A stretch of DNA of 62,162 nucleotides, filler included, from Catajapyx aquilonaris (Eukaryota): NCBI GenBank assembly GCA_000934665.2. It is 2 parts of 2 records of this genome, joined end to end, with 100 filler letters (N's around TTAATTAATTAA, not from the genome) between each part and the next. Parts side by side here need not be neighbours in the genome. Positions count along the whole stretch, not along the records: positions 1 to 30,938 come from JYFJ02004605.1; 1 more part is not named here. One strand, given 5' to 3'. A program made the translations under genes and the position numbers. Of this stretch, positions 1 through 62,162 are shown piece after piece. Within the stretch, counting starts at the first letter, position 1, and every line of letters begins with the position of its first letter. The notes below the pieces were generated by a model. That model ran no database searches. It was given only the letters and a program-made list of their open reading frames with translations, and was not told where the DNA came from.

Positions 1-571
1 AATTAGATTTGTATCATGGTGATGATCAAAGCGTCTTTGTTCATCAAGGTATAGTTGTGCAATTTGGGATTATTTAATGCTTATAATAATAATATAATAT
101 AATAATAAAATAATAATATGATAATAAGAATAAACGATAAAAATAAAAAAAATATTAATTGGTTCATCGATTAGCTGAGTGGCTGGAAGGTTAAATGTTT
201 CACATTATAATAATTCACATATAATAATATAATATAATATGTAATGTAATATGTAATATAATATATAATATGTAATATAATATATAACACAATATGTAAT
301 ATAATATGTAATATAATATGTAATATGTAATATAATATATAACACAATATAACATACAATGCAATATAATACAATATAATATAATATATAATATAATATA
401 ATATAATATATTTAATAAGGATAAATGATAAATATAATCTTTGAATTAATTAATTTGTTCATCGATTTACTGAGTAGCTTGAATGTTTGATGGTCCACAG
501 ATTGGCTTATTAGCATTAGGATGGCTGATGGACAAAGACTCTTTGATCATCACCATGATACAAATCTAATT
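1..571. repeat. Fold-back structure: 46-bp inverted repeats enclosing AT-rich (ATAAT/ATAT) low-complexity sequence
   Basis: 1-46 (aattagatttgtatcatggtgatgatcaaagcgtctttgttcatca) is the reverse complement of 526-571 with 2 mismatches; internal imperfect direct repeat at ~155-200 / ~451-495. May extend left of the window. Confidence 0.75.
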
Positions 572-1211
572 ATTGTGTAAAATGCGGAAGTAAGATCTCT
601 GGGTTACATTTATCCATAAGGTTGAAGATCTTACGCAGCCCAGTCTTGTTTCAGTAATTTCTATCGGTTACTTGGATCTTACTTTCCTGTTTTTTACAAT
701 TCCGTAGGGAATTAGTTTTTGTGATAATGTATGTGACAATATAAAACCTATTTAAGGGCACTTACGACTTGCAACTTTATTCAATGTTTATGGACCCTGT
801 TTTTCTCCTGGGATAGGAGCACTTTCTGATTCTCCCTCGTATGTTAGGATGAGCAAGAAAAGTGGCATTACAGTGTAACCTACTGGGTAGGATATTTGCA
901 TCATCATCAACGATCATTCATATGTACGTAAACAGGCACTGCCTAAGGTACCAAATGTTCAAGAGTAAAATACAACATTTCGAACAGCAACATTGCGGTT
1001 CAACATAGGACAATGGTTAGAAACTACGTACATAAACGAAGATGCCATTCAGCTCATTTGCATCTTGACCATTCCGCTAGTGCGGCCACAAATTGCCCTC
1101 ACAGAGACTGGAGTTGACACGGGTGCCACGACAACAGAATTTGATATACAGGTAATAACAATACGTCCAATGTTTTCAGGCTAATATCAGGCTCAGCTTA
1201 TTAGCAGTTGA

Positions 1212-1905
1212 ATGGCGCCTCCTCCAAGGCAGTCCGCCGCCGAGTTCGTGCCAGAAGGCTGGGACAAGGGAATGCCTGAGGAGGACCGGGAGTATTATGG
1301 GGCTCTCCTCTACCGAGGCAAGGGGAAATTGGTGGACAACCTTGTCAACTGGTACCACCCGCCAGAGCCCCGAGTCGTCGGCATTCCCATCCCAGCGGCG
1401 TACTTCAGGCGGCGGCTGTTCTTGTGGGCACCTAAGAGGATGTGGGGCCTGCCCCTGCAGTGCCCTCAGTGTCAGCTGAAGGGGCTCTACAACCACGTCA
1501 GGGTAGTCCTCGACATTAGGGATACCTATTATCTGGTCGGCGGCGAGGAGGTACTTTGGGGCAGGTGTGAAAGCTGCGTCACATCCCCCCGTCATGGTCC
1601 CCCTACCAACTGTGAAGTGGTTCCTCGCGGCATACGTGAGGGACGTGCTTGGTCGCCTGGAGGAAGTGAAGGCGGGCATCACCTCCATCTACGGCCGGAT
1701 TATCAAAGTGGATTCCACGAAGAAGACGTGCCGGAAGCTGCAGGGGGATATGGCGGGAACTGCAGCATGGCTGACCTCCGTGGGGAATCAGCGTAGAGAG
1801 GTGCTGGCCAGCGTCCTCACCACCTCCGAGGCGAGTGACGCCCTGCAGGAGCTGGCCAGTGGCCTGGTGCGGCGGTTCCGGGAGGCTGCACAGGTGCCTC
1901 CACAA
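1212..1905 (+). mobile_element. Internally deleted fragment of a DUF6729-type (MULE-like) putative DDE transposase
   Basis: GC-rich island. ORF 1212-1796 has YFRRRLFLWAPKRMWGLPLQCPQC...VRVVLDI; overlapping frame 1567-1938 has SIYGRIIKVDSTKK...GTAAWLTSVGN...GLVRRFREAAQVPPQ. These match my recollection of DUF6729 proteins; DSTxK resembles the MULE first-Asp motif. The frame switch near 1560 implies a deletion. Confidence 0.65.
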
Positions 1906-2222
1906 GCAATACTGCAGACAGACAGAAGCAGTGCATGATGTTTATTTCAGGAAGGAAAGACATCCGACGCCTTTGGATATAGCATTTTCCATTCCAAGGA
2001 GTTGAACTTACGCATTACAATATGAAATGTATCCACTTTCACATGCCTCAATGACGACAAATCAATATGACATCCCAGGACGACCACATTGAAAAGGTAG
2101 CTGTTATTTGCATAATACTCAAGTAGGAACGGAGAAAGTGGAGGCCAATGTTAAAACATACTCCCCGATACTTTTGATGCGCTAAATTTCTGTTACATCT
2201 CATGATTGTACAGTAAGGTTAC

Positions 2223-3333
2223 GCCTGGCCCTCTCCTCTGCGTGTTGAGCGGGACCATACCACCGGCACTGCAAGCGAAGGCCATTTGGGAAGCGAGGCA
2301 GAGGCTTCACTCTGAAGCTGGGGCGGGTATGGCGAGGCTTCCCGTTCCAGTGAGGGACTCTCCGCCACCTTGGGAATGGAACAGGCCTGACATTGGAATT
2401 TGGAAGGAGGCGCCGACTGGGGTGGATCTCCTGATCTTTACGGACGGATCAGTCATGGGGCGGAAAGCTGGAGGGGCTGTGGTGGTGATGGACGGAGAAC
2501 AGAGAGTTGTCACCTGCGAAAATATCCCTTTCAATGCGCCGGGTGGCATCTTTGACGTGGAGCTGGCTATGATCGTGAGGGCCTTGGAGATCGCCTCCTC
2601 TTCTGCGCTGGAACATTCCGTTTGGGTAATCTCTGACTCCAAGTCAGCTCTTCAAACGGTAGTAAACCCACGCTCCACTAACGGATCGGCTCAATACGCA
2701 CGTAGACTGATGAAAGGTGACAAAAACATCAGCCTCCACTGGGTTAAGGCACATCAAGGTACGCTCGGGAACGAGCTGGCTGATGAGGAAGCAAAGAAGG
2801 CCGCGCAGCTCACCGTGGGTCGCCGCTTCTTGCCCATATCGGCAAACCACATGCGAAAACGAGCATTCGACTCGCAAATGGAGGCCTGGCAGAGGGAATG
2901 GGAGATGGGGGCTGACTCGTGGTACTTCGGATTCCTTCCATCGGCATCTACAAATCGCCACATCCATGGCCACTTGGCCCGAATTGTGTCCGGCCACGGC
3001 CCCTTTAGGGCATACCTACACCGTTTCCATTTGGGAAAAGGAAAGAACCGGGACGAAGAGGATGAGGTTGAACCTGCCGAGGCGTGTTGTCAATGCGGAG
3101 ATGGAGAGCAGACCCCAGCGCACATAATTTGGGCTTGTGACCTCCCCGAGATAGCCGCTGCCAGGGGAGAGATGCGTAGAGCGGCTGTATCTGGTAATTT
3201 TGGATGGCCCTGTTCCAAGGAAGCCCTGATGAAGGAACTCCAACCCAGCTTCAACACGTTCTGCTTAACAGTGGATCACATCCTGGCCCCATTAAATTCC
3301 GGGAGCATCGGGAGGGGAAACAAAGATGTTTAG
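2223..3333 (+). pseudogene. C-terminal part of LINE ORF2: end of RT thumb, RNase H domain and CCHC zinc knuckle
   Basis: RNase H motifs IFTDGS, VELAMI, ISDSKSAL, WVKAHQGTLGNELADEEAK; GHGPFRAYLHRF; CQCGDGEQTPAHIIWAC. The ORF-track start at 2206 lies in flanking DNA upstream of the TSD. Confidence 0.88.
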
Positions 3334-3476
3334 GAATCACTGATTTGGATGGATGACTAAATTGTATTTTGTTGTATTTAGTAAATTGTATTTTGTCGGC
3401 TTTTGTTTGAGAAATAAATGGAGAGGAAGGGCTGCAGGGCCACATATTGGCTTGGTCGGTCCAGAATTTCCATATT
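2223..3476 (+). mobile_element. 5'-truncated non-LTR retrotransposon (RNase H-containing, R1/LOA/I-like group), with 11-bp TSD
   Basis: TSD agtaaggttac at 2212-2222 and 3477-3487; uninterrupted reading frame to the stop at 3333; 3' UTR to 3476. Confidence 0.88.
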
Positions 3477-3523
3477 AGTAAGGTTACATACTAATAAAGC
3501 CTGACGAGTACTCGGGTGTGATT

Positions 3524-3794
3524 ACCCAAGCAGTTTGGTGTAGTGGCTACAGGGTCCGACTGCTAATCGGGAGCCCCGGGGCCGGCAACTCTAACCGTGG
3601 TTTTCTGTGGTTTCCCACGGTTCCTCCAGGAGAATTCCGGAGTTGTTTCCTAAATAAATAGGCCACAGCCGCCTCCTTCCTTCCCTATCCTATCCCAAAA
3701 AGCGAAGTAAAAATGTACGCAAGAGTTCCAGACAAAACAAAAATCCCCCCTAAAGAGCCGGAAAAGGCTGATAACGGGGTAAGATTATTATTAT
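3524..3794 (+). mobile_element. tRNA-derived SINE family A, copy 1 (B-box region deleted)
   Basis: 15-bp TSD tactcgggtgtgatt at 3509-3523 and 3795-3809; tRNA-like head with ccga-ctgctaa-tcgg arm; (ATT)n tail; near-identical body at 34283-34556. Confidence 0.88.
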
Positions 3795-4370
3795 TACTCG
3801 GGTGTGATTGTCTCCTTTGACGGAGTGACATTTTCAAAACCCGGAAGAGGAAAGTGCCACCAAGGTGGCGAAGATGATTAACTTCTCCATGAAAATATCT
3901 TATCAGGGATTATTATCATCTGCCATTCAAACGCAGGCCGAAAAAGATGGAACAAACGAGCTCAATACGAGATGAGGAAATCGACAGAGACGTAATATTC
4001 AGACGATCATTCAGTACATTTACAACTTTTATGAAGACAGAATTTTAACGAACCGCCATGCTGACGACAGGGGAAGTGAAGTATATAACCACCAAATAGT
4101 CTGACTACATAAACTCAAATCACAAGACACATACCCAATGCTCGTTTATAATGCCGTTTGTCACTGTGACCATATGCGTTGTTGGACTAGGGGCTGGATG
4201 GATAGGAATTTTATACAGAATAGGCTACGTCAAGTGCATCACGGGATCAGATTTATATCAGGTCTATCAACTGCCCAAGTTTCATCCAAATCAATCTGCT
4301 TCAAATTTTCCCATAACCATGACCTTTCATGGGGGTTTGCATTGGTGGAAATGAGTTATATAAAAAATTT

Positions 4371-4503
4371 CCGCTAAAATATGTAGACTGAGCCGTCTAT
4401 AGAGCACTGATCCCATGCAACAAGTAGTCCATGCAAGCCAACGACAAAACTGGAAGGAACATTGCAGGAACTATCCACCAATCCTGGACCGTGCCGGAAT
4501 TCT
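4371..4503 (-). mobile_element. Decayed hAT transposase C-terminal dimerisation domain fragment (tentative)
   Basis: Minus-strand translation NSGTVQDWWIVPAMFLPVLSLACMDYLL...TYFS resembles the WW...P.LS..A..YL...FS motif. Confidence 0.4.
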
Positions 4504-5522
4504 TGATGACCACAATTTGTCAGATGATGCACCAATTGCAATTTAAATATGCTCGGATGTAACATGCATAATATGTGTTGCAATGTCACTTAAGCTGAGT
4601 GGAAAAGAGAGATGTAAAGGTAATGTAAACACATTTGCGTTTCTTCGAAATCCCTTTTATTGTGTGGCAAAAACTAGCGTTATACCTTATTATGGCCTGA
4701 ATGTATTGCTATTACTTATTATTTAGCTTTAATGTCATTTACGAAGAAAACACTCCTTCATAGACCGCGGATCAAACTAAATTGTATCAGAAAAATCATT
4801 GAAAGCTCTCTGCACCTTCGGACATCTGGAGGTCCACTCTATGAAACCCACAAGCATTGCGTCCCCGGACGACTCTCATGCCTACCACAGCACAGACACA
4901 AATCAATGCAAACAATCCAGGCATAACCGCGGCAAGTCCTTAAGTAATAGTACGCTATTCGCGGACAAGGAAAGGCACGAGCGATAAGAATGAGTGAAAG
5001 ACAAAACAGGATTGTACAACTGAGAATCCTCTTCCAGTCTAGAATCGTGAACTTATGATCGTATCATATGAATAGTTGACGCAAACTAGGACACGTTTGA
5101 GCCACCAAAACTGAAGCAAAACTGATGAAAATAAAAGCCGCTAACTATGTGTGTGGCTTTCTCCAGGTGGCTGGGTGCCCCACTAATAATAAGTTTGTGG
5201 AGAAATAGCACTGTTTCTGAGAGGACTAGAACACCCACCCACATGGATGACAGTACACTGCAGTGAGGAAGATAACAGCAACGTACACGTACTTATCTAT
5301 ATTCTCGTTTTCAACAAAATATTATTACAGTACCAATATATGATTAATTTAATCATCATTAAGTTCTGGCAATTGTGACTCTCCGAACCTTGTGCACTTT
5401 TAGTCGCAGTGATGCCAGTGACATGTTCAGAATAAGGGTACTGTAAAGTACAAAATAACCACACCGACCACCGACACCACTCTAAGGTGAAAAATACTAC
5501 GGAATGTATCATAACGTTGTAC

Positions 5523-5965
5523 CAGGGAGCATATACTACATAAGAGGCGCAAACTTCTGTCAGGCCATTGTTGTCAGCGTCTCTCTGTTTAGAGGGCGTT
5601 ACTAAGGCCGGCGGCCATCTTGACCTGTGTGGGATGCCAACGAGGTATAAATAGGGTACAGGCAAAAATAAGGTCCGCCATCTTTGATGGTTTTGGCAGC
5701 CATGGCAATACACGGCAATAACACGCGCGAATTTGAATTCGATATTGGAAAATGGGTAAGTAAATTGTTGTTGCCGTGTATTGCCATGGGAGCCCAAACC
5801 ATCGAAGATGGCGGACCCCGCGGACCTTGACGGCCTGCCTGTACCCTATTTACACCTCGTTGACATACCACACACTCCAAGATGGCCGCCAGCCTTGACA
5901 ACGCCATAAACAGAGAGACGAAAAAAATCGAATGTTTGCGCCTCTTATGTAGTATATGCTCCCTG
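5523..5965. mobile_element. Palindromic MITE with CA...TG termini and 7-bp TSD (P-element-like)
   Basis: TIR cagggagcatatactacataagaggcgcaaac and its reverse complement ending at 5965; TSD gttgtac at 5516-5522 and 5966-5972; nested internal inverted repeats (5600-5665/5835-5897 and 5671-5722/5766-5818). Confidence 0.85.
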
Positions 5966-7810
5966 GTTGTACCAAGTCAAGTGTATCATACTACGCTGGA
6001 CATCCCTGGACCCCTTGGCCGGATAGGTGGGCGCAGGGCCCGCCTGTTTACCTGGATGCGAGCGCTGTTGCCAGGATTGGGTCCGGGCCGTTGCCTACCC
6101 CCCGCCCGGGTTGGACTCCGCCGCCAGGCTTTCTGGGCGTGTGGCCAAAGTTGCCGGAGGCTCCTCCCTTGCCCCCGGCCCCTCCTGTGCTGGCTGCCCC
6201 TCCAGTTCCTGCCGCCCCCTCGTCAATGGATTCCATCAGGGACCAAGTGGAGGCCGCCTGCCTGCAGCTGATTGCTGCGCAGGACCTCTTTGCCCGGCTA
6301 GAAACGCATGACATCAACGTAAAAGAGGGGCGCCTGCTCCAGTAGGCTGGTGCCCAGCCCAATCATGCGTACAAACTATTTTTTCCCCCTGTGTGTATGC
6401 GGACGGAGATATTTTGGGTTTTTCTGCTCATTTGTCTGTGGTGTTTTCTGTTCTTTCTGAGGTTTGGTTACTGGTATTAATCTGCTCCACTTAGTCGCAG
6501 AGCTGAGAGGGAGGGCTGTTTTGTATTGGCTCCCCTTGCCGGCAGTGGGGGGAGAGAACAAGGGGAGAAGGTTGGTGGCGAACTTGCAGGAAAGACGTGC
6601 GTTGTAACAAAGGCGGAATAAAACGTGAGTTAAGGATAATTCTGATTGTACTTTGCATGTTTGTGAAGGGTTACCCGCTACATCTTTCAGTTGCATTGTC
6701 TCACAAATCTTTAGATAGACAGTGACCAAGTACACTTGCATAAAAATAACTAGATCAAGTCTCTACAGACTACATTCTACACAATCCAAACAAAGCAGTG
6801 GAGGGCAAAGTGTTCGAGCATCTTCTCTATGTCAGGTCCTCCTAATCACTGTGGAGGGATGGTAGGGTCAAATCGTTTCAGGAAATGAACCATGTATACC
6901 AGAGAGACAACGTAACATTATTGTAGATTCATCAATAGAGAGAATGAGTGTGACAGGTGCCTGGGAATGAAGAGGAACATGCATCGATATTTAACTTTTT
7001 AATATCGCAGGGGCAGCAGTGGCTATAAGGTGCCAAAAGTAATATTGAAGAGATAAATGTGTACAAATTCTAAAATCCATGCAACAAAGAGCCATCCAAA
7101 ATAGGGCCAAATGCAACCAAATGCTGAAACAGCAGGCCGAATAGATGTGTTCGGAGTCACAGAACCATCAAGTCTTCGGCGCATTATAATATTAAAATAC
7201 CATCATGTCAGGTACAGTATATCTGACAACAGCGAAATATTAATAAATATGTGGCCTAAATATGGCCAATACACTCCCAGCTGCAAACCAGTTTGTGCGA
7301 CAGGGAAATAAAGGCCGTCGTGTCATTGGGTGGAAAGTATAGCAGAAGGAGGAGAAAAGGCTGAAAATGTCCCAGGACAAAAATTGTCGTCAGTGTCTAT
7401 GGAGAATGGCTCGATTTATCCTGGAATCATAATAATCCAGCGGTCCCTGATATTAAAGGTTCATCATATCCGCAAAACGTGATGCCATTTTGACATCTTG
7501 GAGGACGAAAACCAAGGATAGACTGGCTGCAGAAAAGGTGTCATCAAAATTTGATTACACTTTTCCAGGAGTAATATTTGGATTCTCTATCTCTATTATA
7601 TTTTCCCGAAATAAACCAAAGATATACCTATAAGAATAGTAAGCTCCATTAACGGAGAATAGTGTGTCATTAAACAATTTACCTTTAAGACGAGTGCAAC
7701 ATTTGAACCCAATTTCATTTCACGTATCTAAAACGTCATTTGTCACAAGAAGCTTTGTGATATGCAAAATACTTTTTCAGAAGTCAAATAATGTCACCAG
7801 AATTTGTTAA

Positions 7811-9521
7811 CCCATTTATGCCTAGCGTTCCATTATTGAAACGGCAGTTAACGCGGGAGTTATTTATATCCCACTGCTCAAGGGCATCACCCAAGGTCTG
7901 ACATATCTGCTGCCTGAGGGATATGTTACCATGTGTGGAGCAGAGTTAGTCACTCTGCTGCAGGTAGTGGTGTGCTGGGAGCTCCTCAAAAAGGGCTGTG
8001 CATTTTCTGCAACTTTTTGAAGACCCACCCAGATACAGGTAGATACAACTTTACTGCACTACATCCTATACTAGCAAATTTTTTTCTATTACTTCTCTAC
8101 TAGTTATGCTATGGTGCTGTAAAAAAGAAACTACCAAATTTATTACTGTTGTATTAGTTATGGGTTTGACATTTTGCATGTTCCATTTTTGGAGCACCAG
8201 GCAAAACCCCTACCACTAGGACTGATGATATCTTTTTCCCTTTTTTAAAGTTTAAAACCTTTTATAACCTGCAAGGTGCTTCGAACTGGAACTTTACATG
8301 AAATAGCTGACCTGTTAGAGACTGATGACAGCATTGGATCAAGTGCTATAGTGATACAACCATCTGAAAATGCTACATCGCCTGTTTCGGATGAGGACTC
8401 AGGAGATGACGAAGGTGGAACAATAAATAATCTGCCAGGTTCTTTGCTGCGAGCACCTGCAGATCTTATTCAAGATGGCCATGATGACGAGTCTGACCCA
8501 GATGATCCCTCACATCCACCTGAAGATGACTCGCTTGATGATGAAGTTCCATCAACCTCTACAGCGCAACCTCCTCCTCCTCCATCAAAGAGAAAGAAAT
8601 TGACGAAAATTGTTCGCAAATGGAAAAAGGCTGACCTAACTGCACAACCAGTAGCAGGTAGAGTTACCGAACCACAAAACGATTTCTTCGCCGAAACAAG
8701 AACTCCTGTAATGTATGTAATGCATGGAGCATTGTTGTTATAATTCTGTTCACAGAAATCCTTGAACTTTTTCTTGATGACGACGTTGTTGAACTCATTG
8801 TCACATACTCCAACTTATACGCTGCAAGTAAGTGTGTAAATCTTGGCTTGACTGGCTCCGAATTGAAATGTTTTCTCGGAATTATTTTTTCTGAGTGGTT
8901 ACGTCTCAGTTCCTAGAAGGCGTATGTTCTGGGAACAAAGAACAGACGTGCATAATGTACTCGTCAGTGCTTCCATGAGACGCGACCGCTTTGAAACTAT
9001 ATTTTCTAATTTTCATGTTTCTAACAATGCAAATTTGGACCCAATGGACAAGTTTTCCAAGTTGCGACCTCTCATGAACAAACTCAATGAGAGATGCATG
9101 TAATTTGTTCCAAATGAAACATATTTCTGCTTTGATGAATCCATGGTTCCTTATTTTGGTCGTCACGGGTGCAAACAATTTATTCAGGGAAAGCCCATTC
9201 GGTTTGGCTATAAGTTTTGGTGTGGTGCAACACGTCTGGGTTACATTTGCTGGTTTCAACCGCATCAGGGTGAACACTGAGATAATACACATGAGGAATA
9301 CTGTGTCGGTGCATCGCTTGTCAGTCAGTTTAGTGAGGCACTTACAGAGGCACATCCTGGACAATACCATTTTGTATTCGATAACTTTTTCACCACATAA
9401 CTCAAGATTGGAATAATAAAAAATCAAGTTCTTTTTAAATTCTCGTTCCTTGAATATTTCTGGGTAACCTATATGAATTTCATGCAGAAATTCAAAAATT
9501 TCAACCTTAGGCATAAATGGG
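7811..9521 (+). mobile_element. piggyBac DNA transposon, PGBD3/MER85-like, internally deleted
   Basis: TTAA TSDs at 7807-7810 and 9522-9525; TIRs cccatttatgccta / taggcataaatggg; ends match my recollection of the MER85 consensus; empty TTAA site in the paralogous copy at 12289-12292. Confidence 0.93.
8276..9396 (+). pseudogene. piggyBac transposase pseudogene, PGBD3-like (N-terminal portion up to the second catalytic Asp)
   Basis: LHEIADLLETDDSI...TINNLPGSLL...WKKADLT; after a 44-bp insertion (8707-8750) TEILELFLDD; +1 frameshift ~8890; YVSVPRRRMFWEQRTDVHN; stop at 9101; [37 protein letters not shown]; then deleted to the 3' end. Start codon reads GTG. Confidence 0.92.
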
Positions 9522-9823
9522 TTAATAGTGTCAGTTCGACAAACATGTAGCAGCCGCAAAACGTAGTAGAATCGACTTCTCTTGAGACGCATAAGATGAG
9601 CTAACATGCAACTAACATGAAAGAGAATTGTCTGCATTAAATCTTCTGCAGCTATCATTTCATTCCAAATATGTCCATGACTCCATAAATTACCTTATTT
9701 CACGTTTTAAAGTGAACCATCATAAACTGAAACACATGAACAATATCACATGCAATCAATGGTAGCAATAATTGCAGGTTGAAACTCTCATCACTTCAAC
9801 GTCACTTATAATACTCTAACACT

Positions 9824-10018
9824 CTAGGTGGAGCCTGAGGGGCTCCAAGCACTTTTTAAATGCATGTAACTTTGTAATTAAATGTTTTTTCCCCCTGTCC
9901 TTCCGTGACTTCGTCAGAAAAACCTTCCGAAGCATGAAAAGGAAAGTCCCTATTCTTTGGTTTTAACAAATTCGTAACGAGGAACAGGTCCCTCCTGGAA
10001 CCGCTCAGGCTCTACCTA
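9824..10018. repeat. Imperfect 23-bp inverted repeat pair, probable MITE remnant
   Basis: taggtggagcctgaggggctcca (9824-9846) versus reverse complement of tggaaccgctcaggctctaccta (9996-10018). Confidence 0.5.
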
Positions 10019-10919
10019 TGCAGGTGAAGCGTGAGCAGCTCAAACATGATGTAACCTTTTAATTACATAGCGTCCCCGGGGCCGCCCTCGGGCCGCCCGC
10101 AAACCACAGTTCGCCCCTGGTCACACTCGACACCATTGCGATTCATTGCATTGGTGTGAGGACACGGCGGAAAATCCTACCTGGGGCAACGCACTTACAA
10201 AGCTGCCTAAGGTCTGGTCACTCATTCTTATCGCCTGAATTTGGAAGAAAAAAAAAATCGGGGCTGTGGGGGCTTGCAATTGAAAAGAAAACCTGGCCCT
10301 CAACAGGTTAAAGGTGTTTCGCCCACCTACGTAGTTAAGGGATAATGACCTCAACGCTCACTTGAAAAGGAGGCGAACCCGAGACGAAACTGTCCTCCCA
10401 TTTGACTTGGATCAAGACGTGCCATTAGTGTGCGAAGTACTGTACGATAAAGTCTTACGACCTTTTGAAACAAACAGTTACCAGCTTGAAAAGACACTTC
10501 ATGTTCATCAAACAGGTAGGTATGGAATGCAGTTCGGAATAACTGAAAGGACTTCAAAGTTGTGAAAAATGCAAATTCACAACAGGCCAGGAATACTCTT
10601 TTGCAATATATTATTAACTTTCACTTTTCCAGCAGAGTTGCTTAACAAAATGGAGGCTCCACCATCTCATCGCCGGAGGGCAATGCAAACAACCACGTCT
10701 CGATTGCACAATTGGACGGATAGCTGTAGCTGCTTCCATAATCTCGACCAGTACCGCCAGGACACCTTGGGATACAATTAGTGACAATGATTCACTACAC
10801 CTACACATTCATAATTTCAAGTCATTATTTACCATGACGGAAAGCTTCATATCAGTTGAAGCAGACGCCAACAGAAATATATAATAGCTGAAAACCTTTA
10901 CTTTTCTCAGCGTGACACT

Positions 10920-11105
10920 GGGCTAGTACGGGCATATCTGGCAAGATTCCGGTGCTAGCGGACGAAGATGGTGAGGGTGACCGATGTCCCTGTGGTGATG
11001 GTACCCAGGATGCATCCCATGCACTGTGGTGCTGGATGCTCAGCAAACAAGATGAAATAGCAGGCCGGATGGATTTGTTGGGAGTCGCAACCAAATGGCC
11101 ATGTT
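10920..11105 (+). mobile_element. 3' fragment of a second non-LTR retrotransposon (CCHC region), related to 2223-3476
   Basis: GLVRAYLARF, then after a frameshift DEDGEGDRCPCGDGTQDASHALWC...KWPCS, paralleling GPFRAYLHRF...CQCGDGEQTPAHIIWAC...GWPCS. Confidence 0.7.
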
Positions 11106-11246
11106 CATCAAGCCATCAGTGCATTTATAATATTACATCATCAGCATACCGTTAGGTCCGGTGTATGTGAAAACTGTTAAATATTAATAAGTTCAACGTG
11201 TGACCTAACTGTGGCCCAAACACTCCCAGACACAAACCGATTTGTG

Positions 11247-11517
11247 GTTTGGTTTGGTTTATTAGGAAGAAGCCAAAGCAACTGTGGCTATCTGGCTGTA
11301 GAAGAAGCAAAGGTGGGACATATGGAGAGAGAAACGAAGAGGAAAAAGAAGAGAGGAAAGACTGGTATCTCTCGTAGTCTGTCTCCTATCCCAAAGACCT
11401 GTCCGGCTTGGGAGGCCCTACCAGTAGACGAAGCTACCGCCGGCATAGCTCTTGGGGTCACGGGAGAAACGCAAACCCCACCACCACGATAAGGTGGAGA
11501 TACCATCGGGGGGAAAT
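11247..11517 (-). mobile_element. Short non-autonomous retroposon with RTE-type 5' UTR head and (AAACC)n tail
   Basis: 11-bp TSD accgatttgtg at 11236-11246 and 11518-11528. Minus strand reads ccaccttatcgtggtggtggggtttgcgt...agagctatgccggcgg...ggtagggcctcccaagccggacaggtc, resembling RTE (Expander/BovB-like) 5' UTRs; tail aaaccaaaccaaac; no tRNA A/B boxes seen. Confidence 0.72.
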
Positions 11518-12138
11518 ACCGATTTGTGCAACTATGGGACACATCCCACACAAAGCAAAGGAAGACGAACCCTGACGACGAACCCCGATGATGAAGATCG
11601 TCCCAGGACAGCAGCTTTTTTGAACTCAAAAATTCTTGTAACTTCTCTATTCCGCGTTACGCCACCTTCATCAACATTTGAGGACACCTGCTGCCTACAA
11701 TGCTTAAGACCATAGGAGAGCAGACGCCTGCAACTTTACCAGAATCTGGCATCTCCACATGGTCTGTGTACGCATTAATAAATATGATATTCTTACAAAT
11801 GACACTTAGGAATGAGCGTAAGGCTCAAACATAGCAGTTTGGAACCGGCGTGAAAGCGCCAACACCGTGTCGCGTTGTGAATTTTTCAACATAAGTAACA
11901 CTGACCTCGTTCAGCATCAGAAGATCAAGGATTCAGTGACCTTCAAAGAGAAGCGAGACGAACCGGCACAAACATATTAAGAAAAACATAATGGTCACGT
12001 CCAACTCACTGGGACCTTCTCAGAGCACACGTATGCCTGCGGTGGTACTCAGTTATCAGAATGTTATTATATAGCAGAACTGAAATAATACATAGCAATA
12101 TTTCCATTGTTACCTATAATAATACACACAGTACATAG

Positions 12139-13048
12139 AGTGTGTAATTAAACAATTACTACCTTTATGACGAGTGCAACATGAACCCAATTTAATTTCA
12201 CGTGTCTCACGTCATGTACCACAAAAAGCTTTGAGATACGCAAAATGCCGCTTTGTCCTTTTCCAAGTAAAATAATGTCTCCAACTTGTTAATTAGTGTC
12301 AGTTCGACAAACATGTAGCAGCTAATGATCGTAGTAGAATTGAATTCTCTTGAGACGCATAACACGAACTATAATTATGACTTACACGTCTTTCACAGCA
12401 GAGTGACGTGCTTCAATGCACAAATTGCTGCGACTAGTTGCATAAAAAGTACAGTTGGCAGATTGACAATCAGAATTTTCCAATGTGCCTTCTGCATACA
12501 ATCATGCCCTTCAATTTGACTTGGATCAAAATGTGCCCATTAATGTACGAAGCATAAATCAAGTCTTACGACATTTTTGAATCAAACAGTTACCAAATAT
12601 TAAGTGAAAATACACTTCGTGTTCATCAAAAATGTTGGTATGGAATGAAGTTCGGAATAACTTTAAGGACCACTTCAAAGCTGTGAAAAATACAAATTTA
12701 GACCAGTTCTGGAATACTGTTTTGCAATTTTAACTTTCATATTTCCAGCAGAGCTGCCTAACAAACTGGAAAACACGCCATCGCATAGCTGGAGGGCAAA
12801 ACATGGAGATAAAATAATATCTATTGCACAATTGGACGGATAGCTGTCGCTGCTTCCATAATTTCAGCCAGTGTCGCCAGCACACCTTGGTGTACAATTA
12901 GTGATAATGATTCACTCCACCTACACCTTCATAATTTCAAGTCATTATTTACCATGGCGTAAAGCTTCATATCAATTAAAGCAGACGCCAACAGCAATAT
13001 ATAATAGATGAAAACCTTCACCTTTCTCAGCGTGACGCTGGGCCAGTA
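12139..13048. repeat. Copy 2 of the old local duplication; possibly a decayed P-element/THAP9-like transposase C-terminus on the minus strand
   Basis: Alignment to 7660-10925 is clear. Minus-strand fragments across the two copies (FHLLYIAVGVCF, RRGCLHCPP, FDEHEVSFQAGNCLFQKVVRLY) only loosely resemble P-transposase C-terminal motifs, so that part is weak. Confidence 0.6.
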
Positions 13049-16000
13049 GATATCACAATTAATATACTCGTAATTACAACTTTCAAAGACTGGAAAAAGT
13101 CGGAGGCAAAACGTGTGCAACTCACGATCAAATGTTGCACACCAGGTACCAGGTTGCGTGGAAATGAGATGATACCGCATAGCTCAACTTGTTCAGAATG
13201 AGTGTCAATATCATTGTGGCGGATAGGCCAAGTAGAAAGGGGTCAAATGGATAGGTTGGATACAAGGGGTCATCGAATGACAAATCCTGTTCACCTGAGT
13301 CTGGACCAAGGAAGCGCCGATAATAATAGGTATGAATTAATGGGAAACATTTTGTTGCTTCTAAAATCAGATAGTTAGGGTAATAAAAAGTGAGGACGAC
13401 ACACACATGCCTGTCACAAAATATTCTCCAGTTTTAAGTTGTCAATATAAGTAAAAATATAAGTCCTCAAAAGTTGTCAAATACGTATACTGACGGATTT
13501 CAGCACAACCGTTTAATATTCATATTGTACATTATTCCTTCGTGAGTCTGAAAGCTACAAAAAAATCCACTCATATTCAACCAGGAGAACATACGTACAT
13601 GTCATGAGCAACAACTGACGACGCGTAACGAGGGGTAAAACAACGCAAACTTATATAAAATATAATTATTATATCCGGCTGAGAGGGATACATTGTTGTC
13701 CACACTTCATACTGCTCGCAGCCAAATAGTACTGTTCACGTCGAGTCAGTATGGCATCACCACACTGTCATTTCACCCAGAAGGATGTTGAGCAGAGTGA
13801 ATGAGCCAGATGACGCCCAGAGTACCCTAAATGACTCAGGAAATATATAACAGATACGCTAGGGCCTATGACTACGAAAAGATGTCGGAAGAGAAGCCAA
13901 CCCTATGACAACGAGACACAGACTGTAACTATAGTCACCGGAGGAATCCAGCAATGAAGGAGTGCTTTCTCTCAGAAAAGTTCGCCGGAAGGGTAACTGA
14001 TACCGGTAGTCAAAAACTTGGTTGTACTCCATCCCAATGCCCTCTGACACGGCCCCCAATATGGCAATGCCTTAGGGCCTCGCATGGTCTAAGAGTAGGT
14101 GTTCATGAATACTACACTGTAGCTGAATTTTTCTTAAGAACGCAACCGAGTGCGCATCCAAAGAAATGGGTCTGTTATGGACAGAAAAATGAGTATGCTC
14201 TATCAGGAGTGACACAACATATAAGGTGGGTATCCGGCGTGTCCTTGATATGGCCATGCTAATGTGTGAAAATTTATCAAAAAAAAAAACAAATCAAAAC
14301 GTTTTTGTTTTTTTTGTAATCGTTCCCAGACTAATGGATGTTCATAATAAAAAAAAATTAATTCCCCATGAAAATTTTCTGCCCTTTGGCTGCTCCCTCC
14401 TTGAGTTGAGAAAACCTATTATTTTCATTGTCGTATTGCATTGACGATTTGTGCCTGTTTTTATTTTTATTTCATTGCTGCTGTGAGGGTCCCTTCTGTG
14501 ACTCAGGGCATTGTAAAATTATCGCGACGCCTCCCCGCACAGTGGTGCGACGACCCCGTTCTCGTGGACAAAAGTCACTCATTCGATCATCGTGAAACTC
14601 GATCAGGTCTGTGGAAATAGTCGAGGATGACTTTAGATACATGTTCATTTACAGGCATGTGCCATCTACGTACTTAATAATTAGCCTTTAACATGTTGTT
14701 GGTGAAAAAAATACTGAGGATCAGCCCTGCCGGTCGGACTGTGTTGCTTCCTTTACTTCCCTTATTGTGACATCTGATCGCTGCCTACAGTTGCAGACCT
14801 GCAAGTAGTTGGTCTCCAACCACTGCGCCCGTAATATAAGAATATATGAATATTGTGGATTGCGACTGGACTGTATTATTGTCGGATTGCGTTGCTCGAC
14901 ATCCATCACTTCCTCTTTCACTGGTCCAGAAGAGCGAACCTGGCGTTAGGTCTTTGGAACTTACTGTACTCTACATTTACGTCGCTGGAGGTGCACATCG
15001 CATAAAAATGAGATGAAAAATTTGCAAATAGGATCTGAGTACTGGTCAGTATGTGTGGAACTATGGCGCCAAAAAGACGGTCAAAATCCAGAAGAGTGGC
15101 CAGCGCCATGAAGCTGAAGGAAATCCATACACAACCTAGCTACTACGCAGAAAGTTTTCGGGCCGATACATATTTCGAAACTCTCGGAATATGTTTGAAT
15201 GACGGCTTACTACAATCTGTCATTCAAATCAAAGTCAAACCTTAATTGTAACTTTGTTCCCTCCGCATGACTATGCGAAGTCATGTGGAGAGCACGGTAC
15301 TCATCCGTTTACGGATTGAAGATTCCGGCGCTTTTGTTAAAACATTGCATCAGTGCATCAACCCAAAAAAATGGCACTTCATTCATCTACTATAATTATT
15401 CATTAGTATGTTTCTCTCAGTGTTGACAAAGACTCACTCATGCTTACCAGAGAACTTGAGCACTAACTTCCCAGCTTAGCTTCAGCAGTTTCACTCATAT
15501 ATGCGCCATAAGTTCAGTGCAACATAAATCGTAAAATCGAATTCAGTAATGCTGAATATCGAGCAGCCCAATTGGTTTTGGTAAACCATTTTGAAGGAGC
15601 ATACAGGTCAAATAGCATAATCTACGACTCATTTTACAGGCTTCCATGACCCATGTTGAGGCAGGACAGCTTGAGATTTCTACCACACTCCCTCACTAAT
15701 GGCCAACCGGTCCTTGCCGATCTACGGAGTACGGAACTCCCTCACTAACGAATATTTGCCCATTTGGAACTTTACCTGTTTGCAGTGTGTGTGTGTGTTT
15801 TTTTTTTTTTTTGCAACAATGTACATTAAAGGAGGAAAATTGAGACACAGAAAATTTCAATTAATGTCAGGGAGAAAACAGGAGAGTTGTCCACGAGAAT
15901 GTCATCCAACAACTATATGACTGTATCAGAAGGTAAAAGGTACATGGGAATTTATTAGCGAGACAAGCGAGAAGATACATTCTGAGGTCAACAAGTGAAT

Positions 16001-17196
16001 CCCTACATGCCAATGTACAGATGCCAGACATCTATTAGAAAGGAGGCTTTTTTATTCTCTAGCTGTTATGCCACTTCGTAGCACTGTCCGTGAAGGTCTG
16101 GGTGTGCTAATTCCATTTCAGGTTCATTCTGATCCTGACCGGATCAACGAGCTAAAGGACGTGATGTATCCAGCAAGGAGGACATTATGGTTCAAAGTTC
16201 CTCCTTGCCTGCTTCAGAACTGACAAAAGAACTTATGAAATATCCGCCTCTTTTCAGCACAGAAGGAGTAAGTTAACAATTCATCAGCGACGAGAGTGTA
16301 TGAATAATATTTATATCACCTCTTTCAGCTGATCACTTAATTGAAAGGGGGCGATTTGTGTATTGTTGTATGAAAAATATTGTAAACCATGGGTCCTGGT
16401 CTTCTTCTCCGTGGTCGTAGGTGGTCCTCCCTCTCTCTCTCTCTCTCCCTGTGGAGGCTTCGTCCTGGGTGACCAAATTTTTTCATCTTCTTGGACAAAC
16501 TATTTGGGGACAAAAAAACTATACACTGGAAAAATGCCTCAAGGCAATTAACGATGCCTGAACTCCCCCAGGGAGTCAAGATGACCAGAGTGGGGGTGGG
16601 GTGAGGGGCCTTCTTCACAGAAGAAGCCCCGGATGAGCAGCCATAGCCACTCAGTGTTAGTTAACCTGTTTCCTTGAGATCTACAGAGATCACACCCCGC
16701 CACAAACCCTACACATACTATACACGACTATAGCCAAGTGCAGAGGCCAAGTTTGATGCATCTCAAAACCATCTATGGCTCGGAGAGGACGCATTATCCA
16801 GCCAGTACAGGGTCAAGACACCAGCTGACTTGGGGAACATTGACAAGAAAGTTCAAAAAAAGAGGAGGAGGAGGTTGCGTGCGGCATTGGCATCTGAAAC
16901 ATTATAAATATGAAATACGTAAGGGGGTATTGAAGGGGGAGTGCACGGCGCTGGCCCCACACAATATTTCGAAACGAACTCATGCATGAAGCTGGTAACT
17001 TGGAGAACAAGAGACACTTCATATGCCACCGGAGGGCATTTCCAGAGGTTAACAACAACCGAGCCAACATGAACCAAAAAAAATTTCAGCGTCACAATAT
17101 TATTCTGTTGGACCAATACAGAGAAATCCACTAACAATCCCCTACATATTATACAAGCCTCAAGGGAAAAATGTTTGGATTGGTGACACAGGGCTC

Positions 17197-17329
17197 AATG
17201 AGTTTCTTAATAGGAAAAAATGTATTCGCCCCCCGTGTTTCAAACAAATGAAAAATTAACACTCATGAAAAGGTGTCAAGCATGTACACTATGCATCAAC
17301 TCATGACACCAATTCCTACGGATTCTACT
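17197..17329 (+). repeat. ~135-bp dispersed direct repeat, copy 1
   Basis: Aligns to 18636-18776 (aaacaaatgaaaaattaacactcatga...gcatgtacactatgcatcaactcat). Confidence 0.85.
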
Positions 17330-17589
17330 GTGCCAGATCAGCCTCATCGTGGTTATTCAGTGGCGCACATCACAACCAACTCTAAATAGCAAGAGTCACT
17401 GACTCATCTTTAACAACAAAAAGGCCAGATGGCCAGATGTGAAAATAAATTGCTTGATGACAGATGATGAAAGCCATTTATAGTGACGTCATACAGATTA
17501 TTGTATCAGAAACTACTTCACCCATCCACTTCCCCATTTTCATGTTATGAGATCTAGTAAAACGAGGGCCGTACAGAGTAAAGGAAGGT

Positions 17590-17850
17590 CAACTAGGCCA
17601 CACAAGGAAGCAGACTACTGCAAAAGTGGCTTGGGATGCGCTACAGGAGTATCACCAAAGGGCCACTTGGTCGAATACAGTACGGTTGCTTCGACTACTA
17701 TGCTCAATAAGATGAGTAGGGAGTAGGGATGAATGAGCATATAGCCAAAATGGAGGACATACTGGATCAACTAAATGCATTGGGTGAGTAAATAGTTGAC
17801 GCAATGGCTGTTACATTTATGTTGAGTAGTCTACCAGAAAGTTACGAGGG
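17590..17850 (+). mobile_element. Copia LTR-retrotransposon gag fragment (UBN2/Retrotran_gag_2-like)
   Basis: KQTTAKVAWDALQEYHQRAT...MNEHIAKMEDILDQLNALGE*IVDAMAVTFMLSSLPESYE, with stops and a frameshift. Confidence 0.8.
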
Positions 17851-17978
17851 CGGTTCGATATAATTTATCTACCTGAGTTTGGAAGAGTAAAGATGTTGCT
17901 TATAAAAAAAATCGACATTAAATTCGTCCCTCCCTACATTACCTGTTCACAGGAAATGACTTAATAAAATACTTGGCA

Positions 17979-18400
17979 TGGCAGTGAGCAGTTATCAACC
18001 TTCATACTATTCTCCAGCAGATATTTCCGACATCGGCAGTTCATCTGATGAAGACGAATGTGATGCATCGAAAACTTATCCACACGACACTATTTTTGTT
18101 ATAAGGAGTAGAAAAGAGCTCAGCGCGCAACTGACAATTTGAGGATGATAGTTCAACCTGCACATATTAAATACAACATAACTCATCAAAAAGGATATAC
18201 CAATGGAAAAAAGAACCATTCCATCACACTGGCATTCCTGGTGAGGACCACTCCACCTCACCTGGCAAGTCATCATCGCCTTTGAAGTATTTCACCAAAT
18301 TCTTTGACAAGGCATTATTTGAGCAAATATCACATCAGACAAATCTCTACTCAACAGAAAACCAGTGTAAGCATTTAAATACAACACCATCTGAAACAAT
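17979..18400 (+). mobile_element. N-terminal fragment of a second, unrelated piggyBac transposase
   Basis: Acidic DISDIGSSSDEDE, then YQWKKEPF...SPLKYFTKFFDKALFEQISHQTNLYS...LNTTPSE, typical of the piggyBac N-terminal region. Confidence 0.78.
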
Positions 18401-18423
18401 CTTTTATAGCAACACATCACGGG

Positions 18424-18621
18424 TATTGTCACTATGTCTTCGTGGATCTCAAATCAGCATTCGACAAAGTAGATCGAGTAAAACTAATGACAAAATTATG
18501 GAAACTAGGAGTTAAGGGGAAAGTGTGGAGGCTACTATGCAAAATGTACGAAGAGAGCATTAATACAATAGGAGCAGGCGGGGAAAGATTTTGGATAACG
18601 AATGTAGTGAGGCAGGGTGGA
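18424..18621 (+). mobile_element. Non-LTR retrotransposon reverse transcriptase fragment
   Basis: FVDLKSAFDKVDRVKLMTKLWKLGVKGKVWRLLCKMYE...VRQG (DxxxAFD and RQG motifs). Confidence 0.85.
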
Positions 18622-18635
18622 ACATGTATGTGCTT

Positions 18636-18776
18636 AATGAGTTGCTTAATCGGAAAAAAATGTATTTGCCCCCGTGTTGCAAACAAATGAAAAATTAACA
18701 CTCATGAGAAGGTGTCCAGCATGTACACTATGCATCAACTCATTCCTACGGAACACCAATTCCTAAGGATTCTACT
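18636..18776 (+). repeat. ~135-bp dispersed direct repeat, copy 2
   Basis: Aligns to 17197-17329. Confidence 0.85.
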
Positions 18777-18787
18777 TGCACAACCTA

Positions 18788-18985
18788 CGCCTACCATACG
18801 GCATCAAGACGGCTCCTGGGGTATTCCAACAACAGATGATATAAGTGGGGCCTCGACGGAGTTACTGCCTTTATGGACGATCTGTCGGGTGACAAGATGG
18901 AGCTACACAACTAAAGACTCACTGCGATTTTTGAGAGAGCTAGGGAAAAGGGTCTCCGGCTGCGTAAGGACAAATTGCAGCTGGC
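18788..18985 (+). mobile_element. Ty3/Gypsy reverse transcriptase fragment
   Basis: RLPYGIKTAPGVFQQQM, frameshift, GLDGVTAFMDDL...RAREKGLRLRKDK (LPFG and YxDD-like motifs). Confidence 0.82.
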
Positions 18986-20829
18986 ATGAAGTATGGTGAC
19001 GGTAAGGAGAAATATTTATAGCTTAGCATAATCTCCGATAAGCTCCCCTGTCATAGAATCTGGAGTAGAAGTGATAACAACGTTACATGCTGGAACCAAG
19101 CCATGAATGCGGCGTCACTGCTAACAATGTAAATATGCACAGAACCAGCGGCGAAAGCAGCTGAAGAAGGTGGTTAACATCCCACTCGCTTGAAACATTT
19201 TCGAACACTTCACTTGATGTGACGCCAGACAATGCGTTCAGACACATACAGGTCGCGCCACATTCGATGCCCAAAATGACCGCCTTAAAACCACATTCAC
19301 AGAGATTATCAAACAAACATTACGTCTATTATAGTCTGTACCGCCATCTTTTCTTTTCATGGCATGACCAGCAAGATATCGATTCATTGCAAATATAATA
19401 CCAGCATAAATAGGCAATACCATACGGCAAAGGCCTAAATAGGTTACGATACTTACACATCTGTGACAACACACTTTTTTCACTTTAATTACGGAGTGGA
19501 GAGCATCGAGTGGAATAAACCAAGCGGATTGTGACTTTGTTAGTGAAAGTAAGTAATCTTATTAATGTTATCGGGGGATGCTGGGGGACTGACATATCAG
19601 CCAATGAGTGACCATCCTGCAGTAACCTCAACAAAGGGAAGACGGGCATTCTACCACAGATCCTACGAACATCTGGGCCCTATAGCCCACATCCGGCCAC
19701 AGTAACAAGCTAGTGTAATATGGTAACCTTTACATTCACATACACGGAGAGTAGGAAGTACGCCAGGATTTAGTGTTTGCGGCGGGTATCCCATATTATT
19801 GTTGATTTAACTACCCTCTATGGGAGGTTTTTTTAAAAAAGCACTCCTTGTACATTTATTCGCAAGGATAGGAGAACAGAGATGACAAAGTCGACTACGA
19901 GCGATAACCTGATTGTATGGACCAAAGAGTTCACAATGTGACGACATTCTCGCATGTTGTTACGATATTTGAGCGTCCCCAACTCCACAGGACCCTCGTG
20001 ATATACCAACAAAATCCAACAGAAATTAGGTGGGACGATCAAGAGCTATTGATAATATCTGCTCCTGTCTTCCCAAGTAAGTGTGTCCAATCAACCAGAC
20101 ACCATTTTGGACATAGCAATATCAGCACAAGAATTGAAATTAGCTTGTTCAAAACTAAAAGTCAAGCAATGACCCCGATCCAAAAAGAGAATCATAGAAA
20201 ATGAAGACCTTTTCCTACAGAAGTTGAGGGAGATACGGGACCGAAGGAGACAGGCCGAGATTCATAAACTTCGAATGGCACAGGAGCAAAGTGGTATGAA
20301 GCGCGGATGGCAAGGAAGCAAGCACAAAAGCACTAGCAATAACCTGTTGAAGTATACCTTTCGGTTCTATTACAGTGAAGACAAACAGGTGGATGCTAGT
20401 ACATTCTACGACATGGATGATGTACGAACTTAACCAGCAGCTCCTAAACTTACTGAGAGTCATGTCAAATAGAAAAGAACCATTACTAACAAGAGGGGTT
20501 ACAGATTGGCTTTACCCAGTCTGGGTGGTAATTACATCCGAATTCATAACACGACGAAAAACTATCAAGATGTGAGATCAGGAAGATACAGTACTACTCT
20601 TGATGTTTGCTGCAGTGCCATGTCAGAATATTTCTAAACTGCAGTAACTGCATCAGAAATTCAGCCTCATTTAATCCAACCAAGACAACGCTAATAAAAA
20701 CAACACTGTCGCGTTAATTACATTCAATGATTTAAATAGTTTTACGACTTTATCTCCAAAAAGCAGCCAATTAATTATCGGACGAAGAAACTGGCAACAA
20801 TCTACAACCAACTGAGAATGTGTAGGGTA

Positions 20830-21085
20830 TGATGGTCAGGGAGTGGGCCAACCGCAACGAGAGACGGGATGATCTGCTGCAGGACCATTGCAGGGAGGTG
20901 TGGGGTCAATTTCAAACAGCCCTTGGATCCTCTGCAAACTGGCCTGCATGCCCAAGAGGCTTGCTGAAGTCATCGAGAACGATGGAGGCCACACTAGCTA
21001 TTGAGTTTCATAATTTTTAGCTGCTGTAATTGTTATTTACTTTTATGGTGATTGTAATAATTATTGTTATTATTTTCTGCCTAAA
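20830..21085 (+). mobile_element. Possible third LINE 3' end with AT-rich UTR
   Basis: GC-rich CREVWGQFQTALGSSANWPACPRGLLK loosely parallels the end of the 2223-3333 frame and is followed by a T/TG-rich UTR-like tract. Confidence 0.35.
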
Positions 21086-23149
21086 ATCGCCTGGATCAAG
21101 CTACAAAAGAACAGTTTCGAACGACATTTGCTATAATTATAAAATAAACACAATTAATACTTTCTTTTGAAACCGCCTTTTTAAAAAGACAGCCACGAGT
21201 ATAAGACAGTAAACATTCAGAGGAGGCCATTTTTCTGTGGCTTTCAAAGTCTCAGATTTGGGACGCTAACCGAAACAGACGTAAGAATTCCCCAGGGAAG
21301 TCCTGCTTTTTGCGAAGAGTGCCCGACCCACTTGTGCTTACAAAAAGGCAGAAAATGAACCAAAGGAGTTTCACAGTAGGACAATCAGTAACTTAATGTA
21401 ATTTGTTACATTTTAAACCCATTTATTATAGTTGTTAATATTATATATATACTTAATTTTTCCCTTGAAATAAAGATATTTTTCTGGTAGCAAAACTACC
21501 GTTAATGACCATATATGTCACGTGAAAAATTTCCGTTCGCATTTTTTTCTCTACATGTTTTTTTCCCAGGCCCATTATGATTCCTCATATTTTCATGCAA
21601 TAATTTGGACTCCTGGGTATTTCAGGGTTAAGATTACAATCGTATAATAGTTGTCAATCATTTTGGTTCCTGCTTCCCTACAGGCGTCCTCGTAGCAATC
21701 ATTTTGAATCAAATCCGATCCGGAAAAAAAGATCGAATTTGAATGCTATCCCAACCATTCCAAGTCGGACCACCACAGATTCTGGCTAGTACTTCCATGT
21801 CACATGTGGGCTTCTCAAAGTGATCAATTGTCTCATATCTGCCCACCTTCTAGACACGGAGCTTTGTGGAGCCACCAGCTCTGACACAGCAGTCGACATC
21901 ACTCCTGCAAACTTCAACCCCGCGGACTTCCAGGTTATCCATAACAGATCACGACCAGTACCAGTACTATATGTCAAGAAAAAGACGACAGGGGGGCGGG
22001 TATAAGACAACGACCATGTTTCTTACTGCGTCAAAAGGGCTACGAAAATGTCCCGACATTTCATTGACAAACACCGTTGATAATGCTCACAACGAACTTT
22101 GTGAGGAAGACTTGTTCCTGCATTCCAAATAAGAAAAGTAATCTTCATTTTCGACTCCCCAGGACATTTCTTAAAGCCAATGACAATTATGGCGTCATAA
22201 TAGGCTCGTAAAACCTGAATTTTTATGTTGCAGTGCAATCTTGTAAAAAGCAATGGAAGATATTGGTGCACCCTTTTAGGACAATGTAGCTCAACAGATG
22301 ACAAGCTTATGTGCCACAAGAAAAGTGGCCATATTTCGAAACCATGCTCTTCCTGAAGGACATTGCGGTATTCAGGGGGTAGGTTGAGACTAATTTTGCA
22401 ATGTTGCCATTATTCTGATTTACGTGGCTTTCCTACTCACAGTACCACAGGGGCCATGTCTTGTGGGAGCCCCAGGTCCCTACTTGCAGTATACGACGAA
22501 CTTCACAGCCAAACGTTTCCAACTGGCTGGTACACGCCATTGTCAATTGCCAAAAATAGTGTATGATAATATTGCAGACACACTTATAATGCAATTTGAG
22601 CTCAGAAGAGATTCACAAATAGTGTCCAATAATAATTTTAAGAAACTCTCTCAACATTCTTTTCCTATTCCCAGCACTAACAGACGATGACGAGTCAGCC
22701 GTTGATGTCAATCACAAGATCCCAAGACAAATGGCTCTGGAGGAGGAATATTGGAATGTTGTCAAGCTTCTGGACGAGGTATTTATTTGGGGAGGCTTCG
22801 GTACGTCTTTCCAGCCAACTGGCGTAGCCAGCAACACAAGAGTGGATTACATGCTTTTAAACTTATGAGTGCAGTGCCACAAGAGAGGATGAATGCATGC
22901 GAACGGCATGTTTCAACACTAGTGCAGACCTTGCCTGAACCTGACTTTCCAGATTCAATCACGTTTAAGCTTAAATAAATTGCTAATTAAGTACTCGTGT
23001 TAATCAATTTCTTGCCTCAACTTCACTCTTTAAGTTTCCGGAAGCAAACCCTACCGTCTAACATATTCAACCTCCTTTATGAATGCTCGCTTCCAGACGC
23101 TGACACACAGTGCTGTACCATGTGGACTACCTCGTGCAGCACCAAACCT

Positions 23150-23670
23150 TCCCGTAAATCCTTACAAGGAAGAAGATTCTGGGTGAAAACAACTTGCAGA
23201 TCACAGCAGAAGTTGCTCCATGGACAGCGGGACGAAGAGGACTACCTGCAAAACCTTGGCATGTCGCAGGCTTGTTTCCAGCTGCTCTGCACCGCATATC
23301 ATATCAAACGAGCTCACCCGCTAACTATACGTGTTCCCATGCCACTGCATTACATAGCTGATGTCATCTCGGAATACGTTGGCAAACCTACGCATCATGG
23401 GAAAGTCAACGGCCGGGGGAGATCATCCATGATATTTGTGCAGCTGCGATAAAAGTCCTGAAGACTACGTACCTGAAGAGGAGTTTGATGATATGTGCCA
23501 GCTAACTCAGCAAGAAGTTAAGTACATGTATTATAGAAAGGTCATGCGTGGTGCAAGGTCTGTGGTGGTATGCACCTTTGGAAGGTTAAAAACTGCCTCG
23601 AGTGAAATGCTCGGCTACATTACGGGGCTTCCTGTTTAACCAACTACACTTGTAGCTGCACATTATTATG
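23150..23670 (+). mobile_element. PIF/Harbinger transposase remnant (internally deleted)
   Basis: RRFWV...DEEDYLQNLGMSQACFQLLC (N-terminal RMS..F..LC motif) and LTQQEVKYMYYRKVMRGARSVVVCTFGRLK (FNYRLSRAR.VVE.AFG.LK motif). Confidence 0.68.
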
Positions 23671-24282
23671 TGCAAACCACTCATTTCTGAGGTTAGTGAA
23701 AGTGATCTTGTTATGAAGCTATGCCTGAACCCATGCCAGGTCACAGGTCTACTTATAGGGCACAAGGTCAATTCCGGTTTGTTTCCAGTTGATTCTACTG
23801 GTATGCTGATGAAATATATTATGCATATGACACAGTTTCTTCTTGTAATTATTTCATCCCTCTTCCCCTATGCAATTCCAGGAGCACATTTCTCGAAACT
23901 CCCTACCCCTTTGCCCCTTTGCCCATCCCAATGTCATACACATGGACATGAGAAAATTTATGTCGAACCGAAAGAGGTGCCATGCAAATTAAAATCAATA
24001 ATTTCATACTGTACATGAATAAGGAGATGACCAAGGAGACAGATGAGCAGGTTTCTCTTCTAGATATTTCCCAGGACAACCACGTCACATGCCTGCCATT
24101 GGGGCAGAGGACAAAGGTAAAGACACACTTGAGGCACCATGAGGGAGTTGTCAGGGTCAACAATTGAAACTGGTGTGGACAGACCCAATTGTTGGTCGCA
24201 TGCAGGGAACTGTTGGGAGTGGATGACCATCATGAGCCAGGTCTTACGCCCACATTTGGACGATATTCTTACTCTACCATTT

Positions 24283-24572
24283 CATTGGGACTGGACACTA
24301 CATTTCAATGCCTGGAGGGAAGGTCGACAGAGTTGACATGAAGGAAGTGGACATAGTTGGCACGGTGGATACGATAACTGGATGAAGGGAGTTGCATGTG
24401 GCTGCTGATCGTGGTCACCCCCATGTGGTCAGCTTCCTCCTGGACAGGAGAGTAGAGGTGAATGCAGTCGTTTGGGGGGATATGACCCACAGTGCATCAT
24501 GCTGCATTCAATGGCCAGAAGTCCACAGTCGTCCTCCTTTTGGTAAGGAGGGAAGACGCCAATGGAAATTCT
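24283..24572 (+). pseudogene. Decayed ankyrin-repeat coding fragment (about 3 repeats)
   Basis: WDWTLHFNAW; LHVAADRGHPHVVSFLLDRRVEVNA; after a frameshift VHHAAFNGQKSTVVLLLVRREDAN; stops and frameshifts present. Confidence 0.72.
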
Positions 24573-26714
24573 GATGGGCCCTGACGGTTGACGGCCACCA
24601 TCTTCTCCTTGTGCGTCACATGCGGTTTTCCAGTACAGGCCGTGGATCCTCCCAGAGGTCTTCTTCCCAACTGCTACCCAAGCCGTTGTCCCTGCCAGTA
24701 CCCCGCAAGGGATCTCTTGATGGTTGGGGGATTGAAGCCCATCCCTACCCTTTGACCCTGAAGACCTCCAGGAAGCCACGACAAAGTCCTTCCGCTCAAA
24801 CTCATCTCCTAATAATTTTCTAAAATGTGGCTGCAATCACTGAAGCTGTTGGCTGGCTGCATCAGCAAAATGTTAACTCTTGGGCACTTGCTGTGATGTC
24901 CTCATTCTTGGGACAGGACCACTGCTTGCAGGTGTGGCTCAAGTGTAGTAATGATCTACCATGCCTGTAAAAATTTAAATAAACATTGTTGCCCAATCCA
25001 ATTGCCTCCTGGGACCTCTCAAAATTGAAATAGTTGGAAACTTGACAATTTCCCACACTCACTTTCACACCTCAGAAAATCAGCAAAAAGTTACTTGCAC
25101 TTTTGTGTCTGATTTCATTAGCTCCAATTCGAATTAAAATATCTTCGCTTGCAGCAACAAAATTGATCCCGAAACACACCATTTACCATCACCAGTCATT
25201 GCTATCAAAATGCAATAATTTCCAAGATAATTGTTATAATGTTAATCATAGCATCCCATTTTTTAATTTACATAATGCACATTAAAACATTTATGGAATA
25301 AATTATGGGGCAATACTGGTTGCAGTGATATATCTCTTGAAATGGGGGTACCACACGGCACCACCAAGAGCAGGCACACAATTTCTTTACATACTAATTT
25401 TACTAAAAACAGACCCTTAAATATAGTGGTCGTCACAAAGTCTATCACAATTAAAAATTAGTGAAGGCCACTAGTGCATGCTAGGATTTTTAAAATCAAA
25501 AAGTTGCAACGGGATGACTTTTCAATCCCTAGTTTTCCATCCCAGAACCAACGAAAAGCTTCTGTATCTATAGTTACTCAGTTACACCCCCCTTTGAAAA
25601 TTGCGGTCCACAGTGAAACATCCTTCAAGACAGCCTTTCCATCCTCTCATTTGCTCCTGAAAGGACTAATTTCGTATTATGGTGTACCTGGATATGTGCA
25701 CCAGTCGCTTCCCAACACAGATGTCCTTCCTCGACAGTTGCTACCAGGTTGTCAAGCTGAAGTCATGTGTCCTCCTTCCCAAGTCCTCCACAGTAGACCT
25801 GCTTGGTGGGGAGGCAATGCTGGCCTGGTGCGGGTTGGTGCATGCAGACACAAGCAAGGCAGGATCTGTAGTAGTTGACCTCCAGATGACTCATTTCGTG
25901 TCCAAACTGAAAAGCAATTCACAATGCTGTAAATACACTTCATTTTGAGCAACTTTCATCAGCAACTATATATGACTCATTTTTGTCATCTGGCTTTGCA
26001 ATGACACTGGATTCATTTTATAACTTTCTACCATTATTCAGAATTAATAAGATGAATGGATCTCACATGATTTGGAATTACTGAGTATGATGAAAAAGTT
26101 GATACAATTTGGATGATTGTAAATTTTATGCAAATTTGGAGAAGCAAGTCATCAGCACAATTTTTGCAACCACATGAATTAATACAGATGCACACATATA
26201 GTCTAACTTGCTTATTTGACCACATGTCAACTACACTCATCATACATTAAATGCCTCACATGTAAATGTTAATTGCGAGGACGAGGCTTTTTTTGGGGGT
26301 TGGGAAGCTACCTGCTCCGCCCAAAAGTTTTCGCCCATTTTGTGAACACCAACGCTGATGCTGGGAGGAGTGGAGTTTATCACAATCGAATATTTATATA
26401 AATCCCGACATACTGATCGAATATTTTGCCCATTAAAGACCCAGAAAAAGCTAATGCACTTGGCATAAATATTTCAGAATAGAAGATTCCCACCACTCAC
26501 ATGTTGGTGCAACTTGTGTACCTTTCCTAAATTTAAAGAAGCTTTTTAAAAAATAGCAGCTCGGCACCTTTTCTGACTAATAATGATTCACTTAATTCCC
26601 TCCCTCAACATTTAGCATGATTCCCAAAGCTGCCTCCGCCACCTACACCAATCATGTAGATGCATCACGAAAAGCTGCAGCAACAAGCAAGAAGAAACAC
26701 AGCATAAAGCCACC

Positions 26715-27049
26715 TTTACATGCTAGCGATGTTACAGCATTGTACATAAAGAATGGTACGATTACATGGACCAAATGTTTATCCTGTTCCGAACGCCTGG
26801 GTTGCCAGCATGTTCTTCAAGTGTCACAAGGAAGTGCAGGAAAAGGGAATCAAAATAGAACAAAAAAGAGAAGTTTTTTTTCTCTTTTTTGTTCTATTTC
26901 GATTCCCCCCAGGCCTTGGGAACAGGATAAACATTTGGTCTATGTAGTCGTACCATTCTTTATGAGCGGCACTGTACATCGCTGATCGAAACAATGTATT
27001 TTCACCCCAAATAATTGGTCTGATCGCTGCAACATCACTTGCATGTAAA
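26715..27049. repeat. Long imperfect palindrome (fold-back inversion) centred near 26875
   Basis: 26745-26800 is the reverse complement of 26905-26963; inner gggaatcaaaatagaacaaaaaagagaa pairs with ttctctttttt-gttctatttcgattccc; outer tttacatgc / gcatgtaaa. Confidence 0.8.
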
Positions 27050-30016
27050 CCCAGCTCAAAGGTCTAAACTCATATTGATTTGAAACTCCAGACTTGTATG
27101 CTCAAGTCCCAACTTTTGCACTCGAAAGCAACAAATGCGTGAGATGCGCTTGCGGCTTTGACCTGCCACAGGTAGATCGCATGCCCAAGCACATTCCCCT
27201 CACACAACTAGTAACCAATCGCTCTGGTAATTGTTGGCGCTAGATTCTCACCGTTCAATTATCGTACTTTCAGGCCATGCGCACAGGTCCAATCCAGCAG
27301 ACTTTGGGCAGGCAGGAAGTGGGTGTGGCACCAGCGCTCACACTGCCATCAGAATGTGCTTCCTTGGGGAGCCATGACCTCTACAGCACTGCCCGCCACC
27401 CACTTCCTGCCTGCTTCCCATCAGCTGAATCTGACGCTACCGTCCACGCCCCTCTGCTTCCGAGGCACATCAATTTGTGGGATCCTCCAATGGCCTGGAC
27501 TGACCGCCCTTCGCCAGCGTTCAAAGGCCATCCGCCCTTCTCCCTCCATCCTGTGCATATTCCTGCTGAGGGGACCTGGCTTCGTCGCAGTCATGTGGCA
27601 CTCACAGCTCACACTTTAAATGAGCAGTAATTAAAATTTGTAATGTAAAATCGTGGCCCATAATTAGCTCGTTCTGCAACCTCACCTGTTCCGGGGGCAG
27701 TGGAAGGGGGCCGACCTGGCGTCACCAGGGCTGTAGGGCTGCACCTTCCCCCGTCCTGCTTGCTTCGTGCCGTCGTGGCCCTGCCCATGGGCGGCCCTCG
27801 TGCGGGGCTTGGACCAGGGGCGTGCCCCTAGGCGGAGGAGACCCGAGCCATCCGCACCCTTCTTCTTCGTTCTTCGGAGGGGGATGGCGTCGATTAATCG
27901 ATACTGAAGACGGAATATCGATACGCGCATCGGGGCCATAAGAGGCCATGGCGGACACACGATGAATCGAATCCGAATCGATGTATCGGACACCAGCGCC
28001 GCAGGGTGGACGGGAGGCGAACTACGGCGGAATACGTGCCCTACCACCAGATGGCAGCAGAGGAGCTGATCACATTATGATTTGGAAGGTTCGGTCGCTC
28101 CGCTGCGATGGTGGACGCCATCTTTGGTCCAACAGTGTCGGACACTGACGGATCACAGTCCTTTTCGGTGCAGAAGTTACGAAAAAGGAAAGACCTAGTG
28201 TGATGTGCTGTGGCCACCAAAGGGCGACACAAAAGTACGCCTATTTCGCTACCAACCAATTACTAATAACATTTTCTGCCCGTAAATGATGCGAACACAT
28301 CAACAAGGCTGCATTCTTGTCAATTATTGGCCCCTTTACTTCAATATTCGCAACAGAATGTGATCAGTGGACTTCACTTCAGCACTGACAACCTAGACGT
28401 GAACGCCAAGTGGGGGACAGAACCCTTCGTATTTACTCGTAGGCCTACAACAAAACAACTGAAACATATCTACAAAAATACTCCCAACTTGATAATTAGT
28501 TAGGCTACATTGAAAACATTAAATGGGATTGAAAGTACAAAGTGGAAGTATCCACGTGAAAGTGTAGCTCCATCATCAGTTGCACATTTGGAAACTTCAT
28601 GTATGTCAGTGGGCCACAATCAGTGTATCGTATTATGAGGATAGGTCATGACCACCTGCAGGGATCGCAAAGGAAGCCCCCAAACATCCGCAGAAGGATC
28701 GTCCAATTGAACCCAATAAAGCACCTAACACAGAAGCAGAAAAGTTCGTCATACACTAGAGATGTTGCAACAGAATACGATCAGTGGACTTCAGCATTGG
28801 CAGCATTTTGTCAACTAAATGCTTATGCGCAACATTAACACGTGAGGGTTGCCGAGGCTTTAGGACAGCTGTTTTATGAAGAGAGTCGCCAACATGTGAC
28901 ATCGGTCGACTCCGATTGGCTCAAAATGAAAACAGAGCCCCCGAATATGCAGGACAAATAGCACCCAGCTATAGCATTTCTAGCATATTCCTTGCAATAT
29001 CTCCTCGACCACACGACAACTAGACTTTTCAAGTCACAAGTTGAGATTGTGAATTACTTATGCTGACTTCTTGCTGAATTTGGTGCTGGTAACAAAGTGG
29101 GGTTGCGACGAAAGCACTGACCATGCAGCCTACTATACGAACTTTGAAAATAATAGCATGAAAGCGACGAAGACTTGTCTGTAAGTTCACCAGTGCCAGT
29201 TCAACTGTTTTTCAAAACAAAAGGAAGTGAGCGCCCCAACAACAGAAGATAGGCTATGAAACATTCAGATTGCAATAAGAATGCGCGACGTATGAACAAC
29301 AAAACGAGAGAGCAGAAACCGACCTAACAAAAAGCATGGCGACGAGCTGAAAAACGCATCGGACGGCCGAGAAAGAAACGAAGGAAAATGATCAACCCTG
29401 ACACGACAATCTTGTATCCGAGACCCTAGAACACCTATGTCCTATCAAGACGTGGTTATTGTGGACACTGATTCAGCAGAACTCTTAAAAAACTGATCAC
29501 ACCTTGTCAACGGGTTTCTGGGAGTAAAAATAATTTCGGTACCTTTTGATCCTCCGTGAAGTGGCCCGACTTAACACATGCAAACTTCTTTGTGTACCCT
29601 CGCCTGATTGGATACAAAGGCTCCCAGGTTAAAATATGTCGTACCCTGAAGAATTGTCATCAATATTATATGGGTATGAGCGGGTGGTTTATCAAAGTAT
29701 GGATGTGATGTAGCTCACTGCAAAACATTATAGTTGTTTGACTGATAAGACCATTGGATCTTCCCAGGTGGTTAGATTTATACCGTATATTAATAATTAT
29801 TATTCATTTCGTGCTCTAGTTACCCATGGTGGCTCTGATGCGTGCTGAGGAAGGGAGCCTATAGAATAGTATGTTGTTTCCCTGCTACCATGACGCCGTC
29901 CCCACCTTCCACGACTGTCGAGAGAGGCGATAATGACTTATCGACTTTGGATCACCCATATGTGCACAGGATATTTTACAGATGGGAAAGACGGCATTTG
30001 AGGCACCCCGCTTACA

Positions 30017-30160
30017 CTCAACTTCTTTCGGAAGATTGTCAAAAAGTGACTCTACCGGCTAGTTGAAGTGTACGCAAAAGAAGGACATCTGAGTGAAACC
30101 CCTGACTAAGGCTAAGTTTGGGAAAAGAAGGTACAATTGCGGGAGAACAATACACGGGAC
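30017..30160 (+). mobile_element. Merlin/ISXO2-like transposase fragment
   Basis: LNFFRKIV ... AKFGKRRYNCGRTIHG matches the Merlin motif (IDE)SKFGKRKYNRGR. Confidence 0.6.
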
Positions 30161-30938
30161 GACACTTCCTTGGGTCCAGTGCAGAGGAACCGTCCTCATC
30201 TGGTTCCTTCCGACACACTTACGGCCAGCCCAAAAATCAAGTAAAAGGACAAATCCGGAACAGAATCATTTAAAGGCAGAGTGTATGTTTCTGTCTGGTT
30301 GGCATGTCCATCTTAGCATCCTGCATTTAAGAAATAAGTGTAAAATTCAGTAGATCACTATGATTAGTCAGTAGTAGTAATAATCAGGACATTACACGTG
30401 CACATGGGTGTAGGATAACTGATGCAAGTCCAGATACCTAATTACATTTTGCAACACCTTATTTGTCAATGGAAATTCACAGGCATATCCGTGTTCCTTA
30501 GGTCACAAGTAACTCATAATGGGCATTCATTTTGTCTCTGATTTGTTTTTGACCTCGGGGCAGTCAAAAAACCAAAGTCCTCAAATGTAGCAGTATATTT
30601 CCCAATCAAGTGGGCCTAAATGTTGCTAGACCATCTCGGATTTTTCGGAAAATAATCACAGCTGTACAAACCTATGCCGTAACACTGCAAATCAAGTTTC
30701 AGCCAAATTGCGAAATACCGTGGGGAGGGGGAATAAATCGCGATATTTTGAAAATGGGGCCCTTTTTGGATAATTTTTTTCGGTTATTGGAAGTGGTCAA
30801 AACCCAATCAACATATACCGGTACATCAAATGAAAGAGAAACGCGAGTATAATTCGCCTGTGGAATTTGTCTTTCTCGAAAATGCACTCATAAAAACATG
30901 CGTGGCATTGCATCCAGGGCCCTGCAGAGGGGGGGGGG

Positions 30939-31038
30939 NNNNNNNNNNNNNNNNNNNNNNNNNNNNNNNNNNNNNNNNNNNNTTAATTAATTAANNNNNN
31001 NNNNNNNNNNNNNNNNNNNNNNNNNNNNNNNNNNNNNN
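30939..31038. other. Artificial 100-bp contig spacer: N44 + TTAATTAATTAA + N44
   Basis: Exactly symmetric N runs around a 12-mer that gives stop codons in all six frames. Confidence 0.92.
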
Positions 31039-32773
31039 CCTGCATGTCTGGCCACAAATAGACGCAACAAGGGCTAGTTGATGGATTACTTGTTGATAAC
31101 CACCTTCGATACAGAGGTACAACCTTGTTGTGGCAAAATCATATCTGGCTGGAGTGAATAATCGATGAGCATGCGGGAGTTGGGTGTGTTGTTGCTTTTT
31201 TTAACGACCACCCTGTGCTTTGGCGAGTAGGCTATGCGAAACGAAGAGTCGAACTGGTGTATAGCATAGTACACTCAATTGCTAGCATCATTGCAGTCAG
31301 GAGTGTACTATGTGTAACGACTCTCTCGCAAAGTGGCAGACCTCCACAAAGCAATTTTGTGGGAGGCCAGTTACATAATACAAGTCGGGGTTTTATATAG
31401 GAAAAAAATATATAGGGTTGGACACAAATAGAGAGTCGCAGTATTATGATGTTTACTATGCGGTAGTTTTTTTTATATCATTTAATGTTACTGTTGTGCT
31501 GACCCTGTTTTCTAGGCCGGTCTCTATATTGAGAGGACTTTAGGAATTCGCAGTATTATATATTTTTTTCCGCCCAGGCCAGAGAGAGTGTCTAACAATC
31601 TTCACTGGACTCTGCCTGGAGATTGGCCAAACACACAAATTCACTCTGGAATCTGTTTTTTTCCCCATATTACGTTAGTCAGCTGGACAGGAGTTTGCAC
31701 TTATTATTTTTGGCTCTATCATTGAGAGCCAGACTTTTTCTGCAAATTGTGATGCACTCTAGCAGCCTCGCAGAATTTTATTTCTAGCCCGTAATTCAGC
31801 AGTTAGGTTAAATTTGGTTGCTTAAAATGAAGTTATTCCAAATGACGAAATAAATTGAACTTGCACTTGCTTACATTATAAAGACAGAAAATTCTGGATA
31901 GCTGGCTCATTATTATTTACGAATAAATGAACTTGAGACCAAATTTTCATATGAGAGCAGTAACGTAGTATTTAATGCACATTTTTATTATGTTAGATAT
32001 ATTTCAGTTAATATTATTAAATAGTTTAGCATGAGATTTTCGAACAATAATATTGGTTCTGAAATTTTTTTGCCCATAACATACCAGAAGGCCTTCACTG
32101 TATGCTAATTTTGCTGATGCCAGATAGAATTTTGAAGGCTGCTTGAGGGCTTGTTCAAAACATAACGACATAGCTGTTTCGTTCTGAGTTGACTAGGTAT
32201 GAGAGAGTAAAAGTGGGTCGAATTTATTAAACCTAATAGAGGGCCATTTTTTTTTTTTGCGAACGTACTGGTATATCAGGGCATATTTCCCCTCTTTTGC
32301 TCATTACAACATTGTAACTACGCAATTATCATCACGGATGGGTATTGTAGCGTCATAATAAAATATAATGATATTGATTGCTATAAATCACCCATGAACA
32401 AAGGGCTGCTCGGTATATGTCCCACTCGTTTCCTCTTAGGCTTCCGGTTATCAAGTTCAACTAAATTTGCAAAACTTCAGGGACCAAAACAACTATGCTA
32501 TGATAATCAGGCATTTGGAGGACACTAATATGAGCATCGTACTCGGAAATTCCGGATCCATGTAGTGTCCTTGCTTTGAGAATGTGATGCCAGTCCTCAT
32601 GCAGGATGTCTAAAAAGGTGGGGGACTTGATATACCCTAGCACTTCCACTACTGAAACTACCCATTTTCGGCCAAAAGTGAACTTACCCTTTCCCCCCCT
32701 CCCTCCTTCTACCCCCAGACCGCCCCTTTCCTATTTAAAAAAATCTATCCTGTAGCAAACCTATCTTTCATAC

Positions 32774-33180
32774 CTTTTTTCATCAATCGGAAAAAGTCTT
32801 ATAGCACGGCTCTGTCCGTCCGTCCGTCCGTCTGTGGAGAGGTATCAGGTATCATGGGGTAGGAGTAGGGAGGGCGGACTGGACTGGGAGGTCAGGGGGA
32901 AATGACGGTCTGGGGAGAATGGGCGGTCAGGGGTAGGGGGTGGTGGGGGAAAGGGGCAGATAGAGTGAACCCGGAACCCGAACATCGAAAAAAGTCTTAT
33001 AGCACGACTCTGTGGGCAGGTATCATGGCCTAAACGGCAAGAGATAGTGACAAACGGTTTTCGGATTCTGATTAAGAGTGATCCAAACAGGTGTCATTTG
33101 TCAACTTCCTGTCACCCGCCACTTTCGGATTTTAGGGTTAACTCTATCCGCACAAGTCTGTTTTATACAGGCGGGTTATC
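32774..33180 (+). mobile_element. DINE-1/Helentron-like non-autonomous element remnant
   Basis: (GTCC)n microsatellite ctgtccgtccgtccgtccgtctgt; internal duplication of aaaaagtcttatagcacg at ~32791 and ~32990; boundaries approximate. Confidence 0.45.
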
Positions 33181-34282
33181 CGTTAGATTTCGATATTAGT
33201 TTCCGTAGATTTCTGACCATGTGTGTCGGGAATTTACCCTGGGTTTTACTGTAACTGGCGCTCTGGAACAGGGGCTGTGTAATTAATTTCTGAAGTTGGA
33301 CCGATATGCGATGCAAGTCCTCGGCCGCCATGATGTCACTCATAAAGAATGAGAAAACCTGTATACTAGAATCACGCTCACGTAATTTGTCAATCTTGTT
33401 ATAAATACAGGGTGTTTCATAATGATTCGGACGGTAGGATGACTCGTGGGTACACAATTTTTTATGGGCTCAAAATGGGCTCCCATTGCGCTTGTCGCAA
33501 CGACCAAATGTGTTTTGCGCAAGCCATTTATCTTGTTTTGGTGCAAATGCTCTCTGCTGCCTTTGTACGAGACTGGATTCGCGCAGAGTGAAGCATTAGT
33601 GGCGTTGCACTGCAGGTATTTGTGCCTGAATCTCAGTGTTACCAGACAAATGGGAAACAGTGGTAGTTTTCCAGTGCAGTGCAGCATGATTCCCATGTAA
33701 TATTAAAACTAGCTTTCACCGTCCATTATAGCTAGGCCCAGCCATTTTCCAACAAGCCTATAGACCCTCTAACTGTAAGTTTAGGGAGTACTGCGCCAAT
33801 AAGCGCGAATGTTTTAGGCTGCTCTTATGTTTAACAAGGAAATTTAAAAGCACTTCTGGAATTAAGGATGGTATTATTATTTTAAGAGAGCATACAAATT
33901 TCTTTGAAGTCGGCTTCTGGCACGTGAGTCTGCTTTAGCATAACTTTAGAGGAATAGTAATGGTTTGTCGTAGAGGGTGTAGAAAAAGAGTATAATGTTT
34001 CGTTACTGTTGCTGAGTAGCATAGACCGATGAAGAAATTGGTTCTAATAAATTTATGTAAATTTTGGCTCCATTACGGAGGTAATTGCATGTTAATTTTG
34101 GTTTTGATAACCATGTGCATGATAAGGAATATGATGCTGGTTAGATAACTCCTCTGCCATTGGTGGTTATGGTATGAAATAACTCGCAGGATATTCCATA
34201 TTTTTTCGCATGGGTAAGCATGGGTATCGCATGGTATCGCACGGGTAAGCATGGGTAAGTAATAAGCTACTTCTCGTATTTA

Positions 34283-34556
34283 ACCGAAGCAGGGGTGGCG
34301 GAGGGGATATGGTATCCGACTGCTAATCGGGAGGTCCTGGGTTCTAATCCCGGTGCCGGCAACTCTAACCGTGGTTTTCTGTGGTTTCCCACGGTTCCTC
34401 CAGGAGAATTGCGGAGTTGTTTCCTAAACTAATAGGCCACAGCCGCCTCCTTCCTTTCCTATCCTATCCCAAAAAGCGCAGTAAAAACGAAACGAAGAGT
34501 TCCAGTAAAAAAAAATATCCCCCTTTAGCCGCCGGCAGATAACGGGTATGAATTAT
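34283..34556 (+). mobile_element. tRNA-derived SINE family A, copy 2 (full head)
   Basis: 15-bp TSD tacttctcgtattta at 34268-34282 and 34557-34571; A-box-like gtggcggagggg and B-box-like ggttctaatccc; body matches 3524-3794. Confidence 0.9.
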
Positions 34557-34899
34557 TACTTCTCGTATTTACGCCACCAAACAGAAATACAATTAACTGA
34601 CTTTGATAATTACAGTATGAACCCCGCTGCAATGTGTCTGGTGTGTACAGTACCGTTCATAAAGAATGATACAGTACGACTTACTATACAGAACAACGTG
34701 ATTTCAAGGTCTGGTTGCTGTAAAATCAAAATCTTATATGAAATTTTGTGAATACCGGTAGTAGGGCATAACGTATCAATCACACCAGTCATTCATGTGT
34801 CATGCCTTTATTTGCCCTGGTTATGCCAATCGGTCACAACCAGTCGCCACAATTTTTGTTCGGAATAGTACAAGGTGTAATATTCGAGCATTCGAGACA

Positions 34900-35049
34900 T
34901 GTACTATGGGGCTCAAATTGTTTTGGCCACTTTATCCTGGTCTTGAAGCAACCCTTCGCACAGGCCCGACGGTGAGCAAGTGAGTCTGTGTGAAGGGTTG
35001 CTTCAAGACCGGGATAAAGTGGCCAAAACAATTTGAGCCCCATAGTACA
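34900..35049. mobile_element. 150-bp hairpin MITE (TA-flanked), family also at 61616-61766
   Basis: Near-perfect ~60-bp arms tgtactatggggctcaaattgttttggccactttatcc... and their reverse complement. Confidence 0.85.
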
Positions 35050-35707
35050 CTATAACTTGTAAGATTGCAGCGAAAGGAGCTCGGGGGGAGGGGGTATATT
35101 TACACACATATTGTGGGTGATGTTTACCAAATGTGTATACTAGTTTTAGGATAAGCCCAAGTAGGCTTACATACTGTATTAATAATTGCATGGGCTACCT
35201 AAATTTCCTGAATAAATAGCGACTAAAAAGGGTTCCGATCAGAAATTGAGAAAATTCATTCCATTCTGGAGCGGAAAGAGAAAAGTTCATTATAGGCTAT
35301 TCAACTCTCGTTTCACACTTCTTATTGGCAGAATTATCTACCAATTTCGGATTCTTCCCCCCCNCCCCCCCCCCCGGAGACCCTTTATTTCCGGATTCTT
35401 TTAGTGGAACCAGGGTGTAAGAATTACTTTGAAAACATATCTTTAAATACACACAATTTCGTGCATTTGTGTCCTTTATTAAAATAATTAGCACCTGAAT
35501 ATGACCTGCTTCCGTCCTGTCGGTACGTTGCGGTACCCCTGCGACGCGACGCACTGTCTGTGCTAATTTGAAATTTATGCATCCGAACTCATCACTGCTA
35601 ACACTTCCAGGGATAGAGAAGTTAGTGCTAGAATCGGTTCGTCTGGGCCAGGGCACAGTGACGCGGTCATAAATCACTGATGTTATTGTGATGTACTAAT
35701 CTCACAA

Positions 35708-35960
35708 GGGCGACACGGTGGCCGAGGGGTTAGCGCCGCAGCCTTCCACCTCTAAGGTCCCGAGTTCGATCCCCGGATCGGACGGAGGATACTTATGTGG
35801 ATAGAGTTTCGATGGGTTCTCTCCGTGTTCGCGTAGGTTTTCTCGGGGTTCTCCCGTTTCCTCCCACTATCAAAATCCATCACATTACAGGCAAATGATT
35901 AAAGACGGTTATTCAAAAGATGATCCCCTAAGAGGCCCAAGGGGCCTATCACGGGGTATC

Positions 35961-36035
<75 letters not shown>
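35708..36035 (+). mobile_element. tRNA-derived SINE family B with V-domain-like core, copy 1
   Basis: 14-bp TSD tactaatctcacaa at 35694-35707 and 36036-36049; A box gtggccgaggggttag, B box gagttcgatccc; core ttctctccgtgttcgcgtaggttttctcggggttctcccgtttcctcccac; (ATT)n tail. Confidence 0.9.
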
Positions 36036-37241
36036 TACTAATCTCACAATATAGTGTATGGAGTGTACGAACACTTATCTGGGCGGTGGTTTTCAGTCAA
36101 ATAATTATGAACGTAAAATTTTTGTCCTGTTCCGCGTTAGGCAGGTTCCGTTGGTTGGTTACGTGTAATGAGCAAATAGGCGAAACGGGCTTCTGAAGAG
36201 GGACTCTTCATAGAAATCTTTCTAAAACTCCTGTGTTCCATGCTATCATAGTGGAGCTCAAAGGTCTTTGTAACTTAGCCGAAAACGCTACCCTCTTGGC
36301 GTTAGAGCCTTTTAAAGTTTTACTCACTTCATTGATGGTAAACCCCCGAATGACCCTATTGGTGAGTTTCTAGTGGGCAACCAGGATTTGATGATTTTTT
36401 GATCAGTTCCATTACAAGACAGCTTTTTGATTGTGAATGGTGGTTTGAGACTACTGTTTCGATACCAGCTGACCAGTTTATTATGAAACTTCTGGTTCAC
36501 AAATTAAGCAGAAAATTTCATTCGTTCACAGTTATTTGTGCATACTTTTGGAACACTTAAATAATCTGTTTAGTATTACAGTATTAGTTAAGAGTTAGTG
36601 CCTATTTTAACTTATTGTGATTATAGGGAGTAAAATATGACAGCACACAAACTTGTTAGCTATCGTGCAATGAAGTGTACAAAAACAAGTTATTTTAGAA
36701 CTAGGTAGAGTGGGAAAGTATATCGGCACATCTGAGTAGTGCATGCTACAGTCTGTATTAATATTTTATTTAAAACATCGTGTGTAGATAATCAATATGT
36801 CAGTAGTCAGCCTGCTGAGGTAAACAACTATTTTTGTTCGTAATGTTTTATTTGTGTTGAAGCACACGACAACTCTATGATCACAATAGTTATTAATATG
36901 TATGGAAAAAATTGAGTTATCACGCATACGGTTTAAAAAATATTAAATGGCAGTACTTAATCTTCATTCACATTTCTGCCAATACACTGGATGAAGGATG
37001 ATGGGAAAGGGAGTGGATGTAGCCTACTTCTGCTGGGAACCATCCCAGGATTTGCTTGAAGCTGACCTACCGCAAAAAAGGTTTTGTGGCACCTGGAGAA
37101 TCGACCTAGGGATTTCTAAATGCATGTCTGACCATAATCTTTTGTACCAGATCATCTTAGTACCATGCAGTGCACTTATGGCTACTTCCATTATACAGTA
37201 ATTACTGCAACGTATGACATATTTTAATATTAGTTATTTTC

Positions 37242-37562
37242 GGGGAGGTGAAGTGGCGCAACGGTAACGCTCGCGCCCACGGATATTAAGGTCCCGGGTT
37301 CGATCCCCACCCGGGGTTCCCACCTTTATCCGTGCAGAGTTGGGCCATCTCTGGCTTCATTTCGGGTGGCAATTTCCGACAGACTAAGCCACCCGGGGGA
37401 GCTCACAAAATGACCGTTAGAGACATTGCACTTGCACTTTGCACATCCCCTCCTACCTACCCTGGAGTAATTAATTAAGATATTATATGGCTCCAATTTC
37501 CGATGGTGGTAATCCACCCCCCTAAAGGATATGGTAAATCCCAATGGGGTAATGCAAAAAAA
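37242..37562 (+). mobile_element. tRNA-derived SINE family C
   Basis: 11-bp TSD tagttattttc at 37231-37241 and 37563-37573; A box gtggcgcaacggtaa, B box gggttcgatccc; short A tail. Confidence 0.85.
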
Positions 37563-38664
37563 TAGTTATTTTCTTTATTACTTATCATGAGAATAAGTTG
37601 TCATGCCTCAAAAGAAGCGATGATTTATAAATAACAGCTGTTTCCACATTCTGCAAGAGTGTGTTGGCCAATTCGATACTTGGATTTCCAAAGTGTGGTT
37701 AGCCCCGAGGGGAGATTTAAAATAAAAATGAAACTGTTTATTATCCCTTTGCAGAGTCAAAGCCTGTCCAACACACTGATTAGTTCATTTTCACACAGCT
37801 GAACTCCACTAGTATAGTTTGAAGGCCTATATTATGAGGGTGTCATGCATGAAAACTCTGTGAAAATTACCTTACTACAAAACGTGCCTTTTTAAAGAGG
37901 AAGTGAAATATATTATTAAATGACTGAAAATCCTACAAAGCCCCATAAAAAATTCAAGTACTTAATAATGGGGTTCGCGCATATCCAACGCTAACCCCAC
38001 CAGACTGTATATAATTCTACCACATTGCATTAGCAGAGCTGCGGTTTTGCTGAACGGCATGAATAATTCGTTGCTAATATTCCAACTAACGATTCAACCG
38101 ACCAAACACTATTCTTGGTATCCCTCAGACTGAATTAAGACATTTTTTTTAATTTTGAAAAATTCAGTTGATTATATACTCTAAAAACCTAAATATGCAA
38201 AACAAGTGCTTTTCTAATACGACGCAATCGCTAAGCTAATAACACATGGCATGCAATATATGAAAACGACGGGAAATTTGGTGAGTTTTGCAATTCATCT
38301 TGATCGATAATGACTTTCTCATCTCCTAAGCCATATCATAAGTATTGAAATATTTCGGACATTGGGGAAATAATTTCCTCGTGGATATTTGAGATGGAGG
38401 CCTGTGGACAACTACACGAGCGTTCTGAATTACATGTACTGTCGTATAGACGTCCCCCGTTCACAGCATGTGCTCGATCACATTTCAACTGCCAGGCATC
38501 AACCACTGGTCACAGGCAATTAAAATAGCAGGAATTCCTCGTGTTTTTTTTCCTGATTTTGCAATTACACAAGACATGATCTCACTGACGGAACCATGAA
38601 TGGAATATGGACATCACAATAATGCAGCATGTGAACCATATCAAGACAGACCAATTTGGAATGC

Positions 38665-38721
<57 letters not shown>
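38665..38721. repeat. (AAT)n microsatellite
   Basis: Direct inspection. Confidence 0.95.
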
Positions 38722-40388
38722 TTTAACTCAGCAGTTCATATTTTGAAGTGAGGACACCACATACAATGACATAGAACACAATGCTAGTGAAATCTGTGAA
38801 TTGTTCAAAAAGGAGCCAATCCAATTAGGTTAAAAGGGTGGTGTCGACCAAACAGTCTCTCCTTTACTGTTTTTTTCACTTGGTTTTGTGGTGCCAACAA
38901 CCAATTTGGGAGCAGATTTGAGTCACGCCCTTTTGTATGACTGATATGGGCGGAGTCCTGCGCTTCACGGTAAGGTACATGTATTGCCGTGCATTTTCGT
39001 CAGATTTGACGGACATAAAAACAAATTAAAGTAGTGACTTGTCATGTACTTCCATGTCGTAGTCTGCCGCATAATGGCGTGATTCAAAGAGTTATGGCCC
39101 TTCTTTGGGTATGTGATAAGGCTTACGTTCTATTTAAAGGCACCCATAAAAGGATGGGAATTTTTAGATGGAGGAGTGGTCCAAATATTTAAAGCGTCTC
39201 GGATCAAATTATACTCGATCATTAGGGAGGCCGATATTTTCAGTAACTATTCTCTCCAGATGATTATATTGCTCTTAATTGATTCTGCCCCATCGTTTGG
39301 TTCCCTTAATGGGGCTGATCTCTTCATTCGCCAATTATCTCAAATTCTCAAATTAACCCAAAATGTTACCGTAATGGAAATGAAGTAAAGCTGCTTTCTC
39401 GTAAAAGGGCATATTCCTAAAAAATGACTAATCAGTGATAAAATAATGTACGTTTAAAAACTTCAAATAAAGTTCTCCGTCAGAACATGTACACTATGAA
39501 AGTAATAAAACAACCATGTTTGAACTGATGAGTGACCTCTTTTGACCATATATTGGTACTCTCAGCAAGGACATGAAGGATTTACTAGGTAGGCCTAGGC
39601 CTACAGTAATTTCACACAATTATGTGCTCCATGTCACATAAACACTACTGCATCCTCGTATATATCCTGTCATTTTTTGGTCTCTAGATGGCACTGTATG
39701 TTCCCACAATAGTGCACATCGTTACCCCTATACGAGGAGTCAGCGAGTAGTAAAGCTGACAAGTTCATGTTGAGTGACCCAAGAGGCCAGTGGGGCACGT
39801 TCCAAAGAGGCTATTCAGCATTACAAACAATGCGCAACTCTGTTGAGGGCTGTTTCTCATCATAGGAACGGTGCATTAGTTACAAGTGCAGTATTATATT
39901 TGTATACAGTGTACAATTTTCACAATTGATTACAGACAGACCTACAGTACCTGGAAAACGCGAATCTTGATCAAATTTTTTTTCATTCAGCACTATGCAT
40001 TTGAATGACTGAGTGCATGAAGAGGTTCTGAAAATTCATAAAATTATTTGTCGTGATATTAGGTTTTTGATTATTTAAAAACCGGTTTAAAATTTATTTC
40101 TCACTTTCATTATTCTGAATTTGTGTGACACAGTGTGAACAGACTTAATTCGAACCTTTTCAGTGCATTTGTAATGGACTGTACACATATTCGTGCCCTA
40201 AAGTTCTTCGTGCAGTTACTGCGCTTATTAAGTTGCAAAAAATCAGCGAAAACACCAAATTATTTATAATCTGCATTGGTATATTTGTATAGAGACTTTA
40301 TGATTGCACATTTATCGATTCCCACTGTGGAGTGTCGTGGCATTAATAATAGTACCTTCTGTTACTACTGTAATAACAATACTGTCTG

Positions 40389-40427
40389 CCTAATCATTCA
40401 TTGATTTCTTTCTATTTGCAGGTAAGT
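40389..40427 (+). promoter_or_regulatory. Candidate recursive splice site (ratchet point): branch point, pyrimidine tract, CAG|GTAAGT
   Basis: cctaatc (branch-like) then attcattgatttctttctatttgcag followed directly by gtaagt; AG at 40420-40421, perfect donor at 40422-40427. Confidence 0.6.
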
Positions 40428-41039
40428 GCCCCACTTAATTACGACGCCATACAAGGTCTGCAATTGCCCCATTGAAAAGCTCGATAACCTGCACATCGTA
40501 AGTGGAGAATAAAGCTGGGTTCACACTGGCAACCTTTGTATTAGGGTCGTTGTGGTTGTTACGCGCCAACATATCTGATTGGTAGAACCCAACCACAACC
40601 CAAACAAGACGCCCGTGTGAAACCCTCTTTGCACTTTTTCTTCTAGTAAGTTTACCCTATTTCTTGATATACCGGTACCTCGGTGACGCGTGCAAATCAG
40701 GTCCACGAGGATCCCAAAAACGAGCCCCACTTCTCTTACCAGTTTTTTTTCTTTTACGACCCGCGCGTGACAGTTGTCGTTTTGGGGGCTCTTAACATCA
40801 GCCAATTGTAATTAGAGCGCTAATGAATCCTTGTGAGACTCTCGATTGAGCAGCAGGAGGGAATTTGCCGCGTTTTCGCCTACCCCCACCCACCTTCCTT
40901 TTACCCACCATTAAGCCGCTATCTTCATCCGCAATAGCAGCCTGCGCATTTTGTCCATCTTTCTGTAGCCCCCCATTTCAGGATTCGTGCGAAGGTACCC
41001 TGTAACTACTACTCGTTTCCAACTCCCCCTCACCCCCTT

Positions 41040-41120
41040 TTGTACCCCCTGCACCCCCTTTGCACCCCTTTGCACCCCTTTGCACCCCCTGCACCCCCTG
41101 CACCCCCTGCACCCCCTGCT
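41040..41120. repeat. 9-10-bp tandem minisatellite (tgcacccc[c/tt])
   Basis: Direct inspection; explains the spurious GCR/VQG-repeat ORFs. Confidence 0.9.
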
Positions 41121-42520
41121 CCCCTTCAACCCCTTCCACCACCCCGCATAGCAGCTCTCGACAATGGGACGCTAATCGCACTTGAAGATGCGCACTTGAC
41201 TCTTAATTAGAGGAGCATGAGAGGCGACTTGACCTCTGGATGGGATTCTTGCAGACTAGATTGGTGTGGGTGGGGTGTTGCAAGTGAGTCTGAACTTCTT
41301 TGGGATTGGGGAGGGGGGAATGGCTACAATTCAATAATATCGCAGGATGGGTGGAAGAAAAAGGGGATTCAGTTTGAGCAAAAGGGATGGCACAAATGAA
41401 GGGCTGCTGGAAAACAGGGTTTCGCGGAATACTTTTTTCTTCTTTGCTTGAGGGAATTTTCAGTTCGGAGATTGTCATTTCCTAATATAAAGCGTATGCA
41501 GGCGAGACGTTTTTTGATTTGTTTTTTGATTTGTAATTGCGCATTATTTGGCGCGAGTCGTAGCCTATATATTAGCAGGGGGGGGGGGTTATTACGAAAA
41601 TCGGTTTTGCTCAAAGTGGGAGTAGATCATGCAGCAAAAGTCATTTCACAGGATTCTAATATTTTGCGAGCCGATTTGAAGAAAGTGGAACTGATTAAGG
41701 CTCGAGCTCAGGTCCCTGTTCATTGCAGATGGACTTTCATCCCCGGGAAAAGTGACTTTATCGGCTTCATTTTAATGGCATCCTGCCGGGCAAACGTACT
41801 TCATTCTACATAATTATCAGAAGCACGGAATGAAACTTCTGCAAAAAAATTGTAGTATTTATTTAACAAATGTATTTAAAAAAATCGCATAGTGCAGGTA
41901 CTGTACTTGACTAGATTGGCAAATCCGGATAAGAGAGAGAAAAAAAATAGTGAAGACAAGAGGCAAGAGAAAGTGGTTTTGAAATCCAGAGAGTACTGCA
42001 GTGCACAGGTTCACGATAGTTCTCAGTAGCATTGGAACGTGGCCAGGCGAAAGAAAATGACGGCCGGGACCAGTCGCTGGAAATAAAAAGGTCCTTGTTC
42101 AATCAAAGAGGATTTCCAGACTCGATTTCCACCGTCAACTGTTGCAGCTTCATGGCTGTTTTATACAAGAGAGGCTACCTGCTGTTGTGACTCTTTGATG
42201 GCCTGCGAGCAACCCAAGCACACTTTAGACCATCCGGCCACAAAATTCGCGTGATTGTATATACATTTGACAAATATTAATTTCTATAGTAATAAATGCT
42301 CGTCGTAACGAGCATAATTGACACATTTATGTTTTTGTGGGGATGTTTCGCAGTGTCTGATGGGATTCACTGAGCAATCCCTGTCTGACACAACCCACAC
42401 AAACCCCGGGCTTATGCTGCCACCAGGACTACTGCCGCTCTCCCATGACGCAGGGGCAGACAGATATTCTCGATAGATTCTCGACAGATATGATGACAGA
42501 CTTTTCTGTCTCAGCAGTAA

Positions 42521-42692
42521 TAGCTGACTCAAGGGGGTACTCAGTTCGGTACTCCTTATGTACTCCTTGGTACTCCCAGGTACTCCCAGGTACTCCCAGG
42601 TACTCCCAGGTACTCCTTGGTAGGCCTACTCCTTGAATTTGGTACTCAGGTGTACACTTTACAGTCGAGTGAGTACCCCCTCGAGCTAACTA
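42521..42692. mobile_element. MITE with ~23-bp TIRs and internal 10-bp tandem repeats (ggtactccca)
   Basis: tagctgactcaagggggtactca versus reverse complement of tgagtaccccctcgagctaacta. Confidence 0.65.
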
Positions 42693-42696
42693 GTAC

Positions 42697-42907
42697 CAGT
42701 CGGTTAAAGGAGTGTTACCAGACCCCTAACCTAGAAATTAGCCTCCAACAGAGGTGCTGCCTAGGGGAGTGAGATTTATTGTATCAGGGGGAAGAACAGA
42801 GGTGCTGCTTCCCCCTGATACAATAAATCTCACTCCCCTAGGCAGCACCTCTGTTGGAGGCTAATTTCTTGGTTAGGGGTCTGGTAACATACTCCTTTAG
42901 CCGACTG
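42697..42907. mobile_element. 211-bp near-perfect hairpin MITE with CAGT...ACTG ends (Tc1/mariner-like)
   Basis: ~98-bp arms from cagtcggttaaaggagt to actcctttagccgactg, followed by TA. Confidence 0.85.
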
Positions 42908-43684
42908 TACAGTAGTTCCTGTAGATGATAAGTTGGATAGTGAAAATTTATACTTATTTGGTAGTTTACATTCTATAAAATGAAGTGTTTGACCCATGTC
43001 TATAATTATTACATTTTAATTGTGCGTTATTTACATAACTTTATCTAACACTAGACACGATTCTCAATCGTATATGAAATTCTTCATGCCAAAGTACCTT
43101 CGTTTGTGATGATACACTGAAACACCTTTTTAGATCATTCTTTGGTGGGTAATGAGCGGAGTGTGTCTGACGCTGTTAGATTAGGTTGCAGCATCTGGAT
43201 TGCTTCGTTTAGTTGCAAGATCGTGCAGTGAGAGAGAACTTGGCGCCATTCCTCTCCTACCTTTTCTGCCTTAATGCAGAGAATAGAAAGGGATGAGGTA
43301 GAGAGGAAGGGGGCGGGAGGTTACAGTAAGTAGCAGGATCAACCGAGTGGCACGTCCGTTACTTCCTTCGTCCGTCCGTCCGTCTGTCCCGCCCAACTTC
43401 TTTTTACTCCTCAGTGTTCCTTTTTTTGTGTAGTCAAACCCTCTCTACCTTCCTTTGCTCTCGGAGTTGCTACAGCTGTCGGTTCCAAGAGATGAAAATT
43501 TCTTTTCACTTGGGGTTCAAGCCTTCTTGTGTTACCGGTCTACGAATATTCAAGAGTTTTGTGGCAGTAGCTAATACGAACTGGAACATTACAGGGAGGG
43601 AGTTAAATGAATTTTTTAAATGCAGATTTAGGCCATTTACGGACCAACTGTTTGATTTAAAGGTCAACCACATGTGACTGATGT

Positions 43685-44380
43685 GAGGGGTCTCAGATCA
43701 AAGGCGGCTAAGTCCATTTGTGGGGGGTGTAACACAAATACGTCCAGCAATAATGTATTTTAATGTCATTGGGTATTAATTGCACATTTGTGTATGTAGC
43801 TGAGCCGTGGAAACATATGGACGCAAACAGTTTCAAGATTGTACCAGTGAAAGTTAAAGGGACACTCCACTCAAAATACAAGTTGGGCTCTAAAAATCGG
43901 GCAAAAAATCCTGATTCCGAAGGTGCAATCGGTTTTTTTCTATGCGGAACGGAAAATCCAGAACGAGCAGAATTTGCGTCGTCTGCTAGTGAGGTGCCCC
44001 TCCAGTTCACTCCGCCACCGCCGCGAGAGCCGCCACCGGGTACAAGGCGAAAATGGTGTAGGGTCGTGGGTCGGGATGAAGCTGTGGCAGAGACCAAAGA
44101 TGGCGTCGATCAGAGATGGCGCGACCTTAAGCCCATTTCTGCCAAGTCCCGGGGGAGGCGCTGCTGTTGTGCGGCAGATACGAATTGCCGAATTTTGACG
44201 GCTCGCCCTGGCCTTACTGTTCGTCTCTCAGAAAAACTGCTTATACCCTTGGAATCAGGATTTTTTGCCCAATATTTAGAGCCCAACTTGCATTTTGAGT
44301 GGAGTGTCCCTTCAGCAGTTTTTGCTCATTTTACGACCTGTTTCTTTTTGGACTTAGCCGCCTTTGATCTGAGACCCCTC
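43685..44380. mobile_element. Sola-like MITE (GAG...CTC ends, 4-bp TSD) carrying a nested insertion
   Basis: 32-bp TIR gaggggtctcagatcaaaggcggctaagtcca; TSD atgt at 43681-43684 and 44381-44384; uninterrupted copy at 52042-52283. Confidence 0.85.
43858..44311. mobile_element. Kolobok-like MITE nested in the Sola-like MITE
   Basis: ttaa then agggacactccactcaaaat..., with ~65-bp TIRs ending ...attttgagtggagtgtccct; absent from the 52042 copy; right-hand TTAA is missing. Confidence 0.75.
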
Positions 44381-47300
44381 ATGTGTATGGATTCTATTTG
44401 AAATGTAACCTACATGCATGTGGAGTAATAAGCAAAATAGTTAAAATCTGATGGGTACCAGGGGAGATGCACAGGTTCATTTTTGCATCTCTCGTGCTCA
44501 GTAGAGCTAGTCCCTAAATGAATTACGGTACTCATAAATTGACTTTTCTGGAGCTTCAGGCAATTCTGCGATGCGAAAGATCGGCAATTTTTCACTTAGA
44601 GGCTAAGTGGAAGCCACCTTACGAGGAAGCAGTTGGGGGAAATGCATATTCTGGTAACCAAAGTGGGGGAAACTAGGTACAGAGTATAAATATGATTGCT
44701 GGCGGCTGTTATTACCATATCATCATGAATAGATTTTGCTGTTTACTTAAGTTTGTTGAGTAATGCTCAGTCTCTTAAATAGAAAACATACGTCAATAGC
44801 TGCTATAAAGAATGTTCCTGAACCTATCTTGAAGATCCACTCGATTATGTTTACTTTTCATCCTCTCTATAAAGCAGTTTGTTAGGGCAAGGCATAATTA
44901 ATTATCTAAAACCTTTATAGCTTCAGAAAAATCCACAATATCGGCGAAGATTAAAAAATTCTTAAGGCTTTACAGAGACAGTTCCAAAAGGTGACTGGCA
45001 TTTAAATTGTTTATGAAAGCAGGAGCTTAGAGAGACACTTAGAGTGTCTACTGGGCGGATAATGCCAATGGGGAATATTCATAAACGTCTAAAAGTGGAG
45101 ATGGTGCATTGTCGATAGAAGCACAGTTTTAGTGCTTGTAAATAATACATGCGACTTTTTGTACTACAGATTAAAAGTTTGCGACAATATTAGGAAAGAA
45201 TGCATTGAATAATTAATCATCCGTAAATTGTGCGTTCCTTAGTGTAAAAACTATAGTCACGAATTTATTGAATTGTTATTAAGGTTAAGCAATGCTACAA
45301 ACAATTCTTAAGAAATCTTAGCGAGAACTCGCATAATTGTACTTGTAGTAGAAGAATAAAATTTTGGGAAATATACCTGCATGGGATGATATTTCTTCCT
45401 TACTTGGAATGTACTGATTCGTACTTTTATATAACAAATACCACTGCAGCATTTTGATGCCAATCCTTTTCCTCCATCTCATCGATTACGTTTTCTAAAT
45501 GTCACTTTCAATTCTAATAAACGTTCCTTCCCAGTCCCTTTCCACCAAGGAAATCTGGCCTTCCTCTTAAACCACAACAATGTTTACCCTCAAATATGTA
45601 TAATGTTTTTATATAATTTTTAAAGGATTGCACTCAATGCAAGCAAATATGCTCCACCCTTCCTTAACCCTCTAAATCCTCTGACCTGCCTCTGCAATTC
45701 CCATATGAAAATCAAGTAAATCGAGTATAGGTATTTTGGCCAAACCCTTATGATATAGTGATGAGCCAATCGAACGAAGCTATTTGAGCTGCAAATACGA
45801 AAGAGGAGTTGCATTGGCACTAGTCGAATCTTCTTCTACCAGCTAAATCGGGGTGTAGAAAATTCCAAAGGGCAATCACTCAGGGAATCCTATGTGTACT
45901 GTATATTGCGATTGGGGATCCCCAGAGTTGGGGGGGGGGGGGGGAATTTATATCTGGGATCTTCGTATATAGCTGGAGGAAAATCCCGGCGTACTCTTTC
46001 TTGTCGAATGATTTTCCCCTCGAGAAAATTCTGGCTCGCAGGTTCTCAATCGGCCAGCCTCAGCTTGCATGTGTGCAACCAAATCCGCTTAGTCACTTTT
46101 ACGTGCCTGAAACGAGGAAGAAACATCATCATTTTTCGATTCTTTCTAACGTTTCTTTTTCTTCATAGAAGATAGCGAATTGATAGCTAACTTTCTGACA
46201 ACGAAAGAATTGTATCGTCTCATTGTGACGTCCCTCATTGGATGTCAGGAGGGCGCCTGGGTGTGGGCATCTACGACTTTTTGCTGCCGGTCAACTGGCT
46301 GCCGGACAATTGGCTGGTGACATTTGGTGGGCCAATTTAACTAATAGACGGCAGCCAGTTGTTGGGATACCGGACTTTGGCCTTCTAGTGGGAGCGGTAC
46401 GCAAAAAAAAAACCCGCATTTGATGATAGAAGCAAGCCACTTTGCACACTTGTTCCTAACACCATAAGGTTCAATTTGACCCGCAGTACCCTCAAAATTT
46501 CCCCGTAGGATTCAAAATGGCGACCATCTTTTCGAAATGGCCGACAATATCGAAAATTGTTACTTTTTGGGGTACTCATGAATGCGGGGTGTCGATTCCG
46601 CATGATTTAAGGTCGCTAAACTCGAATTTGGCCATACCAATGCGCCATCTTGAATTATTTCGGCCCCAGAGGCGCCATTTTCCAAAATGGCGGCTTTTAT
46701 TGTATACACCACAAGAGGGCCGGTCTAATGTATAATATTGGACCACGACCCCGATTTACGTGGTCTGGAGGGATGACCTGAGGTCACCTCTCATTAGCCT
46801 AAGGTAGTCAACTGACTAGGCTATTTTTCAGTGATGTTGGGAGGCATGGCGTGTATTTTACAAAACAGCCTATAGCTATGGAAAACGCGTAATTAATATG
46901 GCGTTTTGCCTTTCGAATTGAGCGAGTGTCAATGTCGTGTTTCGTGTGCAGACTGGCATGGCTTCCACATGATGCGGATCTCATTTTTTTGGAGACCTTG
47001 AATGGCAAGTTAAATTCCCTGTTGGGAGTTTGAACAAAAAAAAAATCATTGAAATCCTAACAGAATGGAGGGTATTTCCTTGCGTGCCGTGTGCTCGTAA
47101 TACACTGATGATAATGCTCCCGAACGTATACTGCACCAGTACTTTCCATCCGACTACATACAATGTTGCTTTTTACGGCTCATAACAATGCTTATGCTGA
47201 CCATAAAAGAAGTCTGTAAACTAATGTTCTAGCTATAGAAAGCACCGTCCGTTCTTCAGTAGCCTACTACTGGTGTTTTTGTCATATACAGTGTGGGCCA

Positions 47301-48222
47301 AGGGCAGAGTGATGAGAGTCATTATTCAAATCGATTTCTACTGTTACTGTAAGAGTTATGGACACTTACGCATGTAAAAAAAAAAGTTTAAATTAATTGA
47401 ATTTTGTAGCTGAAGTATATGTGACTTGGTAAAAGTAAGCATCTAAAATTGTTCTAATTAATGTTAAGTGTTCTACGCAGGCTTAAGTTGTATGAGTGGC
47501 TTCTGTCGTGATCTCGCAAGCCATAGTGCTGCAGGGTATTTAGTTACAGAGTAATTGTCGCCAGCTTCACAATAACCTCAGGCACCTGATGCAGTTATGT
47601 TATCCGGATAATTCGTCGAGTTGACTACACAACACGCAAAAGTTGTTTTGTAACATGTACAGTAGCCTACCAGTTATGTAACCTGCCGCATTACCTGAGA
47701 AATACTGAAAGACAATAACTGCTCCATCTTTTCAATGCAGTATTCATCCGGACTTTGATCACAAATATTTTGGACTCTCTTGCACGTTTTGTCGCCAGAG
47801 AAGTACATAAAAATATAATTTCAAATTTTGAAATAATTATGGCCATCGCTGAAATACCTGATCATTATGTGTGAAAAGGTGCGGAGTCAGTACTAGTATA
47901 ATAATGTCCATAAAAATAATATGCTGTATAATTAATTTGGCCACTGTTTCACAGCCACGATTCGGTCACCACGGTCATGTATGTGTTGAGTTGTAATGAA
48001 GCTAAGTTTTGTGTAAATGAAGCTGCAATGCAGAACTGCAAAGCCATGAAAATCGAAATGACGAGATTAATTAGCGTCTAGTCGTATCCGGTAAACCGCG
48101 CAAATTTATTGGTGTGCCCTTTGTTGAGGTTTCTCTGGTATTCGCTCACTTTCAAAAGTCACTGCCAAAATGACGACAATATTTACGCAACAATTGCCGA
48201 TACACTCAACCGTCCCTACCCA

Positions 48223-48223
<1 letters not shown>

Positions 48224-48308
<85 letters not shown>
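48224..48308. repeat. (ATT)n microsatellite
   Basis: Direct inspection. Confidence 0.95.
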
Positions 48309-49627
48309 GAGTGTTGTAAGCGGCAGCTATGCACTGATGCAAAGGGACACTGCGGCATACAAGTCCTATTAAGCGGCAGCCGTTCCAGAGTCATTTTAAC
48401 CTCCATATTGGTCCATGCAGTAGCTACCCATGTGGGAGCCTCCGTTGTCAAATGCGTCAACCTCACTTTTCATTACTCATGAGGGAATACGTCCAAAACC
48501 GCGAGCCCTTTTAAACTGTCAGGTTAGCAGGTGCGTTCTACTTAAGCAGCTTTCCCCCCCCCCCCCCCNCCCCACATTTTTATTACATGCATCCATGCAA
48601 GTTGCTTATAGAGTATACCACACAGGAAAGTAACGGTTCCCATGTGTACAGGAGAGCGAAATCTTAAAATCCGCGCAGGGATCAATTGCATAGCACAATA
48701 GAACAAGGGCCTAACTCCAATAAGAACTCTATTGTTGATAGTTGTAATATTAGGGATATTATTCTCTAGTTGAAGCAATAATAGAGGTGGCGATCAATAA
48801 TTTAGATATCTTATTGAACCCGTAGTAATGCAGTGTTAGATAGGATCTAGGGGGAGGGGTCGAGAGAGACATTATCAGTGTCATTTATTTAACAACCTCG
48901 ATTAGTCTGACTGGGACCAGGGGGGGATCAGCGCGAGAAACAGCGCATCGAAAAGTCCATAAAGTGGCAAAATGGCTGGGTTTAAGTCCCTTTTAAGGCT
49001 TGTTGTTTTCTCAATTAGGTAGCGGATAACAATTTTGCCTATTCCGATGACACTATTTTAGAGGGCACAAGGTTCGGGGCGGTAAGTCATAAAAAGTAGC
49101 TAAACGCAGTCATTAAAATGGTTCCTAAAGTGACTATATAGTGACTATAGAGGCAGTTTGATCCTAAATACGTGCCACACTGTTAAAAATACAATCAATA
49201 TGACATTTACTTACACTGCACTCTACCAGTGCACATAAGTCGCTCTTATATAGTGTTCATATCATACGATCATACAGTTGCAACTCGACTTCAGCCTGCA
49301 GGCATTGTTAAAGCTTATAACATATGCGTGAAGCGTAATGTATGCAGATGTGCCCGTAATATACGTATAAACAGAATAACACACCCTATAAGGAGACAAA
49401 AAAGTATATAACTGAATAAGTATAAGGGAAACTGGTGCATGTTTTGAGTACAGATGCAGTAATTTATGTAGGCTACTGTACACTGCTCAGACTGCTGTAC
49501 ATAAGTTGGTGATATAACTGCTTGTTGAATATTCCAGCGAACTAGAAAGATGGAAAGGTTTGGTGCAAATAATTTAACATGTTCCATTTATGTTTACAAA
49601 ATATTTTCTCATTATCTCCTTATTAAC

Positions 49628-49631
<4 letters not shown>

Positions 49632-49693
<62 letters not shown>

Positions 49694-49965
49694 GCCTAAT
49701 AATAATAATAATAATGGATACCCCGTGATAGGCCTTGGGCCTCTTAGGGGATCTTCTTTTCGTAAACCGACTTTAATCATTGCCTGCGTGTGATGGATTT
49801 TGATTGCGGGAGGAAACGGGAGAACCCCGAGAAAACCCACGCGAACACGGAGAGAACCTATCGAAACTCTATCCACATAAGTATCCTCCGTCCGACCCGG
49901 GGATCGAACTCAGGACCTTAGAGGTGGAAGGCTGCGGCGCTAACCACTCGGCCACCGTGTCGCCC
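49632..49965 (-). mobile_element. SINE family B (V-domain-like), copy 2
   Basis: Reverse complement of 35708-36035; 14-bp TSD with 1 mismatch, ccttattaacataa (49618-49631) / ccttattatcataa (49966-49979). Confidence 0.9.
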
Positions 49966-51061
49966 CCTTATTATCATAAGAGAACGTGAATAATGCCTCG
50001 AGGCTAAGCTTCAGTTGGCAAAATAATACATTGCGGTTGGATATTTTTAGACAGATATATAAAGCCCTAGAAATTGCTTGAAAGTGACCTTACTCTTAAT
50101 TATATACAAACTGAATCCACTTGACCCATGCATAAATAATGTTGGCTTCCCATGCACCTCCACGAACGATAAGCCTTCATTGATCAGCTTATGGAATAGA
50201 CCTGCGTGAAAATCGATAGAAGACAAGAGAATAGCGTTCTATGCATAGCTATTGTTCATGTATCATGCTACATCTATAGTACCGCTACAGGAAATGATAC
50301 GGATTCATTTTATTACTCTCTATAGCCAACAATCACATGTTCTTAAGTACTATACATGGAATTAATAACTGCTTCTAACCATCCGTCGCACAAGTTCCTA
50401 AATCTGTCCCAAGTGCGACATAGCAGATAGCTGGTGCCATAAATGTATTCACACAAACGCTTTCGTTACACTCTTGGGTCCAACTCTGACAGTACGTGGT
50501 TTGACTTCTGGAGATGTAATACAGGTCACAATTTGCAATCAGGTGACTGACGTCCGGATCATCCGAACCGTTGGCCGATAATGTTGTCAGGGCTTGCCTG
50601 CGGAGAATTTGGGCGAAGTTCGGGAGGACTGTATTTGATGCATCTTCTTCTTCTTCTCCAAGTTGGCCGCAGTAGCTGATCAAAGCGAGAGTCTGACAAT
50701 AACAAACGCGAGAAAGGGGAGGATTGAAGAAGCATTAGAAACTCAATAGTTTTATGCAGATGTGACGCAGGCGTCTTCGCTATGAGGACCCTGGGGTAGA
50801 GCACTGACGACTGATTTAGCCAGAAATGCCAAGTTTCCGCCAATGAAAGTCCATAGCGGTCCCTTAAGGACAAAATGCACTATTCACGAGGATTATTAGA
50901 GCTTCTCGCTAAGAAAGGGCCATGGCCATATAAATTTTTATCGAATAATAAAATCTTCGGGAGTAGGGCAGAGTGATTTTTGGGTGTGCATTAAGTGCTG
51001 TGAGAATATTTCACATCTGACATCAATTTTAACGCTTTGATGGCAATTACACATTACCTAG

Positions 51062-51273
51062 CAGTGGCGGATCCGGCAAGTTTTTCTGGGGGGGGGGGGG
51101 GGGNNNNNNNNNNNNNNNNNNNNNNNNNNNNNNNNNNNNNNNNNNNNNNNNNNNNNNNNNNNNNNNNNNNNNNNNNNNNNNNNNNNNNNNNNNNNNNNNN
51201 NNNNNNNNNNNNNNNNNNNNNNNNNNNNNNNNNNNNNNNNNNNNNNNCCCCCCCCCCCCCGGATCCGCCCCTG
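51062..51273. mobile_element. hAT-like MITE spanning an N gap
   Basis: TIR cagtggcggatcc / ggatccgcccctg; 8-bp TSD ttacctag at 51054-51061 and 51274-51281. Confidence 0.85.
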
Positions 51274-52041
51274 TTACCTAGTGACTACACAGAGGTTAGT
51301 GTAAGTCACCAAACGCCTATAAATAAGATGCAGAACATTAAATTTTCATAGAAATATTACGCGCACTAGCACAGTAACAGTGTAAATGTTATAAAGAAAT
51401 TCACTGCCGGTCTTATTATAAAAGTGAGCTAATAGCAAAATAATACAAAGGAACGTGGTAATGTACACTATATACATAGCAGTATAAAGACTATGCACAT
51501 TAAGCCTTCGAAAAGGACAAAAATCTAGTTTGACTCCTTTGGTTTACGAAAGGCAAGGGCACACTGTGTCGATCTGAAGAGATGATTCTCCCAATGGTCC
51601 TTTAGCTATTGTTCAATTATTCATGCTGAGAGCTAGTCTTGCTTTGTGAGCTGCTTTCCCACCAGTCTCAACTTATTTGTGGTGGGAGTGAGGCAGGAGG
51701 TTGTGCAAGAGGTCTTCTTTCTCTTTCTCTCTCTTAGTGTGAGTATACAGAATGCGAAGGACAAAATACTGTATAGTTCTGCCCTCCTATTCGGGAGGCT
51801 ATTTCTATGCCGAGATGGCACAAGCTCGAAGAAATGCAAAGCCGCACTGTATGGCTCCGAACGAAGCAGCTTGGCGGAACTGCTGCTTTCATCAAAACTG
51901 TCTTCCTAAAAGCCAATATGGTACAAGTCAGAAAAGGAACAAAAGTTATTGCCCGGTACTTTTATCAGCAATTCATATACGATGCTTATTGTTGTCGTGT
52001 TATACAAACTTGTATGGTGAAATTCTCTGAACCAGAGAATT

Positions 52042-52283
52042 GAAGGGTCTCAGATCAAAGGTGGCTAAGTCCTTTTTGGGGGGTGTAACACAAATACGTC
52101 CAGCAATAATGTGTTTTAATGTCATTGGGTATTAATTGCACATTTGCGTATGTAGCTGAGCCGTGGCAACATATGGACCACAAAAAGTTTCAAGATTGTA
52201 CCAGTGAAAGGTAAGTAATCAGCAGTTTTTGCTCCTTCTACGACCCGTTTTTTTGGACTTAGCTGCCTTTGATCTGAGACCTC
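52042..52283. mobile_element. Sola-like MITE, uninterrupted copy
   Basis: Same TIRs and body as 43685-44380; TSD aatt at 52038-52041 and 52284-52287. Confidence 0.85.
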
Positions 52284-52359
52284 AATTACGTTATAGTGAT
52301 TCATTTGGTCCCCACACCTTAGTTAGTCAGATAATTAGCGTGAATCGAAGAGTGCATTA

Positions 52360-52744
52360 TCTAATACATATTTCAAGACGTATGTCTGTACGTTCCCGAT
52401 GCAAATCAATACGGAGGCCTCGACGCATGCCCCAGGGGAATCTTAGGGGTAGTTTTTAACTGGGAAGGTTTTTAGCACATTGGACTTGACCTCCAAGGTC
52501 ATCCTTGGCCGCAGAGGCGAAAGGCAGGAAAGCAGGAACCCCGGATGTAGCATCAATCGAGGGAGAGATCGAGGAGGGAGAGATCGAGGGAGAAAAAAGG
52601 GACTTCATGCACATGCAATATGTTCCATGTTACAGGTATGCCAACATTGTATAGATAGGTATAGGTAGGTTATTGCAAAGGTAACTACCAAATACTATGG
52701 AAAAGTATTTCATAACCCGAGCAACGCCGGGTATCCTAGCCTGG
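52360..52744 (+). mobile_element. Non-autonomous Helitron
   Basis: A|TC start (tctaatacat); 3' hairpin cccgagcaacgccggg followed by CTGG|T. Confidence 0.65.
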
Positions 52745-52846
52745 TAGTATTTCCTATATGCAGACACTTCAGTCGTATTTTAATGTGAAAACATACTTAG
52801 CATCTTAATTATAATTTATACGTACTATCCCATATACGGTGTGTAA

Positions 52847-53008
52847 AGGTGCGTTTACATGTGAGCGATTTGACGAGCGAAGCGGAGCGAAGTCTTCGCC
52901 TAGGCTAAGTAACTCAAGTAGCCAATATTGTTTGAGGCGAAAATCGATTGTTAATTTCAGCCTCGGCGAAGATTTGGCTAGTCAAATCGCTCACATGTAA
53001 ATGCAAAT
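52847..53008. mobile_element. PIF/Harbinger (Tourist-like) MITE
   Basis: TIR (taa)aggtgcgtttacatgtgagcgatttgac versus gtcaaatcgctcacatgtaaatgca. Confidence 0.7.
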
Positions 53009-55140
53009 TTAGAGAATTTCACGTAGTCTTCTGGTTCCGATTAGAATGCACAGCAACTGTAGCCTACACTTGACCACCCTATGACTCCCACTCGGACCTT
53101 AGAGGTCGATGAGGAAGACCGAGCCAGTACAATGAGTCGCATAGCGAATGATTGAATTGTTCCTTTGTAAGAGCAATGCGGGGTATAGGCGGCACGAGGC
53201 TCTCAGTTCTGCCTCCGAGATATACTGTCCAATTTGTGTCGTGGCCTTATTTCCAACCATTACACCCACGTCAGAGAAGACCGTGGTGAATTTAGGAGTC
53301 CGCTGAAGGAGCTCGAGTTAGTTGTACATCACCTCGACGGCTCGGTGTTCCTTTGGGCAATTATGCCTAAGCGTCCCATGAAGAGGCTCTGCAATTAGTT
53401 TTAGGTCATTCAGACACTCAGTAATGGTGGTCCATGTCCCCGGAGAGAAACAGAGAAGAATTTTCTTGAGAACCGGAGGAGACAAAGAGCCTCCAAAGAA
53501 TTCCAGGCTCGGGATGCGAACTCGATACCCCACAACAGAGATGACGAGAGATTTGTTGAGTCACGAGTCAATACATTGTCATTCATGAGCAACACTTTGG
53601 GAATTATTATCTGGTCGCTGGTCTATGAGGAGGATATTACTGCCTTAGATTACGAGCTGAAGCTGGCTTCCAAAGCAGGATGAACCGGATGGGAAAAAGG
53701 TGTTTTATAGAGAGTTAAGGCTCTCATGGGAGACCAGATAAGCCTGGAAGAACGATATGTTGAGTACGTGCAGTAGAAAAACTGAACAATTGGCCATCCA
53801 AAAGCACTGCCGCTGCCAGACACTGGGTTTCAAAGAGGACGGGATCTCAAGATTGGCTTTAGGCAGCGATCTGCTCCAGGGTCCTCACTGACATACTCAG
53901 CTGGTATACAGGGTGATCCAAAATACTTGTCCTATTGCTATGGCTATTTGTTGGCACTAAGTTGCTTATTTAAGCAGTTACTTTTGAATAGTCATTCTTA
54001 TAACATTTTTTAAAAGTATTAGCTGCTGATATTGCACCCAACTGAATTATCTGATCCAAGCTCTGAACTGCAAAGTATTTCCGATTAGAATTGGCCCATT
54101 GGCATTTACAGAGCCCATTTTGTGCACGCCAGACCACTTTTGCAGACTTTAAAAAGAATGGGTTCCCACACCCTAATATTAACAGCTAAAACTTTTGATT
54201 CCCATTAAAAGTAGGTATGCATAAGTAACTGCTTAAACGTAAGCAGCTTACTGCTATAAATATTCAGAAATGGCTGGGACATCACAGTCATTTCTGATGC
54301 TTAAACAATATGTGCCGCATTACATTTCAGTGTCAGAATTTCATGAATGTGATGCATGGAATTTGTTTTGTGTAACAGTAGCATTACAGTCTCGTTTCGT
54401 GCCAATGCAATGTCTACAATATGCATTCCAGACAGAGGGTTCCATTTTGAACATAAGGAAGATCATCAGATCAAAAAATGTCCCATTGAAATGTGCTCAT
54501 TATAGCGACAAAAATATACCACGAAGCATAGTAGTTACGCGTAGCATAGATTCCGCTATGGTGCAGTACATTAGGACCAGATTAAACCCCTTCCTTTATT
54601 GTACCTTAAATAATATAGTACTAGATGCATTAAAATTGCTAATTTTTGGCGGGGTTAAGCAGAAATTGCGAGGTATACAATATGTTTCTTAGTCTTTAAC
54701 TCGTAAGATCTGTTGTGCTATTAAAATGTGTGAAACTGAAAGACGATAAAAAAAATAGGCTAAAATTGAGTTTACCGTTCGTATCTAAACGAAAATTGCA
54801 TTCTCCATTTAATATGCAAAAAACTTGACTGACGTAATTAAAACTTGTGCCGAATTTTCTTTCACCCTTTATCCAGCAGGTTACTTACAATGATGAGGCC
54901 ACTAACACTATAGATATTAAATTTTCAAGTGTACGGTATTTTAGTGTGTAAAATATGTTCTGATGCAAAAGATATGGGCCTTTTCTATGAAACTTTAATC
55001 ACTGCATAAGGTGTCCGAAAAGTCTCTTCATCTCAGCATTAGCTAGTGGAAATGTCTCGGGCATCTGGCGACCAGATGACCATGGTGTTCCAAGAAGGGA
55101 GAAAATTTTGTTGTAAAGTCGCAATAAATAATTGAACAAT

Positions 55141-55142
55141 TA

Positions 55143-55194
<52 letters not shown>

Positions 55195-55475
55195 TGATGA
55201 TGATGATAATAATATAATAATGGATACCCCGTGATAGGCCTCCTTGGGCCTCTTAGGGGATCATCTTTTGAATAACCGTCTTTAATCATTGCCTGCGCTG
55301 TGATGGACTTTGATTGCGGGAGGAAACGGGAGAACCCCGAGAAAACCCACGCGAACACGGAGAGAACCCATCAAAACTCTATCCATATAAGTATCCTCCG
55401 TCCGACCCGGGGATCGAACTCGGGACCTTAGAGGTGGAAGGCTGTGGCGCTAACCACTCCGCCACCGTGTCGCCC
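55141..55475 (-). mobile_element. SINE family B (V-domain-like), copy 3
   Basis: Reverse complement of 35708-36035 with (AAT/GAT)n tail; TSD not clear. Confidence 0.88.
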
Positions 55476-55518
55476 TTTAATCGTAATTATAGCTAGGTAG
55501 AATTTTAAAATTTTTGTC

Positions 55519-56007
55519 CGGATGCAAAGTTTGCACTCCAGACTTTAATCTGGAGTACAAATCCCTTACTTGGAGTGCTTAATTTTAAATTACTGGGTAT
55601 AGCCATGGTTAAATGCAAAGCCAATTGGAGTGCAAACTTTGCACTCCAAGGCTCAGTTTGGAGTGCAGATGACAATTTTGGAGTGCAAATTGCGGGTAGA
55701 GTTGGGTTGCCAGGCATCGCGGAAGGCGGGTGGCTGGGGGCAGTGGCTGTGTCGCAAAAACGGAGCAGGCAGGCTGGAGGATAGGCGTGTATCCGCTGAA
55801 GATAGGTCTGTATCCGCAATGAAGGAAGGTTAGGTTAGGTTAGGTTAGGTTGGTACAGCATACCCCCTTCCCAAATCCAAAAAATCAGTACGGTACTTGC
55901 ATCCTTGCGTTTGCGACACACCCACTGCCCCCGGCCACTACTCACCCTCCCGCCTTCCGCGATGCCTGTCAAGGTTTACTCCTTCTCAAATTGCACCTTT
56001 GCATCCG
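55519..56007. mobile_element. Non-autonomous element with terminal and internal inverted repeats and a central (TTAGG)n tract
   Basis: cggatgcaaag / ctttgcatccg ends; internal caggcatcgcggaaggcggg / cccgccttccgcgatgcctg; ggttaggttaggttaggttaggtt at ~55828-55851. Confidence 0.65.
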
Positions 56008-57469
56008 AATATTTAGATGAAAATGGCCTGTAAAAAGAGCTGTATGCCCTAATACACCATACAATATGCCTGATGATTTCCTTCTCATTCTATGAAGCTG
56101 AAGACAGGGAGATAAACTACGAGGTCAAAAATTTTGGTCGAATATTTCTTTCTTTTCCTTCCCAGCATTTGTCTAAGGCGCAAAAGACAAATCGTTACTT
56201 CCACATTGACTTCTATTAGACCTTCCCATTAGGTCCTAATGTGTTTCCTGGCGACCATTAAGAACTGTCATTAACTCTTTTTTTTAAAGCCCCCATGTTC
56301 TTTGGGTATGCGAGGATAATGACAGTAAAAGTAGTCAGACAAATTGAGTCACGCACATAGTTGTCAGACAAATGGACGGTCTTTTGTGAGTCCGCGATTG
56401 CCATTATGACCCCTTTTCAACATTTATTCAGGAGAAGCAGCTACATCATTTGTGCTGTGTATAGTGAGAGGGGGTTGTCGACAGAAGGGTGATTCTGGCA
56501 GTATCCTTGAAGGCGTCGGCGGCCATTGCTGACGTAGAATCAATATCTTCTCAATACGTTTGTGGAGTTGGGGGCAGTGCATGATGAATGATAACTCGCT
56601 TCAGATGTGCATCAATCATACAAAAAGTCGTTGAGTTCGGACGCCTTCGAATCTGATCTTCTAAAGTGGGCTTATTGTTTACAAGTTCGGCCATTTTTTG
56701 GTGGGGAGCAAGCACCATAGATTACATTTCCCACGTAATGACCTGCAGGCATAGTCTTACAGCAAATGAGAATCTGGAATATACGGTGGGGGCACGGAAT
56801 CGAGAGGCGATTGGCTCTGTTTGCTTTGTAACTCGGGTGCGGGTGGATGGGGGGGATGCGGTTCGATTCCGGCCACACGTATAATAGAAAATCCACCTTC
56901 AACTGCCTATCCAAATGCCATTTGTTTTACAGAGTGTTATTTAGGCAAATTAGGTTCGTGGCTTTGACCAGTATGCAGCAGCACGAAAGACGCGTTCTTG
57001 TATTGAGCGAACCACCAGTCCTATATGTGTGCATTTGATCTTTTCTCTCCCACATTTTCTTGCTCCAACGAGTAGTAGTTATTGGATTCTTGTATCAGTA
57101 CTAAATTTTCCTGTTACGAGGAGAATATTCGGGACTGCTATATTTGCTCGCTAGTTCATGGTGATTTTTCGTCTTATGGTCGTTGGGCGATGCTAACAAG
57201 AAGTTACCATGGAAACTTATTATTGTGGGAGGTTTAGGAGCGGGCTATATTAACTGTGAAAGGGAAACCTCACAATGTCTCGAAAATGCGTGTGGAAATA
57301 ATCCGATTTTTCCCAACCTACTCACTGACATTTTCCGCTGCGACCTACATACATTTTTCACAATTTTAAAAACAGAAATTACATTACAGCTATTAATAAA
57401 AACTAGGCACATATTTGTCAAAATCAGGCAAAAAATTAGCGAAAATGGTACAAATTTACAAAAATGAAA

Positions 57470-57636
57470 AGAATGAGAATTTGAAGAGAATTTGAAGAGA
57501 ATAAATTTGAAGAGAATTTGAAGAAATTGAGAATTTGAAGAGATTGAGAAAATTGAGAATTTGAAGAAATTGAGAAAATTGAGCAAATTAAAAAAATTAG
57601 CGAAAATTGCACAAATTGCGAGCAAAATTGTGAAAG

Positions 57637-57700
<64 letters not shown>
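57470..57700. repeat. Purine-rich minisatellite (gagaatttgaa-like) followed by (GA)n
   Basis: Direct inspection; (GA)n at ~57639-57700. Confidence 0.9.
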
Positions 57701-57701
<1 letters not shown>

Positions 57702-60700
57702 GCGGACCAGGCAGCGACATCCGACGGTGAAGTGCCGAAGTAAGACGGTGCAGATGTGAGCGAGTCGCCACCCAGGAGGTAGCGCCCCGCGCCCGGAACG
57801 GCGGAAATGGGGATTCCGTGGAAAAGTCGCGGTCGGTTATTTGAGGCAGTCGGCTTTTTGTGTGTGTTTTATAAATTTCCTGGACACTATTCCCAAAAAA
57901 AAAGTTTATTGCGAATATAGAAAACGCGGTCTAAATTTTGACACCACTCCCAATGCTGTAGGCCGTACGGTGCGGGAGGAGTTGTGGGAACAGTCGGGTA
58001 TTAATAATATAGATTTCCAAAATCAACCATAGTAATTTCAATATTGGAATATTACAGAAAGTGAGTGAAAGTACTATACTTTTGCCACATCGTGTATTCT
58101 GTATTTTATTCCACAGAGTTCCATTTATCAGTTACTCTTGTTGCAAATCCTGGAGCTTTACCGTTGAATTGATGTTTGGTGCGTCCACATTGCAGCAAGG
58201 TTGAGCTCCAAAAGGTTGCGGTGAGCAATGTTTGCGGAAATAGAAGCATTTTGTTGAAAAAGCACACTTTTATTGGCAGTGGGCCATGTTATTGTTCTCT
58301 AGGCTAGAAGGAGAAGCATTGCGCTGGGCCAGAAAAGTTACTTTTTAACCAATGTGGATTTCTGCTTAGAACTTTTTCTAGCTTCAAATTTTTTTAAAGC
58401 TCTCTAGCAGCCTTGCAGCTGCAATGACGACACGCTTGTACGGATAACGCGAACACAGCGGCTCTACCTGGCTTATAATTGAAACGTGGAAATGGGGAAA
58501 AAGTATGCGTTAAGTGCACTGCAGACTTATTATTTTTTCTCTCCAAATGTTCAATACCTAGGTTTAGAGATTATTTTGCATTTTGCGGTTAACTAAACGT
58601 CACTGAAGATTTTCCTCATTTTTTAAAATTATCATACAGTTCAGTGCGAAATATACAATGTATCAAATAATTTCAAAATCGTCACGTCTCTATATGTGAA
58701 GGGCTTTCTAGCCCGAGTATACGTTTGTTTGAAACTCTTTTCAGAGTTGCAAAATTTATTGGAAGCTCGAGTTGGGTTGTCTGGACCATGAATATTGAAA
58801 TGCTTAGGTGAGGTTTTAAGGTACAAATTGTGTGGAATGGTGAGATCTCAGTAAGGTGCTAACCACATCTCCTGAATGGCCAGAGACTTCGCACATATTG
58901 CGATCCTCTACTGTGAGGATGCGACGTAAAAGACATTGTCTGCGGCTTCACTGCAAGACATAAAAAGTGTCATGGCAAGTTCGTTGCATGTATGAAACTC
59001 ATAAACCGGGTGTGGAGCTTACAGGATGACTTTGTGACGCACAACATGACAGCGAGGTGACAATTAAGTCACGCTGTGCAAGAGAAAATATCTCAGACGT
59101 AATTACTCACATGTAGGTGCCATAATAACATATACAGTTCCTTACAAAGTCTTAAGCGTGTCATGTTCCCATATAAACGAAAGAAAAATAATGTTCATTG
59201 TTTGGGGGTTTCTAATAGTGTATAGGAGGATAAAGAGGCTTTATTTGATTGATATAATAATGGGACGATTATTTAAAAGTATAAAGGTCTTAACGGTTAC
59301 ATTGACGAAGAACACTTGATCACGTTATTAGGGGCTCCAATGGATATTGGCCACAAAGGACATTTGGTATGATGAAGAATTCGTTACACTGCCTCGAGTT
59401 CAGTGAATGGCCACAGGTAGTCCTAATAACAAAGAAAGTTCCGCAGGTACGCTGAATAATCCCCTTTCACAACAGAACATGTTCCCAAATGCGCTAAACT
59501 CTCCCATTATATGACATTGTGGCCCCCATTCGATTTCAAAGAGAACAAGAGCTTAAATAGTCCATTTCCTCGTCCATTTCCTATAGAACAGTGACACTAA
59601 TTCAAGATATAACTTTCGGCCTCTAGAAATGCACGATTTGAACTCTCGCTTGTTGATTTAGGAATGTGGCTGGTCCTCAATTTTTCAAACTATTTTTCAG
59701 CGGATCTGACCCTTTTTTTGCTCCTAGAATCAGAGGTACCAACACAACGATATTTTAATTTGTCATTTCACCACAGTTTGCTCGTACCTATATTTTTTCA
59801 CCTCACATTGCATTGTTGACATGTCGTTGCCAGTCCGTGACAAAGCGTCTGATGTGGTATGCTACTGGCTTGTCTTCTCAGCATGACCGTGGTTGACCTA
59901 CGCTCCCTGTATGCCTCTCGCCTCAAATTCCGCGTTGCAGTAAGTCAGAAGATCAATACAGTGAACGCTGAGATAAGGTGTGCGGCTAACACATACGTGG
60001 TCTCTAGATAATCAAAGGCACAGCTTTACGACACTATACCATGAACCGGAGCATACGCTGGTCTGCCCATCGTCTCACTTATTATACGATGCGTGCCAGT
60101 GTGTCTACACAACTCATTAGCAAGCTTGCCTATATCAAACGGCCAGGGATATCAAATAAGCATCGAGTCGCGTCAGATGTGATATGAAATTATGCTGATT
60201 GACTATCTGTATGTTGATCGAATGTATGGTCAAGGAGGTTAAAGCACTGCATTTCCTCTGGGAGTCTGGAGTTGGTTACATTGATGAGCTTGGCTCCCGC
60301 TTGGCGTCTAACTTTGAGAATTCAAAGGCGATATTAGAGAGTCGTAAATAGTGGTGATGATTGCTTCTTAATGTGCGTAATGGTGGTGTGGGGGTGATCA
60401 ATTACATTCTGCATGCTTGCATCTGCAGAGGCTGATGTTTACTATCGGACTGCGGCAAATAATGGCCTCCTTATCCTGGTTGGTAGGAATTCTTGGCACT
60501 CAGTCGTAAGCAATTAGAAATCAATTTATACCAGAACCAGCTGCAACAATCGTAACTACAGAGAGGTACTTATCATGTAATTTGATGTAGGCATATATGG
60601 CTAAATCAAATATCTGCCATATGCACCATGAGGCTATAAAATCCGTTGTAACTTTACGACTTTTTTTTGTCTGAAAAGGCCCGACGGTTGTATATAACGC

Positions 60701-61615
60701 CAGGGATATACCATTGGTCAAAATATTTTTTTTGGACATTATAAAACTTTAGCGCGTTGTACATATTAATAGAAAATGGGGCTTCCCCCTATAAACAGCA
60801 CGGGGTACTGAAAAAAAAGAAAAAAAAAGAAATGGGACCAAACTAAAGTTGTAATATTTACCCCCACTCATGTTGATGCCTGACTCGTACAGTATGAAGC
60901 TCTGCTACTGAATCGGCTAATAAATTTTGTAATAACTAAACAAGGCCCGACTACACTTTGGCACACGGCATAGCATGTTCACTGCTCATTTCTGGCAGAA
61001 TGGCTCACTTTATGTTTAATATTTAAGGTTTGTTTGTTTATGCACTTTGTTACGTCGGTTTCTACGTGTGTGTACACGCCCACTCTCTACGTATACCACA
61101 TCTGTAAACGGCAAATACCATGTGCAACGTACATAAAAAATATGTAGGCTGTACAAGCATAAAAAGCGGAACAGGGCTAAATGTATGAAACATTAGGGGA
61201 CAAGATGGACATAACATTTACCTTATTCATTGCGAAACCCCCAAAAATCCTGCAACTTGGATGAGCCACTCTGAAAATAATATAGGCATTTTTGCAATAC
61301 GAATTAAAACTCACAGACTGTGACGACCCAACCTGACTTATTTTAATGCGGATACAATTCTAGTTTTGGCCAAGTTTTGTGTTGATTCGGACTCCCCTCG
61401 TTCCATATTCAAATATCCTCCAGCACTCCCCTCCAGCCTTCCCCCGTCGGCTTAACCCCTCGACCAGAAAGCGATGTCTTTATGTAGAGAAAGAGACGCC
61501 TCCAGGGAGCTGTAGGTTCATTCGGAAACACAGGACATGACCCAGAACAGGCAATGCTTAGTGTATTACACATCAAAGGATTTGATCCATATAATTATAT
61601 ACACAGGTATAGTAC

Positions 61616-61766
61616 TGTACTATCGGTCTCAATTAGTTTCGGCCACTTTATCCTGGTCTTGAAGCAACCCTTCACACACAACACACCTCCTCACCGTGGG
61701 GCCTGTGCGAAGGGTTGCTACAAGATCAGGATAAAGTGGCCGAAACTAAATGAAACCGATAGTACA
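61616..61766. mobile_element. Hairpin MITE, same family as 34900-35049
   Basis: Shared arm ggccactttatcctggtcttgaagcaacccttc; tgtactat...atagtaca ends. Confidence 0.85.
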
Positions 61767-61794
61767 TACGCAAAATGAGAGGTTTTATAAAATA

Positions 61795-62095
61795 CTAGCT
61801 GCGGCACCCGGCGTTGCCCGGGAAGAAATGAATGAAGGGAAAACACCTGCCAGTAGCCCCGTCAACTGTCTGTCGTTCTGTATGTCCGCCCACCAATGCC
61901 ATCTGTGGTCCTTCTACTCCAACACCTTCAACCTCTCCCGCCTGTATAACGGCAACCATCATTGTCCTGCCATCTGTAGTCAACCCCCAACATCTCCATC
62001 CTCTCCCGGCCTGGGGGTGGAGCACAGATGGTAGGCAAATGACGGTTGGCAGGCGGACAGACAGACAGACTCACAAACGGCTTTATTTATATAGA
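61795..62095 (-). mobile_element. Non-autonomous Helitron (Lep1-like)
   Basis: Minus strand starts tctatataaataaa, contains (gtct)n, and ends with hairpin cccgggcaacgccggg plus CTAG|T. Confidence 0.75.
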
Positions 62096-62162
62096 CTCGC
62101 TTTGCGAGGCGGGGGGGCTCCGCCCCCCCACACCCCCCCTTGGGGCTGCGCCCCAATTGGCG

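Follow-up and report, generated by a model that had tools for sequence, protein, structure and literature searches.

PGBD3 is one of the few human genes to have come from a recently arrived transposon. Cockayne syndrome has been discussed with regard to the PGBD3-CSB fusion, and MER85 copies serve as PGBD3 binding sites (PMC2268245, PMC3459987; available parts of both). How does a similar piggyBac copy come to lie in a non-primate genome, and does it link that host to primates? The copy stands in a 62,162-nt stretch of assembled DNA, which we call the window. An earlier note on it described a TTAA-flanked piggyBac with terminal inverted repeats and a transposase pseudogene, very close to PGBD3/MER85, and proposed that this lineage had shared a horizontally moving element with primates. 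Our analysis indicates that 7811-9521 is very probably a dead, internally deleted copy of a ~2.5-kb autonomous PGBD3/MER85-family piggyBac, and that the family probably spread by repeated horizontal transfer.

The element and its insertion site

The copy spans ~1.7 kb, with a TTAA on each side and terminal inverted repeats of 13-14 nt. Its ends and insertion site are as follows.

7807-7810, no strand: TTAA target-site duplication, left copy (the paralogous empty site has one TTAA)
7811-7823, plus strand: 5' terminal inverted repeat, 13 nt, or 14 counting the next base (inverted-repeat and exact-match searches)
9509-9521, minus strand: 3' terminal inverted repeat (inverted-repeat and exact-match searches, metagenome relatives)
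9522-9525, no strand: TTAA target-site duplication, right copy (sequence, inverted-repeat search, empty-site alignment)
12095-12380, plus strand: paralogous uninterrupted ('empty') insertion site, ~81-82% identical to both flanks (within-window repeat family D9, alignments)

The sole inverted repeat in 7700-9650 has its arms at 7807-7829 and 9503-9525 (23 nt with the TTAA counted, 91% complementary). Within the 62-kb window, the 17-mer made up of TTAA and the 13-nt repeat has exactly two occurrences, one at each element end, and none of 100 shuffles matches that count. Both flanks, 7620-7806 and 9526-9610, are duplicated host DNA, with ~81-82% identity to the one continuous stretch at 12095-12380. 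This paralogue lies 2.8 kb from the element and holds a single TTAA at the element's position. Because the empty paralogue has one TTAA and the flanks are duplicated, the copy is, as joined in the assembled sequence, a true insertion with TTAA target-site duplication. The TTAA duplication, short terminal inverted repeats (in the 13-15 nt range) and a DDE_Tnp_1_7 (PF13843) transposase together place it in the piggyBac superfamily, and every feature quoted in the earlier note was found in its place. A Pfam scan of 99 frames of at least 85 aa returned only transposon-type domains and no conserved host gene. For a 375-aa RNase H frame, no near-length candidate protein reached E 1e-10. In the protein atlas, look-alike clusters were commonest in Arthropoda, a weak lead on the host that no host gene in the window backs up.

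Relatives of the element were present in metagenome assemblies, where 24 of 80 loci match it from the first base at 79-91% nucleotide identity.

JGI metagenome contigs with the PGBD3-type family (n = 24): L001-L017, L019, L020, L050, L055, L057, L059, L071

The TTAA, terminal repeat and all three palindromes recur in these copies. L006, L055 and L057 stand on contigs of 14-18 kb. No repeat common to the window and the metagenome loci was found outside the element.

Gray et al. (2012) describe PGBD3/MER85 as carrying 13-bp terminal repeats and a 16-bp imperfect palindrome that lies 3 bp inside the 5' repeat and recurs upstream of the reading frame (PMC3459987, available text). The interior of the window copy contains the following features.

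7827-7842, plus strand: palindrome 1, PGBD3/MER85 transposase-binding-site motif, 3 bp inside the 5' repeat, 15 of 16 bases of the published motif (motif and offset from the available text of PMC3459987)
7843-8179, plus strand: 5' non-coding region, colinear with the metagenome copies and, by hand alignment, apparently also with the 5' end of human PGBD3 (metagenome alignments)
8180-8195, plus strand: palindrome 2, 14 of 16 bases, 80 nt upstream of the start-codon position (motif search)
8236-8275, plus strand: pyrimidine-rich tract ending in AG before the reading frame, 3'-splice-site-like by sequence (relatives have TTTCAG there)
8276-9395, plus strand: transposase pseudogene, PGBD3 residues 1 to ~364 of 593 (frames, Pfam, protein search, tblastn, alignment)
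8707-8750, plus strand: 44-nt insertion private to the window copy, frame +2 (L012 and L059 run through element positions 900/945 without a break)
9393-9395, plus strand: internal-deletion junction (metagenome copies L009, L010, L013, L015, L055, L057)
9415-9420, plus strand: AATAAA polyadenylation-type signal in the 3' non-coding part, at the same place in relatives (sequence, relatives' alignment)

The number of palindromes is not significant by itself, as 6 of 100 shuffles reach three matches at no more than 3 mismatches, and the weight of this evidence lies in their positions. In human PGBD3 the palindrome corresponding to palindrome 2 stands 59 nt upstream of the start (PMC3459987, available text). 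Palindrome 3, between the stop codon and the 3' repeat, is present in L009, L010, L013, L055 and L057 and absent from the window copy. The internal deletion ends just beyond it, so this is a loss by deletion rather than counter-evidence on descent. The splice-acceptor-like tract upstream of the frame has been described for the PGBD3 clade (PMC5381638), and the polyadenylation signal downstream of it for PGBD3-type elements (PMC5381638, PMC2268245; available parts of these papers).

Decay and family membership

A tblastn search maps PGBD3 residues 1-364 to 8255-9397. Pfam PF13843 recognises three of the five frame pieces (E 8.7e-8, 3.2e-18 and 3.8e-15), which jointly cover profile positions 4-179 of 349. 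For the N-terminal piece, 8249-8743, the best database matches are primate CSB-PGBD3 proteins (75% identity, 88% coverage, E 2.8e-57). The start codon has been lost, with GTG for ATG at 8276-8278, and the 44-nt insertion is followed by a further 1-nt insertion, read from the sequence in a T run near 8886, that brings the frame back. In-frame stops stand at 9101-9103 and 9278-9280, and an open stretch of 164 codons is left. Of the 92 variable columns in a three-way comparison among the window, PGBD3 and the metagenome majority, 64 are private to the window. These private differences are scattered along the whole frame and reflect decay of the window copy.

Six metagenome copies size the internal deletion at ~808-837 nt (~0.81-0.84 kb). 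It took the last third of the transposase, some 230 C-terminal residues, together with palindrome 3. The third catalytic Asp and the C-terminal cysteine-rich domain fall in the deleted part; with neither a complete DDD triad nor this domain, the copy is non-autonomous and dead, which has no bearing on its descent. The catalytic Asp at PGBD3 position 352 is retained in the window, while PGBD3 itself has Asn there, a D352N change reported in the available text of PMC3459987. A residue lost by PGBD3 yet kept here indicates that the window copy descends from an active element. Consistent with this, the codon majority across the metagenome copies reads open for 586 codons, with no stops and the catalytic Asp in place. 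The window copy is also closer to that majority in coding DNA (89.0% and 93.1%) than in non-coding DNA (84.0% and 85.2%, the former over 450 nt for 7811-8275), which again points to ancestry from an active element. The dN/dS of 0.56 was computed with the frameshifted part included and read out of frame. The metagenome copies themselves lie 2-8% from their own majority in 18 of 19 cases measured (L006, 16%), and the window copy lies 11% from it.

We propose that a piggyBac element inserted by cut and paste into the TTAA of a host segment that would have been duplicated beforehand. A stretch of ~0.81-0.84 kb, from the middle of the transposase to just past the third palindrome, was then lost. 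Faulty gap repair is the most likely cause, because the two BLAST segments that meet at 9393-9395 overlap by 3 nt, which suggests microhomology at the deletion. The remnant has decayed through loss of the start codon, the 44-nt and 1-nt insertions and the in-frame stops. The window copy is now without function. At most it may have been mobilised in trans while an active relative was present, since it still has its two terminal repeats and the 5' binding palindrome.

Across 351 comparable amino-acid columns the window is 74.1% identical to primate PGBD3, and its identity to six outgroup piggyBac proteins is 40-44%, in an alignment that is anchored on PGBD3 and may flatter identities to it. A protein search with P0007 returned nine proteins at 59-77% among the matches listed, all others listed being at 50% or below. 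In a tree from a quick search with SH-aLRT support only, a crown clade at SH-aLRT 95 unites the window with reedfish, galago, anthropoid PGBD3 and 29 metagenome rows, within a wider clade at SH-aLRT 100. The crown clade is star-like, with internal branches of 0.013-0.045.

At the nucleotide level, all identities to PGBD3/MER85 given here are approximate hand counts on strings printed in the supplement of PMC3459987. The 13-nt repeat equals, 13/13 by eye, the commonest MER85 left repeat among the Table S1 rows listed (30 places). The segment 7807-8203 agrees with the printed human PGBD3 5' end, of which the first 400 nt are given, in ~315 of 403 columns (~78%). One printed MER85 copy agrees at the 5' end in 75 of 91 columns (82%) and at the 3' end in 35 of 39 (90%). 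Judged by sequence, the window copy belongs to the narrow PGBD3/MER85 family and not merely to piggyBac at large.

The match of ends and transposase described in the earlier note was borne out by the 13/13 repeat, the palindromes at their published positions and the ceiling of 50% for other families, and the tree places the window inside the PGBD3 clade. Its 'four-fifths of residues' was right as to high identity and slightly generous as to the figure. 'Very close' holds in the sense of the same narrow family; as a sign of recent or direct exchange it fails, with 64 of 92 differences private to the window and metagenome copies nearer to PGBD3.

Origin of the family

The family is common to this host, which is probably an arthropod, and to anthropoid primates, galago, reedfish, a spider and the eukaryotic hosts of the 24 metagenome contigs, the patchy distribution that the earlier note had suggested looking for. 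Repeated horizontal transfer of a single active lineage accounts best for this distribution, and horizontal spread of the PGBD3/MER85 family is well supported. Non-coding similarity this high, with the 5' 400 nt apparently colinear, does not fit vertical descent from a protostome-deuterostome ancestor, so transfer at the level of the family stands, as the earlier note had argued from the non-coding ends. We infer a time scale of tens, not hundreds, of millions of years. The sharing with primates proposed there is upheld for the family and not for a direct link between host and primates, given relatives that are nearer PGBD3. The window host appears as one recipient among many.

The piggyBac superfamily is old and widespread. 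An ancient bilaterian element inherited in both lineages, with similarity kept by constraint, might therefore be considered, the more so as PGBD5 has been inherited vertically in chordates (PMC5381638, available text). This is the least probable of the readings weighed here. The window copy is a pseudogene, yet its non-coding DNA can be aligned at ~78-90% to human sequence (by hand) and at 84-85% to metagenome copies. Among mammals, the family is reported in the available parts of PMC2268245 and PMC5381638 only from anthropoids and, separately, galago. The star-like clade with its very short internal branches likewise contradicts vertical descent. An artefact, whether contamination by DNA from a primate or another foreign source or a chimeric join made in assembly, is very improbable too. 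The join of element and flanks is known from the assembly only, and the four sequencing runs that hold 97-98% of the element's words come from one sample; this may be the assembly's source, so it lends no independent support for the element. However, the copy is only ~74% (protein) and ~78% (5' DNA, hand count) like primate sequence, keeps Asp352, bears private lesions and sits precisely at the TTAA of a sequence with an uninterrupted paralogue 2.8 kb away. A further 19 run rows, among them runs labelled termite gut metagenome and runs of four other organisms, hold only 5-8% of the element's words and are no evidence of host or habitat. No RNA run was among the matches listed in this search.

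It is equally hard to credit that the locus is a domesticated or functional host sequence, whether a transposase gene cut short or a regulatory module based on the binding palindromes. The 164-codon open stretch is left, and the splice-acceptor-like tract and AATAAA are of exactly the kind through which PGBD3 was domesticated (PMC2268245). Against this, the frame has no start codon, two frameshifts and in-frame stops, its differences from relatives are mostly private and run across the whole frame, and the Pfam scan showed no partner exon or conserved host gene around the element. The intact frame under purifying selection and spliced to a host exon that characterises CSB-PGBD3 is absent here.

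Direct or near-direct exchange between this host's lineage, or a close relative, and early anthropoids, whether as donor or recipient, is a further reading that we consider unlikely. The 13-nt repeat and parts of the first 90 nt are by eye nearer to printed MER85 than to the metagenome copies, and the nearest tree rows by path length are primate proteins, at 0.32. However, the short path reflects short primate branches, PGBD3 being under selection with a Ka/Ks of 0.143 (PMC5381638, available text). Of the shared states, 19 link the window to the metagenome majority alone and 5 to PGBD3 alone, that majority is 93.4% identical to PGBD3 where the window is 74.1%, and reedfish copies, at 82-83%, come as close to the window as any other sequence compared. 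Neither the tree nor an AU test settles the branching order within the clade: a single vertebrate clade, a group named after seeing the tree, was not rejected (p 0.577), so the tree can neither count transfers nor give their direction. The direct host-primate link is not supported.

Repeated horizontal transfer of one active lineage, our preferred reading, leaves room for a more speculative proposal. The host lineage and the metagenome family might represent an arthropod-borne donor pool for the PGBD3/MER85 of early anthropoids and, separately, for those of galago and reedfish; we regard this as conceivable but doubtful. Were it true, the source of a domesticated human gene and its genome-wide binding sites would be traceable to a nameable arthropod group, and the palindromes bound by CSB-PGBD3 in human cells would have come ready-made from an invertebrate transposon. 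A look at viral contigs as vector gave 88 pattern matches, none encoding a relative, a weak negative based on two peptide patterns only. A literature search, with most subscription journals, Repbase and Dfam outside its scope, found no arthropod donor named and no MER85-type ends outside primates. The horizontal arrival of PGBD3 in primates is already published (PMC3459987, PMC2268245; available parts), as are relatives in spider and aphid (PMC5381638, available text), in line with the earlier note's remark that non-primate relatives had been seen before. With arthropod relatives in print since 2017, what is new is one more host, and the window copy adds a member to a known family. Non-primate copies with the same repeats, three palindromes and the ancestral catalytic residue show the element as it was before domestication and narrow the search for a donor. 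A single dead copy is a data point and not an answer. As a lead, the better-preserved metagenome family is of more use.

Comparison with known elements

Primate PGBD3, in intron 5 of ERCC6/CSB, and MER85 share with the window copy the TTAA target, the 13-nt repeat of most listed MER85 rows, the 16-bp palindrome 3 bp inside the 5' repeat and a second one upstream of the frame. PGBD3 additionally has a 5' non-coding region that looks colinear by hand alignment, AATAAA after the frame, a transposase 74% identical over residues 1-364 and a length of ~2.5 kb, as inferred for the full-length form of the window element. In contrast to PGBD3, the window copy is not domesticated, is not fused to a host gene, is broken by frameshifts and stops, keeps Asp in place of Asn and lies in a non-primate host. 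Its deletion of ~0.8 kb is far smaller than the one that formed MER85, which keeps only ~100 + 40 bp (PMC3459987, available text).

The arthropod PGBD3-like elements of Bouallegue et al. (PMC5381638) are, like the window copy, decayed non-primate members of the PGBD3 clade, and were found as multicopy sequences. Upstream they too have a splice-acceptor-like tract, and downstream a polyadenylation signal. The available text of that paper does not mention MER85-like terminal repeats or palindromes. Over 139 columns, the Stegodyphus protein P0018 and the window are 80.6% identical, and P0018 falls just outside the SH-aLRT-95 clade of window, reedfish, galago and primates. The type element, Trichoplusia ni piggyBac (IFP2), resembles the window copy in its TTAA-specific cut-and-paste movement, short terminal repeats and DDE_Tnp_1_7 transposase, and its internal palindrome likewise lies 3 bp from the 5' repeat (PMC3459987, available text). 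It nevertheless belongs to a different family, the nearest insect proteins outside the PGBD3 clade being only 40-44% identical to the window. The metagenome family, by comparison, is the same element end to end, with the same TTAA, terminal repeat, reading frame and 3' end, and differs from the window copy in being younger or better kept, with neither the 44-nt insertion nor the internal deletion.

The element, its host flanks and the surrounding window

The piggyBac copy at 7807-9525 runs from a TTAA through a 13-14-nt terminal repeat, a 1.7 kb interior and the inverse repeat to a second TTAA. The sole inverted repeat reported in 7700-9650 has arms at 7807-7829 and 9503-9525 (23 nt, 91% complementary). 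The 17-mer formed by TTAA and the terminal repeat has two exact matches in the 62-kb window, which are the two element ends; two more window sites carry 3 mismatches, and four matches arose in 0/100 shuffles. The flanking DNA has a second, unbroken copy in the window (repeat family D9), with 81-82% column identity between flanks and empty paralogue:

7620-7806: left flank, aligning with 12095-12293, through a TTAA inclusive
From 9522 onward: right flank, running on in the paralogue straight after its TTAA

The element inserted into one member of an old pair of paralogous segments, duplicating the TTAA, and the empty paralogue shows the element's flanks to be the host's own DNA. Since piggyBac excision is precise, that paralogue may or may not once have been occupied. 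The TTAA-flanked element with terminal inverted repeats described in the earlier note is thus borne out by its 23-nt arms and by the single TTAA of the paralogue. In the wider surroundings a few kilobases have been duplicated locally (10487-10928 with 12605-13048; 7620-9610 with 12095-12380; 82-90% identical), and one of the duplicates is broken by the piggyBac copy.

The claim of a transposase pseudogene also stands. Three of the five stop-to-stop pieces match Pfam PF13843 and together span positions 4-179 of the 349 in the profile, and tblastn with a primate CSB-PGBD3 protein (P0002) aligned PGBD3 residues 1 to ~364 on window 8255-9397. The frame carries the following lesions:

8276-8278: lost start codon, GTG, where 10/10 aligned relatives have ATG
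8707-8750: 44-nt insertion; metagenome loci L012 and L059 are continuous across the site
Near 8886: compensating 1-nt insertion, read from the sequence and frames
9101-9103 and 9278-9280: in-frame stops
9393-9395: internal deletion junction

Two BLAST segments overlap by 3 nt at the junction, and six metagenome relatives (L009, L010, L013, L015, L055 and L057) have 808-837 nt between its sides. Compared with metagenome relatives, the deleted part comprises the last ~230 residues and palindrome 3, the third copy of the 16-bp transposase-binding motif, which in relatives sits immediately ahead of the point where the window resumes. The full-length element would be about 2.5 kb, as given for PGBD3 (~2.5 kb; PMC3459987).

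A Pfam scan of 99 of the 111 window frames of at least 85 aa gave transposon domains only (DUF6729, RNase H/RVT, RVT_1, plus a weak second match of piggyBac type). These domains, and repeats noted elsewhere in the window, are:

1212-1793: DUF6729 open frame, followed by the RNase H/RVT_3 frame
2206-3330: RNase H/RVT_3 open frame, 375 aa
3536-3761 and 34296-34535: repeat pair, 76-89% identical
18171-18512: second piggyBac-like fragment (PF13843, E 1.6e-4, narrowly missing the curated threshold), unrelated to the element
18379-18687: reverse-transcriptase fragment RVT_1, overlapping the piggyBac-like fragment
35706-35894, 49789-49982 and 55289-55492: ~190-nt repeat, three copies, 92-96% identical, one inverted
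42713-42889: near-perfect hairpin whose two arms of 82 nt (99% complementary) enclose a 13-nt spacer

PGBD3 proteins gave no match to the fragment at 18171-18512. The frames at 1212-3330 are probably the tail of a young retroelement; the RNase H frame has no near-length homologue at E 1e-10 or better, and its look-alikes in the protein atlas are most commonly from Arthropoda, a weak lead to the host's taxon. Each ~190-nt repeat copy adjoins a long ATT/AAT microsatellite, and the repeat may be a SINE or MITE whose tail is a microsatellite. The first 46 nt of the repeat pair resemble a tRNA-derived SINE head.

Placement within the PGBD3 family

The N-terminal piece of the pseudogene was matched by 15 proteins at E 0.001 or better among 825 candidates, the best being primate CSB-PGBD3 (75% identity, 88% coverage, E 2.8e-57). 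A search with P0007, a full-length relative, gave 1257 proteins at E 1e-50 or better; among the 120 of these that were listed, nine share 59-77% identity (galago, reedfish and the spider Stegodyphus mimosarum, plus ENA, JGI and Logan entries) and every other listed match has at most 50%. In a PGBD3-anchored alignment the window shares 74.1% identity with PGBD3 over 351 columns, 82-83% with two reedfish proteins, 80.6% with the spider and 62% with galago, against 40-44% with six outgroup proteins. A quick IQ-TREE analysis of 47 rows placed the window in a clade (SH-aLRT 95) with reedfish, galago, anthropoid PGBD3 and 29 metagenome rows, in which internal branches are merely 0.013-0.045 long and the window's own is 0.23; Stegodyphus falls just outside. 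The AU test did not reject grouping the six vertebrate rows, chosen after the tree was seen, in one clade (p 0.577). Membership of the transposase in the PGBD3 family is upheld. The reedfish Erpetoichthys calabaricus copies (P0010 and P0017), of the same family, share 84-87% identity with PGBD3 and 82-83% with the window.

The DNA signals of the family were compared with published descriptions. Gray et al. 2012 (PMC3459987) give the MER85/PGBD3 terminal repeats as 13 bp long and place a 16-bp imperfect palindrome, the binding site of PGBD3 transposase, at three points: 3 bp in from the 5' repeat, 59 bp ahead of the ORF, and in the stretch separating the stop codon from the 3' repeat. The window has two such sites and no further one:

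7827-7842: palindrome 1, 1 mismatch, offset inward from the 5' repeat by exactly 3 bp
8180-8195: palindrome 2, 2 mismatches, 80 nt ahead of the start position

Their count alone is unremarkable (3 matches in 6/100 shuffles); the weight of the palindromes lies in their positions. Human PGBD3 (its first 400 nt) and numerous MER85 copies are given as sequence in Table S1 of PMC3459987, and our alignments to these strings were made by hand, so that the figures are approximate. The 13-nt window repeat equals the commonest L-TIR entry among the Table S1 rows shown. One complete MER85 copy matches at ~75/91 columns of its 5' part and ~35/39 of its 3' part, and window 7807-8203 matches the PGBD3 5' end at ~315/403 columns (~78%), with long identical runs within plainly non-coding sequence. 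A computed echo of this likeness comes from the predicted reedfish protein P0010, whose N-terminal end is a translation running through the non-coding DNA that surrounds palindrome 2; this stretch agrees with the translation of window 8183-8248 at 18 of 22 residues. The proposed match to MER85/PGBD3 ends is suggested at the level of approximate hand alignment.

The metagenome family and the ancestry of the copy

A metagenome scan yielded 477 pattern matches, 310 confirmed relatives and 80 kept loci, 24 of which share 79-91% nucleotide identity with the element, several starting at its first base:

L001-L017, L019, L020, L050, L055, L057, L059 and L071: metagenome contig loci

Their flanks differ, while TTAA, palindromes and 3' end are the same and the terminal repeat differs by one base. 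All 24 copies are broken, with longest frames of 127-380 aa. A protein majority for which 19 loci were combined with 5 JGI proteins, 24 rows in all (duplicates L008, L010, L011, L019 and L057 dropped), is 93.4% identical to primate PGBD3 (541/579 columns) and 78.8% to the window. Taken codon by codon, the 19 loci have as their majority an open frame in which 586 codons were called and 0 were stops, and the majority keeps the catalytic Asp. This multicopy family, carried by eukaryotic hosts, is the closest non-primate relative of PGBD3 among everything compared.

In 344 columns shared by window, majority and PGBD3, 252 agree in all three, 64 are window-private, 19 unite window and majority, 5 unite window and PGBD3, and 4 differ in all. 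Position 352 of PGBD3 is Asp in window and majority and Asn in PGBD3, a change described as the likely end of PGBD3 activity (PMC3459987). The Asp in the window copy argues for descent from an active element and rules out the domesticated PGBD3 gene as its source.

In nucleotides the window agrees with the metagenome majority at 89.0% of 1650 nt (K2P 0.119), and 18 of the 19 metagenome copies lie 2-8% from their own majority (L006, 16%). Coding segments of the window (89.0% and 93.1%) are nearer to the majority than non-coding ones (84.0% and 85.2%), and dN/dS to that majority is 0.56, both terms being inflated by the frameshifted stretch. On these values, part of the divergence dates from an active phase of the lineages and the remainder from decay in place.

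Probable horizontal transfer and known relatives

Vertical descent from an arthropod-vertebrate common ancestor is all but ruled out, since the non-coding DNA of a dead element is, by approximate hand alignment, 78-90% like its human counterpart. In mammals the published range of the PGBD3 family is anthropoids, with galago as a separate invasion (PMC2268245, PMC5381638). The star-like clade of primates, polypterid fish, spider, host and metagenome hosts most probably records a single active lineage that was transferred horizontally time and again over a limited period. On these data the host does not stand out as the partner of primates; PGBD3 is closer to the metagenome family, and the tree does not settle the branching order. 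The observation in the earlier note is thus confirmed, and its interpretation, that this lineage shared a horizontally moving element with primates, is supported at family level, the host-primate partnership not being singled out. Our literature search, which covered few subscription journals and no repeat databases, turned up no mention of a named donor, of PGBD3 copies in reedfish, or of ends or palindromes of MER85 type in non-primates. Of the by-products, the well-preserved PGBD3/MER85-type metagenome family is the most useful.

Horizontal arrival of PGBD3 in primates is itself stated in PMC3459987 and discussed in PMC2268245, and spider and aphid sequences have already been placed next to PGBD3 (Bouallegue et al. 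2017, PMC5381638). That study describes a splice-acceptor-like tract and a polyadenylation signal common to PGBD3 and its arthropod relatives, and both features occur in the window and its relatives too.
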